From a virus, in the IMG/VR virus record IMGVR_UViG_3300045988_171586: DNA of 39,292 nt. The stretch is one strand, 5' to 3'. The translations under genes and the position numbers were made by a program. Positions within the stretch are counted from its first letter, which is position 1; every line of letters starts with the position of its first letter. The notes beneath the pieces are model-generated. The model was given only the letters and a program-made list of their open reading frames with translations, had not been told where the DNA came from and ran no database searches. Shown here one piece after another: positions 1 to 39,292 of the stretch.

Positions 1-400
1 TACACGTGTTCCCCTCTACGAAGCTATCTGTTGTGGAAATGGCGGATTTGTAGATGAAAATATCATTGATATGATACCTGTACCTAGTAAAGGATTAAAT
101 CCTCGTTCTGAATACTTTGCCCAATATGCTAAAGGAGAAAGTATGAAAGATGCTGGTATTAATGATGGTGATCTATTGATTTTTGAAAGAACAAGTCAAG
201 TTGATGATGGAGTTATTGGATGTTTTTGTGATGAAGATAATGTGGCCACATGTAAAAAGTACAAAGAACTTAATGGAATCATTATGTTGCAACCAATGAA
301 TAGTGAGTTTGAACCTATAGTAGTTGACCCATTAAAAGACAATTTTATGTGTCTTGGTAAATTAAAGAAAGTTATTAAAGATTTTGATTGGGAGGATTAA
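1..400 (+). CDS. C-terminal LexA/S24 peptidase-like domain of the same CI repressor. Codons begin at nt 2 and the stop codon is 398..400.
   Basis: Translation from nt 2 reads TRVPLYEAICCGNGGFVDENIIDMIPVPSKG..., matching the end of the window. The S24-like GESMKDAGINDGDLLIF motif and a downstream Lys are present. Confidence 0.85.
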   Translation, partial: TRVPLYEAICCGNGGFVDENIIDMIPVPSKGLNPRSEYFAQYAKGESMKDAGINDGDLLIFERTSQVDDGVIGCFCDEDNVATCKKYKELNGIIMLQPMNSEFEPIVVDPLKDNFMCLGKLKKVIKDFDWED

Positions 401-403
401 CCA

Positions 404-1735
404 ATGGGATTATTCAATAAAAAAGAATTGAAACGTATTGAAGAATTAGAAAAAGAAAATGCTGAATATCTTTCTAAAATTGAACAATTAGGCGCAAAAG
501 AGCTATTTGATATTCAAAATGAAATCAAAGAACTTCAACAAACTAAACTTGATGTAGAAAAAGATATTCAAGAAAAAAATGAAGAGTTATTGGATGTTAA
601 AAGAGATATTAATAGCGCAGTATTTGAGCTTAAAGCAAAAGAAGAAGAAATCAAGCGATTGGATTTAGATCTTGATGTAATGGACTTTGGCATTTATACA
701 CCTAAATACAATTGTATGAATTCTGAAGAATATGCCACAAAAATCAAAGAAAATAGAAACAAACAAAAAGAAATGATAAAAAATAAAACTGCTCTTAACT
801 ATTTTGACAGTTGGACTTTAGATGGAAGTTTAGCAAAAGGTCGAGCAATGAATAATGATAACATGAAAATGTATTTAAGAGCATTTAATAACGAATGTGA
901 TTCATTGATTTCAAAAGTAAAATTTAATAATTTTGATAGAATCGAAGAACGTATTAAAAAATGTGCTAAAGCCTTAGATAAGCTTAATCAAAGAACCAAA
1001 ATATCTGTTTCTTATAAATATTTAAAGCTAAAAATTGATGAACTTCATCTGGTACATGAATATCATTGCAAAAAACAAGAAGAAAAAGATGCAATGCGTG
1101 CTGCAAGAGAAGAAGAACGTGAACAAGCTAAATTACAAAAAGAAATAGAAGAAGCAAGAAAATCCATTACCAAAGAAAAGAAACATTATGAAAATGCTAG
1201 AGAAAAATTTGTTCTTCAATTAGAAAAATGTTCAACTAATAAAGAAAAAAGTGAAATACAATCAAAAATAAAAGAAATAGATGAAAAACTAACCGAAATA
1301 AAAAAGAATTTAGAAAATATAGATTATAGAGAAGCTAACAAAAGAGCTGGTTATGTATACGTTATTTCTAATATTGGTTCATTTGGTGAAGGAATATATA
1401 AAATAGGAATGACAAGAAGATTGGAACCAATGGATCGTGTAGATGAATTAGGTGATGCTTCTGTTCCATTTAAATTTGATGTTCATGCTATGATTTTCAG
1501 TGATGATGCTCCAACACTTGAAAATGCCCTACATAAAGCCTTTGATGATAGAAAAGTAAATATGATCAATGGGCGAAAAGAATTTTTTAGGGTTTCTTTA
1601 GAAGAAATAGAAAAAGTTGTAAAAGAAAATCATGAAAAATTAATAGAATTTAATGAAGTCCCTGATGCGGAACAATATAGAGAAACACTAAAAATAAAAG
1701 AATCATTAATAAAAGGGAAAAAAATAGATGAATAA
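404..1735 (+). CDS. Coiled-coil (DUF4041-like) N-terminus plus a C-terminal T5orf172/GIY-YIG-like domain, 443 aa.
   Basis: The start codon is 4 nt after the cI stop, and the RBS GGGAGGA lies inside the cI 3' end. About 330 aa are Lys/Glu-rich coiled coil. The C-terminus carries the GIY-YIG residues G-Y-V...Y-K-I-G...R-R...E (AGYVYVISNIGSFGEGIYKIGMTRR...LENALHKAF). Confidence 0.75.
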   Translation: MGLFNKKELKRIEELEKENAEYLSKIEQLGAKELFDIQNEIKELQQTKLDVEKDIQEKNEELLDVKRDINSAVFELKAKEEEIKRLDLDLDVMDFGIYTPKYNCMNSEEYATKIKENRNKQKEMIKNKTALNYFDSWTLDGSLAKGRAMNNDNMKMYLRAFNNECDSLISKVKFNNFDRIEERIKKCAKALDKLNQRTKISVSYKYLKLKIDELHLVHEYHCKKQEEKDAMRAAREEEREQAKLQKEIEEARKSITKEKKHYENAREKFVLQLEKCSTNKEKSEIQSKIKEIDEKLTEIKKNLENIDYREANKRAGYVYVISNIGSFGEGIYKIGMTRRLEPMDRVDELGDASVPFKFDVHAMIFSDDAPTLENALHKAFDDRKVNMINGRKEFFRVSLEEIEKVVKENHEKLIEFNEVPDAEQYRETLKIKESLIKGKKIDE

Positions 1736-2411
1736 GAAAGAATTATTAAAATTTTTTTGTTATATGTTTCTAGCAATATGTTTAATTGCATTAATAATAT
1801 TGGGGATATGTTCATTCTTCTACTATTTAGTACCTATTGATTTTCCTGGTACTGTTGGTGAATGGCTATCTTCTCTATCTACTCTTGCTGGTGGAGCTTT
1901 AACTTTAGGCGGTGTTGGGTGGACTATGAAAAAGCAAGAAGAACATAGAGCTGAGGATTTTGAAATTCAAGAAAAGAGAAGAAAAGAAGATTTTGATAAT
2001 CAAGAAAATCAAAGAAAACAGAATTTAGCAATTCGATATCAACCTAACATAAAAATCGATACTATAAAAAACACTTCTGATTCAATATGTATAATAAACA
2101 ATAAAAAATATTTACATGTTTTAGCTATAAATACTGGGCGTGGTGAAGCATTAGATTGTAAATATTACCTACAAAATGAAAGAGATAATTTTTATATGAT
2201 GTCTAGCTTCCCCAAATCTGAAAGTTCATCAATATTTATACCACTTAATGAAAAATCAATTAATCTAAAAGAAAATTATTTACATACAACTATAATTGTT
2301 ACTTATACTGATTTTCTTAAAATTAACAAATATAAAATTATTGCAGAAATTGGTATATCATTTTCTGAAAAATCAATTAATAAAATAATAATAAGTTTGA
2401 CTTCCAAATAA
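1728..2411 (+). CDS. Membrane protein, 227 aa. It has two N-terminal transmembrane helices, a charged 11-aa tandem-repeat linker, and a C-terminal domain of unknown function.
   Basis: It overlaps the upstream gene by 8 nt (ATGAATAA). Hydrophobic stretches are FFCYMFLAICLIALIILGICSFFYYLV and LSTLAGGALTLGGVGW. The linker repeat is EDFEIQEKRRK/EDFDNQENQRK. Confidence 0.7.
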   Translation: MNKKELLKFFCYMFLAICLIALIILGICSFFYYLVPIDFPGTVGEWLSSLSTLAGGALTLGGVGWTMKKQEEHRAEDFEIQEKRRKEDFDNQENQRKQNLAIRYQPNIKIDTIKNTSDSICIINNKKYLHVLAINTGRGEALDCKYYLQNERDNFYMMSSFPKSESSSIFIPLNEKSINLKENYLHTTIIVTYTDFLKINKYKIIAEIGISFSEKSINKIIISLTSK

Positions 2412-2590
2412 AAAACTCCCCTGCTACCAACAGGAGAGTAATTATGATCATCAAGCTCTCACCCAAGATGACCATTAGTAGGAAAAAAGAAAGGGTTTCC
2501 TACCACGTACATACTCATATGTAAAAAGATTTCTCAAGTCCTTTTACGTACTCAATTTTACCACATAGAGCACGTTCAAGGCAAATTAAA

Positions 2591-3742
2591 ATGAAAGGAC
2601 GTGTTTTTATTATGGCTAGAAAAACAACATATAAGCGTAGACCTAATAATTCAGGAACAGTAGTTAAGTTATCAGGAAAGAGAAGAAAGCCCTACTGTGC
2701 AAGAATTTTAAGCAATGATAGAGATTTGATTACTGGTAGAAAGAAACAAGTAGCTATTGGCACTTTTGAAACTGAACTAGAAGCTTTAAATGCTCTATCT
2801 CTTTATCATATGACTTCTAATAGAGAAATAACAAAGAATGAAGCTAAAGAATTGAATAATGACTTATACAACAAAATACAATCCAAAAGAGATAACATAC
2901 CAACATTTAAAGAAATCTTTGATATTTTAAATGAAGAAGAGTTTTCATTGTTATCAAAATCATCAAAAGCTGGATATAATTCATGGATCAAACACTTTAA
3001 AAAAATATATAATAGAAAAATAAATGACATTGACTTGCAAGATTTACAATTTATTTTTGATAATGATAAATGCGGTACAGGAACCAAAAACCATATGAAA
3101 GTACTTTGTATTAAAATTTTCAAATACGCAGTTATTCATCAATATATTAATCGTGATGATGATTATACAGAATTTATTAATTGTGGTAAGAATGAAGAAA
3201 GTAAAAAGCATTATGCCTTCTCATATGATGAAATTAAGCGTTTGAGGGAAGAAAACACCGACATCGCTAAAATTATACTTATTTATATTTTTAGTGGACT
3301 ACGAGCAAATGAATTACTTAATATCGATAGAAAAGATATTCATATTGATGAAGTTTGTAATGATGATGGTGTTGAAAGAAAAGTATCTTATTTCTTTACT
3401 GGTTTAAAAACAGATGCAGGAAGAAACAGAGTTGTTCCAATCCATGATTTTATTAAACCTTTTGTAATTGAATTGCTGCTAAAGAAAAGAAAAAGAATTA
3501 TTGATAATACATATAGTATTTTTAAAGATGCTAGTTTCAATCCATATATGAAAGAATTAAACATGAATCATACCATGCATGATACAAGAGTTACATTTAC
3601 TACTTTATGTCAATTAAATAATGTTGATGTTTTTAGTAGAAAAAGAATTCTTGGCCACAAAATGAAAGATATTACTTTTGATACTTATACTGATACGATC
3701 ATCAATAAATTATTCGTAGAAATAAATAAAATCAAGGTGTGA
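2591..3742 (+). CDS. int: Tyrosine recombinase / phage integrase. An alternative start is at 2612.
   Basis: The N-terminus is an arm-binding-like basic region. The C-terminus carries H-x-x-R (HTMHDTR) and the catalytic-Tyr motif (LGHKMKDITFDTYTD). Confidence 0.9.
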   Translation: MKGRVFIMARKTTYKRRPNNSGTVVKLSGKRRKPYCARILSNDRDLITGRKKQVAIGTFETELEALNALSLYHMTSNREITKNEAKELNNDLYNKIQSKRDNIPTFKEIFDILNEEEFSLLSKSSKAGYNSWIKHFKKIYNRKINDIDLQDLQFIFDNDKCGTGTKNHMKVLCIKIFKYAVIHQYINRDDDYTEFINCGKNEESKKHYAFSYDEIKRLREENTDIAKIILIYIFSGLRANELLNIDRKDIHIDEVCNDDGVERKVSYFFTGLKTDAGRNRVVPIHDFIKPFVIELLLKKRKRIIDNTYSIFKDASFNPYMKELNMNHTMHDTRVTFTTLCQLNNVDVFSRKRILGHKMKDITFDTYTDTIINKLFVEINKIKV

Positions 3743-3744
3743 TT

Positions 3745-3925
3745 TTTGTTACTAATTTGTTACTAATTAGGTACATTTAGTAACATTTAATCGCCCAAAA
3801 CCCTTGATTTTACGTCATTTTCTATTCTATTTTTTTCAAATTTTGAAAATCTATTTACGTAATACTGCGGTGTTTGATAGGTTTGTTACTTATTTGTTAC
3901 TAAATAAGTACATTTTAGCAATAAA
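3745..3925. promoter_or_regulatory. attP-like region with integrase arm-type repeats flanking a core-like segment.
   Basis: TTTGTTACTAA occurs in tandem at 3745..3766 with an inverted copy at 3777..3785. A second tandem pair (TTTGTTACTTA/TTTGTTACTAA) lies at 3881..3902. Both clusters are followed by TAGGTACATTTAG-like motifs. The palindrome TTTCAAA-T-TTTGAAA is at 3833..3847. Confidence 0.5.
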
Positions 3926-3976
3926 ATTCATTGAAAAAATATGATTTTTTTATCCTTATTAATATATACATATACA

Positions 3977-4013
3977 AAAAAACAACCCTAGCTAAATTGG
4001 CTAGGGTCTTTTC
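3977..4013. terminator. Bidirectional Rho-independent terminator between the lysogeny module and the endolysin gene.
   Basis: The stem CCCTAGC/GCTAGGG has loop TAAATTG. It is flanked by an A-run upstream and TCTTTT downstream, so a T-run follows on either strand. Confidence 0.6.
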
Positions 4014-4116
4014 ATGCAATTATTAGTTAATAAATAAAGTTGTTGAAATACTTTTGAAGAAATAGATAATATTCTTTTACTTTTTCTGTTAACTAACAAA
4101 TATATTATACTTCTAA

Positions 4117-4839
4117 TTAGACTTTTTTCAAGTAGTCTCCTGAAAGCCAACCTGAAGGAGTTCTAGCCCATCCATTCTTCCATTCGTAAACAGTTACTCT
4201 TGTTCCTCTTTCAAGACATCCATCTTTATCTTTATCATGTTTCTTTCCATCAGCAGTTAATTCATTATGAGTTTTTCTTCGATAATTAGTTCCAGAACCA
4301 GTTCTAACACTTAAATCACTAGCAGTAACTTCATATGTTCCTGTTGGTCTTTCACTTGATGAAGTCGATTGTGATGGTTTGGCTTGTGTAGGTGTTGAAG
4401 CAATAACTGCTTTTACGATTTCATCAAACGGAAAATTAGTTCCTGGGCAATTAGTAGAGCAAACATCTTTATGTTTTTGAACTTTAGAAATTCCATATTT
4501 TTTCTTTAAATAAGAAACTAATTCTCTACCCGCATTAATTTGTGTTTGACCCATTGTTTCTGTCATATAAGAACCTTCAAAACAAATTCCAATAGAATCA
4601 CTATTTGAACCTTTTGCATGTGATCCAACTGTATTTTCAGGTCTACCACGATAAATAGAGCCATCTTTTCTAACAAAGAAATGATAGCCAATACCTGCCC
4701 ATCCATTTGCTAAATGCCAACTATGGATATCATCTGCAGTACATGATTTTGATTCAGCATGATGTAAGATGATTCTATTTGTTGATTTTCTATTTTTTAA
4801 ATTTCCATTCCATTTATAATTTTTTTCAATAATATTCAT
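4117..4839 (-). CDS. Endolysin: N-acetylmuramoyl-L-alanine amidase (Amidase_2/PGRP-type) with a C-terminal SH3b-like cell-wall-binding domain.
   Basis: Amidase_2 motifs are IILHHAES and GIGYHFFVRKDGSIYRG...SIGICFEGSY. A Thr/Ser-rich linker follows. The C-terminus is SH3b-like (YEWKNGWARTPSGWLSGDYL). Confidence 0.9.
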   Translation of the reverse strand: MNIIEKNYKWNGNLKNRKSTNRIILHHAESKSCTADDIHSWHLANGWAGIGYHFFVRKDGSIYRGRPENTVGSHAKGSNSDSIGICFEGSYMTETMGQTQINAGRELVSYLKKKYGISKVQKHKDVCSTNCPGTNFPFDEIVKAVIASTPTQAKPSQSTSSSERPTGTYEVTASDLSVRTGSGTNYRRKTHNELTADGKKHDKDKDGCLERGTRVTVYEWKNGWARTPSGWLSGDYLKKV

Positions 4840-4854
4840 TTTTCTTTTTCTCCT

Positions 4855-5349
4855 TTATTCTACAAAACTCCAATCATTTGATAACATGTCAGCTTGAGAA
4901 GCTAACCAACCTAATTGAATACCACTTGTCCCATGGAAAGCGATGGCTTTGTTTCCCATATCTACGTGATCTACATTAATAACTTCATCATTAGGTGTTT
5001 TAAAAGATACATTTGTAGCAAGTTCAATATACTGTTCTTTACCGTTCCAACCTTTGCGTTTTACTTTCATTCCACGTTTTAAATACTTTATAGCTTCATC
5101 AAACCCAAATGTAGCAACTCCACCTAACTCAGGACAATTATTCTTATCGGCAATCATCCATTCATTACTACAAATATTTAAAGCTGTATATTCAACTCTT
5201 TCTGTTTCTCTGATGTCTAATTCTTTGCCTTCCTTAGTGTGCATGATGATTGTTTCTTTTTCATTATCATAAAACCAATAACCACTCCAACTTGGAAGTT
5301 TCATTTTCATTCCTTGTTTCATTAATTCTAAAGCTTTTTTAAATTCCAT
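4855..5349 (-). CDS. Tandem-DUF2829 protein (two DUF2829/Tad2-like repeats), 164 aa.
   Basis: Two internal repeats each have the A-x-E-x-x-K-x-G-x-K...GW signature: ALELMKQGMKMKLPSWSGYW and AIKYLKRGMKVKRKGWNGKEQY. The C-terminus is WLASQADMLSNDW, with a first-repeat counterpart SNEWMIADK. Confidence 0.6.
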   Translation of the reverse strand: MEFKKALELMKQGMKMKLPSWSGYWFYDNEKETIIMHTKEGKELDIRETERVEYTALNICSNEWMIADKNNCPELGGVATFGFDEAIKYLKRGMKVKRKGWNGKEQYIELATNVSFKTPNDEVINVDHVDMGNKAIAFHGTSGIQLGWLASQADMLSNDWSFVE

Positions 5350-5393
5350 AATTATTCTCCTTTTTTCAAAATTAAAGAGTAGCCCTTTTTTGA

Positions 5394-5819
5394 CTACTCA
5401 TTCTCTTGATCTTCATCATTGTTTAACTGTTCTAACGCAGTTTTGATTTTATTTGGAATTGGAACACCTAGATTAGAAATGTTTTCTAATAGGCTAATTC
5501 CTTCATTCGCAATATAGAAATACGCTACAAGCGTTCTAAATACCCAAGTGCCACCATTTCCAAGCATACGATCTAATTCCACTCCTACAATAAGAACGGC
5601 TAGAATCATGCATTTTTTAATTAATCCTCTAAAGCCGACCTCACTATTAAGTGTTTTAATTACATAAGCATAAATTACACCTGTCACATAATCTAATACC
5701 ATGAATGTAATTAAAATCTTTAAAGCTAAATCCCAGCCACCAAATAGATACGTAAAAAAAGTAGCTAAGATAGCTACTGCTGTGTTGAATACTTTTTCCA
5801 TATTATTCATTTTCCTCAC
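5394..5819 (-). CDS. Holin of the TcdE/phage_holin_4_1 family (toxin secretion / phage lysis holin).
   Basis: It has three predicted transmembrane segments, the family-typical FMVLDYVTGVIYA motif, and an acidic C-terminus (NNDEDQENE). Confidence 0.85.
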   Translation of the reverse strand: MRKMNNMEKVFNTAVAILATFFTYLFGGWDLALKILITFMVLDYVTGVIYAYVIKTLNSEVGFRGLIKKCMILAVLIVGVELDRMLGNGGTWVFRTLVAYFYIANEGISLLENISNLGVPIPNKIKTALEQLNNDEDQENE

Positions 5820-5822
5820 CTT

Positions 5823-6074
5823 CTACTTAAGAAATACAACACTGTATCCCTTTTCTAAGCCAACAAATGTATCATTAATTGTATTAACAGTTAACATTGT
5901 ATTTGCTCCAGTATAACTATCATTTTGTTGTTCATCTTTAACAACTACTCTAAATAATATATAATCTCCTGCTTTTAAATTCTTTGTATCAGTAATATAG
6001 AATTTATTAACTTGCACATCATTAAATGTTTTTTCACTTACATCTAATGTATATACGTTTGTCTTGTTATCCAT
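5823..6074 (-). CDS. Hypothetical small protein, 83 aa, between the tail-tip genes and the holin.
   Basis: The ORF has no overlap with neighbours and is tightly packed with the holin. No transmembrane segment is visible. Confidence 0.5.
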   Translation of the reverse strand: MDNKTNVYTLDVSEKTFNDVQVNKFYITDTKNLKAGDYILFRVVVKDEQQNDSYTGANTMLTVNTINDTFVGLEKGYSVVFLK

Positions 6075-6090
6075 ATTTTGTCTCCTTTTT

Positions 6091-6474
6091 TTAAGTTGTT
6101 TTGATATATTTCAATATTGCATAGCCTGTTGCATTTTGAAAACCATTTGATTGTCCAACTTGCAATATTAAATTTGTTTTAGTTATTTGAATAGAAATAC
6201 CATCATGATCATCATCTTTATGTGCGCGCGGCATCATGTGGTTTGTTCCATCACTTATTTTCATAAATAAATCACAACTCAATACTCTGTATAAATCTGA
6301 TATATTATGTGGTACATATTTATCCTTGCTATCAAACCCAGTTACGAGTATGACTTTGCAATATATCTTTACTCCGTTTATCCAGTATTCACCCGTAAAC
6401 TGTTCTTCAGTAGAATACTTAAAATAAACATCCTTTTTTCTAACTTTATTTCCAAAAAACTTAATAAATTTCAT
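6091..6474 (-). CDS. Tail-tip / receptor-binding-like paralog 1, 127 aa.
   Basis: The N-terminus MKFIKFFGNKVRKKDVYFKYSTEEQFTGEYWINGVKIY is shared with the paralog at 6908..7321. The C-terminus is divergent. Confidence 0.6.
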   Translation of the reverse strand: MKFIKFFGNKVRKKDVYFKYSTEEQFTGEYWINGVKIYCKVILVTGFDSKDKYVPHNISDLYRVLSCDLFMKISDGTNHMMPRAHKDDDHDGISIQITKTNLILQVGQSNGFQNATGYAILKYIKTT

Positions 6475-6500
6475 TAGTTATGATATTTACTATTCGTTTT

Positions 6501-6890
6501 TTAACGAGCCCAAAGAAATGCTATTGTACTGCTGCTAGATGACCTGTACTGAATTTGATTATTTCCAAGATAATTAAATCCAGCCCAATATGTTGAACTG
6601 TAATAAGCTTGAAAATGTCCATTGCCATCTCCACTTGATGATGCCTGATTAATAACGGCACTTATCGGAATAACAGTACTTGCAAGTATACGATTTGCAT
6701 TAACCGGGTATGTCCCAACAGTCAGTAATAATTCACTATATTGAGATAAATCAACTGTAATAGTCTTAAAACCTCCTGCATTGCCTACATCAACTTTTTT
6801 CCACTCTCTCGTATCATCTAGACTTTTTCCATTTTTGTAAACAACATCCTTTGCTCTAATTTTATTTCCAAAAAGTTTTATGAAACTCAT
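6501..6890 (-). CDS. Tail-tip / receptor-binding-like paralog 2, 129 aa.
   Basis: The N-terminus MSFIKLFGNKIRAKDV matches the first ~17 aa of the other two paralogs. The remainder is unrelated and Ser/Gly-rich. Confidence 0.6.
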   Translation of the reverse strand: MSFIKLFGNKIRAKDVVYKNGKSLDDTREWKKVDVGNAGGFKTITVDLSQYSELLLTVGTYPVNANRILASTVIPISAVINQASSSGDGNGHFQAYYSSTYWAGFNYLGNNQIQYRSSSSSTIAFLWAR

Positions 6891-6907
6891 TTTGACTGCT
6901 AATTTAA

Positions 6908-7321
6908 TTAGTCAAAATCGTGATATGTGTTTTTTGTATAATATATAACAGCAGTTACTGCGTATTTGTTCCAGCCGACACTATTATTAATTATTTGAAG
7001 ACTTGTTTCGTTTATTCTTGCAAACATATCATAAAAAGTCCCTGATGTCGCATTAGAATAATAAACTACTGGTAGTTTGTAAAATGTATTATCACCTTGA
7101 ATAAAAACTTCATAATCAATAAATTCATTTAAATTAACAATATCATGCTTAATATTAACTACACCAGCAGAAGATAATACACCTGTTGATTGTATAACTT
7201 TGCTATATATCTTCTTTCCATCCAACCAATATTCTCCAGTCCATTGTTCTTCGATAGAATATTTAAAGTACACATCCTTTTTTCTCAAGAACATATTCTT
7301 TGGTGGCTTTAGAAATTTCAT
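6908..7321 (-). CDS. Tail-tip / receptor-binding-like paralog 3. The start is corrected to the ATG at 7321, because the ORF-track start at 7327 is a TTG.
   Basis: MKFLKPPKNMFLRKKDVYFKYSIEEQWTGEYWLDGKKIYSKVI aligns with paralog 1. The RBS GGTGA lies 6 nt upstream of the ATG at 7321. Confidence 0.6.
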   Translation of the reverse strand: MKFLKPPKNMFLRKKDVYFKYSIEEQWTGEYWLDGKKIYSKVIQSTGVLSSAGVVNIKHDIVNLNEFIDYEVFIQGDNTFYKLPVVYYSNATSGTFYDMFARINETSLQIINNSVGWNKYAVTAVIYYTKNTYHDFD

Positions 7322-7403
7322 ACACAATCACCACTTGGTCCACTAATTAAATTAGCGCACCTTCTTTCTTTGGAAATGCAATATTTAAATAGTAAATATC
7401 GCA

Positions 7404-7411
7404 CCCCCCCC
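7404..7411. repeat. C8/G8 homopolymer tract in an intergenic mini-ORF.
   Basis: The run gcaCCCCCCCCgaag is the only long G/C homopolymer in a ~30% GC genome. On the - strand it lies inside a 15-codon ORF (7385..7432) that has an AAGGAGG RBS. Confidence 0.9.
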
Positions 7412-7448
7412 GAAGATTTTAAATTCTTGCATAATAGATTTTTCCTCC

Positions 7449-8852
7449 TTAATCATCATCATAATTATCAGTTACTCCAAACATATACAACTGTTCTCCA
7501 TCAGTATTACAAAATCCATACCCTATATTGATGAAACCATCATATTTAGCTACAGTTCCTAAACCTAAAGCGCTTTTGTTTTTGGAAATATTAAAAGGTA
7601 TTTTAGCAACTGTGATTGTTGCTGTGATACTTGCGCTATTGCCTACAGTATCAGTTATAGTACATATAACATCATATGTTTCGTTTAATGAGTATCCACT
7701 AAATACATAACTTCCTCCACTTGAAAAGCTTGTGTTTTTAGAGATGTTATTTATTTTAATAGCTTTGCTTGCTATTGAATTGCCAGTTATTGCTGAATAC
7801 GTAAATACTGGTTTGACACAAATATATGTGCCACTGGATACATCTTTTGTACCGCTTGAATTACTTCTAAATGCCTCCATAGAAATAGTTGGATAGGAAT
7901 ATCCAGTAACATTAATTGTTTTTATTGTAGAAGCTGTAAATCCTCTACTGTCAGTAACTGTGACTGTATATTTTAAACTTCCACTATCCCTGATATTTGA
8001 AGTTTGACACGTATTTTTACTTCCTGCATAGCTAAAGTTATTGCCACTAACAGCATAATTAGTAATGGTTGCACCATACTTAGCTGTTGCTGAAATAGTA
8101 AATTTAATATTGGATCTATTTTGCAAACATAGACTTCCAAATGGATTAATAATACTTGTTACAACACTATTTATAGTTGGTTCAGCGTTTGTCATCTGAT
8201 ATGTTCTATCGTGATAACTTGCCCAGGAACAGTTATTTGAATATAGTCCTATACGAATAGTGCATGTTTTGCCCTTACATGCTTCTCTTAACTGTTTTCT
8301 TTCATCATTAGTAAGTTCCCATGTAAACGTACCACTCGTACCACTTAATGTCCTTTTAGCGTAATGTTCTCCATTAGGATTTGGTTCCAACCAACATTCC
8401 ATATTGAAGTTACCTGGATTACTGTATTTGAACCAAGGATTATCAGTATCTTTGAAGGCTGTTGGTGAATCGGTTATATTGGCTTGTCGAGGAATAGTGG
8501 TTAATGTATGTGTATATCCATTTTCACTTGAACTGAATCTATCATGACTAATCCAACCACTTACACCGATTGACTTTGAACCATCACTATTATGTCCTAC
8601 AGTTACATCCCAAGTTCCTAATCGAATTGCACTGGAAGTAATTTTTTGGCCAGTACCTATTCCAACACTATATACTGTTCCATTTATACGAGCATATACT
8701 GTACCATTACCATATGTCGTATATCCTGTATTTGTACGCCATACATCAATCCAAACACGAACAACTGATGTGTTAGAATTGATGTCATATGACAGTTCCT
8801 GCGAATTGACACTATAGTTTATATATTTATTAGTGGTTCCAAATGTTGCCAT
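7449..8852 (-). CDS. Putative tail fiber / receptor-binding protein, 467 aa, beta-rich.
   Basis: It sits in the tail-fiber block downstream of the Tal-like gene. The composition is Ser/Thr/Asn/Gly-rich with repetitive beta-type segments. Function is assigned from position and composition only. Confidence 0.5.
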   Translation of the reverse strand: MATFGTTNKYINYSVNSQELSYDINSNTSVVRVWIDVWRTNTGYTTYGNGTVYARINGTVYSVGIGTGQKITSSAIRLGTWDVTVGHNSDGSKSIGVSGWISHDRFSSSENGYTHTLTTIPRQANITDSPTAFKDTDNPWFKYSNPGNFNMECWLEPNPNGEHYAKRTLSGTSGTFTWELTNDERKQLREACKGKTCTIRIGLYSNNCSWASYHDRTYQMTNAEPTINSVVTSIINPFGSLCLQNRSNIKFTISATAKYGATITNYAVSGNNFSYAGSKNTCQTSNIRDSGSLKYTVTVTDSRGFTASTIKTINVTGYSYPTISMEAFRSNSSGTKDVSSGTYICVKPVFTYSAITGNSIASKAIKINNISKNTSFSSGGSYVFSGYSLNETYDVICTITDTVGNSASITATITVAKIPFNISKNKSALGLGTVAKYDGFINIGYGFCNTDGEQLYMFGVTDNYDDD

Positions 8853-8862
8853 ATTTACCTCC

Positions 8863-9510
8863 TTACAAAATCAATAAACCTAATTCTTCATCATATATAA
8901 TTTGAAAAGTACCTAGATTGATTTGTTTCATTACAACTGCTTGAGAAATGTTTAATTGCTGATTTGAAAGATAAGCAATTCTTTTATCATTTTCGTAAAA
9001 GCCAAGTTCCGTATTGGACAGTCTTACATCAAATGGACTATTACTAGATCCTAATTTTAATACTCCACTTTCAAATTTTGCCCATTGAGAAATTTCTTCT
9101 TTAGTAGCAACTCCTGTTAGCTTATCAGTAATAGAGTTAACGTTATTCGTAACCAACTGAATTGAACTTGCATTTTGAATAATTTGAGAACTAAGACTAT
9201 TGATAGATGTCGTATTATTAGTAGTTGTTGTTTGCAGCTCTTCTACCAATGATGTTAATGAGTTTTTGAGTTGAGTTATTGCTGAATTATATTCAACAGA
9301 TATTTCTTGTCTCATATTGTTCATATCGTCAGCATAGTCATTAACAATTTCCCAAGTACCACTTGAACTGTCATATCTCTTTAAAGTTTGGGTGGTTGTA
9401 TCAAACCATAACTTTGTAGTATCACTAGGTGCAGTTGCACTTCTAATACTTGCATCTTCTCCATCATCAATTCTAATCAAAGTCAGAATTGCACTAGATT
9501 TAACTGCCAT
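8863..9510 (-). CDS. Baseplate or fiber-associated structural protein with a central coiled-coil, 215 aa.
   Basis: It lies in the distal tail block. The N-terminal beta region is KLWFDTTTQTLKRYDSSSGTWEIV and a heptad-like Ser/Thr/Asn-rich middle follows. Confidence 0.45.
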   Translation of the reverse strand: MAVKSSAILTLIRIDDGEDASIRSATAPSDTTKLWFDTTTQTLKRYDSSSGTWEIVNDYADDMNNMRQEISVEYNSAITQLKNSLTSLVEELQTTTTNNTTSINSLSSQIIQNASSIQLVTNNVNSITDKLTGVATKEEISQWAKFESGVLKLGSSNSPFDVRLSNTELGFYENDKRIAYLSNQQLNISQAVVMKQINLGTFQIIYDEELGLLIL

Positions 9511-9513
9511 ATA

Positions 9514-10590
9514 TTATCCCTCTAATTGTGCAGTATATGTTGCTTTGTTTGTTACATCCCCTGCACTAACCGTGAATGTTTGACCAGTTCCAACGGCAGT
9601 TGCACCAGCATCTTTGTACCATTTAATAGTTCCTAATGCTGTAATAGCAGCGCTAGTTAATTCTGTAGCACCTTTATACACATGAGCCGTTAAAGTTGTG
9701 GCGATTGCAGTATTTTTAAATACATTTCCATTAGAAGAAGTAATATTCATATAGATTGCATCATCACCTTTAGCACCTGTTTCCCCTTTATCTCCTTTAT
9801 CACCTTTTGCCCCGTTAGCACCATTTTTAGATACAGTATAGCTAATAGCTGTTTTACTGTCGCTGTAAGTCACTGTTACTCTTGTCCAAATATATTGCCC
9901 AGCAGTTGCTGCTGGTGGAGTTGTAGACCATCCACTAGTTGGTGTTGTTGTTCCGCTTGTTGATTGAACGTATTCAGTAACTGTTTTAGATACTGTAGGT
10001 GATGAACCATTAGCACCTTGTCTAGCGACTGAATAAGATACTGTAGAAGTACCATCACTATAAGTTACTGTTGTTTTTGTCCATAAGTAGTTTCCTGCGC
10101 TAACTGATGGAATAGTATCTTGCCATCCACTAGTTGGTGTAGTGGTACCACTTGACGAACCGACATATTGAATTGATTTAGACGAGATTTTAACACTTGT
10201 ACCTTGAATTCCTTGATTTCCTTTAAAAGCAATAGAATAAGAAAATACTTTGTTAATGGTAACTTCGTTTACCGTTCCCTCATTAACAATTATTGGTATA
10301 GTGAAACTTCCAGTTTTTGTTAATGCACTGGTTGCAGTAATTGTGATAGTAGGCATTGGAGTCTTTCCATCACTAACAGCACTAATACCTGTTGGGCATG
10401 TAATTGTACCTATTTTAGCGGGTACTGTTTCAGAACCTTGCAAAGCCATTACTTGTGTGCTTGTTGTTTGAGTTCCATTAACAGCAGTAGTAGTTCCTAA
10501 AAATGTGTAGTTATCATTTGTCAATACAACGGTATACCCATCCGTCATATCTAATAAATCTACTTGATTACTAGCTTTAATAGTTGCCAT
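9514..10590 (-). CDS. Tail fiber protein with a collagen-like G-X-Y repeat, an internal ~50-aa tandem duplication, and a C-terminal module shared with the Tal-like protein.
   Basis: The collagen-like repeat is GANGAKGDKGDKGETGAKGDD. The duplicated segment is SGTTTPTSGW...TVTYSD...SY(S/T)V(A/S)(R/K)(Q/N)GANG. The C-terminus DDAIYMNITSSNGNVFKNTAIATTLTAHVYKG resembles the C-terminus of the 749-aa protein. Confidence 0.65.
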   Translation of the reverse strand: MATIKASNQVDLLDMTDGYTVVLTNDNYTFLGTTTAVNGTQTTSTQVMALQGSETVPAKIGTITCPTGISAVSDGKTPMPTITITATSALTKTGSFTIPIIVNEGTVNEVTINKVFSYSIAFKGNQGIQGTSVKISSKSIQYVGSSSGTTTPTSGWQDTIPSVSAGNYLWTKTTVTYSDGTSTVSYSVARQGANGSSPTVSKTVTEYVQSTSGTTTPTSGWSTTPPAATAGQYIWTRVTVTYSDSKTAISYTVSKNGANGAKGDKGDKGETGAKGDDAIYMNITSSNGNVFKNTAIATTLTAHVYKGATELTSAAITALGTIKWYKDAGATAVGTGQTFTVSAGDVTNKATYTAQLEG

Positions 10591-10594
10591 GTTT

Positions 10595-12844
10595 TTAATC
10601 CTCCGTTATTAATTCACAGTTAAATACTGCTTTTTTATTTATATCTTGTGGACTTATTGTGAATATAAAGCCCTTATCATTCATTCTAGGGTCATCAAGT
10701 GGTACTGGCGAAAACTCTTTTTCTCCAAATTTCTTTACATGCCATTGAAGATATGCATTTTTTCCAAATCTTTTTTCCAGCTGTTCAGCACTTTCAATTC
10801 TTTCAGCACCGACATAAATATGGACTGTCAATATAGTTGCAATATCACTATTTTTGAATGTATTTCCATTTGAAGATTCAATATATAGAGTTATTGCATC
10901 ATCACCATAAGTTCCCATTATAAGTGGTTCACTTGTTTTTGATGAACCATCAGTATAATTTGTAACTGAATATGTCCATAGATATTTATTATTTGCATTG
11001 ATAGTTTGAATAGATGTTGTCCATCCCTCACTGTCTACTCTTATATCTTTACTTTTACTTGATGCTAAATAATAGGTTGTAATATTTTGAATTCCTACTC
11101 CTTGTTCAGCTAATGAAAAACTTACATATAATCTAATCGAAGTACCTTTATATGCAACATCACAAACGTATGTTACATTAGGAAATTTGTTTGTCATAAT
11201 ATTTTTATTAACTGATAAAATACCATCTTTTACGATCTCATAACTACTGTCTATGTCGACTTCCTTACTATTGATTATTTTTTTATAACCAATCGTACAA
11301 TTACTTAATTCTATAATTACATTGCCGTCCATAATACAAGGTGTAATGATTGCTGGTGTAATGGTCCAATCAGGAATGTAAGTTCCATTATCATTTAATT
11401 TTTGAGTTAATGTAGTATTAGTAACGTCTAAAAAACTATTTCCTAAATGAACTGCATCACTTTCATCAACTATTGTTGTGTATCCTGTATCAAATTGAAT
11501 ATTGTCCAATGTTAATACGCACTTAACATTAACTGACATATTAATATCATCAGGAGTTAATATGATAAATTTACCTGTTTTGTATTTTTTATCATTTAAA
11601 TACCATTGAAAGCTTAGATCATTATAATTTTCAGTAACATCTTCATTAGAATTCATAACATGACATGCAATTTTAATACTTTGATTATAACTATTAAGTA
11701 TAGTTGCACTAGGTACAAGATTAACAGTAATCAATGAAACATCCAAATCATCTATTTTGGATTCTATTTCATTAATCTTTGTTTTGATTTCTTCATTTGA
11801 TAATGATAATTCACCCATTTTAGTATTTAGATCTTCCTGCTCTTTAGCAACGATATCTAATTTTAATTTTTCTTGGTCTTGAGTTATCTGTAATTTTCTA
11901 ATTCTTGTTGAATTGGTAATTTTCTTAATAACACGTTCTTCGTTTTTTGTTGGAGTATTTCCATCAACTTCACTTATAGAAAATTCTCCACCTTTATATG
12001 TGATAGACAAATCAGTAACCATAAAATTGAATTCATCATTATAATTTACTAAACATCCTGGTAACAAGTTATCTATTGAAATCATTGATATGCTTTTTGT
12101 TGAATAAAATGTTAATCCATTTAATTGATCATATAGTTTATCAATCAAATTTTGTTCATCTGTTAAGTATAAATTGTTAGAATCTAGAAATATGGTATTA
12201 CCCGCTGTATCCCCTTTTTCTAATGGATTTAAGCCATTTTCATAATAAATTCTAGACACGCAGTACAATTCATTTTTTTCATAGTTTGTTAACGTATCAG
12301 TTTTAGCAAACGCATCCTTAGTCACTTGAACAAATTCAAGTGAGCCTTTACCGCTTGCAAATACATTTGCTCCAAAAAGCTCAGCAATCCATCCTAAGTA
12401 GTTTCTAATAACAATGGTGTTATCGTACCAGGAAACTTCTTTTTCTAAGATATACGCAGGAATATTGGTTCTTACAATAGAAAGACCAGTCAGCGTTTCT
12501 ATTTCATCTAACTGGTCTTTAATCGTTACTGGATAAGATAATTGAGTTGCATATGGAACATCCAATTCATAGTTGTTATCATATAATTTTAAGCTTAATG
12601 ACTTTGTATATTTTTCGGGTTGGTCGTAAACCTTAAAATATCTTACTTCACAATTTTCATTTTCTTGTACTTCCCAATATTTGGTTATATCCAAATCATC
12701 AAGAATACCATCATAGTTATCAAATTTAAGATTTAATTGCATAGTAGGTACATTTCCAATGATATAGCCATTAGCAAAAGAAATTGATGACTTATATTCA
12801 GTTAATCTATGTGTTACATCTAAATCTCCATATTTTATAAGCAT
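10595..12844 (-). CDS. Tail-associated Tal-like protein (prophage tail endopeptidase family position), 749 aa.
   Basis: The gene is large and immediately follows the Dit-position gene after the tape measure. It has a central coiled-coil (KLQITQDQEKLKLDIVAKEQEDLNTK...) and a C-terminal module (DDAITLYIESSNGNTFKNSDIATILTVHIYVG) shared with the collagen-like fiber. Confidence 0.6.
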   Translation of the reverse strand: MLIKYGDLDVTHRLTEYKSSISFANGYIIGNVPTMQLNLKFDNYDGILDDLDITKYWEVQENENCEVRYFKVYDQPEKYTKSLSLKLYDNNYELDVPYATQLSYPVTIKDQLDEIETLTGLSIVRTNIPAYILEKEVSWYDNTIVIRNYLGWIAELFGANVFASGKGSLEFVQVTKDAFAKTDTLTNYEKNELYCVSRIYYENGLNPLEKGDTAGNTIFLDSNNLYLTDEQNLIDKLYDQLNGLTFYSTKSISMISIDNLLPGCLVNYNDEFNFMVTDLSITYKGGEFSISEVDGNTPTKNEERVIKKITNSTRIRKLQITQDQEKLKLDIVAKEQEDLNTKMGELSLSNEEIKTKINEIESKIDDLDVSLITVNLVPSATILNSYNQSIKIACHVMNSNEDVTENYNDLSFQWYLNDKKYKTGKFIILTPDDINMSVNVKCVLTLDNIQFDTGYTTIVDESDAVHLGNSFLDVTNTTLTQKLNDNGTYIPDWTITPAIITPCIMDGNVIIELSNCTIGYKKIINSKEVDIDSSYEIVKDGILSVNKNIMTNKFPNVTYVCDVAYKGTSIRLYVSFSLAEQGVGIQNITTYYLASSKSKDIRVDSEGWTTSIQTINANNKYLWTYSVTNYTDGSSKTSEPLIMGTYGDDAITLYIESSNGNTFKNSDIATILTVHIYVGAERIESAEQLEKRFGKNAYLQWHVKKFGEKEFSPVPLDDPRMNDKGFIFTISPQDINKKAVFNCELITED

Positions 12845-12847
12845 TTT

Positions 12848-13213
12848 CTACACCTCAATCAAAGCAAAAGAAAAAGACTGAACTTTTAATCCCGTCTTTG
12901 TTCTTATATAATTATATTTTTTATTTCCGGCATACATCTTCTTCGTGCCCCTAATTCCATGATCAGGAATATACAACTCAACATTGAATTCAGTAGGAGT
13001 AACAGCATTTAAAATACTCACGACATCAACAAATGTCTTTAAATTCCATGTCAATGTTACTTTTAACATATTGGATCTAATTCTATTTCTCCTTAAAACA
13101 CCTGTAGCGATAGGTCTTACGCTATCTCCATCCAAATCCTGTATTTCAACACTGATATCAGAAGGTGTAGGTAATAATACACCATTCACCTTTATTTTTG
13201 CTTCATCAGCCAT
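12848..13213 (-). CDS. Small tail component in the distal-tail (Dit) position, 121 aa.
   Basis: It lies between the tape measure and the Tal-like gene. It is shorter than a typical Dit, so the call rests on position. Confidence 0.4.
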   Translation of the reverse strand: MADEAKIKVNGVLLPTPSDISVEIQDLDGDSVRPIATGVLRRNRIRSNMLKVTLTWNLKTFVDVVSILNAVTPTEFNVELYIPDHGIRGTKKMYAGNKKYNYIRTKTGLKVQSFSFALIEV

Positions 13214-13226
13214 TTCCTACACCTCC

Positions 13227-15944
13227 TTAATAATCAAATGCTGGTTTCCCAGTTTGTACTTCATAATCTTTGATGTTATCAATTACCATTCTAGCTAACG
13301 CTTTACCATTTTCTAAAACTAAATTGATAACATACGTTCCTCCATTACCACCGTCTCCTTGAGGTAATCTTTCAGAAATCTTTTGAGCAATTAAATCTAG
13401 ACCCTTTGTATTTCTTTGCAAAGGAATTACCGCTTCGGTTCCTGCTTCCCCAAAGATTGCAGGAGTTGCTTTTGAAACAACTGCACCTTCAGCCAATTTT
13501 GGAATTTTTGAAATATTAAATCCTTTTCCACCGATACCTGGAACCCAATTAGGAATTTTAATTTTATTTAATCCACCGATAAAACTGTTGATTCCACTAA
13601 TGATTGCATTAATAGGCGCTTTAAATATTCCAGCAAAACCACTAACTATATTGCTAAAGATATTCTTAACACCATTCCATGCTCTTGCCCAGTTTCCAGT
13701 AAAAACTCCACCAACAAAGTCAATGATACCACTTAACACACCTTTTATTGTGTTCCAGATAGCTGTTACTGTAGAGCAAAATGCATTAAGAGGTACACCT
13801 AATAAGCCGAATGCTTTTGTCCAATCATTCGTAAAACCTATTTTTAAGAAATTAGCAAATCCTTCAAAGATTTTTCTAATGCCTTCCCAACAACGTTTTT
13901 CGTCACCAGTGAACACACCAACAAAGAAATCAGTTAAGCCTTGGAACATTTCAATAACATTAGGAATTAATTCATTGATTAAATCTCCCCATGATTTGAA
14001 TGTATCACTGAACGATCCAACGATAAAATCAACTAATGGTGATAACACATTGTCCCATACCCAATTAATAGCATCACCTATAGCTTGGATACCTGGTTTC
14101 CATGTATTCCATACTTCTAATATTCCTGATAATGCAATTGATAATACGCTTACTAGGAAGTTTGCTAATGGAGCTAGTACATTTTTCCAAAGTGATAAGG
14201 CAATCGTAAATACTGCTTCTACTGCTTTGACAAATGTTTTAGCAAGGAACATTGCTATTGGTACAATAATTGTATTGAATAGATCCAATAGAAAATTAAA
14301 TATTGGTACTAAAATACTCTTATAGAAATTATCTAATATACCTGTTAATTCACTAATAGAATTATTTACTAATTGTCTAAAACTATCACTTGTTTGATAT
14401 AAATACACAAGTGCAGCTGTGACTGCAGCTACTATTGTTGCAAAAAATGCCGCAGTACCTGCCGTAGTTCCAAATATAGCCTGGAATCCTACAAGTACGC
14501 CACTTCCTTCAGTAATGTTACCCACAAAGACTGAAACAGCGGTTGCTAACCATTGAAACGGAGCAATTAGTGCACCAATAGCTTCAGTAATTGCTCCCCA
14601 ATTCATAATTGTTTCAAATGTCAATAACCCTGCTCCTATCCCAGCAAGAAGTGCTGTGATAACAGGACTATTTCCTTTTATCCAATCTTTAATTGAATTC
14701 AATTTCTTGAGTACTTTATCTACTGCTTTATCAACACCACTTGTATCGGGTTCTCCAAAAGCGTTATCCCAATCAATAGAGCCAACATCATAGCCTCCGC
14801 CACCAGCTCCACCAGCCCCGCTTCCACCTGAACCACCTGAGCCTGATGAATCACTTGCGCTGATTGTGTTGATTTCATCAAAGGATGCTAAAGAACCTAA
14901 GGCCTTTGCAGTTTTCTTGGCTTGACCCTCAGTACCTTTCAATGACTTATTTAAACCACCAGTTGAAGCTGTAGCTTTTTTAGCTGAATCACCTGCAGCA
15001 GTAAATCCAGCACTTGCTTGTTTAGCTCCACTCTTTTTACCAAATAATTTACCAAAAACTCCTGCGATTACATTTGCTAATGTAATCAACTTTCCAATAA
15101 TCATATTGATCACTTGAATGACTGGTGTTAATACAGCAATCAATCCATTACCAATAATTCCTAGTAATTGTTTGAACTGTTCTTGTAAGATACGTACTTG
15201 ATTGGCCCATGTTCCACTTGTTTTAGCAAAGTCCCCTTGAGCCATTGATAATTGATTCAATACAAAATTGTATCTCAAAGTAGTTAATTCAGCTTGTGAC
15301 ATATCGCTTACATTCTTACTGATTCCTTGGCTTAAAGCATATGATTGTAAGTTTGTTTGTGTCATGACGATACCTAAATCTTTTAATGTTTCAGTTTCAC
15401 CAGTAAATACTGATTTCAATTTAATATCAGCTAATTCTTGAGAAATATTATAGAAAGAAGCAACATCACCTGATAGACCAGCTAATGTTATTGCCATATC
15501 ACTTGCTTTTTCTTGTCCTAGCCCCATACCTGAAGCCATGGCCATATAAGTTGATGCTGTCTTTTTAGCTGAGAGTTCACTCATACCAAACTGTTGAATT
15601 GAATTTTTAGCAAATCGCTCGGCTTTCCATGCCATATCGCCAAATGCTGTATCAACTACGTTTTGTACTTCTGTAATATTTGAAGCAACTTCTATAGCTT
15701 CTTTCCCTAATTTGTATAAGCCAAATCCTGCAGCTACTTTAGCAACCATGGATTTAATACCACTTACGGCTTTGCTAATTCTTCCAGTAGAACTTTCAAT
15801 ACTACTTGCTGATGTTTTAGCTTCATTTGTTGCATTTTTCAATGCATTGCTGAACTTACTCGTTTCAGCTGAGATGATAACTTTTAATTCTTCTAATGTC
15901 TTTTTAATCATCTCCTTTAAATTTCTTATTGTAACTGTTAGCAA
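13227..15944 (-). CDS. Tail tape measure protein, 905 aa.
   Basis: The size is typical. The N-terminus is alpha-helical, a Gly-rich tract SGSGGSGGSGAGGAGGGG is present, and a hydrophobic central region follows. The gene lies after the G/GT chaperone pair. Confidence 0.85.
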   Translation of the reverse strand: MLTVTIRNLKEMIKKTLEELKVIISAETSKFSNALKNATNEAKTSASSIESSTGRISKAVSGIKSMVAKVAAGFGLYKLGKEAIEVASNITEVQNVVDTAFGDMAWKAERFAKNSIQQFGMSELSAKKTASTYMAMASGMGLGQEKASDMAITLAGLSGDVASFYNISQELADIKLKSVFTGETETLKDLGIVMTQTNLQSYALSQGISKNVSDMSQAELTTLRYNFVLNQLSMAQGDFAKTSGTWANQVRILQEQFKQLLGIIGNGLIAVLTPVIQVINMIIGKLITLANVIAGVFGKLFGKKSGAKQASAGFTAAGDSAKKATASTGGLNKSLKGTEGQAKKTAKALGSLASFDEINTISASDSSGSGGSGGSGAGGAGGGGYDVGSIDWDNAFGEPDTSGVDKAVDKVLKKLNSIKDWIKGNSPVITALLAGIGAGLLTFETIMNWGAITEAIGALIAPFQWLATAVSVFVGNITEGSGVLVGFQAIFGTTAGTAAFFATIVAAVTAALVYLYQTSDSFRQLVNNSISELTGILDNFYKSILVPIFNFLLDLFNTIIVPIAMFLAKTFVKAVEAVFTIALSLWKNVLAPLANFLVSVLSIALSGILEVWNTWKPGIQAIGDAINWVWDNVLSPLVDFIVGSFSDTFKSWGDLINELIPNVIEMFQGLTDFFVGVFTGDEKRCWEGIRKIFEGFANFLKIGFTNDWTKAFGLLGVPLNAFCSTVTAIWNTIKGVLSGIIDFVGGVFTGNWARAWNGVKNIFSNIVSGFAGIFKAPINAIISGINSFIGGLNKIKIPNWVPGIGGKGFNISKIPKLAEGAVVSKATPAIFGEAGTEAVIPLQRNTKGLDLIAQKISERLPQGDGGNGGTYVINLVLENGKALARMVIDNIKDYEVQTGKPAFDY

Positions 15945-16424
15945 ACCTTAATCTTCTTGCTTTAAAGCTTTCAAATTCATCTTGTTCTTTTTGGATATAG
16001 TATTCTTTCTTTTCATCTTCAAATAAATCAGGATAGTAATCCCATATTTGTTTGATGTCACTTTCACTTGCTTTTTCTTCACTGAATATAATACTAATTC
16101 CTCTTAATAACTGATCAGCAAGATTGTGATTATGTATTGCTATTTGTTTTTGTTTCATTCTTTCTTTTCTTCGGTAGGATTCAATATTATCTCCTATTTC
16201 TAGTACCGAAGACTCCCAAAATAAAAATGAACTAATATCACAATCTAAAGCAATTGGATAAAGTTCATTTATTAAATCGGTTAAAAATTCATATTCTACA
16301 TTAGCTCCTTCGCTTCCACTAGTTTCTTGTCCATTGTGTCCGCTTGAGCTCGTGAGAAAAAACCACTTACTTGATAAATTGGTAAAAATACATCTGTCAT
16401 GAATGACATTTGTGTTCCACCTTC
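15904..16424 (-). CDS. gpT-like extension expressed as a G-T fusion by a -1 programmed frameshift. The -1 frame is open from 16425 to the stop at 15904, and the fusion product is about 270 aa.
   Basis: The -1 frame relative to the gpG ORF is open throughout and joins the ORF-track entry 15904..16158. After the slip the fusion reads ...VSGFF-LTSSSGHNGQ.... Confidence 0.55.
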
Positions 16425-16727
16425 CTCACAGTATTTATCAAACATTGTAATTACATCATCTTCTTTGATGCCGTGTTGAAACTTTTTCAATGCACCATGA
16501 GTAATAAGTAACATTACTTTTAATGGTGGCAATGCACCTTCTTCAGCATTAGAAACAACTGTTAAAAGATTAACTCTTAATTTTGATTCTAAATTAACAA
16601 TTTCAGAAGTACTTAATTTTAATTTGTATTCTTTTCCATCTACTTTCCAAATAGCATAAGGCTTTCTTTTAGGGGTTTCTTCAACTGTAACTTCAACTTC
16701 TTCTAATTCACCACTTAATGCTCCCAT
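16296..16727 (-). CDS. Tail assembly chaperone (gpG-like).
   Basis: It lies between the major tail protein and the tape measure. Near its 3' end it contains the slippery heptamer T_TTT_TTC, with an open -1 frame downstream. Confidence 0.7.
   Translation of the reverse strand: MGALSGELEEVEVTVEETPKRKPYAIWKVDGKEYKLKLSTSEIVNLESKLRVNLLTVVSNAEEGALPPLKVMLLITHGALKKFQHGIKEDDVITMFDKYCEEGGTQMSFMTDVFLPIYQVSGFFSRAQADTMDKKLVEAKELM
16356..16362 (-). promoter_or_regulatory. Slippery heptanucleotide T_TTT_TTC for the -1 ribosomal frameshift.
   Basis: On the - strand, GGT TTT TTC encodes G-F-F in the gpG frame. The same bases read TTT TTT CTC in the -1 frame. Confidence 0.55.
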
Positions 16728-16741
16728 TTAATTTCTCCTTT

Positions 16742-17158
16742 CTATGCAATTTCAGGATCTGTAATTTCAAATGCTGATGACAATGCAATATTTAAATCAA
16801 ATTCAATAACTCCATTAACTCCACCACCAGTACGTTTAACTGAAACTTGACCTGTGAACTCAGTAGTTGTTCCATCTTTTAATGTTTCTTTAAAAGATAG
16901 ATTTTCTCCTGATGCTTCATATGCTCTTAATACACGATAAGGGCTGTCTTTTGCTGTGTTATCATATTTGAATTTATAAGTAATATCCCCTGGATCTCCA
17001 ATACCCATTTCATACATTTTTTGAGTATCATCTAAATCTGTATTTTCAACTTTTTCAGGATCTACACCGATTTCAGGAATTTCTTTTAATCCTTTTAATT
17101 TTGTATAAGTAGTTACTGTTTTGCTTTTAAATTCTAATTTAGCACCATTCGCTAACAT
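16742..17158 (-). CDS. Major tail protein (small Phage_tail_2/TP901-1-like type), 138 aa.
   Basis: It is immediately upstream of the chaperone pair and downstream of the tail-terminator-like gene. The size and beta-rich composition fit the family. Confidence 0.6.
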   Translation of the reverse strand: MLANGAKLEFKSKTVTTYTKLKGLKEIPEIGVDPEKVENTDLDDTQKMYEMGIGDPGDITYKFKYDNTAKDSPYRVLRAYEASGENLSFKETLKDGTTTEFTGQVSVKRTGGGVNGVIEFDLNIALSSAFEITDPEIA

Positions 17159-17178
17159 ACATTTTCCTCCTTGACTTT

Positions 17179-17538
17179 TTAACTTGTATGATAAATAAAC
17201 TGTTTATCACAGTCTATAATTGCTTCATATCTCATTTGTTTATGTTTTAAACCACTAGGATCAGGAACATCCGAACATGACGTTCTTAAAAAACCTAAAC
17301 CTGCCATTACTTCATCTACATCACACGCAGTTTGTGATGTGCTTTTATTATCCCAAATATCAATTCTATATCGAATGAACGAGGATTGTTCTTTATCATC
17401 AGTAAAGTCAGCTACTTTATTTTCTTCTTCGACATACTGAACCGCAGGCAAGTCGGCCCAGTTTTGAGGATAAGCATCACTTACATTCTTATTTTTTTGA
17501 GAAAGTCCTTTATAAACAATGTCTTTAACATTAATCAT
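17179..17538 (-). CDS. Tail terminator / neck-position protein, 119 aa.
   Basis: Called from its position between the HK97 gp10-like gene and the major tail protein gene. Confidence 0.4.
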   Translation of the reverse strand: MINVKDIVYKGLSQKNKNVSDAYPQNWADLPAVQYVEEENKVADFTDDKEQSSFIRYRIDIWDNKSTSQTACDVDEVMAGLGFLRTSCSDVPDPSGLKHKQMRYEAIIDCDKQFIYHTS

Positions 17539-18068
17539 TTATTACATATCTCCTTTAGCTTTTTTCTAAATAATCTTTCAGTATTTTTTTCTATTGCTTG
17601 TTCTTGATCATGAAGTGCAGGATACATAAAAGGTCTAGCCATTTGTCCTCTTGTACCATAACCAATGACATCTCCGTTTTTATAGATGATTTTAAAACCA
17701 TATCCTTCAGCTTTATCAACTGGCATTGCATCTGCAGGTATCATCCAACCTGTTTGCCTATATTTAGGACTTACTTTAGGTGATATTCCTTGATGATTAG
17801 CTTCTCCATTAGGGCCAGTACCAAATTCATAATAAGGTGCATACTTTGAATTAGTGTATACAGTAGAAGAAACCATATCTTCTTTTACTTCGTTTTTAAC
17901 TCTAACTGAACGAGCTAAAGCACCCGTATCACTTGAAATCAAAAGCTTTGCTTGACTTTGGACAATTACCCCTGCTTGTTTAACTGCTCTCATAGTTACT
18001 TCTTGTCCTGCACCTGAATCTAGTTCAGATAATTTTTTTATGAGGTTATTAAAATCTTTATTTGTCAT
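17535..18068 (-). CDS. HK97 gp10-family head-tail joining protein, 177 aa.
   Basis: The N-terminus MTNKDFNNLIKKLSELDSGAGQEVTMRAVKQAGVIVQSQAKLL resembles the gp10 family, and the position is canonical. Confidence 0.6.
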   Translation of the reverse strand: MTNKDFNNLIKKLSELDSGAGQEVTMRAVKQAGVIVQSQAKLLISSDTGALARSVRVKNEVKEDMVSSTVYTNSKYAPYYEFGTGPNGEANHQGISPKVSPKYRQTGWMIPADAMPVDKAEGYGFKIIYKNGDVIGYGTRGQMARPFMYPALHDQEQAIEKNTERLFRKKLKEICNK

Positions 18069-18370
18069 ATTTTCTCAATTCCTATAGCTTTAAAACGCTT
18101 AAATTTTTGAATGCTGATGACTTTATAGCTGATACCCTCATAATTAATCATGTCATGCTCTTTAATTGCTAGAGAGCCATAATAATGCATATTCAAGATA
18201 CCATTTACACGCATACCATATAGTTCAACCTGAAGTTTTGAAGATGCTGGCCATATAAGAGCTACATCTTCATTTGCTTCATCACTATAGGCTTCAATAA
18301 TATTGCCTTCATCATCTTTTACAGCACTGTAAGTTTTAATATGAAACTTCTTGAGACTTCTTTTTTTCAT
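18065..18370 (-). CDS. Head closure / head-tail adaptor protein (SPP1 gp16-like), 101 aa.
   Basis: Called from position and from size and composition typical of Phage_H_T_join proteins. Confidence 0.55.
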   Translation of the reverse strand: MKKRSLKKFHIKTYSAVKDDEGNIIEAYSDEANEDVALIWPASSKLQVELYGMRVNGILNMHYYGSLAIKEHDMINYEGISYKVISIQKFKRFKAIGIEKI

Positions 18371-18668
18371 TTTTCAATCTCCTTGCCATAGCTGATAAGC
18401 GATAATTGGAAATACCTGAAAGAATTTCATCTTCACTTTGATAATTTTCACTCTCTCCACCCTCGCTGTAAGATGCAAGTCCCTCATTGCCTTGACGATT
18501 GTAAAGTGTAATGGCCAATTTCAAAACATAATCATTGAGATCATCGATCAACTCACTTCGATTGGTTTTTGATAATACAGTATTTTGAGATTTTAAAAGA
18601 AAAGAAGAAACCAATTCCTCATCAGTCTCTCCTGTTAGCTTTTTAAACTGCTCTTTTAATTTATCCAT
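18336..18668 (-). CDS. Head-tail connector (gp6/gp15-like, Phage_connect_1), 110 aa.
   Basis: It follows the capsid gene and has a helical N-terminal region typical of connector proteins. Confidence 0.55.
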   Translation of the reverse strand: MDKLKEQFKKLTGETDEELVSSFLLKSQNTVLSKTNRSELIDDLNDYVLKLAITLYNRQGNEGLASYSEGGESENYQSEDEILSGISNYRLSAMARRLKNEKKKSQEVSY

Positions 18669-18909
18669 TTTTCTTTTCTTTGATTACTGCAATCAATTCA
18701 TCTCTTGTAAGTGAGTCTGTGTTTTCAATTCCTAATTCTGTTGCTAATGCTTTTAATTCATCAACTTTCATTTTAGATAACGGTTTATTTTCAGGAGCGT
18801 TATCATTTGCCTTTGAAGATGAAATTTCTTTATAGCCTAAGGCTTTATATTTTGCTAGCTTTTCATCTTCAATAGTTCTTTCAACATTGCCATTGATAAT
18901 AATTTTCAT
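18661..18909 (-). CDS. Small protein with a Rho-N/HeH-like motif, 82 aa.
   Basis: The C-terminus MKVDELKALATELGIENTDSLTRDELIAVI resembles SAP/HeH (Rho N-terminal-like) motifs. Confidence 0.45.
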   Translation of the reverse strand: MKIIINGNVERTIEDEKLAKYKALGYKEISSSKANDNAPENKPLSKMKVDELKALATELGIENTDSLTRDELIAVIKEKKNG

Positions 18910-18924
18910 CGAAAAGACCTCCTA

Positions 18925-19851
18925 TTATGCAGCATCTTTAATATTTAAATAAATTAATGGTAATGTATTGTCTTTTGTCCAAACATCATGGAAACGTCTA
19001 TAATCCATTGCCCATGCATCAGCTTTTTGGTTTGTATTAGGATCAAAAATACGCATTTTGTCTTGTTTAGAAACTGCAATTGCACCTGGTTTAGGAATAA
19101 TCATAAAGTTGATATCTTTTGCAGTTGCACCTTTTGCATATCCACCTACTTCTTGACCAGCTGTTTTTCCATCATTCATTTTAATAGAAGTATACATACG
19201 ATTTTGAGGTGTTTCAATAATTGCACATTTATCAATTGCTGGAACTGTTAAATCAATTCCACCGATTGAAATTGTTGCTGTTTGCATTTTTGTTGATAAG
19301 AACATTTCTAGTTCTAACATAACATCTCCAGTTGCATGAATGATTAAATCGCCATTATATCCTGCATCTCTGATTTTTTTAATACCAGTTTTCATTTTTC
19401 TTAAAATAGTTGATTCTGCAGGAGTATATCCATATTCAATCATTCCTGTTTTGCTTGCAGCGATAACATCTGTTGCAATTTTTGATAAACGATATGCATC
19501 GATTTCAGGAACGACATGAACTCTTTGGAATTCTCCCATAACAGTTGAAGCAGTTGCGACAAAATTAGTTTCATCAACATCTACTGCATCTAATGAAAAC
19601 TTACGTCCACGATCTTGTGTCATTTTTCTTGTTTCATATTCTAATGTTACAGAGCCTTGTGTATATCCATTATCTCTGTCATAATCTCCTAATCCTTGTA
19701 AAGACATTTTAGGAATTTTAATTTCAGCACCACCATTATAGATTACATCTCCTGCATTTGCTTCCATCCATCCCGTTAATGCTTCATGCATAGCTACTTT
19801 ATCTAATGTTTCTTGAAATAACGTAGCTGTTGCTAATGTATTAATTGCCAT
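18925..19851 (-). CDS. Major capsid protein, 308 aa.
   Basis: It follows the scaffold gene, and its size and composition fit SPP1-like capsid proteins. Confidence 0.8.
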   Translation of the reverse strand: MAINTLATATLFQETLDKVAMHEALTGWMEANAGDVIYNGGAEIKIPKMSLQGLGDYDRDNGYTQGSVTLEYETRKMTQDRGRKFSLDAVDVDETNFVATASTVMGEFQRVHVVPEIDAYRLSKIATDVIAASKTGMIEYGYTPAESTILRKMKTGIKKIRDAGYNGDLIIHATGDVMLELEMFLSTKMQTATISIGGIDLTVPAIDKCAIIETPQNRMYTSIKMNDGKTAGQEVGGYAKGATAKDINFMIIPKPGAIAVSKQDKMRIFDPNTNQKADAWAMDYRRFHDVWTKDNTLPLIYLNIKDAA

Positions 19852-19864
19852 ATTTTATTACCTC

Positions 19865-20446
19865 CTATTTTCCCATCATTTTTTGATAAACTAATTCTTC
19901 ATCAGTTAATTTAACATCTTTAGCTTTTTTCATAGGTTCTCTACCTTTTATTTTTTCTTCAACTGCTTTTTCTACTGCACTTTGAAAAGCTTTTTCTACT
20001 GTTTCAATACTTTTTTTACAAGAATCAGCATCAGTTAAAATAAGGATCTCAGCAAGTTCAGTTGGAATTCCTTTATCGGCTAATTGAACTTTTGCTTGTG
20101 CAGTCAATTCTCTACGGGTAATTGCTGCTTCTCTATCATCCAAATCCTTGATTCTTTTTTCTTCCTGATACTTTTTCTTTTCTTTTTCGCTCATTGTTTC
20201 TAATTTTTGAGCTTCAGTTTTTTCATCTTCTAAATGCTTTTCCCAAGCTTTACGTTCTTTAGCAATTCTTCCTTGAACGATTTTATCTAATTCTTCTTGG
20301 GTAAAAGTTTTTTTTTCTTGGCCACCTTCTCCACTATCTTGATTATCTTGGCCAGTTCCTTGATCATCATCATTTCCTGAACCATCTCCAGAATTATCAT
20401 CAGCAAATAATTGAATATCTAAAGGAAACATAAATTTCTTTTTCAT
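19865..20446 (-). CDS. Scaffolding protein, 193 aa.
   Basis: It has an acidic Gly/Asp-rich N-terminus, a long charged coiled coil, and sits immediately upstream of the capsid gene. Confidence 0.7.
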   Translation of the reverse strand: MKKKFMFPLDIQLFADDNSGDGSGNDDDQGTGQDNQDSGEGGQEKKTFTQEELDKIVQGRIAKERKAWEKHLEDEKTEAQKLETMSEKEKKKYQEEKRIKDLDDREAAITRRELTAQAKVQLADKGIPTELAEILILTDADSCKKSIETVEKAFQSAVEKAVEEKIKGREPMKKAKDVKLTDEELVYQKMMGK

Positions 20447-20510
20447 AAATACCTCCAGTTAAAGTCCGTAAGACTATCCCATCTTTTAATGTCGTAAGTT
20501 TTTGGACAAT

Positions 20511-20535
20511 AAAAAAAGACAATTTCAAACTGTCT
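20511..20535 (-). terminator. Rho-independent terminator on the - strand, upstream of the scaffold gene.
   Basis: On the - strand, the stem AGACA/TGTCT (loop GTTTGAAAT) is followed by T7. Confidence 0.45.
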
Positions 20536-20692
20536 ATTTATTAGGTTTATTTTCTTTTATTTCTTCTACAACTTTCGCATCCAACAACTCTTTTATGCGA
20601 TTAGCATCATTGGCTTCAAATACATCACCAGCATACCTAACGACACCTGTATTTTTATCAATCATATTGCGAATAACTTTAAGTTTTGCCAT
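20534..20692 (-). CDS. Possible small ORF, 52 aa.
   Basis: It begins MAKLKVIRNMIDKNTGVVRYAGDVFEAND and ends ...KPNK. The RBS is weak and the stop codon lies inside the terminator stem. Confidence 0.3.
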   Translation of the reverse strand: MAKLKVIRNMIDKNTGVVRYAGDVFEANDANRIKELLDAKVVEEIKENKPNK

Positions 20693-20894
20693 ATTTCTTC
20701 TTGTTCCTTTCTAATGATTTGGTTTTAGATTTTGGTGGTGGTACATAACAGTCGTATTTTTCATATCTAACATGGCCACAAATCATACACATATATTGAA
20801 TTTTCTTAACCAAACAACTTCTCTTTTTATCAAAGTATTGTTCAGTACGATATTCAAACTCTTGGTGATGATGTAGTTTCAATCCTTGCGCCAT
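20679..20894 (-). CDS. Small Cys-rich (putative zinc-ribbon) protein, 71 aa.
   Basis: Cysteines occur in the pattern C-x8-C-x-C...C (CLVKKIQYMCMICGHVRYEKYDC). The C-terminus is basic. Confidence 0.45.
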   Translation of the reverse strand: MAQGLKLHHHQEFEYRTEQYFDKKRSCLVKKIQYMCMICGHVRYEKYDCYVPPPKSKTKSLERNKKKYGKT

Positions 20895-20910
20895 AAAATG
20901 CCTCCTTTCT

Positions 20911-21126
20911 TTAAAGTTCCTTTTTAAGTTTCTTCAAAAGATTCTTAATTCTAAAATTAGCTACACCATAAAATACTAAACTTAATAAACCGATTAATAT
21001 TTGAATTAATAATGGACTTAATACAATCCACCATGACCAAGTTACAAAGCCTAATATTTTTGCTATAACAAAAATAATTAATAATGCATTTAACATTGGC
21101 ATTCTCCTTTCTTTAAATTTGATCAA
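20911..21126 (-). CDS. Small membrane protein with two predicted transmembrane helices, 71 aa.
   Basis: Hydrophobic stretches are LNALLIIFVIAKILGFVTWSWWIVL and SPLLIQILIGLLSLVFYGV. The C-terminus is basic. Confidence 0.5.
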   Translation of the reverse strand: MIKFKERRMPMLNALLIIFVIAKILGFVTWSWWIVLSPLLIQILIGLLSLVFYGVANFRIKNLLKKLKKEL

Positions 21127-21138
21127 AAGAAAAACCGA

Positions 21139-21507
21139 CTATTTGTCGGCTTCATCTCTAAATGCATCTTCATAATTTAATTTTCCTGAATTTAAAACGA
21201 AATCCCTATCTCGCTTCATTTCCTCTAATTCTTCCTGAGTTTCGACATGCTCACCAACAATAATTTGGTCAACATTCTCATATGTTTGATAAAACATGTA
21301 ATTTACACCATCATTTAGCGTTGGGTACAATTCAGCTTCAATAGTTGCTAATGCCAAAGAAACTTGTAATGCAAACAAAGGGTCACCATCAAAAGAAGGA
21401 CCTAAATCATTTAAATGGAACATACCAACTGATTGATCATTGCTATTAAGATACGTCAATTTCAAATCATGTTTAAGACTAGCATATTCATTTGACATTT
21501 TTATCAC
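21139..21507 (-). CDS. Acidic hypothetical protein, 122 aa, immediately downstream of and overlapping the MuF-like gene. Candidate immunity or partner protein.
   Basis: It overlaps the 3' end of the 606-aa gene by 20 nt and is strongly acidic. Confidence 0.55.
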   Translation of the reverse strand: MIKMSNEYASLKHDLKLTYLNSNDQSVGMFHLNDLGPSFDGDPLFALQVSLALATIEAELYPTLNDGVNYMFYQTYENVDQIIVGEHVETQEELEEMKRDRDFVLNSGKLNYEDAFRDEADK

Positions 21508-23308
21508 CCTTTTCTTTCTTAATGATTTTGTTTTTCATGTTATTTAACGATTCTTTTGTATAATTTCTATATACCCAAGAGTTATTATCTTTTCCTGATA
21601 CAATGTTTATATTAATATTTGCATCTATAACTTCTTGTTTTCCTATAAGTTCATTATACACTGAACTACAACTAAAACACATATCTTTTTGAGATAGAAT
21701 ATAGATTTCTTGTTCTTTTAATTCACCTTTCAATACCTGATCATAAATATATTCAAAAAACTTGTATTCCGTATCATACTCTCTTGTATAATCATTTTCA
21801 TGACCTTTATACGGAACAAGTTTAGTATGCGGATGCAATCTTTTTGTTACTGGTGATGTTATTAATTTGCTTTTATCACCTTTATAATTGTTGAAAACAT
21901 CTTCATTTGTACTTGATATTCTACTAGATGCAATAAAAAAATCATCTCCAATTTTCATTGATGCAACATTTCCTTTGCTAGCTCTCGTTGTCATATATTT
22001 ATCTTTTGCAACGAATGCCTCTTTATCAAGCTCTAAAATAGTTTTTGCATCAACAGTTCCATAGTCAACTTTATAACGATTAACCGTCCTATAATTATAT
22101 TTTAGATCATTCCATTGTTCTACATTTTTGTATTTCAAATCTTGAAATTTAGATAGTGATGAAGGCATATTTTCTTTACCTAAGACATTAATATAACTTT
22201 GATACTGTTTCCTATCATTCGACAAATTCTTTGTCTTTTTCATAAAAGTATCAACAGTATCTACACCATGTGTTTCTTGTTGCCTTTTTAACCACTGATC
22301 ATAGTTCTCTTTAACGTCAACAACTTCATCTCTACCAGTAATAGGATTACGTTGTCTTTTCTTCATGGCATCAGTAACACCCTCAATATATGGAATCATA
22401 TGAGAACGGCAATTAGGATGAAGTGGTGGAACATTAACACCAACTTGTGCTTTTGATATTTCAACAATACTTCTATCATGTTGTTGACATATCTTTGATG
22501 TTCTACTGTCATGAACTGCAATAAACATTTGTTTGTCGATACCAGCATCTTCAAAAGCTAACTGATCAGCAAACGCTGACATTGCTGCACTTTCAGTTTG
22601 AATAAGCCTTCTTGCTTGATAAGCACCTACAGCAAACTTATTCATGATAGTATCAGCCATTTCCTTTTCGGTTTTATTGGTTAATACACCTAGCATCATT
22701 TCATCTTTCAATGAATCAGCTAATTCATTTGTATTGTTCCAAATTCTATCAGAATAGTTTTTGCCACTCCATTTAGATTTTAGTGTCTTATCAATCAAAT
22801 TAGAATCTAAATTATCAAACTGATAAGCTATATTCATTCCTTGTTGTATGTTATAAACATCTTTGTAATAAGCATTAAAAGCACTGTTTATATAGCAATC
22901 AGTGCTCTTATCTTTTTCAATGTTATAAACTTCTTTCATCAGATTATCTAACTGACTTTGCATATTTTCAAGTCGTTTTATTCTATATTGATAAGCTGGA
23001 GCATCAAGTCTTTTTAATAATTCCTCTCTTTGCTGATTAGAGATGTTATTTTTCAACAACCTTTTTAATTCATTATAATCATGATCATTTACCGTTGTTG
23101 AAAGTAATCTTTTCGCTTCTATTTCTGATAATCCATAATTACTTTTGTATTTTTCGAATATTCCTTCTATTTGATTTTGAGTATAAACACATGCCTTGCT
23201 GTATACGCTAGAAATATATTCACTGGATACTTGAGCATCATCTAATATATCAGCAAGTTTTTCTTCTTGACGTTTCTTCCAATATTTCTCATTTTTCATA
23301 TCAGCCAA
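21488..23308 (-). CDS. Head morphogenesis protein (SPP1 gp7 / Mu F-like) with a ~290-aa C-terminal extension of unknown function.
   Basis: The MuF domain reads KFAVGAYQARRLIQTESAAMSAFADQLAFEDAGIDKQMFIAVHDSRTSKICQQHDRSIV...PPLHPNCRSHMIPY. The extension follows, and the gene sits directly downstream of the portal gene. Confidence 0.8.
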   Translation of the reverse strand: MADMKNEKYWKKRQEEKLADILDDAQVSSEYISSVYSKACVYTQNQIEGIFEKYKSNYGLSEIEAKRLLSTTVNDHDYNELKRLLKNNISNQQREELLKRLDAPAYQYRIKRLENMQSQLDNLMKEVYNIEKDKSTDCYINSAFNAYYKDVYNIQQGMNIAYQFDNLDSNLIDKTLKSKWSGKNYSDRIWNNTNELADSLKDEMMLGVLTNKTEKEMADTIMNKFAVGAYQARRLIQTESAAMSAFADQLAFEDAGIDKQMFIAVHDSRTSKICQQHDRSIVEISKAQVGVNVPPLHPNCRSHMIPYIEGVTDAMKKRQRNPITGRDEVVDVKENYDQWLKRQQETHGVDTVDTFMKKTKNLSNDRKQYQSYINVLGKENMPSSLSKFQDLKYKNVEQWNDLKYNYRTVNRYKVDYGTVDAKTILELDKEAFVAKDKYMTTRASKGNVASMKIGDDFFIASSRISSTNEDVFNNYKGDKSKLITSPVTKRLHPHTKLVPYKGHENDYTREYDTEYKFFEYIYDQVLKGELKEQEIYILSQKDMCFSCSSVYNELIGKQEVIDANININIVSGKDNNSWVYRNYTKESLNNMKNKIIKKEKGDKNVK

Positions 23309-23313
23309 ACCAT

Positions 23314-24771
23314 TTAATTAGCTTTGCTAGAATTTTGTTTAAGATCTTTACTATTGGAAGCATCAGCTTTTGTTTCATCATTACTTTCCTCATTTTGATT
23401 AAATGGATTATCATTTTGAGACTTAAACATTTCTTGTTGAAGTTTTACATTTTCTTCATTTTCTTGTTTAACTTTTTCTATCTCACTTGATGCATCTTCA
23501 ACAAAAGGAAGTTGTTCAATCAATGTTTCTGTAGATACCTTACCGCTTAAATTAGCAATCATTTGAGCAAGTTCATTTAAATTTTTAGGTAACTGACGAG
23601 TAAATGTAATCTTAACATTGTTAGGATTGACAGCAATAGCTTTAAGATTTAAGTAATTACAAAATAATTCAATTCTTCTTTTTAGAGCTTTCTTGTAATA
23701 CTTTTCTTTTTCACCTGTAATCATTTGTAAGCCAAGCAATTTGTATTCCATAGCCACTCCTGAACTGTTTCCTACAAAGTTTTCATCAGTAAGATTAGGA
23801 ACATGAGAAAATGTATAGATGTCTTCTTTGATTGCTTTTCTTAATACTTCCATGCCATTTTCATCAAAGGTTCTAGAAATATATTCAGCTCTTGCATCTG
23901 CAGGAAGTTCCAACAACCCGTTTTCTTTTAAAATCTTCATGACTTCGCTTACTTCTTCATTATCATCACCCATTAAAGAACCATAAATAACAAGCAATGC
24001 TTCAACAAACTGTTCCTTATCGTTTACACGATCACTCGTTAATTTATTGTAAGCATCAATCAATGATATTTGCTGTTCAAAATCACCAATACATAATTTA
24101 TTATTGCGATATTCAATAATAGGAACATTTCCAAAATAATGAGGTATAGGTTCATTTATCATTTGATGTTTTTGCCCACTGCATTCAAGGATCATTGTGT
24201 TGACATAATTTTTAGTACAAACAGTAGCACGATAACAATACTTACTTGTTATTGCATCTTTATAACGATAGTAGTAAACACCAAACAAAAGATTTTGCTC
24301 AATCGTATCATCATATACGAGAAATGTGTGGTCAGCTTCTATATTTCTTAAGGCAATTTCAGTAGTATCTTGTTTGATGTAAACATACTCATAAGCAACA
24401 CCACAAACACTCATATCATGCGCATTATCACTATCAACATCATCAACATCTGCTCTATCAAAAGCTTCCGTTAATTTATCTATGTTTTCTTGTCCTTCAT
24501 CATCAAAAGTCGCATATGAAATAGGACTGTTCATGAAATAACCCGTAGCCGTATCGCTGATATCTTTAGCATGATTACACACAATACGGTTGTTTGCTGA
24601 TGTCTTTAGTTTTTTTCTTCTATGCCTTATATCATGATTTCCTTCATAATATCTTTGATTCTTTTTTATTCTTCCAACCAATGTACGGTGTTTAGTAATC
24701 AGCTGTTCTATTTGAATCATATTCAACTGAGTTTCATCATAAGTTGTACTATCTATTGTGAACATGTACAT
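23314..24771 (-). CDS. Portal protein (SPP1 gp6-like), 485 aa.
   Basis: The N-terminus ...RYYEGNHDIRHRRKKLK... is typical of the portal family. The C-terminal tail is acidic, and the gene follows TerL. Confidence 0.9.
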   Translation of the reverse strand: MYMFTIDSTTYDETQLNMIQIEQLITKHRTLVGRIKKNQRYYEGNHDIRHRRKKLKTSANNRIVCNHAKDISDTATGYFMNSPISYATFDDEGQENIDKLTEAFDRADVDDVDSDNAHDMSVCGVAYEYVYIKQDTTEIALRNIEADHTFLVYDDTIEQNLLFGVYYYRYKDAITSKYCYRATVCTKNYVNTMILECSGQKHQMINEPIPHYFGNVPIIEYRNNKLCIGDFEQQISLIDAYNKLTSDRVNDKEQFVEALLVIYGSLMGDDNEEVSEVMKILKENGLLELPADARAEYISRTFDENGMEVLRKAIKEDIYTFSHVPNLTDENFVGNSSGVAMEYKLLGLQMITGEKEKYYKKALKRRIELFCNYLNLKAIAVNPNNVKITFTRQLPKNLNELAQMIANLSGKVSTETLIEQLPFVEDASSEIEKVKQENEENVKLQQEMFKSQNDNPFNQNEESNDETKADASNSKDLKQNSSKAN

Positions 24772-24782
24772 ATGGGTACCTC

Positions 24783-26060
24783 CTAATTTTCATATCTAGC
24801 ACGGTTCTTACCTGCTCTAGCTTTACTTTGGATAATGTCGGCTTCACAACCATATCGTGCAGCATCAATTGTATGGTTATTTCTATCAGGAAACTCACCT
24901 TTAAGATTTCCTTCTTTATCTTTTTCAATTTCATAATCATTAAACTCCCTTGAAGCATTTGGACAACGAATTGGATCTATAATAATTTGTTCTAAATCCT
25001 GTAACCATTTAATACCATTTTCTACACTGTCCGGTCCTTTCTTTGCTCCAGTTACTTTTAATCCTAGTAACTTAAATTCATTGATAGTACGAGGCTCCGC
25101 GCTATCACATGTTACTAATTTATTTAATGGATTTAACCTCTTGATTTTCTTAACCGCTTTAGCATTAGAAAGACGAGTACCATATACTTCTCCAAAAATA
25201 AAAAGACGTCTTCGCGTCTTGTCATAATGCATTTTTAAATAAGCTAATGGATCTCCTGCATATCCAAAGTCCAAACCATTTTTTAATTTATCAAAAGTTT
25301 GTATTTCTTCACTTGTAATTTCTCTAATTGAAAGATTGGTGAACACTTCACCACCTGTACCAGTAACTTCACCTAAATAATCATGATTATACTTTTCAGG
25401 GTTAACTTTTTTCATGTGTTCAGCTTCAATTAGAAATTGTTCTCCAAGCCACTCTTGAGGGGCCTGAAGATAAGTTGTGTGTGAAACTAATGTATCAGGA
25501 CGTTTTATAAGGACTTGTTTATTACACCAATTCCTTTGTGATTCAGGAGGGTTGAATGAATAAAATACACAATATTCAGGACCACCTCGAAGTAAAGATT
25601 GATTGATGTTCGTGATCTTGTCATAGCTTTCAAATTCATCACATTCTTCATACCACACGTACTTGATATATCCTATAAAAACTTTTGTTGATTTAAGCTT
25701 TTTTGGATTATCAGCACCTTTAAAAATGATAACCTGACCAGTAGGTTTATACGTCATTTGAAGCTTAGAATCAGGAATATCCCAATCATCTTCAGCTTTC
25801 AACATGTAAATGGCCCATTTGATTTGCTCATAAACTGAACCTCTCAATGTGTCTTTTACACGTCTAATTACTACCGCATTGCTCATCAGTCCTTTTTGTG
25901 CATCTCTCATGATGCCTAAAGGAATTTCAGTACCAATACATGAAGATTTAAGAGAACCTCGGCCACCTTTTAACCAGTAATGCGTATAATCATTGTTTTT
26001 AATATGTTTATGTACATCATAGAATGCAGGACCAATAATAGATTTTAAACTAACCTTCAT
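24783..26060 (-). CDS. Terminase large subunit (PBSX/XtmB family), 425 aa.
   Basis: Walker A is YWLKGGRGSLKSS. The acidic DE-rich nuclease region is VWYEECDEF. Confidence 0.9.
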   Translation of the reverse strand: MKVSLKSIIGPAFYDVHKHIKNNDYTHYWLKGGRGSLKSSCIGTEIPLGIMRDAQKGLMSNAVVIRRVKDTLRGSVYEQIKWAIYMLKAEDDWDIPDSKLQMTYKPTGQVIIFKGADNPKKLKSTKVFIGYIKYVWYEECDEFESYDKITNINQSLLRGGPEYCVFYSFNPPESQRNWCNKQVLIKRPDTLVSHTTYLQAPQEWLGEQFLIEAEHMKKVNPEKYNHDYLGEVTGTGGEVFTNLSIREITSEEIQTFDKLKNGLDFGYAGDPLAYLKMHYDKTRRRLFIFGEVYGTRLSNAKAVKKIKRLNPLNKLVTCDSAEPRTINEFKLLGLKVTGAKKGPDSVENGIKWLQDLEQIIIDPIRCPNASREFNDYEIEKDKEGNLKGEFPDRNNHTIDAARYGCEADIIQSKARAGKNRARYEN

Positions 26061-26478
26061 CTATATCATCTACAATCACCGTTTTACCATTTGATGTAAT
26101 ATCAACGTTGTCTTTAAACATACCAAAACGTTTTCCTAATAACTCAGCTGCTTTTAATTTTTCCTTTTCATCAGGCTCTTTTTCAACAATTTCCTGACAA
26201 CCATCACCACACATAGAAAGAACACTAGATAAGCTTTTACCTCGCATAACTGACGTTAGATATTCCATGACTTCTTGAATATCAGCAGTGTTCTCATTAT
26301 GTATCTCTTCCAGTCGTTTGTTGATATATTCAGCAATATCTTTCTTTTTCAAAAGCTTATTTGCTCTAACACCTGCAGCGTTATCGGTTTTAATGTTTTT
26401 ATATATTGCTCTATAGGCACGTGTGCCATTTAGATCCTTTAGATATTCATCACAAAACAGTTTTTGTTTTTCAGTCAT
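26050..26478 (-). CDS. Terminase small subunit (Terminase_2-like). The start is corrected to the ATG at 26478 (MTEKQKLFCDEY...).
   Basis: The RBS AAGGAGGTG lies 9 nt upstream of the ATG at 26478. The gene overlaps the TerL start by 11 nt. Confidence 0.8.
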   Translation of the reverse strand: MTEKQKLFCDEYLKDLNGTRAYRAIYKNIKTDNAAGVRANKLLKKKDIAEYINKRLEEIHNENTADIQEVMEYLTSVMRGKSLSSVLSMCGDGCQEIVEKEPDEKEKLKAAELLGKRFGMFKDNVDITSNGKTVIVDDIDEG

Positions 26479-26504
26479 AATAACACACCTCCTTTGTAAA
26501 CTGT

Positions 26505-26578
26505 TGGTTGCAGGACTAGGATTCAAACCTAGAATACAAATTTAAGAGACTTGCGTGATATCATTTCACCATCCTGCC
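26505..26578 (-). tRNA. tRNA-like gene, tRNA-Lys(CUU)-like, 71 nt plus an encoded CCA. Non-canonical: G1:A72 mismatch, U56, and a single G in the D-loop.
   Basis: On the - strand the cloverleaf reads GGCAGGA-TG-GTGA-AATGATA-TCAC-G-CAAGT-CTCTTAA-ATTTG-TATT-CTAGG-TTTGAAT-CCTAG-TCCTGCA-ACCA. It has a 4-bp D stem, 5-bp anticodon stem, 5-bp T stem, U33 and A37 around the CUU anticodon, and A73 before CCA. Confidence 0.4.
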
Positions 26579-26587
26579 TTGTAAAAC

Positions 26588-26617
26588 AAAAAAAACTCTC
26601 GTTTGAGAACTTTTTTT
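26588..26617. terminator. Hairpin with flanking A-run and T-run, a terminator on either strand. It lies just upstream of the tRNA-like element on the - strand.
   Basis: The sequence is AAAAAAAA-c-TCTC-GTTT-GAGA-ac-TTTTTTT, a short 4-5 bp stem. Confidence 0.35.
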
Positions 26618-26719
26618 AAAACATACATCATTGAAGGGAAAGTAACGTCTTTCATCAAAACCTTACGATACCATAATACCACCAAATGAAGGGAGAATCT
26701 TCCACATAGATGCACTTTT

Positions 26720-27220
26720 TTACTGTTTTTCTAATAAATTTTTTAAAATATTGTCAGCTTTTCGATATAAGCTTTTGATGTTAGTAATGTTGTAACGTTC
26801 CATGCATTGATGCTTTGGAAGATTGTAATAAAAATCTTCAATGAATTTTCTATCAAGCGCATCCATATGATCAAGATAATACTCAACAGTTTCAATACGC
26901 ACATTCCAAAATTCAAGTTCTTCTTCAAAAGAATCATTGCCATATTCCTTGATGTAGTTATCAACTGCATTTTTCAACTCATCTTTTTTAGCAATCAGAT
27001 GATTGTACTTATCAACGCTATCCTGAACAAAGCCACCTAATCCATCACTTTTACCAGGAGACTTGATTTGACTTAATTTTCCCTCTACCTCTAAAAGTTC
27101 ATTTTTAAGCGATTTGAGAGGAGTTTCATACTCCTCAATTAATTTGTCACGTTCTTTGATTAAACTCTTATATGCACGAAATTCATTGCGCATAATTGAT
27201 AATGTGTGTATTGGTATCAT
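26720..27220 (-). CDS. Putative late-gene transcriptional activator (sigma-70 region-4-like / ArpU-RinA-type), 166 aa.
   Basis: It sits directly upstream of the packaging module. The C-terminus LDRKFIEDFYYNLPKHQCMERYNITNIKSLYRKADNILKNL resembles a sigma-70 region-4 HTH. Confidence 0.45.
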   Translation of the reverse strand: MIPIHTLSIMRNEFRAYKSLIKERDKLIEEYETPLKSLKNELLEVEGKLSQIKSPGKSDGLGGFVQDSVDKYNHLIAKKDELKNAVDNYIKEYGNDSFEEELEFWNVRIETVEYYLDHMDALDRKFIEDFYYNLPKHQCMERYNITNIKSLYRKADNILKNLLEKQ

Positions 27221-27324
27221 CTATTATCCTCCTTCTTAACATTTCTTAACTGCTTATTTCTCATATTTAATTTGTAACAAAGATTTTGTAATTGCTTTTT
27301 GATGAATCTCCTCTACTTACATAG

Positions 27325-27495
27325 CTATAAAATGTCCCTATCGACATAATAAACTAAAAATTTTTTATCATACTTATAGAAAGCTATATCTATTCTATCG
27401 ATATCACGCTCGGAAAAACTCTCATATACAAATAAGGCTGGTGTTTCAAAGAAAGGCACAAAGTCTTTTGCTCTAAACATTTCTTCCGCTGTCAT
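27325..27495 (-). CDS. Possible small ORF, 56 aa.
   Basis: Its start overlaps the MazG-like stop as ATGA. The hand translation reads MTAEEMFRAKDFVPFFETPALFVYESFSERDIDRIDIAFYKYDKKFLVYYVDRDIL. Confidence 0.3.
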   Translation of the reverse strand: MTAEEMFRAKDFVPFFETPALFVYESFSERDIDRIDIAFYKYDKKFLVYYVDRDIL

Positions 27496-27818
27496 AACTT
27501 TTTCAACCTTTCTTGTTCTCGCTTTGCTTTTTCTACTTTAAAAGCAAACACTTCATCATCACTGATATTAAACATCACTTTTAGTTGATATAGCATGATT
27601 TCCACGTCGGCTATTTCTTCAATTAAATTTGCATAATGTTTATCATTTGGATAACGAAGAAATTTATTAATTGCTTGAATAAGTTCAGCACATTCTTCCA
27701 TCGTTTGTCTGCATTGCGGTTCTTTGCCATATTTTTCAAGCGATTGTCTAAATATCCTTTTTGTTTCCGTTACTTTATCTAGAAATTCATCAACATTAAA
27801 TTCTTCTATTTTATTCAT
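27492..27818 (-). CDS. MazG-like nucleotide pyrophosphohydrolase, 108 aa.
   Basis: The EExxE motif is MEECAELIQAI and the downstream ExxD motif is EEIADVEIMLYQL, as in all-alpha NTP pyrophosphatases. Confidence 0.7.
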   Translation of the reverse strand: MNKIEEFNVDEFLDKVTETKRIFRQSLEKYGKEPQCRQTMEECAELIQAINKFLRYPNDKHYANLIEEIADVEIMLYQLKVMFNISDDEVFAFKVEKAKREQERLKKL

Positions 27819-27838
27819 CTTCTATCACCTCACAATAT

Positions 27839-28018
27839 TTAATATTTATATCTTTCAATCAATCCATGTATGGTTTCATCGTCTTTTGCATCTTGAAAAT
27901 ATTCTCTTTCTTTCATTTCACGTAAAATAGGTATTCCACCAAAACGTACATTCACTTCGTAAAGTAATTCATCTACTGCTAACAATAAATCTAATTCAAA
28001 ATCTTTTTTATTTTTCAT
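27839..28018 (-). CDS. Possible small ORF, 59 aa.
   Basis: The hand translation reads MKNKKDFELDLLLAVDELLYEVNVRFGGIPILREMKEREYFQDAKDDETIHGLIERYKY. It falls just below the 60-aa cutoff and ends 20 nt before the MazG-like start. Confidence 0.3.
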   Translation of the reverse strand: MKNKKDFELDLLLAVDELLYEVNVRFGGIPILREMKEREYFQDAKDDETIHGLIERYKY

Positions 28019-28412
28019 TTTTCTCGTTCCTTTCTATTTTTTCAATAAACCAATCAATAAACTTAAATAATTCATAATAATCACTAATTACTCCAAAACG
28101 GGCAAAATTTGGGCTTTCTTCACTTTTTTTTCCATTGATTTCTATAAATTGAAACCTTAAACAGGCCGTATAATCGTATTGTTCACCCAAATAACTTTCT
28201 TCAAATTGAATACAGTTTTCGCTATTTTTTTCAACTACAGCAATTAAATAGATTTGAAAACCCGGTTCCTTACCACATAATATTTTTAGATCAGGATAGA
28301 ATTTTTTCAAATTAGCTGCTACTTCTTTGAAGTTTTCGTTTCGTAGATCATCTTGATTCAACCCAGACATATCACGATACATTGTTTCCTCAAATAAACT
28401 TTGTTGTCTCAT
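28008..28412 (-). CDS. Hypothetical protein, 134 aa.
   Basis: A clean ORF in the early operon with no recognisable motif. Confidence 0.5.
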   Translation of the reverse strand: MRQQSLFEETMYRDMSGLNQDDLRNENFKEVAANLKKFYPDLKILCGKEPGFQIYLIAVVEKNSENCIQFEESYLGEQYDYTACLRFQFIEINGKKSEESPNFARFGVISDYYELFKFIDWFIEKIERNEKNEK

Positions 28413-28415
28413 TTT

Positions 28416-28559
28416 TTAAAACCTATTCCCAATATAATCAAGTAAGCTTGGTTGATCTTTGCACATTCTTAAAGAACAACGCTTTTTATCATTGTTGAAG
28501 TATTTGCATTTTTGACATTGTTTACGATCTACTGGTTTGGCTATATCTTGTTTTCTCAT
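28416..28559 (-). CDS. Possible small zinc-ribbon protein, 47 aa.
   Basis: It reads MRKQDIAKPVDRKQCQKCKYFNNDKKRCSLRMCKDQPSLLDYIGNRF, with CxxC and CxxxxC pairs. It fills the gap between its neighbours exactly and its start overlaps the upstream stop as ATGA. Confidence 0.35.
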   Translation of the reverse strand: MRKQDIAKPVDRKQCQKCKYFNNDKKRCSLRMCKDQPSLLDYIGNRF

Positions 28560-28738
28560 TTTGAATCACCTTCATTTACTGGATAATTTTCCAAATCCCA
28601 GTCTGCAGGAATTTTGCCCATACATTTGCATACGGGGTTTAGCTCACAGTTTTTGCATTCATCTTCCCCATGAGAGTTACAGTAATTTTTAAGAACCTGT
28701 AATGAGATGTACTCATTGATGTTAGTTGTTTTAATCAT
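28556..28738 (-). CDS. Small Cys-rich protein, 60 aa.
   Basis: Six cysteines occur in the patterns CNSHGEDECKNC and NPVCKC. Confidence 0.45.
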   Translation of the reverse strand: MIKTTNINEYISLQVLKNYCNSHGEDECKNCELNPVCKCMGKIPADWDLENYPVNEGDSK

Positions 28739-29145
28739 TCCAATTCCTCCAATCGAATATATATACCTGGTATTTCCGCCCAGAACTTTTCAATCAGCTC
28801 GCTGGCCACTCTGGAATCATTTACATAAAACCCTAATCTTTCCATGATGTCTTTCAATGCCTTGTTCAAATCATCAGTATCAGGCTTAGTATATTTGTAC
28901 TCTCCATCATGATGTTTACCAGCAATTGGAAAGCACCACCTGACGATTAATCTTAAAGGTCCATCAAAAGGCTTATCAGGAATATGTGGTATCAAATGAG
29001 CTTTCAGCTTTTCTTTTGCGGTTTTAAGTTCTGGTGGATCATAAAACTTCTTTGTGCCCATGTTCACCTTATGCTGTTGAGCAGTTGTAGTAGGTGGAAT
29101 CATAGGCATGAAAAATTCTATTTTTCTTTTCTTATTTTTCTCCAT
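28735..29145 (-). CDS. rusA: RusA-family Holliday junction resolvase, 136 aa.
   Basis: The C-terminal motif is KPDTDDLNKALKDIMERLGFYVNDSRV, a D-x-D-N-x-x-K...D signature. The position at the end of the replication module fits. Confidence 0.75.
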   Translation of the reverse strand: MEKNKKRKIEFFMPMIPPTTTAQQHKVNMGTKKFYDPPELKTAKEKLKAHLIPHIPDKPFDGPLRLIVRWCFPIAGKHHDGEYKYTKPDTDDLNKALKDIMERLGFYVNDSRVASELIEKFWAEIPGIYIRLEELE

Positions 29146-29196
29146 TTTTTTACTAGGGTGCTCTAGGTTTGGTGCCCTCTATCGTGCGGGGTGAGT

Positions 29197-29332
29197 GTTC
29201 GTCGTGCGTAAGCTGTCGCACGACACTTACCTCCGCGTTAGAGGGGTGCGCCAAAAATATTTATATTATGTATATAATATAGGTTCGTCGCACCCCCTAT
29301 GCGACCATGCGACACATCATAGTTCGTCGCAC
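29197..29332. repeat. GC-rich non-coding island with 11-mer direct repeats (GTTCGTCGCAC), inverted half-sites and an AT-rich spacer. Candidate origin of replication (iterons).
   Basis: GTTCGTCGCAC occurs at 29283..29293 and 29322..29332, with a 9/11 variant at 29197..29207. The inverted stem GTCGTGCG/CGCACGAC is at 29201..29224. TGCGAC occurs twice at 29300..29314. An AT-only stretch runs 29251..29281. Local GC is above 55%, against ~30% elsewhere. Confidence 0.5.
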
Positions 29333-29335
29333 TCT

Positions 29336-31588
29336 TTAGTTTTCCTTTCTTTTGATATATCTTTTGCCATCTTCTCCATAATATGCTTCGAAATTTGCAA
29401 CTAAATCTTCATTGCTTTTTTTGCCTTTTCCAAGCCAACCTAATAAAGTTTTTGGAACAGTATTCATTTTCTCTGCAAGCTCATCTGCAGGTACTTCTCT
29501 ACCCTCTATTTCAATATTTGAGAATTCTATTTCAAATTCATTCACTTTTTTCTTTTTATTCTTAGCAACTTGCTCATGTCTTTTTTCTTGTGCTTTTTGC
29601 CATTGAGGTTTTATATCATCAGGATCAATATCTTGAAGTGCTCCATCTTCATCCAATACATGTACTGGATATTCAAAATAAAGGTTTACTGGCGGAAATT
29701 TTGAGAACTCTCTCAATGTTCCTTCAATTCTCCATGCAGTAATTGATGTAGCTTTTGAACGTGCTTCATTGACAAGATTATCAAGTTCTTTGTAGTAGTC
29801 ATGGCCAAGCTTACTTTTACAAAAATCAATCATGATAGTTTGTGATAAAACATCATCTTGAGATAGTTCATTTAAAAGTTCAGGTCTATGTTCTTTTAAG
29901 TAATCGACACAAACTCTACATGCACTCATATTTCTTAACTGTTTGTAATGTGATTCATTTAGTTCCAATTCAATTAAATCTAGTAAAGCATCAGGATCAC
30001 GTGCAAATACACCTGAACCACTAGCGCGGTCCATACTTCTTTTACCACCTTGAGAACCTTTCGAATGGTGATGGCAGTAGATTACTGATGTACCTAACTC
30101 ATTACATATCTTGTCAAACTGGTTACAGAAATTAGCCATTTGGTCGGCACTGTTTTCATCTCCGGTAATAACTTTGTAGATTGGATCTATGACTACTGCT
30201 ATATAATCCTTTTTAGAAGCTCTTCTAATCAATTTAGGGGCAAGTTTATCCATGGGAATAGATTTACCCCTTAGGTTCCAAATATCGATATTAGACAAAG
30301 AATTAGGCTTAATGCCAAGTGCTTTATAAACATCCTTGAATCTATGCAAACATGATGGTCTATCTAACTCCAAATTGACATACAATATTCTTCCTCGAGC
30401 ACACTGCCATCCAAACCATTTTGTTCCTTCAGCAATCGCGATACACATCTCAATCAATGCAAATGACTTACCTGCTTTACTAGGTCCAGCAATAAGCATC
30501 TTGTGTCCTTGTCTTAGAATTCCTTCTATTAATGGCGGTGCAAGTTGAGGCATATCATCCCAAAATTCACTTAATGATTCAGGATCAGGTAAATCATCAT
30601 TGATGCTTTCAATCCATTCATACCACTCTTCCCAGGAACTTTTACCAATGTTGGTATCAACAAGGAATTGTTTTCTTCCTTTTCTTGTAATTCCTGGCAT
30701 TCTTGAAAGTCTCGAAGGATTTCTATTTTGAGTATCAACATCTAGTCCATTCTTTTTACAAATGTTATAGAGATAATCAACACGCTTACGATATTCCTTC
30801 ATATCTGCAGCTTCGATTTTTACAATCGCATGTAGGCTTTTACCACCTGAATGAACTAAACAAGCTATTGGAAGTTCTAATTCTCTCAGTACTGCATTTT
30901 GTTCTTCGATTGCCATTGAATCGCTTTCTACAAGAGCATATTTAAAATCGGTCACATTTTGGTTCTTACAGCCTTTTCCATCCAACGGGTTAAATCGTAT
31001 CCATGCACCTGCTTCTTCGTTGTAGTCGCCTAAAACTGCACCTATATCGCCTTTGCAATTATTCAACTGTTGTATAAGTTTTCCTGCAGTTCTATCCCAG
31101 CACCCTTGTGTTGGCAGATATTTTTCATCTTTAAGCCATGTTTTGGTTACATAGCCTACATTTTCAGTAGAATCAAAAAGTGTTTCCAGATAAGTAATTA
31201 ATTCAGCTACTGGATTCCAGTTAAGAGGCTCTTTGACCTCTTTCCCTTCAATCCAATTCTTATCAACTATGACCTGTTCATCTTTATCAATAACATCATT
31301 CCAGTCAAGTTCATGGCCACTTTCTTTTATTGGTGGAACCCACCCCTGATTTTTAGCATACTGAACAATAGTTCCGCCTGTTACACCTGAACCAGTAAAA
31401 GACTCCCATTTTCTATAGCATTCATTTTTATGATATCTTTTAGAGTCACGTTGACTCCAGTAATCCCAGTCACTAGCTGGATATCCTTCATATTTGAGTG
31501 CCATTCCAACACAACACCACTCTTGGTAGTCAAGCAAAGAAGGATCTATATTATTCAGTATTTCTAATAAATCAGTTGTATACTCCAT
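29336..31588 (-). CDS. DNA primase-polymerase / helicase, 750 aa. It has an N-terminal PriCT-2-like region, a prim-pol domain, and a RecA-like AAA_25/RepA-type helicase domain.
   Basis: The prim-pol-like region is ...VHSGGKSLHAIV.... Walker A is AGPSKAGKSF and Walker B is IAVVIDPI. Confidence 0.85.
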   Translation of the reverse strand: MEYTTDLLEILNNIDPSLLDYQEWCCVGMALKYEGYPASDWDYWSQRDSKRYHKNECYRKWESFTGSGVTGGTIVQYAKNQGWVPPIKESGHELDWNDVIDKDEQVIVDKNWIEGKEVKEPLNWNPVAELITYLETLFDSTENVGYVTKTWLKDEKYLPTQGCWDRTAGKLIQQLNNCKGDIGAVLGDYNEEAGAWIRFNPLDGKGCKNQNVTDFKYALVESDSMAIEEQNAVLRELELPIACLVHSGGKSLHAIVKIEAADMKEYRKRVDYLYNICKKNGLDVDTQNRNPSRLSRMPGITRKGRKQFLVDTNIGKSSWEEWYEWIESINDDLPDPESLSEFWDDMPQLAPPLIEGILRQGHKMLIAGPSKAGKSFALIEMCIAIAEGTKWFGWQCARGRILYVNLELDRPSCLHRFKDVYKALGIKPNSLSNIDIWNLRGKSIPMDKLAPKLIRRASKKDYIAVVIDPIYKVITGDENSADQMANFCNQFDKICNELGTSVIYCHHHSKGSQGGKRSMDRASGSGVFARDPDALLDLIELELNESHYKQLRNMSACRVCVDYLKEHRPELLNELSQDDVLSQTIMIDFCKSKLGHDYYKELDNLVNEARSKATSITAWRIEGTLREFSKFPPVNLYFEYPVHVLDEDGALQDIDPDDIKPQWQKAQEKRHEQVAKNKKKKVNEFEIEFSNIEIEGREVPADELAEKMNTVPKTLLGWLGKGKKSNEDLVANFEAYYGEDGKRYIKRKEN

Positions 31589-31590
31589 TG

Positions 31591-33201
31591 CTAATCTCCT
31601 TCTTTATAAGTTGCTGGATCTATTCCATGAGGAACTCTCCACCCTGAAGCAGCTATTCTATTGATTAATTTTCTAGCTGATTCAAATGACCATGTGCCTA
31701 CTTGTTTAAATCCTTTATTTTCAAGAAGTCTTATTTGTTTAGGTGTTGCTAAACCTTCTTCTTGTCTTTTATGTAATCTATCAAGTAGCAATGTTGCTTT
31801 TCCTGCATTGTCTACACTATCAGGATAGATTCCATATTTTTCTAATGCTTTAATTTGTTTTTCACTTGCTGGTGCCATTTCCCAACCAAATGTAGGAACG
31901 TAACTTTGTAGGTCTTGGTCCATAATACTCATTTCAAATTGCAATGGATCAACAAGCTTTCTTTTTCTTTTACGCATTTCAGCAAGCTGTTTAGCAAGTG
32001 ATTCTTCTCTTTGAGCAACGACATCACTTACAGCTTGTTCTTCAGCTTCTTCTATATCTATGGCTTCAAGTACATCTTCAGGAAGTGCTGAACTTGCCAT
32101 TGTTTCTAAATTTTGTGTCATTTTCTTGGCTACTTCCTCGTTTTCACAAATCAAGTTGGCTGGATGGCACAGTTCATGACGTTCCGTATGCCACAAGAAA
32201 TCTAGTAGTAATAGGTGGCCCTTGCCCTCACATAGACGAGTACCACGACCGACCATTTGTGAGTATAAGCTTCTCACTTTCGTTGGTCGCAAAACGATAA
32301 TGCAATCAACCGATGGGCAATCCCATCCTTCAGTTAACAGCATTGAATTACATAAGACGTTATATTTGTCATTTTCAAAATCTTTCAATATTTCCGCACG
32401 ATCTTTACTGTCTCCATTGACTTCTGCAGCCTTAAATCCATTAGCATTTAAAATATCTCTGAACTTTTGAGAAGTTTTAACTAGAGGAAGAAAAACAACC
32501 GTCTTTCTATCTTTACAATACTTTTTCATTTCCTTTGCTATCTGTTCAAGATAAGGATCCAACACAGTTCCTATATCACTTACCTTGAAGTCACCAGACT
32601 GAACTCCGACCCCGGACAAATCCATCTTTAGCGGTAACGTAAGTGCCTTTATAGGTGTTAGATACCCTTCTTTGATAGCTTTTGGAAGTGTGTACTGATA
32701 AGCTAGACTTTCAAAGAAACTTCCTAAATTTCTCATATCTCCTCTATCAGGTGTTGCTGTTACACCTAATACTTTAGCGCTGTCAAAATATTCTAAAACT
32801 CTTTGATAACCATCGCTTAAACAATGATGTGCTTCATCAATTATGATCGTGTCAAAATAATCCTTAGGAAACTGTTCTAACCTCTTGGTTCTTTGTAATG
32901 TCTGTACTGAACCAACAACAATCCTGAACCAGCTTCCAATGCATGTTTCTTTTGCTTTTTCCATAGCACATTTAAGTCCTGTTGATTTAGCAATCTTATC
33001 ACTTGCCTGTTCAAGCAGTTCCCCTCTATGTGCCATAATAAGAACTCTATCCCCTGATTTAACACAGTCTTTAGCAACTTCCGCAAAGACTATCGTTTTT
33101 CCACATCCAGTAGGCAAAACCAAGAGAGTCTTTTGAACTCCCTTGTCCCATTCTTCAAATATAGAATCATGTGCCTCTTGTTGATAAGGTCTTAACTGCA
33201 T
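31591..33201 (-). CDS. Superfamily-2 DEAD/DEAH-box helicase (ResIII plus Helicase_C), 536 aa.
   Basis: Motif I is LPTGCGKT, motif II is IIIDEAHH, followed by TATP. The helicase C-terminal region carries QMVGRGTR. Confidence 0.85.
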   Translation of the reverse strand: MQLRPYQQEAHDSIFEEWDKGVQKTLLVLPTGCGKTIVFAEVAKDCVKSGDRVLIMAHRGELLEQASDKIAKSTGLKCAMEKAKETCIGSWFRIVVGSVQTLQRTKRLEQFPKDYFDTIIIDEAHHCLSDGYQRVLEYFDSAKVLGVTATPDRGDMRNLGSFFESLAYQYTLPKAIKEGYLTPIKALTLPLKMDLSGVGVQSGDFKVSDIGTVLDPYLEQIAKEMKKYCKDRKTVVFLPLVKTSQKFRDILNANGFKAAEVNGDSKDRAEILKDFENDKYNVLCNSMLLTEGWDCPSVDCIIVLRPTKVRSLYSQMVGRGTRLCEGKGHLLLLDFLWHTERHELCHPANLICENEEVAKKMTQNLETMASSALPEDVLEAIDIEEAEEQAVSDVVAQREESLAKQLAEMRKRKRKLVDPLQFEMSIMDQDLQSYVPTFGWEMAPASEKQIKALEKYGIYPDSVDNAGKATLLLDRLHKRQEEGLATPKQIRLLENKGFKQVGTWSFESARKLINRIAASGWRVPHGIDPATYKEGD

Positions 33202-33680
33202 TAGAATTGCCCTGGATTATAGCTAGGTGTTTGCGTAACTGGCATTTCATCTTTTGGATAGAATTTTTTGATTTCATTGTATTCATTGCCGTTGTAAGTT
33301 CTTGTACCAATCTTACAGCGCCCTGTTGAGCCAGTAACCTTTGACCAGTTCATCTTTAAAGGTTCTCCTTTTTTCTTTTGACCAATTCCTCTAAAGAAGG
33401 CACTTAATAACCCTTCGACTTTTGTATGAAGGAATAATTTATGTTTGATAATGACTTCTTGACCATTGTAATTAACGGCAATATCTACAGTTACTTGATT
33501 GCATGGTGGCATTTTTTCAGAACCATTAAATCTTGTTCTATCAAATCCTTTGACTACAAAGTTATAATCATCAGGCGGCACGATAATAAACTCGCCATCA
33601 TTTTCAATGACACCATCCCAATCTAATTCATGTCCTTCATTCATTCCGTTATTGTTCATCCCGTTGTTATATTCATTCAT
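33201..33680 (-). CDS. DUF669-family phage replication-module protein, 159 aa.
   Basis: Called from position between the AAA_24 gene and the helicase. The N-terminal peptide GHELDWDGVIENDGEF is shared with the primase-helicase. Confidence 0.55.
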   Translation of the reverse strand: MNEYNNGMNNNGMNEGHELDWDGVIENDGEFIIVPPDDYNFVVKGFDRTRFNGSEKMPPCNQVTVDIAVNYNGQEVIIKHKLFLHTKVEGLLSAFFRGIGQKKKGEPLKMNWSKVTGSTGRCKIGTRTYNGNEYNEIKKFYPKDEMPVTQTPSYNPGQF

Positions 33681-33692
33681 TTCTATTTCCTC

Positions 33693-34820
33693 CTAAAATG
33701 CTCTGACATTAGTTTTTATAAATTCTAAAATTTGTGGCCATGCTCCAATCAATACTCCATTGATAAAGTTTGGATCATAATTATCAATTGGTGTATCTTC
33801 TGGATAATAGCCTTTCATACTTACCGCTTTTCTTATTTCTTCTTCCAAAACAAGATCATGATCCATTAGGTCTTTCAATTCTTTTGGAATGATACTTTCA
33901 ACATTTTGCTGTACTACACTGACATTAGGTGTTGGCACTGCTTCTTGAATTGCACCATCATTGAATGGCATTTGTTTCAATTCTTCAGGTATTTCCATTT
34001 TTTCATGATCATTTGCAAGTTGTTGCTTTTCTAAAATTGGTGTCGATTTAAATTGATTTGTAGGAATTTCACTACTCACGTTTAGCTGATTACTAAATAA
34101 ATGTGCAATTGTTGAATAATCAAGTGGAAGTTCCTCTGGTAAACCATCTCTATTCTTCGCATCCCAACAAGGATGATGAGTCGTATACATGACACGTTGT
34201 CCCCCTTGTGCCTTATGTTTTTTACCCTTGTCATCTACAGCCACGCTGAATGTTTTGTAGTTGGCAAATAAAACCATGTCGGCCCACTCTTTTGTAAGTG
34301 GTGCAGTTTGTGCCGTTGTCTTCTTTCCTAATTTCAATTCATAACGGTCATAAGCTCCCATTTCATTAGGTTGTTCAAATTTACGAATAATTGCATGAGC
34401 TGTTAAAACAACATTGATATAGGCCACATCTATTACATCTTGGAGAAGATTAAGAAATCTTCCCCATTCTTCAGCAATGTAGGTATAACCTGTACCATAT
34501 CCAAATTCTTCTACACCTGATTTACCATGTTTTGCACAGATAGCTTCCGTACATAATCTTTCCGCCCAGTCGGCAGTGTCTATAATAAGCGTTTTACAGT
34601 TTCTTTTTTGAATGACTGATTGAACTTCTGCAATCAGCATTTGCCAGCTTGTAGGCTTTGGTAATCTCTTTACATTTAATTTTTTCGTAGATCCTTCGGT
34701 ATCAATAAATAAAGGATCAGGAAACTTTGAAGCAAAAGTTGTTTTTCCAATTCCTTCAGGACCATAGAAAACAACTTTTTGTGCTCCGTTTATTACTCCT
34801 TCAGTAATCTCAAAATCCAT
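33693..34820 (-). CDS. AAA_24 / Sak4-like RecA-fold ATPase (single-strand annealing / recombination protein), 375 aa.
   Basis: Walker A is FYGPEGIGKTTFA and Walker B is LIIDTAD. Confidence 0.7.
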   Translation of the reverse strand: MDFEITEGVINGAQKVVFYGPEGIGKTTFASKFPDPLFIDTEGSTKKLNVKRLPKPTSWQMLIAEVQSVIQKRNCKTLIIDTADWAERLCTEAICAKHGKSGVEEFGYGTGYTYIAEEWGRFLNLLQDVIDVAYINVVLTAHAIIRKFEQPNEMGAYDRYELKLGKKTTAQTAPLTKEWADMVLFANYKTFSVAVDDKGKKHKAQGGQRVMYTTHHPCWDAKNRDGLPEELPLDYSTIAHLFSNQLNVSSEIPTNQFKSTPILEKQQLANDHEKMEIPEELKQMPFNDGAIQEAVPTPNVSVVQQNVESIIPKELKDLMDHDLVLEEEIRKAVSMKGYYPEDTPIDNYDPNFINGVLIGAWPQILEFIKTNVRAF

Positions 34821-36112
34821 TAGAATTCACCCGCTTTCCATGTTGGTTGAGGATTTATTGGTTGAAGTCCAGTTTCTTTTACATAGCCATCTTCAATAAT
34901 CACTGAACATTCATCACCAGTAGATACTCTTGTAGCAATTGCTTGTAATCCTTCTTGTTCAAGCCATGCATTGAACTCTGTTAAAGTTTTTAGATCCATT
35001 TGTTCTAGCTTGTCTAATAAGACAAAACCACAATCAGGATTTAGTTTACGAACAATAGCAGTAGAAACTCTTAATTGGTCACTGCCACTCATACTGTCCC
35101 ATTTTTTACCTTTATAAGTTAATTCATTATCATCAATACTTAATTCAGGTAGTGGTAAATCTGCATTGTTCAATAGATCATATTTTTGTTTACGAACTTC
35201 ATCAATTTGAAGTGATAAATTATCATATTGAGCTTTGTAACCTTTAGCTTCTTCTTCAGCTTTTTCTTTATCTAAATTAGCTCTAATTTTGCGATTGACT
35301 TCTTCAATTTCAGCCAAGTTCTTTTCTAATTCATCAGTTGATTGATCTTGTAAATCCAATGCATCAGTCTTGGCCATGCTTAAATCATAAGTTGCCTTAT
35401 TCAACTCTTCATTTTTTTGTTGAAGCATTTGTTCAAGACGAGCTACTTCATCAGTTAATGTCTTAACTTGATACTCATATTGAGTAACCTTTTCTCTTTT
35501 TCTTTGGTTCTCACCATTTTTGGCAAGGATAGCTTGTTGCTGATTAATCAATTCTTGAGGACTGATTATGTCTGCAGGAACTCCTTCATAAAACAATTGT
35601 TCTTTAGCAAATTTTGCTTTTTGGTCAGCAATACGTCCTACAGTTAATCTTTCTTGATAAAGCTCATTTTCTTTGTGATTGAATACAGCCAATTGATCTC
35701 CAACACCAATGATATTTAGCAATACATCTGCCTTTTCTTTATTGGATTTATTCATAAATGCAGGCAAATTAAGTGCTAACTGTTCAATGAATGAATCCAA
35801 TAATGTTTGGCCAGCTTTTTTACCTGAGGGATCAGTAACTTTTAAGGAACTGTTCTTTCCTTTTCTTTCAACAATGATTCCATTGCTTAAAGTAACTTTT
35901 AATAAAGGCGGAATTGTTGAACCTTCCCTTACAGCATTGCTAGGTTTATTTCTATCTCCACCTAATGCCCATGCAATACTGTCAAGTACCGAAGTTTTAC
36001 CTTGATTGTTATCCCCACCAATGATTGTTAGACCATTTTGTATTGGGTCTATCTTGACGGCTTTAATTCTTTTAACATTTTCTAACTCTAATGCATTAAT
36101 CTTCACTGACAT
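34820..36112 (-). CDS. SMC/SbcC-like AAA_23 ATPase with a long coiled coil. The start is corrected to the ATG at 36112 (MSVKINALEL...).
   Basis: The N-terminal ABC-type Walker A is LTIIGGDNNQGKTSVLD. A long coiled coil follows. The C-terminal signature and D-loop region is LSGSDQL...FVLLDKLEQMD. The RBS GGGGAA lies upstream of 36112. Confidence 0.7.
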   Translation of the reverse strand: MSVKINALELENVKRIKAVKIDPIQNGLTIIGGDNNQGKTSVLDSIAWALGGDRNKPSNAVREGSTIPPLLKVTLSNGIIVERKGKNSSLKVTDPSGKKAGQTLLDSFIEQLALNLPAFMNKSNKEKADVLLNIIGVGDQLAVFNHKENELYQERLTVGRIADQKAKFAKEQLFYEGVPADIISPQELINQQQAILAKNGENQRKREKVTQYEYQVKTLTDEVARLEQMLQQKNEELNKATYDLSMAKTDALDLQDQSTDELEKNLAEIEEVNRKIRANLDKEKAEEEAKGYKAQYDNLSLQIDEVRKQKYDLLNNADLPLPELSIDDNELTYKGKKWDSMSGSDQLRVSTAIVRKLNPDCGFVLLDKLEQMDLKTLTEFNAWLEQEGLQAIATRVSTGDECSVIIEDGYVKETGLQPINPQPTWKAGEF

Positions 36113-36470
36113 CTTTACTTTCCCCTTTGTCCATTTCTTCAATTTTATTTTCAATAAGCTCTTTTAATGTATTCGTACATTTTTCGAACTCATTTGTTGC
36201 TGATTTATAAATATCCTTTACTTGTTTTTCTGAAATACCGTATGCTTCACTTAAGAAATCACTTCCGCTACTTCCTAATCCTGCCTTCATTTCAAGGGCA
36301 AGATTGTCATCTTCATCATAGTAAACTGTAGATAGCAATCTGATAATGTTCAATTCAGGCTTTTCTTTAGGCCCAAAAATTAAATCCTTTCCACTGATTT
36401 TTGCTACTTCAATATCTTTTGCACCCGCATCTTTAGCAGCTTGAATAATACTTTCTAGAAACTTATCCAT
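36096..36470 (-). CDS. Hypothetical acidic protein, 124 aa.
   Basis: A clean ORF with the RBS GAGGGAG 7 nt upstream of the ATG at 36470. Confidence 0.5.
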   Translation of the reverse strand: MDKFLESIIQAAKDAGAKDIEVAKISGKDLIFGPKEKPELNIIRLLSTVYYDEDDNLALEMKAGLGSSGSDFLSEAYGISEKQVKDIYKSATNEFEKCTNTLKELIENKIEEMDKGESKDVSED

Positions 36471-36472
36471 TT

Positions 36473-37012
36473 TTATTTCTCCCTCTTGATGTATATTTCT
36501 TTGTACTTGACACCAAAGCTGTTACTTTGATGTTCCACCCATACGTCAATGACATTATTTTTAACTGCTCCTCCACAATCTTCAGCCACGTAAATTTGGC
36601 CATCAATCATGATTTCACTTCCATATGGGATTATTTTAGGGTCTACAGCGATTGTATGATTGACTTGAGCTCTAACTCCTGTAGCGGTTAGATCTCCATA
36701 CTCATCTTCTCCGTACCAATATGCGGTAATTCTAAAGACCCCTAGAGCTTTTCATTTAGAAAGCTCTTCAACTTCTTTTTGTAGTTGGTCCTTTTCAACT
36801 GCAATACACTCGTACATTGCTTTGTACTTTGTATATTCTTGAAGCTGACCTTGCATATCATTGAGTTCATCCTTGTACAACTCAATTTGTTTACTTTGTT
36901 CTTCATACTTTGCTTCTACTGATTTAGCCTGAGCATAACCAGTTCCTGCAAAGATTAAACTTGCTACACAAGCACCAAACAATGTAACCTGTGCTTTTTG
37001 AGTTAATCTCAT
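36473..37012 (-). pseudogene. 3D-domain (YuiC/MltA-like) secreted protein gene interrupted by a single in-frame TGA at 36752..36754. The upstream part (36752..37012) encodes a signal peptide plus coiled-coil. The downstream part (36476..36751) encodes an intact 3D domain.
   Basis: In the same frame as the 86-aa ORF and directly after its TGA, the sequence reads KALGVFRITAYWYGEDEYGDLTATGVRAQVNHTIAVDPKIIPYGSEIMIDGQIYVAEDCGGAVKNNVIDVWVEH.... This is the canonical 3D-domain pattern (DP..IP.G...YVAED.GGA.K.N.ID.W). There is no ATG between the TGA and the domain. Confidence 0.6.
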
Positions 37013-37031
37013 ATTGCAAATCCTCCTGATT

Positions 37032-37313
37032 TTATTTATAATTTGGTTGGTTATGTTGTGTGTCCTTTATAAGGGCACTTTTTTCATTTAAAGAATTAAG
37101 CAATGCAATAATCAACTCTTCGCTAGGACTTTTATTGAAATGATTCATATAATCCTCAAATGCTTTTCTAGGAATATGTACATTTCTTCTCTTCCCTGAA
37201 GCATCAACACTTCCAGGAAATGTACCTTGTTGGATAGCATTGATTATGAACTCCCTGCTTTTGTGAGTTACCTTCATTACTTCTTCAATTGAAATATTGA
37301 ATTCATCATTCAT
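37032..37313 (-). CDS. HTH_17/excisionase-like DNA-binding protein. The likely start is the ATG at 37313, because the ORF-track start at 37352 is a GTG.
   Basis: ISIEEVMKVTHKSREFIINAIQQGTFPG....HIPRKAFEDYM matches an Xis/MerR-like HTH_17. The RBS GGGGTG lies 7 nt before the ATG at 37313. Confidence 0.5.
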   Translation of the reverse strand: MNDEFNISIEEVMKVTHKSREFIINAIQQGTFPGSVDASGKRRNVHIPRKAFEDYMNHFNKSPSEELIIALLNSLNEKSALIKDTQHNQPNYK

Positions 37314-37496
37314 GATCATCACCCCTTGTAATAACAATGTAGTATTCTTCACATTCTAGAAGTCCTTTGCCTACTGTCTTTGTAAAGAGCTTTGCTTTTA
37401 GATCAGTATCTTTAAATGATGTTTGATTCATTTCATTAATAATACGTTTAGCGTACTCACTATCACCATACCAAGGAATTTTTACAGGCTTTACCA
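37306..37496 (-). CDS. Hypothetical protein, 63 aa. The start is corrected to the ATG at 37496.
   Basis: The RBS AGGAGGTG lies 8 nt upstream of ATG GTA AAG (MVKPVKIPWYG...). The upstream Met in the ORF track lies inside the RBS. Confidence 0.5.
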
Positions 37497-37603
37497 TGTT
37501 TTTTTCACCTCCTTTCAAAGTAATGTTCTAACTAAAATAGCTAAGCAATCGGCAACAAAACAACATGCAACGATAGTCGTCACTAATCCTCTTGTTGATA
37601 GTT

Positions 37604-37756
37604 TCATATTTTTGTACCTTCCCTTCTGTTTTGAACTAAACGATTTGCTAATTCATACCAGCTTTTTCTATACCAGTTACGATCTCTTGCTAAATAGATG
37701 CAAACGATAACAAGTAATAAATTAGCTAGAATTGAAATACTTAATATCCATTCCAT
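37604..37756 (-). CDS. Small single-transmembrane protein, ~50 aa, starting MEWILSISILANLLLVIVCIYLA.
   Basis: The RBS AAGGGAG lies 8 nt upstream of the internal ATG at 37756. A hydrophobic helix is followed by a basic tail. Confidence 0.4.
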   Translation of the reverse strand: MEWILSISILANLLLVIVCIYLARDRNWYRKSWYELANRLVQNRREGTKI

Positions 37757-38015
37757 AAATTTTCTCCCTTCTACTACTGACCACCAAGGAACCAACCTCT
37801 TTACAAACGAAAACTTATCGTATAAAAAGTAAATTAGTTATTGGAAGTATCTTATATGATCATTAATTTTAGGATTCAATAAAAATGGGTTAGAGATTGG
37901 CTCCTTGATGATCAGTAATTTATTTAATTTTTTTCGACATCCTTCATCTCTTTCTTTATAATTAAGTTATCGGTACGGCAATATCGAAATTTAATTAAAA
38001 AGTGAGGTGAAAATA

Positions 38016-38393
38016 ATGCGTTTAAATAATGACTGTGTACGTGATTTACTTTTAGCTATTGAAGAAAATGTAGGTCTTAAAGAATACATGTCCATTGATA
38101 GCCTACAATTAAAAAGCTATTCTCAAGATGATTTGCAATATACCGCATTAAAACTAGAAGAAGCTGGATATATAAATGCAAAAGTTTCTAAATATCTTGA
38201 TGGCTCAATGGATATTTACATTTTTTCTTTAACTTGGAACGGTCATAAATTTTTAGATAATATCCGTGATAATAATGTTTGGAGTAAAACTAAAGGAATT
38301 GTTTCTAAATTTGCATCCGTTTCCCTTGATGTACTTGAAAAAGTAGCAGCACAAGTAATCACCAACATGATTTCTCAACAAATTGGACAGTAG
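38016..38393 (+). CDS. DUF2513-like hypothetical protein, 125 aa. The start is corrected to the ATG at 38016.
   Basis: The RBS GAGGTG lies 7 nt upstream. The N-terminus reads RLNNDCVRDLLLAIEEN.... It is the only + strand gene inside the - strand early region. Confidence 0.5.
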   Translation: MRLNNDCVRDLLLAIEENVGLKEYMSIDSLQLKSYSQDDLQYTALKLEEAGYINAKVSKYLDGSMDIYIFSLTWNGHKFLDNIRDNNVWSKTKGIVSKFASVSLDVLEKVAAQVITNMISQQIGQ

Positions 38394-38414
38394 TTTCTAC
38401 TGTTCTTTTGTTTT
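38387..38414 (+). terminator. Rho-independent terminator for the + strand gene ending at 38393.
   Basis: A 7-bp stem ACAGTAG/CTACTGT with a 3-nt loop is followed by TCTTTTGTTTT. Confidence 0.5.
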
Positions 38415-38567
38415 GATATCACAAAAAAATGATAATGTAACCTTTGAAGCACAATTGATTGATTTCTCAATTTTTAGATTAGCTATTGCTTTAATCTCAA
38501 CACCATCAACAAAGACACGATACTTATCATTATCGATTTCAACTTGAACATTATTAATTTTTTCCAT
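38397..38567 (-). CDS. Possible small ORF, 56 aa, immediately downstream of cro.
   Basis: The RBS AGGAGGG lies 7 nt upstream of the ATG at 38567. It reads MEKINNVQVEIDNDKYRVFVDGVEIKAIANLKIEKSINCASKVTLSFFCDIKTKEQ. Confidence 0.35.
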   Translation of the reverse strand: MEKINNVQVEIDNDKYRVFVDGVEIKAIANLKIEKSINCASKVTLSFFCDIKTKEQ

Positions 38568-38578
38568 CCTATGCCCTC

Positions 38579-38809
38579 CTATTTTTGAATGTGTTCTACA
38601 TTTTGTAGATTAGATTCTAAAAAAATAATATCATTTATGGAAACATTAAGAATATTTGCTAGTTTATATGCTTCTTCCATAGTAATATTTTGAGGTTTTT
38701 CTTCCATTTTTGCATAAGTATTTCTATGACACCCCAATTGATTTGCCATATATTCTTGGGAATACCCTCTAGCTCTTCTAATTTCATCAAGCTTCATTCT
38801 TGTACTCAT
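38579..38809 (-). CDS. cro: Cro-like XRE-family HTH repressor, 76 aa, transcribed divergently from cI.
   Basis: The HTH is EYMANQLGCHRNTYAKMEEKP. The RBS AGGAGG is 7 nt upstream. A consensus promoter has an operator in its spacer. Confidence 0.8.
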   Translation of the reverse strand: MSTRMKLDEIRRARGYSQEYMANQLGCHRNTYAKMEEKPQNITMEEAYKLANILNVSINDIIFLESNLQNVEHIQK

Positions 38810-38954
38810 CTTACCGCCTCCTTTCGCTTATCATTCTATCCTACATTTTGTAGATTGTCAATTAAAATATGCAATTTGTTGAATATTTTTTCTAATTTGC
38901 TTTATTTATTCTACAAATTGCATTATAATTATAGCGAAAAGAGGTGTTAATAAT
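38810..38954. promoter_or_regulatory. cI-cro switch region with divergent promoters and operator palindromes.
   Basis: P(cro) on the - strand has -35 TTGACA (38856..38861), a 17-nt spacer containing the palindrome CTACA-N3-TGTAG (38841..38853), and -10 TAGAAT (38833..38838). Towards cI there is a TATAAT at 38924..38929. The inverted pair TGCAATTTG (38870..38878) / CAAATTGCA (38914..38922) is present. The cI RBS is GAGGTG. Confidence 0.6.
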
Positions 38955-39292
38955 ATGAAAACACAATTTGGTACAATTGTTAAACAATTGCGTGAAAGAA
39001 AAGGTATGGACCAAAAAGAATTAGGTGAAGTTGTTGGTGTCAGCGATAAAACTGTTTCTTCATGGGAAATCAATAGAACTGAACCTAAAATGGGAATTGT
39101 TCAACAACTTGCTGACTATTTCGGTGTTTCAACGGATTATCTTATAAAAGGAAACCAAGATGATGTTATATATGAATCAAGTAATATAGGATATACACGT
39201 GTTCCCCTCTACGAAGCTATCTGTTGTGGAAATGGCGGATTTGTAGATGAAAATATCATTGATATGATACCTGTACCTAGTAAAGGATTAAA
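38955..39292 (+). CDS. CI-like prophage repressor, N-terminal HTH (XRE-family) part. The gene runs off the window end and continues at nt 2 through the 99-nt terminal duplication. Full product about 212 aa.
   Basis: ATG at 38955 is preceded by GAGGTG. The HTH motif is QKELGEVVGVSDKTVSSWE. The reading frame is continuous with ORF 71..400, because 39194..39292 is identical to 1..99. Confidence 0.85.
   Translation, partial: MKTQFGTIVKQLRERKGMDQKELGEVVGVSDKTVSSWEINRTEPKMGIVQQLADYFGVSTDYLIKGNQDDVIYESSNIGYTRVPLYEAICCGNGGFVDENIIDMIPVPSKGL

What the first reader, a model, noticed from the sequence alone, without database searches (positions are those of the whole stretch)
4855..5349. Tandem-duplicated DUF2829 (Tad2-like) protein embedded between holin and endolysin
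The 164-aa protein is two DUF2829-like repeats. Each has the A-x-E-x-x-K-x-G-x-K...GW signature and a W...DW C-terminal motif. Single-domain DUF2829 proteins have been described as Tad2 anti-Thoeris sponges that sequester a cyclic ADPR-derived signal. An intramolecular duplication would give a pseudo-dimer or pseudo-tetramer. Its placement inside the late lysis cassette, rather than among early genes, is unusual for an anti-defence gene. It may instead indicate a lysis-timing or other late function.
Basis: partly seen in the sequence, partly recalled or inferred. Interest (0 to 1): 0.65.

Follow-up and report, generated by a model that had tools for sequence, protein, structure and literature searches.

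The report
Double Tad2 immune-signal sponge in lysis cassette
This prophage gene fuses two different versions of a known phage "sponge" domain (Tad2) that soaks up bacterial immune alarm molecules, and it sits in a swappable slot between the holin and endolysin genes where sister phages carry another anti-immune sponge, so it is most likely anti-defence cargo and not a lysis gene.

Summary
ORF 4855-5349 (minus strand, 164 aa) lies between a Phage_holin_4_1 holin and an Amidase_2 endolysin and contains two Tad2/DUF2829-fold domains.

- **C-terminal half:** a canonical Tad2 domain that keeps the SPO1/HgmTad2 gcADPR-pocket residues.
- **N-terminal half:** a compact, divergent "mini-Tad2". On its own it falls below the Pfam threshold, but profile-profile comparison (E 8e-10) and a predicted fold show it is homologous.
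- **Origin:** an old fusion of two diverged subfamilies, not a recent duplication.
- **Abundance:** the architecture is common in gut Bacillota prophages, with at least 4,000 protein clusters.

The gene is not tied to lysis. Close homologues sit mostly in the head-morphogenesis module, sometimes among early genes.

In phages with 97-100% identical holins, the holin-endolysin slot holds one of four things: this gene, DUF6275 plus this gene, a PF21825 "Sequestin" sponge (anti-type I Thoeris), or DUF6275 plus Sequestin. In more distant holin relatives the holin is followed directly by a lysin in about 37 of 38 cases.

Best reading: late-expressed anti-defence cargo, a Tad2-family sponge for TIR/Thoeris-type signals. 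The lysis-timing idea is not supported. I rate it a new variant of a known kind, of moderate interest. Ligand binding and oligomer state are untested.

The parts
4855..5349 (-). CDS of the 164-aa two-domain Tad2-like protein (stop codon TAA at 4855-4857)
   Evidence: ORF listing. PF11195 80.4 bits. phrog_1048 covers residues 1-164. AlphaFold2 pLDDT 88.2, pTM 0.71. Only Tad2 structures are significant in the PDB.
5140..5349 (-). N-terminal compact 'mini-Tad2' domain (about residues 1-70). Order of elements: helix 1, strand 1, W21-S-G23 loop, strands 2-4, helix 52-59, strand 5. It lacks the insertion after strand 2.
   Evidence: hhalign against a Tad2/C-half profile: 96.5%, E 8e-10. AF2 pLDDT 95. 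Best PDB matches are SPO1 Tad2, TM 0.65-0.71, E 6e-3 to 2e-2. Invariant across the family: W21, G23, W25, T55, W64; nearly invariant: R47, N58.
5110..5139 (-). Conserved inter-domain linker (about residues 71-80, N-C-P-E-L-G-G-V-A-T)
   Evidence: N71, G76 and G77 invariant, P73 and L75 nearly invariant in 102 homologues. Boundaries are my estimate from the model's secondary structure.
4858..5109 (-). C-terminal canonical Tad2 domain (about residues 81-164) with the gcADPR-pocket motifs G-W101-N102-G103 and W148-L-A-S151-Q-A-D154
   Evidence: PF11195 69.2 bits alone. phmmer hits to HgmTad2/AcrIIA7 8kbi, SPO1 Tad2 8sme, ModTad2 9eib and SptTad2 8wjd. Pocket residues taken from bioRxiv 10.1101/2023.05.01.538930 and 10.1101/2023.11.15.567273. 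Invariance across the family.
5357..5361 (-). Shine-Dalgarno AGGAG, 7 nt upstream of the ATG
   Evidence: Read from the sequence. The same cassette start is seen in L111 and L115.
5377..5399 (-). Terminator-like hairpin overlapping the holin stop codon, followed by a T-rich tail. It marks the left boundary of the cargo slot and belongs to the holin clade, not to the cargo.
   Evidence: Consensus scan: 8 pairs, 4 GC. A hairpin in the same place, with a different sequence, occurs in many holin relatives whatever follows.
5394..5819 (-). Holin (Phage_holin_4_1), upstream neighbour
   Evidence: PF05105 141.8 bits.
4117..4839 (-). Endolysin (N-acetylmuramoyl-L-alanine amidase, Amidase_2). Its Shine-Dalgarno sequence directly follows the stop codon of the Tad2-like gene.
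   Evidence: PF01510 78.3 bits. phrog_35436 amidase. Junction sequence.
3984..4008 (.). Strong bidirectional terminator ending the late operon. The phage attachment region lies between it and the integrase gene (2591-3742, + strand).
   Evidence: 10-pair stem. Integrase ORF. In the integrated form the amidase is followed by host PTS_IIB, RecG and PlsX-type (FA_synthesis) genes.

Best explanation
The gene encodes a cytoplasmic Tad2-family sponge for bacterial immune signals, built as a covalent hetero-tandem. A compact N-type Tad2 domain is linked by a conserved roughly 10-residue linker to a canonical C-type Tad2 domain.

The gene is accessory anti-defence cargo. It has been inserted into a variable slot of the late operon, after a hairpin at the end of the holin gene and directly before the endolysin gene, and is presumably transcribed with the late genes.

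**Shown here**
- Both domains have the Tad2 fold.
- The C domain keeps the ligand-contacting residues of solved Tad2-gcADPR complexes.
- The gene is mobile between phage modules.
- The same slot holds a different anti-Thoeris sponge in sister phages.

**Inferred**
- Two chains pair into a pseudo-tetramer equivalent to the Tad2 homotetramer.
- The pockets, either C:C' or hybrid N:C, sequester a TIR-derived ADP-ribose signal. 3'cADPR (1''-3' gcADPR) of type I Thoeris is the most likely ligand.
- This prevents activation of the effector and so protects phage production.
- Late co-expression fits immune systems whose TIR sensors are triggered by capsid proteins.
For: **Family and fold**
- PF11195, E 1.4e-22.
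- PDB sequence hits are only Tad2/AcrIIA7 entries.
- The AF2 model (pLDDT 88, pTM 0.71) matches only Tad2 structures: 24 chains with E < 4e-3, then nothing better than E 0.1.
- The N domain alone also matches SPO1 Tad2 and is homologous by hhalign, E 8e-10.

**Pocket residues**
- SPO1 Tad2 residues W25, N26, W73, S76 and D79 correspond to W101, N102, W148, S151 and D154 here. The equivalents in HgmTad2 are W21, N22, G23, W87, S90 and D93.
- Among 102 homologues, W101, N102, G103, Q152 and D154 are invariant; W148 and S151 are nearly so.
- The only change is SPO1 T78 / HgmTad2 T92 to Ala.

**Cargo behaviour**
- Of 70 IMG/VR loci with 54-94% identical homologues, 30 are in the head module, 19 in the lysis cassette and 21 elsewhere.
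- A three-repeat relative lies among early recombination genes.
- A 68%-identical relative lies upstream of the holin.
- The Dorea phage copy lies between two unannotated genes after the large terminase, which I read as the portal/minor-capsid and scaffold positions. The R. gnavus phage copy lies between holin and endolysin.

**Anti-defence hotspot**
- With holins 97-100% identical, the slot holds this gene (L111, L113), DUF6275 plus this gene (L115), a 146-aa PF21825 protein (L112, L116), or DUF6275 plus the PF21825 protein (L114).
- PF21825 is Sequestin, a sponge shown to bind 3'cADPR and block type I Thoeris (bioRxiv 10.1101/2025.07.12.664507).
- In 38 more distant holin relatives the next gene is a peptidoglycan hydrolase in about 37. 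This sums per-family member counts, assuming one catalytic domain per protein.

**Precedents in the literature**
- Tad2 is often fused to other sponge domains (Acb4, Sequestin), giving one protein activity against two systems.
- A staphylococcal Thoeris system is activated by the phage major head protein, a late product (PMC12578639).
Against: - No binding, oligomerisation or phage assay was possible. The ligand is inferred from conserved residues only.
- The Tad2 family is promiscuous: 3'cADPR, His-ADPR, N7-cADPR, cGG/cGAMP and cUMP/cCMP are all bound by one member or another. The exact signal is therefore uncertain.
- The N domain lacks three of the canonical pocket residues: the N26 equivalent is Ser/Gly, there is no W73 equivalent, and the D79 equivalent is Asn. 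A hybrid pocket would not be canonical.
- Some distant tandem relatives lose the C-domain motifs but keep the N domain (P0159, P0163, P0179, P0187). In those, the conserved function may reside in the N domain.
- I could not check whether the host (apparently Faecalibacillus or related gut Bacillota) carries Thoeris.
- The authors of the Tad2 paper expected sponges to be made early. Late expression here is inferred from position only.
Confidence: 0.72

Rival explanations
1. Dual-specificity sponge. The N-type mini-Tad2 domain is a separate sponge subfamily with its own, still unknown ligand, and the fusion blocks two immune signals with one protein, as Acb4-Tad2 and Sequestin-Tad2 fusions do.
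For: - N-type domains exist as stand-alone 66-68-aa phage proteins that pass PF11195.
- The N domain is the most conserved part across 19 clusters at 50% identity: 8 of the 12 invariant columns.
- It stays conserved where the C-domain motifs decay.
- Its invariant W21, G23, T55 and near-invariant N58 align with pocket positions of Tad2.
- Sponge-sponge fusions with dual activity are documented.
- Tad2 proteins can hold two different ligands at separate sites.
Against: - No ligand is known for any N-type protein.
- None of the N-type sequence motifs I searched for occurs in the supplementary tables held for the 84-protein sponge screen (Table S1 was cut when stored).
- A stand-alone N:N pocket would lack the Trp and Asp that make most contacts in solved complexes.
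- The N domain could simply be a structural partner.
Confidence: 0.3
2. Lysis-accessory protein. The gene regulates holin or endolysin timing, for example by sequestering a nucleotide that gates lysis.
For: - It lies between holin and endolysin here, in R. gnavus phage phiRg507T2_3, and in at least 11 of 70 surveyed loci.
- It is tightly coupled to the endolysin start.
Against: - The same protein family sits more often in head modules and also in early modules.
- The slot is empty in about 37 of 38 more distant holin relatives.
- The slot is filled by an unrelated anti-Thoeris sponge in near-identical phages.
- I saw no hydrophobic stretch or signal peptide in the sequence (by eye).
- No lysis family matched in PHROGs.
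Confidence: 0.04
3. Anti-CRISPR of the AcrIIA7 type acting on Cas9.
For: - The best PDB sequence hits include entries named AcrIIA7, which is the same protein as HgmTad2.
- One phage homologue is annotated 'anti-CRISPR protein' (H40).
Against: - Li et al. could not reproduce Cas9 inhibition by AcrIIA7/HgmTad2 or other Tad2 homologues, and showed sponge activity instead.
- Yirmiya et al. argue that DUF2829 proteins are anti-Thoeris rather than anti-CRISPR.
Confidence: 0.03
4. Degenerate scaffold model. Only the two C domains of a dimer form one canonical pocket, and the N domains merely replace the other two protomers of the tetramer. This would halve the number of pockets per tetramer-equivalent (one instead of two) while guaranteeing assembly.
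For: - Canonical residues are complete only in the C domain.
- The N domain lacks the insertion (helix 2) that forms the V-shaped dimer in SPO1 Tad2.
Against: - The very strong conservation of N-domain loop and helix positions equivalent to pocket elements argues for more than a scaffold.
- This is a sub-variant of the best explanation, not an alternative function.
Confidence: 0.2

Closest known systems
Tad2 (Thoeris anti-defence 2; SPO1 gp34.65; Pfam PF11195/DUF2829), including HgmTad2/AcrIIA7, SptTad2 and ModTad2
   Same: - Same fold for both domains.
- The C domain is 30-35% identical to solved Tad2s and keeps the WNG loop and the W-x-x-S-Q-x-D helix that contact gcADPR.
- Phage- or prophage-encoded.
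   Different: - Known Tad2s are single-domain proteins of about 90-105 aa that form homotetramers. This one is a 164-aa hetero-tandem of a compact N-type and a canonical C-type domain, so any tetramer-like assembly would come from two chains and be asymmetric.
- It lacks the long insertion that binds cGG/cGAMP in HgmTad2.
- It is encoded in a late operon.
Sponge-sponge fusion proteins (Acb4-Tad2 of Pasteurella phage Pm86; Tad2-Sequestin; Sequestin-Acb4), bioRxiv 10.1101/2025.07.12.664507
   Same: Two sponge-type domains in one polypeptide. A modular network of fusions is also seen here: a shared ~62-aa N-terminal domain fused to Sequestin, the same domain fused to Tad2, DUF6275 fused to Tad2, and PGDYG-like regions fused to the tandem Tad2.
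   Different: Here both domains belong to the same superfamily. They could therefore co-assemble into one tetramer-like body rather than form two independent oligomers.
Anti-defence loci with alternating cargo (anti-CRISPR loci; the anti-Gabija locus of SPbeta-like phages, Yirmiya et al.)
   Same: One fixed genomic position in closely related phages holds different anti-defence genes: tandem Tad2, Sequestin, with or without DUF6275.
   Different: The hotspot lies inside the late lysis cassette, and a second one lies between the minor-capsid and scaffold genes. Neither is in an early region.
Single-domain DUF2829 genes between the minor head and scaffold genes (for example Staphylococcus phage SpaA1 ORF7, PMC3398947; C. 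perfringens phage CP51 gp6)
   Same: The same head-module slot is used by many homologues of this protein. The CP51 and phiCT19406A proteins are stand-alone versions of the N-type domain.
   Different: They have a single domain. The window phage carries its copy in the lysis slot, and holds four unrelated small ORFs in the head slot.

Membership tests
Tad2 / PF11195 (DUF2829) | Significant match to the PF11195 profile above the gathering score | tested here: met
   Whole protein 80.4 bits against 25. C half alone 69.2 bits. N half alone 17.9 bits, below the cut-off, but linked to the family through stand-alone homologues (27.8 and 31.1 bits) and hhalign E 8e-10.
Tad2 / PF11195 (DUF2829) | Tad2 fold: N-terminal helix, five-stranded antiparallel sheet, short helix before the last strand | tested here: met
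   Predicted, not solved. Full model pLDDT 88.2; only Tad2 chains are significant in the PDB, target-normalised TM 0.52-0.69. N domain alone pLDDT 95, TM 0.65-0.71 to SPO1 Tad2, E 6e-3 to 2e-2.
Tad2 / PF11195 (DUF2829) | gcADPR pocket residues (SPO1 W25, N26, W73, S76, D79; HgmTad2 W21, N22, G23, W87, S90, D93) | tested here: met
   Met for the C domain: W101, N102, G103, W148, S151, D154, invariant or nearly so in 102 homologues. T78/T92 is Ala here. Not met for the N domain: S22 (Gly in most relatives) in place of Asn, no Trp73 equivalent, N58 in place of Asp.
Tad2 / PF11195 (DUF2829) | Homotetramer with two ligand pockets at interfaces between protomers | not testable with these tools
   Only monomer prediction was available and model coordinates could not be inspected. 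pTM 0.71 suggests a defined packing of the two domains.
Tad2 / PF11195 (DUF2829) | Binds a TIR-derived signal and inhibits Thoeris | not testable with these tools
   Needs biochemistry and phage assays. Indirect support: a Sequestin (anti-type I Thoeris) gene occupies the same slot in sister phages.
Sponge-sponge fusion proteins | Two recognisable sponge domains in one polypeptide, each also found as a stand-alone protein | tested here: met
   Stand-alone N type: CP51 gp6 and phiCT19406A_36. Stand-alone C type: for example P0156, 89 aa, 75% identical.
Dedicated lysis-accessory proteins (antiholins, lysis regulators) | Conserved synteny with holin and endolysin across relatives | tested here: not met
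   Only 19 of 70 homologue loci are in lysis cassettes. About 37 of 38 more distant holin relatives have no gene in the slot. The cargo alternates in near-identical phages.
Dedicated lysis-accessory proteins (antiholins, lysis regulators) | Membrane segment or signal sequence, or similarity to a known lysis family | tested here: not met
   No lysis-category PHROG and no Pfam lysis family matched. No hydrophobic stretch is visible in the sequence; this was by inspection only, with no transmembrane predictor run.
AcrIIA7-type anti-CRISPR | Inhibition of Cas9 | not testable with these tools
   The activity was not reproduced for the founding protein.

The most novel reading that the evidence does not exclude
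In gut Bacillota siphophages, the holin-endolysin junction and the minor-capsid-scaffold junction are late-expressed anti-defence hotspots in which sponge cassettes are exchanged. The hetero-tandem Tad2 forms asymmetric N:C pockets, or carries two specificities. Its recurrent partners are themselves undescribed immune-signal binders or modifiers:
- the N-type mini-Tad2 domain;
- DUF6275 (PF19791);
- the ~62-aa domain shared by Sequestin and Tad2 fusions;
- the 98-aa protein resembling a nucleoside 2-deoxyribosyltransferase.
Probability: 0.35. Interest if true: 0.7.

Novelty: new variant of a known kind. Interest (0 to 1): 0.5.

Why it matters
Tad2 sponges are a well-studied way for phages to disarm signalling immunity, but they have been described as small homo-oligomers assumed to act early.

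This case shows a very abundant architecture, with thousands of protein clusters in human-gut prophages. Two diverged Tad2 domains are fused, and the gene is carried in late operons.

The slot it occupies alternates with a Sequestin sponge in otherwise near-identical phages. That gives three things:
- a genomic marker for finding new anti-defence genes in gut phages;
- several concrete candidate families that can be tested directly;
- a natural system for asking whether covalent hetero-tandems create asymmetric or dual-specificity pockets.

It also fits the recent finding that capsid proteins trigger Thoeris, which makes late sponge expression sensible rather than odd.

Tried and rejected
- **Megablast** of the lysis region against GenBank phages found nothing. 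The protein-level search was needed.
- **Recent duplication** is rejected. BLASTP of the halves aligns only 21 residues, and no DNA repeat lies in the domain register.
- **Compositional anomaly** is rejected. GC is 0.30-0.34 across holin, cargo and lysin.
- **Own promoter.** No convincing sigma-70-like site lies upstream of the gene, and the region has fewer promoter-like hits than shuffles.
- **The hairpin after the holin as part of the cargo** is rejected. It occurs in holin relatives with and without cargo.
- **Fold search against AFDB50** was not available.
- **BFVD** gave only single-domain matches, maximum query TM 0.43.
- **Domain interface.** I could not read model coordinates, so I cannot say which Tad2 interface the two domains mimic. 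No multimer prediction was possible.
It was repeated without them.
- **Search for an already-tested tandem Tad2.** None of the N-type motifs I tried occurs in the supplementary tables held for Hadary et al.. Table S1 was cut when stored.
- **Literature on DUF6275/PF19791:** none in the library.
- **PADLOC** gives no hit for the protein or its two frequent neighbours.
- **Incomplete survey.** My crude gene caller missed the target in 10 of the 80 viral loci, so they were left out of the context counts.
- **Host Thoeris content** was not examined.
Full report
**1. What is in the sequence**

The ORF at 4855..5349 on the minus strand encodes 164 aa. An AGGAG ribosome-binding site lies 7 nt before the ATG.

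- Upstream, after a 44-nt gap, is a Phage_holin_4_1 holin (5394..5819).
- Downstream, 15 nt after the stop codon, is an Amidase_2 endolysin (4117..4839).
- A strong bidirectional terminator (3984-4008) ends the operon.
- An integrase gene (2591..3742, + strand) converges on it.

The identical protein occurs on 95 contigs. There the amidase is followed by host genes (PTS_IIB, RecG, a PlsX-type FA_synthesis gene). The window is therefore most likely a circularly permuted genome of a temperate phage of gut Bacillota. A 91%-identical homologue carries an NCBI label from Faecalibacillus intestinalis.

**2. Two domains, but not a recent duplication**

- Pfam PF11195 (Tad2-like) matches at E 1.4e-22 in two stretches.
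- The C half (residues 81-164) is canonical: 69.2 bits on its own.
- Its PDB sequence hits are only HgmTad2/AcrIIA7, SPO1 Tad2, ModTad2 and SptTad2.
- The N half alone scores 17.9 bits, below the cut-off, and matches only over residues 1-28.

Three independent results show that the N half is still a Tad2 domain.

- Stand-alone 66-68-aa homologues of it, in C. perfringens phage CP51 and C. tetani phage phiCT19406A, pass PF11195 over their full length.
- hhalign of an N-half profile against a C-half-plus-solved-Tad2 profile gives 96.5% probability, E 8e-10, over 69 columns.
- An AF2 model of the N half (pLDDT 95) has SPO1 Tad2 as its four best PDB matches. TM is 0.65-0.71, although Foldseek E is only 6e-3 to 2e-2. 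The next hit has TM 0.21.

The full-length model has pLDDT 88.2 and pTM 0.71. It matches 24 Tad2 chains at E < 4e-3 and nothing else better than E 0.1.

BLASTP aligns the two halves over only 21 residues, 9 of them identical, and there is no DNA repeat in the domain register. Each half has closer stand-alone relatives than the other half: 53% for N and 75% for C (P0156). This is an old fusion of two diverged subfamilies.

**3. Residues**

Published pocket residues are W25, N26, W73, S76, T78 and D79 for SPO1 Tad2. For HgmTad2 they are W21, N22, G23, W87, S90, T92 and D93.

| Position (SPO1) | C domain | N domain |
|---|---|---|
| W25 | W101 | W21 |
| N26 | N102 | S22 (Gly in most relatives) |
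| next Gly (HgmTad2 G23) | G103 | G23 |
| W73 | W148 | no equivalent |
| S76 | S151 | T55 |
| T78 | A153 | L57 (my manual alignment) |
| D79 | D154 | N58 |

The C-domain residues other than A153 are invariant or nearly invariant in 102 homologues.

Across 19 clusters at 50% identity, the N domain supplies 8 of the 12 invariant columns. These include W21, G23, W25, T55 and W64; N58 is nearly invariant. In the N-domain-only alignment R47 is also nearly invariant. The N domain is therefore under strong constraint at positions equivalent to pocket elements, but with different chemistry.

**4. How common the architecture is**

- Against one representative per 50%-identity cluster, 2,322 proteins match at E <= 1e-3.
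- At least about 25 of those clusters align over the full two-domain length.
- A profile of distant tandem members finds at least 4,083 clusters at 90% identity.
- PHROGs already has a family covering the whole length, phrog_1048.

Variants include:
- three-repeat proteins (P0088 and P0089, 234 aa);
- a C+C tandem (P0242);
- a 481-aa multi-repeat protein (P0207);
- fusions to other N-terminal domains.

Hosts are gut Bacillota: Eubacterium ramulus, Ruminococcus bromii, Lachnospiraceae and Oscillospiraceae.

**5. Genomic context**

*Survey anchored on the protein.* Of 70 IMG/VR loci with 54-94% identical full-length homologues:

| Context | Loci |
|---|---|
| Head-morphogenesis module (portal, Phage_min_cap2 or Mu_F, scaffold within two genes) | 30 |
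| Lysis cassette | 19 (11 demonstrably holin > gene > endolysin) |
| Elsewhere | 21 |

The loci are not independent lineages, so these are descriptive counts.

- A three-repeat relative lies among early recombination genes (ERF, YqaJ).
- A 68% relative lies just upstream of the holin.
- In isolated phages, the Dorea phage DO134P1 copy lies between two unannotated genes after the large terminase, which I read as the portal/minor-capsid and scaffold positions.
- The R. gnavus phage phiRg507T2_3 copy lies between holin and endolysin.

*Survey anchored on the holin.* This was more telling. Among phages whose holin is 97-100% identical to the window's, the slot between holin and amidase holds:

| Slot content | Loci |
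|---|---|
| This gene | L111, L113 |
| DUF6275 + this gene | L115 |
| A 146-aa protein with a PF21825 domain | L112, L116 |
| DUF6275 + the PF21825 protein | L114 |

In L111 the next gene is an acetyltransferase-like ORF, and no amidase is seen in the flank.

PF21825 is Sequestin, recently shown to sequester 3'cADPR and block type I Thoeris. The cassette boundaries are sharp: after the hairpin and T-tract at the holin stop codon, and at the endolysin's Shine-Dalgarno sequence.

In 38 more distant holin relatives (35-77% identity) the next gene carries a peptidoglycan-hydrolase domain in about 37. The family counts are Amidase_3 16, Phage_lysozyme 8, Amidase_2 6, GH25 5, M23 1 and CHAP 1, summed on the assumption of one catalytic domain per protein. 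The slot is normally empty and, in this lineage, is an exchange point for anti-defence cargo.

**6. Mechanism**

*Shown:*
- Membership of the Tad2 fold for both domains.
- An intact canonical pocket motif in the C domain.
- Mobility of the gene between phage modules.
- Allelic alternation with a known anti-Thoeris sponge.

*Inferred:*
- Two chains form a pseudo-tetramer like the Tad2 homotetramer, whose pockets lie between protomers of different dimers.
- The pockets sequester a TIR-made ADP-ribose signal, most likely 3'cADPR.
- The gene is expressed with the late operon. I found no promoter of its own.

Late expression is reasonable because a staphylococcal Thoeris system is activated by the major head protein (PMC12578639). 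The original authors, however, expected early expression.

Ligand identity is uncertain because Tad2 proteins bind many signals.

**7. Rivals**

- *Dual-specificity sponge, with the N type as a separate sponge subfamily.* Plausible, about 0.3. It overlaps with the best explanation.
- *One-pocket scaffold model.* A sub-variant of the best explanation.
- *Lysis-timing role.* Contradicted by the context surveys and by the lack of any lysis-family signal (about 0.04).
- *Anti-CRISPR activity.* Unlikely, given the failed reproduction for AcrIIA7.

**8. Novelty**

The family, the sponge mechanism and sponge-sponge fusions are all known. Databases already label these proteins as DUF2829 domain-containing.

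I found three things undescribed in the searchable literature:
- the N-type/C-type hetero-tandem itself; the N-type motifs I searched for are absent from the supplementary tables held for the 84-protein screen;
- its predominance in late modules;
- the Tad2/Sequestin exchange slot inside a lysis cassette.

I rate it a new variant of a known kind, with interest about 0.5.

Noticed in passing
L112:3474-3914, L116:3477-3917, L114:3812-4252, L122:3450-3890: In sister phages the holin-endolysin slot holds a 146-aa protein with a C-terminal PF21825 (crAss001_48, 'Sequestin' sponge) domain (64 bits). Its ~62-aa N-terminal domain has no Pfam match. That same N-terminal domain is fused to a canonical Tad2 domain in P0192 and P0186 (49% identity over 105 aligned residues, strongest over the first ~62; E 3e-33). 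By fusion logic it is a candidate new sponge or anti-defence domain.
   Followed up: partly
L081:2732-2998, L114:3542-3808 and 26 other loci; fusion protein P0112: DUF6275 (PF19791, about 88 aa) lies immediately upstream of the tandem Tad2 gene in 27 of 70 loci. It also precedes the Sequestin protein in L114, and P0112 carries both PF19791 and PF11195 in the database's precomputed Pfam annotation. No paper in the library mentions DUF6275 or PF19791. It is a candidate anti-defence partner.
   Followed up: partly
L071:3491-3787 and 29 other loci: A 98-aa protein matching part of phrog_355 ('nucleoside 2-deoxyribosyltransferase', E 6e-14) lies immediately downstream of the tandem Tad2 gene in 30 of 70 loci. 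It has no Pfam or PADLOC hit. It may be another member of the same cargo cassette, which is absent from this window.
   Followed up: no
window 5377-5399 (-); same position in L111-L125, L127, L130-L131, L133-L135, L138-L140, L142-L146, L158: A terminator-like hairpin overlaps or directly follows the holin stop codon and is followed by a T-tract. In many relatives of this holin it keeps its position while its sequence differs (for example GAGTAGTC...GGCTACTC against GAGAGC...GCTCTC). It is absent where the holin and lysin genes overlap. It may be an attenuator or RNA-stability element separating the holin from the downstream genes.
   Followed up: partly
window 404-1735 (+): A 443-aa protein with DUF4041 and T5orf172 domains matches the PADLOC model for the PD-Lambda-1 defence system (E 2e-161). 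It lies between a Peptidase_S24 repressor fragment (71-400) and the integrase, so the prophage carries a defence gene in its lysogeny module as well as an anti-defence gene in its lysis module. The following 227-aa ORF (1728-2411) has no match.
   Followed up: partly
window 21488-23308 (-): The 606-aa minor head protein combines a Phage_Mu_F domain with a C-terminal toxin-deaminase domain (BURPS668_1122 family, E 1.3e-10). In related loci the equivalent protein carries an ADP-ribosyltransferase domain instead (L042:1269-2663). These look like MuF-type head proteins with variable toxin ends.
   Followed up: no
window 20447-21507 (-): The head-module slot between the MuF protein and the DUF4355 scaffold protein, where many relatives carry the tandem Tad2 gene, here holds four small unannotated ORFs (122, 71, 71 and 52 aa; one looks membrane-spanning). 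None was characterised.
   Followed up: no
L012:1-3929: In one relative the tandem Tad2 gene follows a 3,937-aa polyvalent protein (ART-PolyVal, PBECR5, Peptidase_M23) and precedes the holin.
   Followed up: no
window 27492-27818 (-): A small MazG-like nucleotide pyrophosphohydrolase (E 8e-5) lies in the replication region. Such phage enzymes might also act on nucleotide pools or signals.
   Followed up: no
P0207 (481 aa), P0088 and P0089 (234 aa), P0242 (164 aa): Other multi-repeat DUF2829 architectures exist: a 481-aa protein with four matched stretches in the search and what look like five or six repeats by eye, three-repeat proteins, and a tandem of two canonical C-type domains.
   Followed up: no

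What the first reader, a model, noticed from the sequence alone, without database searches (positions are those of the whole stretch)
29146..29335. GC-rich iteron-like island between primase-helicase and RusA (candidate origin or structured element)
This is a ~190-nt non-coding stretch with more than 55% GC in its first 100 nt, inside a ~30% GC genome. It carries the 11-mer GTTCGTCGCAC twice exactly (29283, 29322) and once as a 9/11 variant (29197). It also has an 8-bp GC stem (GTCGTGCG...CGCACGAC), two TGCGAC inverted half-sites and a 30-nt pure A/T block. The combination of iterons, inverted repeats and an AT-rich unwinding element, next to the primase-helicase gene, is the classic layout of a phage or plasmid origin. 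A structured regulatory RNA is an alternative.
Basis: seen in the sequence. Interest (0 to 1): 0.55.

Follow-up and report, generated by a model that had tools for sequence, protein, structure and literature searches.

The report
Phage replication origin with priming hairpin
The GC-rich gap after the primase-helicase gene is very probably this gut-bacterium phage's replication origin, and it includes a long hairpin, shared by many phages of Bacillota, that probably tells the phage's primase where to start DNA synthesis.

Summary
The 190-nt gap at 29146-29335 holds two exact 11-mers, two inverted TGCGAC half-sites, an A/T palindrome and a GC-rich hairpin. The "origin" reading is supported by comparison with related phages, but the anatomy needs correcting.

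- **Iterons.** The true iterons are about 14 nt long (GGGTGCGACGAACC type). Their sequence changes between relatives together with the last ~60 residues of the primase-helicase, a winged-helix-like domain.
- **Third "copy".** The 9/11 copy at 29197 is not an iteron. It is one arm of an 88-nt hairpin (29168-29255).
- **Hairpin distribution.** The hairpin core occurs in more than 120 viral contigs and in Bacillota prophages. It almost always lies 110-470 nt downstream of a homologous primase-helicase. It has covarying stems and no Rfam match.
- **Folded strand.** The hairpin folds better on the strand antisense to the genes. Its apex carries GCGNNAGC, the DNA "mini-hairpin" motif of phage G4-type priming origins.
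- **Protein.** The protein combines an N-terminal PriCT domain, a primase domain of the archaeo-eukaryotic (AEP) type with a fold like RSF1010 RepB', and a helicase like RSF1010 RepA.

Best model: an RSF1010-like origin (iterons plus a single-strand initiation hairpin) served by one fused protein. Nothing has been tested experimentally. It is a new variant of a known kind, of moderate interest.

The parts
29336..31588 (-). Primase-helicase gene (750 aa). Domain order: N-terminal PriCT_2, then an archaeo-eukaryotic primase (AEP) domain, then a RepA-type helicase, then a C-terminal DNA-binding-like domain. It is the presumed origin-binding initiator.
   Evidence: Pfam gives PriCT_2 (aa 9-78) and AAA_25 (aa 351-512); PHROGs gives phrog_2597 'DNA primase'. 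The helicase region matches RSF1010 RepA (1g8y, E 2.6e-5). The AF2 model of aa 1-350 (pLDDT 89.6) matches the S-2L PrimPol AEP domain (E 2e-6) and RSF1010 RepB' (E 1.3e-5).
29339..29506 (-). Coding region for the variable C-terminal ~55 aa. It is predicted to be a helix-turn-helix followed by a beta-hairpin (winged-helix-like). The predicted recognition helix is PKTLLGWL.
   Evidence: AF2 pLDDT is 70-77 over this part. Its structural neighbours are all winged-helix regulators, with weak E-values of 0.1-0.7. The residue X in TLLXWL co-varies with the fifth base of the iteron core TGCG[A/C].
29321..29335 (-). Iteron 1. The gene strand reads AGAGTGCGACGAACT. It begins right after the stop codon.
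   Evidence: The same position holds GGGTGCGACCGACC, GGGTGCGCACGACC or GGGTGCGCTCGACC in relatives.
29300..29313 (+). Two TGCGAC half-sites, inverted relative to iterons 1 and 2.
   Evidence: They are present and change in step with the iterons in relatives.
29282..29297 (-). Iteron 2. The gene strand reads GGGGGTGCGACGAACC.
29262..29281 (.). Perfect 8-bp palindrome with a 4-nt centre (TATATTAT-GTAT-ATAATATA on the + strand), inside the A/T block 29253-29281.
   Evidence: repeat I12. Most of 73 distinct upstream regions have a 5-11-bp palindrome whose centre is usually TAC or TAAA, typically 34-38 nt from the hairpin core. Its stem is either A/T or G/C.
29243..29252 (+). Inverted iteron-like site GGGGTGCGCC, on the far side of the palindrome. 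It overlaps the base of the hairpin.
   Evidence: (repeat I1). Its sequence follows the iteron type in relatives.
29168..29255 (+). Conserved long hairpin, folded on the + strand (antisense to the genes). The outer stem is 29175-29181 / 29239-29245. The invariant inner stem is 29201-29208 / 29217-29224. The loop is 29209-29216. It is the proposed single-strand initiation (priming) signal.
   Evidence: Fold z-scores are -6.1 (+ strand) and -4.6 (- strand) with DNA parameters. With RNA parameters, the 86-nt hairpin stretch folds at -51.0 kcal/mol on the + strand and -38.9 on the - strand. The covariance model hits 29181-29239 on the + strand at 33.6 bits. Covariation is shown. The core is found in more than 120 viral contigs.
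29206..29213 (+). GCGTAAGC, a match to the DNA mini-hairpin consensus GCGNNAGC at the hairpin apex. The opposite strand has GCGACAGC at 29212-29219.
   Evidence: The motif and its occurrence at G4, St-1 and alpha3 priming sites are described in PMC13037366.
29156..29177 (+). Further iteron-like half-sites, GGGTGCTC (29156-29163) and GGTGCCC (29171-29177), between the hairpin and rusA.
   Evidence: This stretch (gene strand GGGCACCAAACCTAGAGCACCC) is conserved in window-type relatives.

Best explanation
The gap is the phage's origin of replication, organised like RSF1010 oriV but served by a single fused protein. The steps below are inferred from anatomy and comparison.

1. The variable C-terminal winged-helix-like domain of the primase-helicase binds the iterons. 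These are two direct ~14-mers, two inverted half-sites, and an inverted copy beyond the palindrome.
2. The RepA-type helicase assembles there and opens the DNA at or near the palindrome.
3. As the region to the left is unwound, the + strand (the template strand of the genes) folds into the conserved 88-nt hairpin with its GCGNNAGC apex.
4. The RepB'-like primase domain, helped by PriCT, recognises this hairpin as a single-strand initiation signal.
5. The primase makes a primer on the single-stranded stretch 3' of the hairpin, which is the palindrome region.
6. The host polymerase extends the primer leftwards, in the same direction as transcription of the late genes.

What is shown: the anatomy, its conservation, the protein-DNA co-variation, the stem covariation, the strand bias and the protein folds. 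What is inferred: binding, melting, the site and direction of priming, and that the folded molecule is DNA rather than RNA.
For: **Position**
- The element lies directly downstream of the initiator gene. In 113 of the 114 pattern-retrieved loci that hold enough upstream sequence, the hairpin is 110-470 nt downstream of a homologous primase-helicase on the same strand.

**Iterons track the protein**
- Among pairs of loci whose helicase cores are at least 85% identical, the 9-mer overlap of the repeat regions is 0.63 when the C-terminal 60 aa are at least 90% identical. It is 0.005 when they are under 40% identical.
- L014 and L017 are 95% identical to the window protein over aa 1-706, yet have a different C-terminus and GGTGTCA repeats.
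- TLLGWL goes with TGCGA, and TLL(A/S)WL goes with TGCGC, in every lineage listed.

**Hairpin is a selected structure**
- In the outer stem, pairs 5 and 6 use all four Watson-Crick types and pair in 48 of 48 sequences. No shuffle out of 2000 reaches the observed pairing.
- In 85 distinct hairpins, 96% of cells are standard pairs.
- Compensatory changes occur in the inner stem: GTTGTGCG/CGCACAAC in L001, and GAGGGGCG/CGCCCCCTC in the S. pyogenes prophage Javan488.

**Strand**
- The antisense strand folds better in 68 of 75 sequences and has 239 G.U pairs against 55.
- In 153 loci retrieved by protein alone, the antisense strand is more stable in 123 against 24, and in 35 against 9 clusters.
- One stem position is G.T in 52 of 81 sequences. 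It would be A.C on the other strand.

**Protein**
- The primase domain's best PDB fold matches include RepB' bound to its ssiA initiator DNA (3h25).
- The helicase matches RSF1010 RepA.
- The domain order fits the prophage-borne 'InversePrim' primase family (PMC5862659).

**Precedents**
- RSF1010: iterons plus ssiA/ssiB hairpins primed by RepB'. pRN1 and phage BIP-1: a stem-loop origin downstream of the primase-helicase gene (PMC4234260).
- SaPI: iterons flanking an A/T region downstream of rep, read by a C-terminal winged helix (PMC9371898).
- GCGNNAGC occurs at G4-type priming sites (PMC13037366).
Against: - There is no experiment of any kind on this phage family.
- The C-terminus and the repeats are physically adjacent. 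Part of their co-variation could reflect linkage in recombination cassettes rather than recognition.
- The C-terminal model has only moderate confidence, and its fold matches are weak.
- The palindrome is GC-rich in some relatives. An A/T unwinding element is therefore not a conserved feature, and the melting site is unknown.
- With DNA energy parameters the two strands fold almost equally on average (-21.5 against -21.0 kcal/mol).
- Among 12 clusters of the pattern-retrieved set, the G.U bias is only 8 against 2.
- The mini-hairpin motif does not settle the strand. It lies on both strands in most window-type hairpins, on the gene strand only in 3 loci, and on the antisense strand only in 9 loci of other groups. 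It is absent from most Javan488-like and Vegas-like loci.
- Only about half of the sampled family members have a hairpin that the model detects.
- RSF1010 has two ssi signals on opposite strands. Here there is only one.
Confidence: 0.68

Rival explanations
1. The hairpin acts as RNA transcribed from the + strand, antisense to the replication genes. It could be an RNA primer or R-loop former at the origin, or a small antisense RNA that controls primase-helicase expression or copy number.
For: - G.U-type pairs and lower RNA folding energy favour the + strand.
- Transcript-primed origins are established for ColE1, T7 and T4 (general knowledge, not tested here).
Against: - The window has no sigma-70-like promoter on the + strand upstream of the hairpin and no terminator-like site on either strand.
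- Only 13 of 79 loci have any promoter-like site pointing at the hairpin, and at scattered positions.
- There is no Rfam match.
- The invariant apex motif GCGNNAGC is described as a DNA structure (PMC13037366).
- The adjacent protein carries its own primase domain.
Confidence: 0.1
2. The hairpin works in the sense mRNA, between the primase-helicase and the next gene. It would act as a processing, stability or translational control element for the downstream gene (rusA here).
For: - The region is almost certainly co-transcribed with the flanking genes, because no terminator is found.
- The sense strand also folds well (z = -5.6 for the whole gap; z = -4.6 for the hairpin with DNA parameters).
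Against: - The sense strand is the consistently weaker fold and shows A.C at positions that are G.T on the other strand.
- The element follows the primase-helicase, not the downstream gene, which differs between relatives.
- It is always embedded in the repeats and palindrome.
Confidence: 0.07
3. The repeats and palindromes are operator sites for a transcription regulator, for example a switch between early and late genes. The hairpin would then be a double-stranded palindromic binding site or a cruciform, with no role in replication.
For: - The region has many direct and inverted short repeats and a perfect palindrome at fixed spacing.
- It lies at the boundary between the replication genes and the downstream genes.
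Against: - The repeats co-vary with the C-terminus of the primase-helicase itself.
- The strand-asymmetric wobble pairs are not expected for a double-stranded site.
- The stems covary freely in sequence. This fits a structure rather than a protein-read sequence.
Confidence: 0.06

Closest known systems
RSF1010 (IncQ) oriV with RepC, RepA and RepB'
   Same: - Both have iterons and hairpin single-strand initiation signals within one compact origin.
- The helicase here matches RepA by sequence.
- The primase domain matches RepB' by fold, including the RepB'-ssiA complex.
- In RSF1010, priming occurs 3' of the stem-loop and replication runs in leading-strand mode (PMC4234260; PMC8567376 abstract).
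   Different: - One fused polypeptide here against three proteins in RSF1010.
- One hairpin on one strand here against ssiA and ssiB on opposite strands.
- The iteron reader here is a C-terminal winged-helix-like domain, not RepC.
- The replicon is a phage of Bacillota, not a proteobacterial plasmid.
- Sequence similarity between this hairpin and ssiA/ssiB was not tested.
SaPI origins (Staphylococcus aureus pathogenicity islands)
   Same: - The origin lies immediately downstream of the initiator-helicase gene.
- Short iterons in opposite orientation lie on both sides of a central region.
- A C-terminal winged helix gives iteron specificity.
- In SaPI5 the primase and helicase are fused (PriRep5) (PMC9371898).
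   Different: - The passages of PMC9371898 that were read do not mention a conserved long hairpin in SaPI origins.
- The helicase here is of the RepA (RecA-fold) type, whereas that paper places the SaPI Reps in the 'pre-sensor II insert' clade.
- Here the central element is conserved as a palindrome rather than as an A/T tract.
pRN1 and Bordetella phage BIP-1 stem-loop origins
   Same: A roughly 100-nt stem-loop directly downstream of a primase-helicase gene with a winged-helix domain. In pRN1 it is required for replication, and its integrity matters (PMC4234260).
   Different: - pRN1 has no iterons.
- Its helicase is superfamily 3.
- Its primase belongs to the PrimPol-proper family, with the helical domain after the primase domain.
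- There is no sequence relation to the hairpin here.
Complementary-strand origins of phages G4, St-1 and alpha3 (primase-dependent hairpin I with GCGAAAGC or GCGTTAGC)
   Same: An 8-bp-stem hairpin whose apex contains GCGNNAGC, located at a site where a primase starts synthesis on single-stranded DNA. GCGAAAGC and GCGTTAGC both occur among the relatives here.
   Different: - Those origins are read by host DnaG on an SSB-coated single-stranded phage genome.
- Here the genome is double-stranded and the candidate reader is a phage AEP-type primase.
- The role of the motif here is a lead drawn from the literature, not a result.
Phage P4 alpha protein with ori and crr
   Same: One protein combines primase, helicase and a C-terminal winged-helix origin binder that reads short repeats (as summarised in PMC4234260).
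   Different: - P4 alpha has a bacterial Toprim-type primase (PMC4234260).
- Its helicase is superfamily 3, its origin is not adjacent to the gene in the same way, and it needs a second site, crr (these three points from general knowledge).
- No hairpin signal is known there.

Membership tests
Iteron-type origin next to its initiator gene (SaPI, P4, RSF1010 kind) | Several short repeats, direct and inverted, clustered in a non-coding stretch | tested here: met
   There are two exact 11-mers (about 14-mers when extended), two inverted TGCGAC sites and one inverted GGGGTGCGCC site. 0.4% of shuffles give any repeated 11-mer.
Iteron-type origin next to its initiator gene (SaPI, P4, RSF1010 kind) | Repeat sequence is specific to, and changes with, the initiator's DNA-binding domain | tested here: met
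   Repeat-region similarity follows the identity of the C-terminal 60 aa, not that of the helicase core. G against A/S in the predicted recognition helix goes with A against C in the repeat. Caveat: the two features are physically linked.
Iteron-type origin next to its initiator gene (SaPI, P4, RSF1010 kind) | A/T-rich unwinding element flanked by the repeats | tested here: inconclusive
   It is present in the window (29253-29281, 28/29 A/T). The homologous element in some relatives is a G/C palindrome.
Iteron-type origin next to its initiator gene (SaPI, P4, RSF1010 kind) | Initiator binds the repeats, and the fragment supports or interferes with replication | not testable with these tools
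   This needs EMSA or footprinting and an origin-function assay.
RSF1010-type single-strand initiation signal (ssi) | Conserved hairpin within the origin that forms in single-stranded DNA | tested here: met
   The structure is conserved with covariation. DNA-fold z-score is -6.1. The strand bias points to single-strand selection. DNA against RNA is not resolved.
RSF1010-type single-strand initiation signal (ssi) | A cognate RepB'-like AEP primase is encoded by the replicon | tested here: met
   The AF2 model (pLDDT 89.6) matches RepB' entries 3h20 and 3h25 at E about 1e-5, probability 1.00.
RSF1010-type single-strand initiation signal (ssi) | Two signals on opposite strands (ssiA and ssiB) | tested here: not met
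   The covariance model finds one site per locus. The weaker opposite-strand hits are at the same coordinates.
RSF1010-type single-strand initiation signal (ssi) | Primer synthesis starts at a defined base 3' of the hairpin | not testable with these tools
   This needs an in vitro priming assay.
G4-type priming hairpin / DNA mini-hairpin | GCGNNAGC or GCGNAGC at the apex of the hairpin | tested here: met
   The window has GCGTAAGC (+ strand, 29206-29213) and GCGACAGC (- strand). Caveat: the search pattern itself required GCGNNAG on the gene strand, so only the following C (at least 90% conserved) is independent evidence.
G4-type priming hairpin / DNA mini-hairpin | Recognition by a primase on SSB-coated single-stranded DNA | not testable with these tools
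   A biochemical assay is needed.
Any Rfam RNA family | Match to a curated covariance model | tested here: not met
   No match covers the gap 29146-29335 at gathering score or at E up to 10; the three weak chance-level matches lie in the flanking genes. No match at the hairpin in 12 diverse loci.
Intrinsic transcription terminator | G+C-rich stem followed directly by a T/U run | tested here: not met
   There are 0 terminator-like sites on either strand in 28900-29600.
InversePrim AEP primase family (for the protein; PMC5862659) | PriCT domain precedes the AEP domain, a RepA-family helicase follows, His is present in motif II, and the gene is carried by a Firmicutes prophage | tested here: met
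   PriCT_2 covers aa 9-78. The AEP fold covers roughly aa 125-330 of the model (read from the secondary structure). The RepA match is at aa 361-527. SGGKSLH is invariant. Close homologues are named from Faecalibacillus faecis and Coprobacillaceae. Note: the paper calls the domain PriCT-1, whereas Pfam scores PriCT_2 here. No sequence from the paper's data set was compared.

The most novel reading that the evidence does not exclude
The conserved hairpin is the first defined template recognition signal for the prophage-borne InversePrim primase-helicases. It would be a sequence- and structure-specific single-stranded DNA start site with these properties:
- an invariant 8-bp stem, a GAC/GTC triplet bulge and a GCGNNAGC apex that can switch into a DNA mini-hairpin;
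- launch of unidirectional leading-strand synthesis co-oriented with transcription;
- exchange between phages, together with the iterons and the C-terminal reader domain, as one origin-specificity cassette.
Probability: 0.4. Interest if true: 0.65.

Novelty: new variant of a known kind. Interest (0 to 1): 0.55.

Why it matters
- **Annotation.** It would place the replication origin for a large, mostly uncultured group of temperate phages of gut and soil Bacillota (Faecalibacillus, Lachnospiraceae, Erysipelotrichaceae, Bacillaceae, and more distantly streptococcal prophages). No origin feature appeared in the four annotated phage records inspected, and Rfam has no model for the hairpin.
- **Testable substrate.** It gives a concrete DNA substrate for an archaeo-eukaryotic-type primase family that, as far as I could find, is known only from sequence analysis.
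- **Evolution.** It links the three-protein IncQ plasmid initiation system to a fused phage protein.
- **Specificity code.** It offers a natural co-variation table between recognition-helix residue and iteron base for origin specificity.
- **Practical uses.** These include origin-based phage-resistance constructs, replicons for genetically intractable gut Firmicutes, and a covariance model for marking origins in viromes.

Tried and rejected
- **DNA similarity to deposited phages.** No match for the gap or for the 8-kb replication module. A consensus hairpin query found a single unannotated faecal phage.
- **Rfam.** Nothing at gathering score or at permissive thresholds. I recalled the ssNA-helicase motif as a lead, but no Rfam family, ssNA-helicase included, scored on the hairpin. 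The one paper that mentions it is unrelated.
- **MAFFT plus RNAalifold on raw flanks.** This recovered only the invariant inner stem, because the outer stems were misaligned. I replaced it with end-anchored pair counts and a covariance-model alignment.
- **Pattern scan of bacterial genomes.** About three quarters of the 120 hits were chance matches in GC-rich genomes. About 31 were real, all in Bacillota.
- **Sequence searches of the PDB and NCBIfam for the middle domain.** Nothing useful. Pfam gave only a faint DNA_primase_S hint at E = 0.22. The fold was settled by AF2 plus Foldseek.
- **Promoter and terminator scans.** No support for a dedicated transcript.
- **Mini-hairpin motif as a strand test.** Inconclusive.
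- **Rejected readings.** Intrinsic terminator (no T run). Regulator of rusA (the downstream gene varies between relatives). Packaging site (the small terminase gene lies 2.6 kb away and the element tracks the primase). Chance (conservation across relatives).
- **Literature on older dairy-phage origins.** From memory, the Sfi21-type origin lies downstream of a primase gene. The library search for it returned nothing relevant, so it is not used as evidence.
Full report
**1. Setting**

The window is 32.3% GC. Almost all its genes are on the minus strand.

Read along the gene strand, the replication module runs as follows:
- an AAA_23 ATPase;
- a Sak4-like AAA_24 protein;
- a phrog_2698 protein;
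- a ResIII/SNF2 helicase;
- a 750-aa "DNA primase" (29336-31588);
- the 190-nt gap;
- RusA (28735-29145).

Proteins about 89% identical to the primase are named in public records from Faecalibacillus faecis and Coprobacillaceae. The host is therefore probably a low-GC human-gut Erysipelotrichales bacterium.

**2. The observation**

- The A/T block has one G. Its core is a perfect 8-bp palindrome at 29262-29281.
- The 9/11 "third copy" belongs to a different element (section 4).

An exact repeated 11-mer arises in 0.4% of shuffles of the gap. All three GTGCGAC heptamers of the 39-kb window lie in the gap.

**3. The repeats behave as iterons read by the protein encoded next to them**

I fetched 33 loci from viral contigs by similarity to the primase. 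Close relatives keep the same layout after the stop codon:
- a 14-mer;
- two inverted half-sites;
- a second 14-mer;
- a palindrome;
- an inverted copy.

The 14-mer itself differs between phages: GGGTGCGACGAACC...GACCGACC...GCACGACC...GCTCGACC. More distant relatives use unrelated repeats (GGTGTCA, GGGGTCA, TTTCCC/GGGAA, GGGACA).

The protein's last ~60 residues vary in parallel.
- Among pairs of loci whose helicase cores are at least 85% identical, the shared 9-mer content of the repeat region falls from 0.63 to 0.005 as C-terminal identity falls from at least 90% to under 40%.
- L014 and L017 are 95% identical to the window protein over residues 1-706. They then switch to a different C-terminus and to GGTGTCA repeats. 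The reader domain and the origin therefore move together as a cassette.
- At single-residue level, TLLGWL goes with TGCGA in six distinct C-terminal backgrounds (nine listed loci). TLL(A/S)WL goes with TGCGC in about ten.

An AF2 model of the C-terminus is only moderately confident (pLDDT 70-77 over the last 50 residues). It places that residue in the second helix of a helix-turn-helix followed by a beta-hairpin. All its structural neighbours are winged-helix DNA binders, at weak E-values.

Because the reader domain and the repeats are adjacent, linkage contributes to the co-variation. The residue-base correspondence is harder to explain that way.

**4. The GC-rich half is a separate, widely conserved hairpin**

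The stretch 29168-29255 folds into a long hairpin. Its inner 8-bp stem and loop (GTCGTGCG-NNAGCTNN-CGCACGAC, followed by GA on the gene strand) are unchanged in relatives with completely different iterons.

*Distribution*
- In 113 of the 114 loci that hold enough upstream sequence, it lies 110-470 nt downstream of a homologue of the window primase-helicase, on the same strand.
- The exception, L061, has a methyltransferase-like ORF upstream instead.
- In bacterial genomes, about 31 of 120 pattern hits are genuine. All are in Bacillota: Hungatella, Dorea, Blautia, Lachnospiraceae, Erysipelotrichaceae, Bacillus, Lederbergia, Pullulanibacillus and others. The rest are chance hits in GC-rich genomes.
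- Rfam has no match.

*Structure*
- In the outer stem, the two variable pairs use all four Watson-Crick combinations and are paired in 48 of 48 sequences.
- A covariance model built from ten sequences finds the window element at 29181-29239 on the + strand (33.6 bits). It also finds a hairpin in about half of 100 family loci, including the S. pyogenes M1 prophage Javan488.
- In the model-guided alignment of 85 distinct hairpins, 96% of cells are standard pairs. This alignment leans towards the model.
- The inner stem shows compensatory changes in L001-type phages (GTTGTGCG/CGCACAAC) and is wholly replaced in Javan488 (GAGGGGCG...CGCCCCCTC).
- In 153 distinct loci retrieved only by protein similarity, 147 have a 70-nt window folding at -28 kcal/mol or better within 560 nt of the stop codon.

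**5. Which strand folds**

- The strand antisense to the genes (the window + strand) folds better in 68 of 75 pattern-retrieved sequences. It carries 239 G.U pairs against 55.
- In the protein-retrieved set it is the more stable strand in 123 loci against 24, and in 35 clusters against 9.
- One middle-stem position is G.T in 52 of 81 hairpins. It would be A.C on the gene strand.
- The bias is weaker when counted over the 12 clusters of the first set (8 against 2). It nearly vanishes with DNA energy parameters.

I take the + strand as the selected strand with moderate confidence. This does not by itself separate antisense RNA from single-stranded DNA.

**6. RNA or DNA**

Against RNA:
- No promoter-like site in the window points at the hairpin, and there is no terminator-like site.
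- Only 13 of 79 loci have any promoter-like match on that strand, at scattered positions.

For DNA:
- The apex motif GCG-NN-AGC (window: GCGTAAGC on the + strand, GCGACAGC on the - strand) equals the consensus of the unusually stable DNA mini-hairpin.
- That motif is described at the primase start sites of phages G4 (GCGAAAGC), St-1 and alpha3 (GCGTTAGC). A related form occurs in RSF1010 ssiA (PMC13037366). Both of those octamers occur among the relatives here.
- My search pattern forced part of the motif on the gene strand. In unbiased loci the motif is not universal and does not settle the strand. It is a lead rather than proof.

**7. The protein**

- Pfam sees PriCT_2 at the N-terminus and AAA_25 in the middle.
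- The AAA_25 region matches the RSF1010 RepA helicase by sequence.
- The stretch between them has invariant ALVESD, SGGKSLH and NPSRLSRMPG motifs.
- A high-confidence AF2 model of residues 1-350 (pLDDT 89.6) matches the archaeo-eukaryotic primase (AEP) domain of cyanophage S-2L PrimPol. It also matches RSF1010 RepB', including the complex with its initiator DNA.
- The order PriCT, then AEP, then RepA helicase, in Firmicutes prophages, is what Kazlauskas et al. called the InversePrim family (PMC5862659). In the passages I read, they describe no origin.

**8. A second conserved element**

In most of 73 distinct upstream regions a perfect palindrome of 5-11 bp lies upstream of the hairpin, typically 34-38 nt from its core. 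Its centre is usually TAC or TAAA (54 of 73). Its arms can be TATATATA, TACCCCCC or TACTCTCCC.

The window's version is TATATTAT-ATAC-ATAATATA on the gene strand. The conserved features are the symmetry and the spacing, not A/T content.

**9. Model and comparison**

The best-supported reading is an origin built like RSF1010 oriV, with iterons plus a hairpin that signals single-strand initiation. Here RepC-like reading, RepA-like unwinding and RepB'-like priming are combined in one polypeptide.

On the + strand, the palindrome lies 3' of the hairpin. This is where RepB' starts its primer relative to ssiA (PMC4234260). Extension from there would run leftwards, co-directional with transcription.

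A RepA-type helicase moves 5' to 3' (my own knowledge of RSF1010 RepA). Loaded on the minus strand, it would expose exactly this + strand segment. These last steps are inference.

Other close precedents:
- SaPI origins: iterons on both sides of a central region just downstream of rep, read by a C-terminal winged helix (PMC9371898).
- pRN1 and phage BIP-1: a stem-loop origin downstream of a primase-helicase gene (PMC4234260).

Differences from RSF1010: one hairpin instead of two on opposite strands, a fused protein, and a palindrome of unknown role.

**10. Verdict**

The finding is real, and the origin interpretation is largely right. The added value is the widespread hairpin, which I could not find described in Rfam or in the searchable literature, and the iteron/reader-domain cassette. 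I rate it a new variant of a known kind, with moderate interest.

Noticed in passing
window 29262-29281; related loci L034-L153: A perfect palindrome, centred on TAC or TAAA in 54 of 73 distinct loci, typically lies 34-38 nt from the hairpin core. Its arms are A/T in some phages and G/C in others (for example TACCCCCC-TAAA-GGGGGGTA). It looks like a second structural element, not merely an A/T-rich tract.
   Followed up: partly
L014 and L017 (primase match 4001-6112, origin about 6200-6420), compared with window 29146-29600: These phages share 95% identity with the window primase-helicase up to residue 706. They then carry a different C-terminal domain, different iterons (GGTGTCA) and a different hairpin subtype. 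This is a clean recombination cassette for origin specificity.
   Followed up: partly
window 29197-29207 compared with 29283-29293 and 29322-29332: In this phage the iteron (gene strand GTGCGACGAAC) differs at only two bases from the invariant hairpin arm (GCACGACGAAC). The arm is the same in phages with unrelated iterons. The resemblance may be coincidence, or it may be reader-domain mimicry of the hairpin.
   Followed up: no
window 29197-29224 (+ strand GTTCGTCGTGCG...CGCACGAC): The triplet repeat GTC-GTC-GTG, and GAC-GAC on the other arm, lets the inner stem slip by 3 nt. RNAfold gives two alternative registers in different relatives: an 8-bp stem plus a bulge, or one continuous helix with a larger loop.
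   Followed up: no
L061 (hairpin at 1923-1947 in the oriented locus): This is the one locus where the iterons and hairpin are not preceded by a primase-helicase within 1.9 kb. A DNA methyltransferase-like ORF (motif FDPFSGSGTT) lies upstream instead.
   Followed up: partly
window 26505-26578 (-): A tRNA-Lys (anticodon CUU) lies just upstream of the small terminase gene. The mechanically called TTG start of that ORF (26526) overlaps the tRNA by 22 nt, so the real start is probably further in.
   Followed up: no
window 7356-7405 (-): Two iteron-like GGTGCG motifs (GGGGGGGTGCGAT and AGGTGCGCT) lie 44 nt apart in the gap 7328-7448. They fall inside a possible ~38-codon ORF with a good ribosome-binding site. 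This is probably coincidence, but a second binding site for the initiator (compare P4 crr) was not excluded.
   Followed up: no
L155 (Javan488, 3628-3692), L154 (Paenibacillus phage Vegas, about 3640-3700), L156 (Enterococcus phage EFC-1, about 3520-3570): Cultured or named relatives have iterons, a palindrome and a strong hairpin downstream of the same gene. No annotated origin feature appears in the retrieved stretches of these records. In Vegas the stretch is annotated as a 40-codon hypothetical protein.
   Followed up: partly

What the first reader, a model, noticed from the sequence alone, without database searches (positions are those of the whole stretch)
36473..37012. 3D-domain (YuiC/MltA-like) gene split by a single in-frame TGA
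ORF 36752..37012 encodes only a signal peptide/transmembrane segment plus a coiled-coil. In the same frame, immediately after its TGA (36752..36754), lie 92 codons encoding a textbook 3D domain (IAVDPKIIPYGSEIMIDGQIYVAEDCGGAVKNNVIDVW). There is no ATG of its own between the stop and the domain. This is either a recent nonsense mutation (a pseudogene of a peptidoglycan-remodelling protein), a sequencing error, or UGA readthrough producing a ~179-aa secreted 3D-domain protein at low level. It sits in the early/replication region, not the lysis cassette, which is unusual for a wall-active protein.
Basis: seen in the sequence. Interest (0 to 1): 0.6.

Follow-up and report, generated by a model that had tools for sequence, protein, structure and literature searches.

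The report
Conserved leaky stop inside phage wall-enzyme gene
A gut-bacterial phage gene for a small secreted cell-wall-cutting enzyme is interrupted by one TGA stop codon that is kept at the same spot in dozens of diverged relatives. It therefore looks like a deliberate leaky stop that makes a short protein most of the time and the full enzyme occasionally, not a mutation or a sequencing error.

Summary
On the minus strand, ATG 37012..37010 opens 86 codons (hydrophobic N-terminus plus a long helix). TGA follows at 36754..36752, then 92 in-frame codons encode a 3D (YuiC/MltA-type) domain ending at TAA 36475..36473.

It is not a sequencing error or a recent pseudogene. The same codon is TGA in all 43 close loci and in 58 of 68 distinct haplotypes of the wider family. 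These include a Faecalibacillus faecis isolate genome and the cultured C. innocuum phage Maintenon. Both halves are under purifying selection (dN/dS 0.18 and 0.13, dS >1). The codons right after the stop vary only synonymously, and no start codon or ribosome-binding site serves the 3D half.

Sense relatives mostly carry TGG (Trp). All 57 TGA haplotypes examined have the context AAN-UGA-A, the classic context for tRNA-Trp misreading. One relative has a second, independent AAA-TGA-A elsewhere in the linker.

The window uses TGA as a normal stop for other genes and has no suppressor tRNA, SECIS element or Rfam match. Best reading: conserved programmed UGA readthrough, with Trp inserted, giving a minor full-length enzyme. 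No protein data exist, so this is inferred.

The parts
37022..37027 (-). Shine-Dalgarno AGGAGG, 9 nt upstream of the ATG; the only strong ribosome-binding site serving this gene
   Evidence: Sequence read. No comparable purine-rich site lies upstream of the TGA.
36755..37012 (-). Upstream ORF, 86 codons: Lys/Arg-rich N-terminus, hydrophobic segment (about residues 7-27, ending GYAQA|KS) and a long helix/coiled coil to residue 86. Terminating at the TGA would give the short product.
   Evidence: The AF2 model shows one helix over residues 6-86. dN/dS is 0.18 across relatives.
36926..36994 (-). Hydrophobic signal peptide or signal-anchor segment (AQVTLFGACVASLIFAGTGYAQA)
   Evidence: Sequence; the segment is conserved in alignments A1 and A3. 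No signal-peptide predictor was available, so cleavage is an inference from the AXA motif.
36752..36754 (-). In-frame TGA, the proposed readthrough (recoding) site, in the context AAA-UGA-A
   Evidence: TGA in 43/43 close loci and in 58/68 haplotypes of the wider family. A at -3, -2 and +4 is invariant in 57/57 TGA haplotypes. Sense homologues mostly carry TGG.
36476..36751 (-). Readthrough extension, 92 codons: a complete 3D / YuiC-MltA-type double-psi beta-barrel domain, followed by TAA at 36473..36475
   Evidence: Pfam PF06725 at E 4e-11. HMM match to YuiC 4WLK/4WJT at E 4e-10. Foldseek top hits are YuiC and MltA. dN/dS is 0.13.
36521..36655 (-). Core matched by the Pfam 3D model. It holds the three name-giving aspartates: D124 (36641..36643), D145 (36578..36580) and D156 (36545..36547, equivalent to the catalytic YuiC D162 / MltA D308).
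   Evidence: (invariant D125/D146/D157 in P0001 numbering, which is +1). Residue roles are taken from PMC4499186.

Best explanation
This is one gene with a conserved, programmed leaky stop.

Proposed mechanism. Ribosomes start at ATG 37012 behind a strong Shine-Dalgarno site. Most of them terminate at UGA 36754..36752 and release an 86-aa exported or membrane-anchored helical protein. A minority read the UGA with ordinary Trp-tRNA(CCA), which competes with RF2. This is helped by the AAA-UGA-A context. Those ribosomes continue for 92 codons and make a ~179-aa protein in which the same signal/coiled-coil module carries a YuiC/MltA-type 3D lytic-transglycosylase domain outside the membrane. The stop lies exactly at the helix/domain junction, on a residue that is Trp in uninterrupted relatives, so the readthrough product would have the native sequence.

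Likely purpose (inferred). The stop may keep the dose of a potentially lethal wall-cutting enzyme, expressed from the early operon, very low. It may also fix a ratio of scaffold to enzyme-tipped scaffold through the shared coiled coil, or tie enzyme output to host tRNA-Trp/RF2 physiology.

Shown here: conservation of the TGA, purifying selection in frame on both sides, absence of an independent start, the invariant context, the TGG sense state, and the fold and catalytic residues.

Inferred: that readthrough actually happens, its efficiency, that Trp is inserted, the enzyme activity, and the biological role.
For: 1. TGA sits at this codon in 43/43 close loci and in 58/68 distinct haplotypes of the wider family. 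These include F. faecis isolate scaffold NZ_PYLP01000006, Coprobacillus sp. isolates and the cultured phage Maintenon ON453900.
2. Median pairwise dN/dS is 0.18 upstream and 0.13 downstream, with dS >1. The K-A-L-G codons immediately after the stop vary only at synonymous sites.
3. No conserved ATG/GTG/TTG or Shine-Dalgarno site lies between the stop and the first beta-strand.
4. The sense state is Trp. TGG occurs in L096, in phage Amboise (intact 158-aa CDS), and in L125, L127 and L129. YuiC's own Trp aligns to the same column.
5. A at -3, -2 and +4 is invariant in 57/57 TGA haplotypes, while sense variants have other neighbouring codons. UGA followed by +4A is the context most prone to misreading by tRNA-Trp (PMC5289835). 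UGA readthrough as Trp is about 6% in wild-type B. subtilis (PMC6316719 and PMC7918605).
6. The state has arisen or been lost repeatedly: at least 5 stop/sense switches on the tree. L129 carries a second AAA-TGA-A, 16 codons upstream in the linker, while its canonical Trp is TGG.
7. The two halves recombine independently, yet every recombinant keeps the TGA.
8. The AF2 model places the stop exactly at the helix/barrel junction.
9. The third base of the TGA changes 5 times on the tree, against 7-17 for neighbouring silent sites.
Against: There is no protein, ribosome-profiling or reporter evidence, so the readthrough efficiency in Erysipelotrichales is unknown.

No stimulatory RNA structure is conserved across the family, so efficiency would rest on context and host leakiness alone.

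Several lineages do well with a sense codon (TGG, CGA, TTG, ATG), so the stop is not essential to the family.

The conservation advantage of the third base over silent sites is modest (5 versus about 11 changes), and the haplotypes are phylogenetically related.

The invariant A-rich context is partly explained by Lys/Asn and Lys/Arg/Thr codons in an AT-rich genome.

One rare derivative (L134/L135) has turned the 3D half into a separately initiated ORF. This shows that other expression solutions are possible.
Confidence: 0.7

Rival explanations
1. These are two genes. UGA terminates efficiently, and the 3D half is translated on its own by non-canonical initiation or by termination-reinitiation. 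One candidate start is the conserved Ile codon (ATT/ATA/ATC) of 'F-x-I-T', which NCBI PGAP uses ('MTAYWYG...').
For: PGAP annotates 83-85-aa products starting at that Ile codon in Coprobacillus isolates. A rare derivative (L134/L135) has the overlapping ATG of AAATGA brought into frame with the 3D domain by a 1-nt deletion, giving a separately initiated 91-aa ORF.
Against: The seven codons between the TGA and that Ile (K/R-A/S-L-G-x-F-x) are conserved as amino acids, with silent-site variation. They form the first beta-strand of the barrel in the model, so they are translated. No Shine-Dalgarno site precedes them. A product started there would lack the first strand and any export signal, which makes no sense for a peptidoglycan enzyme. 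The Ile codon itself varies among ATT, ATA and ATC.
Confidence: 0.1
2. The stop is a genetic switch rather than a translational one. TGA is a true off state, and the enzyme is made only in the subpopulation that has mutated TGA to TGG or another sense codon. In this view the interruption persists through recurrent mutation plus selection against constitutive expression.
For: TGA and sense codons interconvert repeatedly on the tree, with at least 5 switches. CGA occurs inside an otherwise TGA clade (L076 versus L077). Sense versions are viable in phage Amboise.
Against: There is no hypermutable tract at the site (A3-TG-A4 only). An off state lasting over dS >1 would release the 3D half from selection, yet its dN/dS is 0.13 within TGA clades. 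The context invariance is not explained by this model.
Confidence: 0.07
3. UGA is a cognate sense codon here because of an alternative genetic code or a dedicated suppressor. Candidates are a host or phage tRNA(UCA), a code-4-like host, or a stop-codon-recoded phage.
For: Metagenome gene callers chose table 4 for these contigs and report a 'W'. The hosts are Erysipelotrichales; that this order is related to the UGA=Trp Mollicutes is my own knowledge. Phage Maintenon carries a tRNA-Trp gene.
Against: The window ends at least nine other real genes with TGA, including the 606-aa and 383-aa genes, and has no other long TGA-bridged ORF. Its only tRNA is Lys(CTT). No tRNA lies within 3-6 kb of the gene in 50 related loci. 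Maintenon's tRNA-Trp has the CCA anticodon and a normal 5-bp anticodon stem. TGG is used for the other two Trp residues of the same gene. Host tRNA and RF2 genes could not be inspected.
Confidence: 0.05
4. UGA encodes selenocysteine.
For: It is an in-frame conserved UGA. One sub-clade (LGQF..YWPG) has a 10-bp hairpin starting about 9 nt after the UGA.
Against: No structure is conserved across the family (alifold returns nothing), and the window's own clade folds no better than shuffled sequence (z about 0). There is no Rfam SECIS hit. Sense homologues carry Trp, Arg, Leu or Met, never Cys. The residue is a structural junction, not a redox site.
Confidence: 0.02
5. It is a sequencing error or a recent inactivating mutation, that is, an ordinary gene or a pseudogene.
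For: TGG to TGA is a single transition at a Trp codon.
Against: The TGA is identical in 58 haplotypes from independent assemblies, isolates and a cultured phage, and the downstream half is under strong purifying selection.
Confidence: 0.01

Closest known systems
Coliphage Qbeta coat / A1 readthrough protein (natural UGA readthrough by tRNA-Trp)
   Same: A leaky UGA followed by A ends an abundant short protein. Occasional decoding as Trp extends it by a functional C-terminal domain, so the two products share an N-terminal module at a fixed low ratio. References as cited in PMC11890864 and PMC5289835.
   Different: Qbeta is an ssRNA phage of E. coli and its products are virion proteins. Here the gene belongs to dsDNA temperate phages and small integrative elements of Erysipelotrichales, lies in the early region, and its extension is a peptidoglycan-cleaving domain. 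Readthrough is proven for Qbeta and only inferred here.
Bacillus subtilis YuiC (SpsC-type stationary-phase survival protein; PDB 4WJT, 4WLK, 4WLI) and the MltA 3D domain
   Same: Same domain: HMM E 4e-10 and top Foldseek hits. The three aspartates and the orienting Thr are conserved. The architecture is 'signal peptide plus short extension plus catalytic domain'. The Trp just before the first strand aligns with the UGA column.
   Different: YuiC is a chromosomal, uninterrupted gene. The phage proteins have a ~55-residue coiled coil between the signal and the domain, and a stop codon in place of the Trp.
Stop-codon-recoded gut phages (TGA or TAG reassigned, usually with a suppressor tRNA, mainly in late genes)
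   Same: Gut phage with an in-frame TGA that must be decoded as an amino acid. Automatic callers assign genetic code 4.
   Different: This window has a single site in a single early gene, uses TGA as a terminator elsewhere, and has no suppressor tRNA. It is site-specific recoding, not code change.
Programmed frameshift in phage tail-assembly chaperones (lambda G/GT type)
   Same: A conserved recoding event inside a phage gene that yields a short and a long product with a common N-terminus, in a ratio set by the ribosome (cited in PMC6316719).
   Different: That case is a -1 frameshift on a slippery heptamer, in late structural genes. Here there is no frame change and the mechanism is stop-codon misreading.
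Uninterrupted 3D-domain proteins of phages (C. innocuum phage Amboise WAK79389; SPO1-like Bacillus phages; SPbeta YorM)
   Same: Small N-terminally anchored 3D-domain proteins encoded outside the lysis cassette, next to replication genes. YorM is noted as phage-borne in PMC4499186.
   Different: They have a sense codon (TGG in Amboise) at the junction.

Membership tests
3D domain / MltA-YuiC-type lytic transglycosylase (Pfam PF06725) | Match to the family HMM above the curated threshold | tested here: met
   43.4 bits against a cut-off of 23.8, E 4e-11, for the 92 aa after the TGA. Family profile against PDB: YuiC at E 4e-10.
3D domain / MltA-YuiC-type lytic transglycosylase (Pfam PF06725) | Three conserved aspartates, including the catalytic one (YuiC D129, D151, D162 = MltA D261, D297, D308), and the Thr that orients it (YuiC T91) | tested here: met
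   D124, D145, D156 and T96 of the fused protein are invariant in 40 relatives (A3 columns D125/D146/D157/T97). They align to the YuiC motifs AADP / ADTG / LDLY / VTA. Residue roles are from PMC4499186.
3D domain / MltA-YuiC-type lytic transglycosylase (Pfam PF06725) | Double-psi beta-barrel fold | tested here: met
   AF2 model with pLDDT 85-94 over the domain. Foldseek top hits are YuiC 4WLK/4WLI/4WJT, then MltA 2PIC/2AE0, all at probability 1.00.
3D domain / MltA-YuiC-type lytic transglycosylase (Pfam PF06725) | Cleaves glycan strands to a 1,6-anhydro product; acts outside the membrane | not testable with these tools
   Activity needs biochemistry. Export is inferred from the N-terminal hydrophobic segment with an AQA|K motif; no signal-peptide predictor was available.
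Programmed stop-codon readthrough (Qbeta A1 type) | The in-frame stop is conserved at the same codon in diverged homologues | tested here: met
   43/43 close loci and 58/68 haplotypes.
Programmed stop-codon readthrough (Qbeta A1 type) | The downstream ORF is in the same frame and under purifying selection right from the stop | tested here: met
   dN/dS 0.13 with dS >1; the first four codons after the stop vary only synonymously.
Programmed stop-codon readthrough (Qbeta A1 type) | No independent initiation site for the extension | tested here: met
   No conserved ATG/GTG/TTG or Shine-Dalgarno site. The ATT start used by PGAP lies inside the first beta-strand.
Programmed stop-codon readthrough (Qbeta A1 type) | Leaky stop and context (UGA with 3' A) | tested here: met
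   AAN-UGA-A in 57/57 TGA haplotypes and in the independent L129 site. The context rule is from PMC5289835.
Programmed stop-codon readthrough (Qbeta A1 type) | The extended protein is demonstrated and the inserted amino acid identified | not testable with these tools
   No proteomic or ribosome-profiling data were available. Trp is inferred from TGG in sense homologues and from the literature.
Bacterial selenoprotein gene | Conserved SECIS hairpin immediately 3' of the UGA; Cys in non-Sec homologues | tested here: not met
   No consensus structure, and the window clade has z about 0. No Rfam hit. Sense homologues are W/R/L/M, never C.
Stop-codon-recoded (code 4) phage or host | Many in-frame TGAs; TGA not used as a terminator; tRNA(UCA) present | tested here: not met
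   There is one bridged ORF only, and at least nine genes end in TGA. The only tRNA is Lys(CTT). Maintenon's tRNA-Trp has the CCA anticodon.

The most novel reading that the evidence does not exclude
Erysipelotrichales are a sister lineage of the UGA=Trp Mollicutes. They may decode UGA as Trp at an intrinsically high, context-dependent rate, as a living 'ambiguous intermediate' of the code-4 reassignment. Their phages and small integrative elements would then have repeatedly exploited this by replacing a junction Trp codon with AAA-UGA-A. That would set a fixed, physiology-sensitive ratio between a secreted coiled-coil scaffold and its enzyme-tipped form. It would be the first conserved programmed readthrough described in dsDNA phages of Gram-positive bacteria.
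Probability: 0.2. Interest if true: 0.85.

Novelty: new member of a known kind. Interest (0 to 1): 0.65.

Why it matters
Well-supported programmed stop-codon readthrough is very rare in bacteria and their DNA phages; the textbook case is the RNA phage Qbeta. This family offers dozens of natural replicates with a minimal signal (AAA-UGA-A, no RNA structure). It also offers independent origins and natural TGG 'controls', in culturable hosts (Faecalibacillus, C. innocuum) with a cultured phage (Maintenon). That makes context rules and the biological use of leaky termination directly testable in Gram-positive anaerobes.

It also raises a biological question: why should a temperate phage make trace amounts of a membrane-tethered lytic transglycosylase from its early operon?

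The practical consequences are immediate.
- Gene callers mis-assign genetic code 4 to these contigs.
- PGAP emits truncated 83-85-aa fragments with an artificial ATT start.
- The Maintenon annotation misses the domain entirely and places spurious reverse-strand CDSs over it.

Tried and rejected
- Megablast of the locus against annotated phage records found no match, so relatives had to be found at the protein level.
- Rfam at E <=10 over 36300..37200 gave only chance hits.
- Folding the 75 nt after the UGA in 45 haplotypes, plus alifold, gave no family-wide structure. The UGGCCA/UGGCCA hairpin is confined to one sub-clade and is built from the Gly-Gln and Trp-Pro codons.
- Suppressor tRNA: none in the window, none near the gene in 50 loci, and only CCA-anticodon tRNA-Trp in Maintenon.
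- Genome-wide code 4 is rejected by the window's stop usage.
- The ATG overlapping the stop (AAATGA) is in the wrong frame and gives only MKSSRGL* in the window, so reinitiation there is rejected. The exception is the 1-nt-deletion derivative L134.
- TadA-type A-to-I editing of UGA was considered and set aside, because the site lacks the UACG loop motif. This rests on my own knowledge and was not tested.
- I recalled that Firmicute tRNA-Trp naturally has the Hirsh-type A24. I looked for support and found none in the held library, so it remains only a lead.
- The primary paper on the 3'-A context (Engelberg-Kulka 1981, PMC326727) is not held, so the statement is cited through PMC5289835.

Full report
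WHAT IS THERE. On the minus strand an AGGAGG (37027..37022) precedes ATG 37012..37010. Eighty-six sense codons follow, then TGA (36754..36752), then 92 more sense codons in the same frame, then TAA (36475..36473). The first 86 residues are a basic N-terminus, a hydrophobic stretch ending GYAQA|KS, and a long helical region. The 92 residues after the stop match Pfam 3D (PF06725) at E 4e-11, above the curated cut-off. Among all TGA-terminated ORFs of the window, this is the only one followed by a long open extension (92 codons; the others have 0-53). The gene heads a module of SbcC-like ATPase, Sak4-like annealase, helicase and primase. The holin/amidase cassette lies at 4117..5819.

NOT AN ERROR, NOT A FRESH PSEUDOGENE. 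A protein search returned more than 100 'full-length' 177-181-aa relatives with W at the stop column. However, the encoding contigs do not translate to those proteins under table 11. The DNA has an in-frame stop at that position, so the W comes from gene callers choosing table 4. A census of the codon gave TGA in 43/43 close loci. Anchoring on the conserved TIAVDP / LG.F.IT motifs in a wider set gave TGA in 58 of 68 distinct haplotypes, down to about 40% protein identity. Carriers include an F. faecis isolate scaffold and an Erysipelotrichaceae MAG, Coprobacillus sp. isolates and the cultured, completely sequenced C. innocuum phage Maintenon. In Maintenon the annotators left the 3D half uncalled and placed two small reverse-strand CDSs over it.

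THE DOWNSTREAM HALF IS TRANSLATED, IN FRAME, FROM THE STOP. Median pairwise dN/dS is 0.18 for the upstream 86 codons and 0.13 for the 3D half, with dS above 1. The first codons after the TGA (K/R-A/S-L-G) change only at silent positions (GCT/GCA/GCG, CTA/CTT/TTA, GGG/GGC/GGT). There is no conserved ATG/GTG/TTG and no Shine-Dalgarno site between the stop and the domain. The two halves have different histories: L023 is nearly identical upstream but saturated downstream, and L010 is the reverse. So they recombine as modules, yet every recombinant keeps the TGA at the joint. An AlphaFold model of the 97%-identical P0001 (mean pLDDT 80, 85-94 over the domain) shows one helix over residues 6-86. The first beta-strand of the barrel begins at the Trp/UGA residue.

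WHAT THE CODON STANDS FOR. Uninterrupted relatives mostly have TGG at this column: L096, phage Amboise (intact 158-aa CDS), L125, L127 and L129. Others have CGA, TTG or ATG. None has a Cys codon. In the profile alignment to B. subtilis YuiC, YuiC's Trp falls on the same column. Trp is therefore the native residue. It is also the amino acid that near-cognate tRNA-Trp(CCA) inserts at UGA in E. coli and B. subtilis (PMC5289835, PMC10570021, PMC7918605).

CONTEXT AND REPEATED ORIGIN. All 57 TGA haplotypes examined have A at -3, -2 and +4 (AAA/AAG/AAT-UGA-A), whereas the sense variants have other neighbouring codons. [quoted passage not shown] Wild-type B. subtilis reads UGA through at about 6%. 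On a neighbour-joining tree of the 3D half, TGA and sense clades are interleaved, which implies at least five switches. Most telling is L129. It has TGG at the canonical site but another in-frame TGA 16 codons upstream in the linker, again as AAA-TGA-A. That is an independent placement of the same device between the export signal and the enzyme domain. The third base of the TGA changes 5 times on the tree, against 7-17 for neighbouring silent positions. This is a real but modest excess of conservation.

ALTERNATIVES TESTED.
- Genetic code 4 or a recoded phage. The window ends at least nine other real genes in TGA and has no other bridged ORF. Its only tRNA is Lys(CTT). No tRNA lies near the gene in 50 related loci. 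Maintenon does carry a tRNA-Trp, but with a CCA anticodon and a normal 5-bp anticodon stem.
- Selenocysteine. There is no conserved hairpin (alifold empty; the window clade has z about 0), no Rfam hit and no Cys homologues.
- Separate initiation. PGAP's ATT start would delete the first strand and leave a wall enzyme without an export signal. The ATG overlapping the stop is out of frame, except in a rare 1-nt-deletion derivative.
- Mutational switching. This is hard to reconcile with sustained purifying selection on the 3D half inside TGA clades.

WHAT THE PROTEIN IS. The extension is a bona fide 3D domain. The closest solved relatives are YuiC (4WLK, 4WLI, 4WJT), followed by MltA, by sequence profile and by fold. 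The three aspartates (fused-protein D124, D145, D156; the last is equivalent to the catalytic YuiC D162 / MltA D308) and the orienting Thr are invariant in 40 relatives. YuiC yields a 1,6-anhydro product, so it is a lytic transglycosylase (PMC4499186).

MOST LIKELY MECHANISM. This is one gene with a programmed leaky stop. Most ribosomes release the 86-aa exported or anchored helical protein. A few per cent insert Trp at UGA and make the ~179-aa form carrying the wall-cutting domain. The purpose is inferred and could be any of three things:
- limiting the dose of a dangerous enzyme expressed early;
- fixing the stoichiometry between scaffold and enzyme-tipped scaffold through the shared coiled coil, as with Qbeta coat/A1 or lambda G/GT;
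- coupling enzyme output to host tRNA-Trp/RF2 status, which is known to vary with physiology and between single cells (PMC10570021).
I put about 0.7 on conserved functional readthrough. The remainder is spread over separate initiation, mutational switching, an unrecognised decoder, and Sec.

NOVELTY. The mechanism class is known. I found no description of this family or of any conserved readthrough in a 3D-domain phage gene. Belinky et al. (PMC7918605) note that conserved in-frame stops are enriched in mobilome genes, but they treat them mostly as pseudogenes. I file it as a new member of a known kind. It is of above-average interest because of the many natural replicates, the independent origins, the minimal signal and the culturable systems.

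Noticed in passing
window 4855..5349 (-): A Tad2-like (anti-Thoeris, PF11195, E 1e-22) gene sits between the holin (5394..5819) and the amidase endolysin (4117..4839), that is, inside the lysis cassette.
   Followed up: no
window 26505..26578 (-): The window's only tRNA is tRNA-Lys(CTT). It is not a suppressor, and any relation to the Lys codon that precedes the UGA is unknown.
   Followed up: partly
window 404..1735 (+) and 2591..3742 (+): A DUF4041 + T5orf172/MUG113 protein and a weak integrase-family match (E 5e-4, below the Pfam cut-off) lie at the left end, consistent with a temperate phage or prophage end.
   Followed up: no
L136 (phage Maintenon ON453900) 29137..29616: This cultured phage, which has the same interrupted 3D gene, carries tRNA-Trp(CCA), tRNA-Gln(TTG) and tRNA-Met. 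By my own parsing, the tRNA-Trp has a 5-bp anticodon stem and a U11-A24 pair. Extra tRNA-Trp could raise UGA readthrough, but the window phage has none.
   Followed up: partly
L043 1572..1814 (Maintenon record 6239..6481): The GenBank annotation has two small reverse-strand 'hypothetical protein' CDSs lying over the unannotated 3D-domain reading frame. They are probably spurious.
   Followed up: yes
L134 1501..1776, L135 1211..1486, compared with L131 1724..1815: A single-C deletion 13 nt after the TGA (GGCCAG->GGCAG) brings the ATG that overlaps the stop (AAATGA) into frame with the 3D domain. This creates a separate 91-aa ORF without an export signal. It was seen only in samples SRR12159453 and SRR12159454.
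   Followed up: yes
L131, L132, L134 (flanks of the 3D gene): In these contigs the interrupted 3D gene lies in a small element with a rolling-circle REP_ORF2-G2P initiator and an integrase, not in a tailed-phage replication module. So the gene moves between different kinds of mobile element.
   Followed up: no
L007, L012, L023, L031, L037, L088, L091 etc., +9..+44 after the UGA: The LGQF..YWPG sub-clade forms a 10-bp hairpin (z down to -3.3) from two palindromic UGGCCA motifs, which are the Gly-Gln and Trp-Pro codons. It is absent from the window's clade. It could be a local readthrough stimulator or a by-product of the amino-acid sequence.
   Followed up: partly
L010, L011, L016, L019, L021 (3' end of the 3D ORF): In several relatives the 3D ORF ends ...KRE-TGA-ATT-TAA(-TAA). 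Table-4 gene calls extend these ends to '...KREWI'.
   Followed up: no
Database proteins P0001-P0099; NCBI RGE92835.1, RHT87472.1: Public protein collections hold this family either as table-4 'full-length' proteins with an artefactual W, or as 83-85-aa PGAP fragments started at an ATT codon. Neither reflects the DNA under table 11.
   Followed up: yes
P0100, P0102, P0105: The N-terminal signal/coiled-coil module (93-94% identical over about 85 aa) appears joined to unrelated C-termini, one of them an AraC-type HTH, on very short contigs. This may reflect module shuffling or chimeric assemblies.
   Followed up: no
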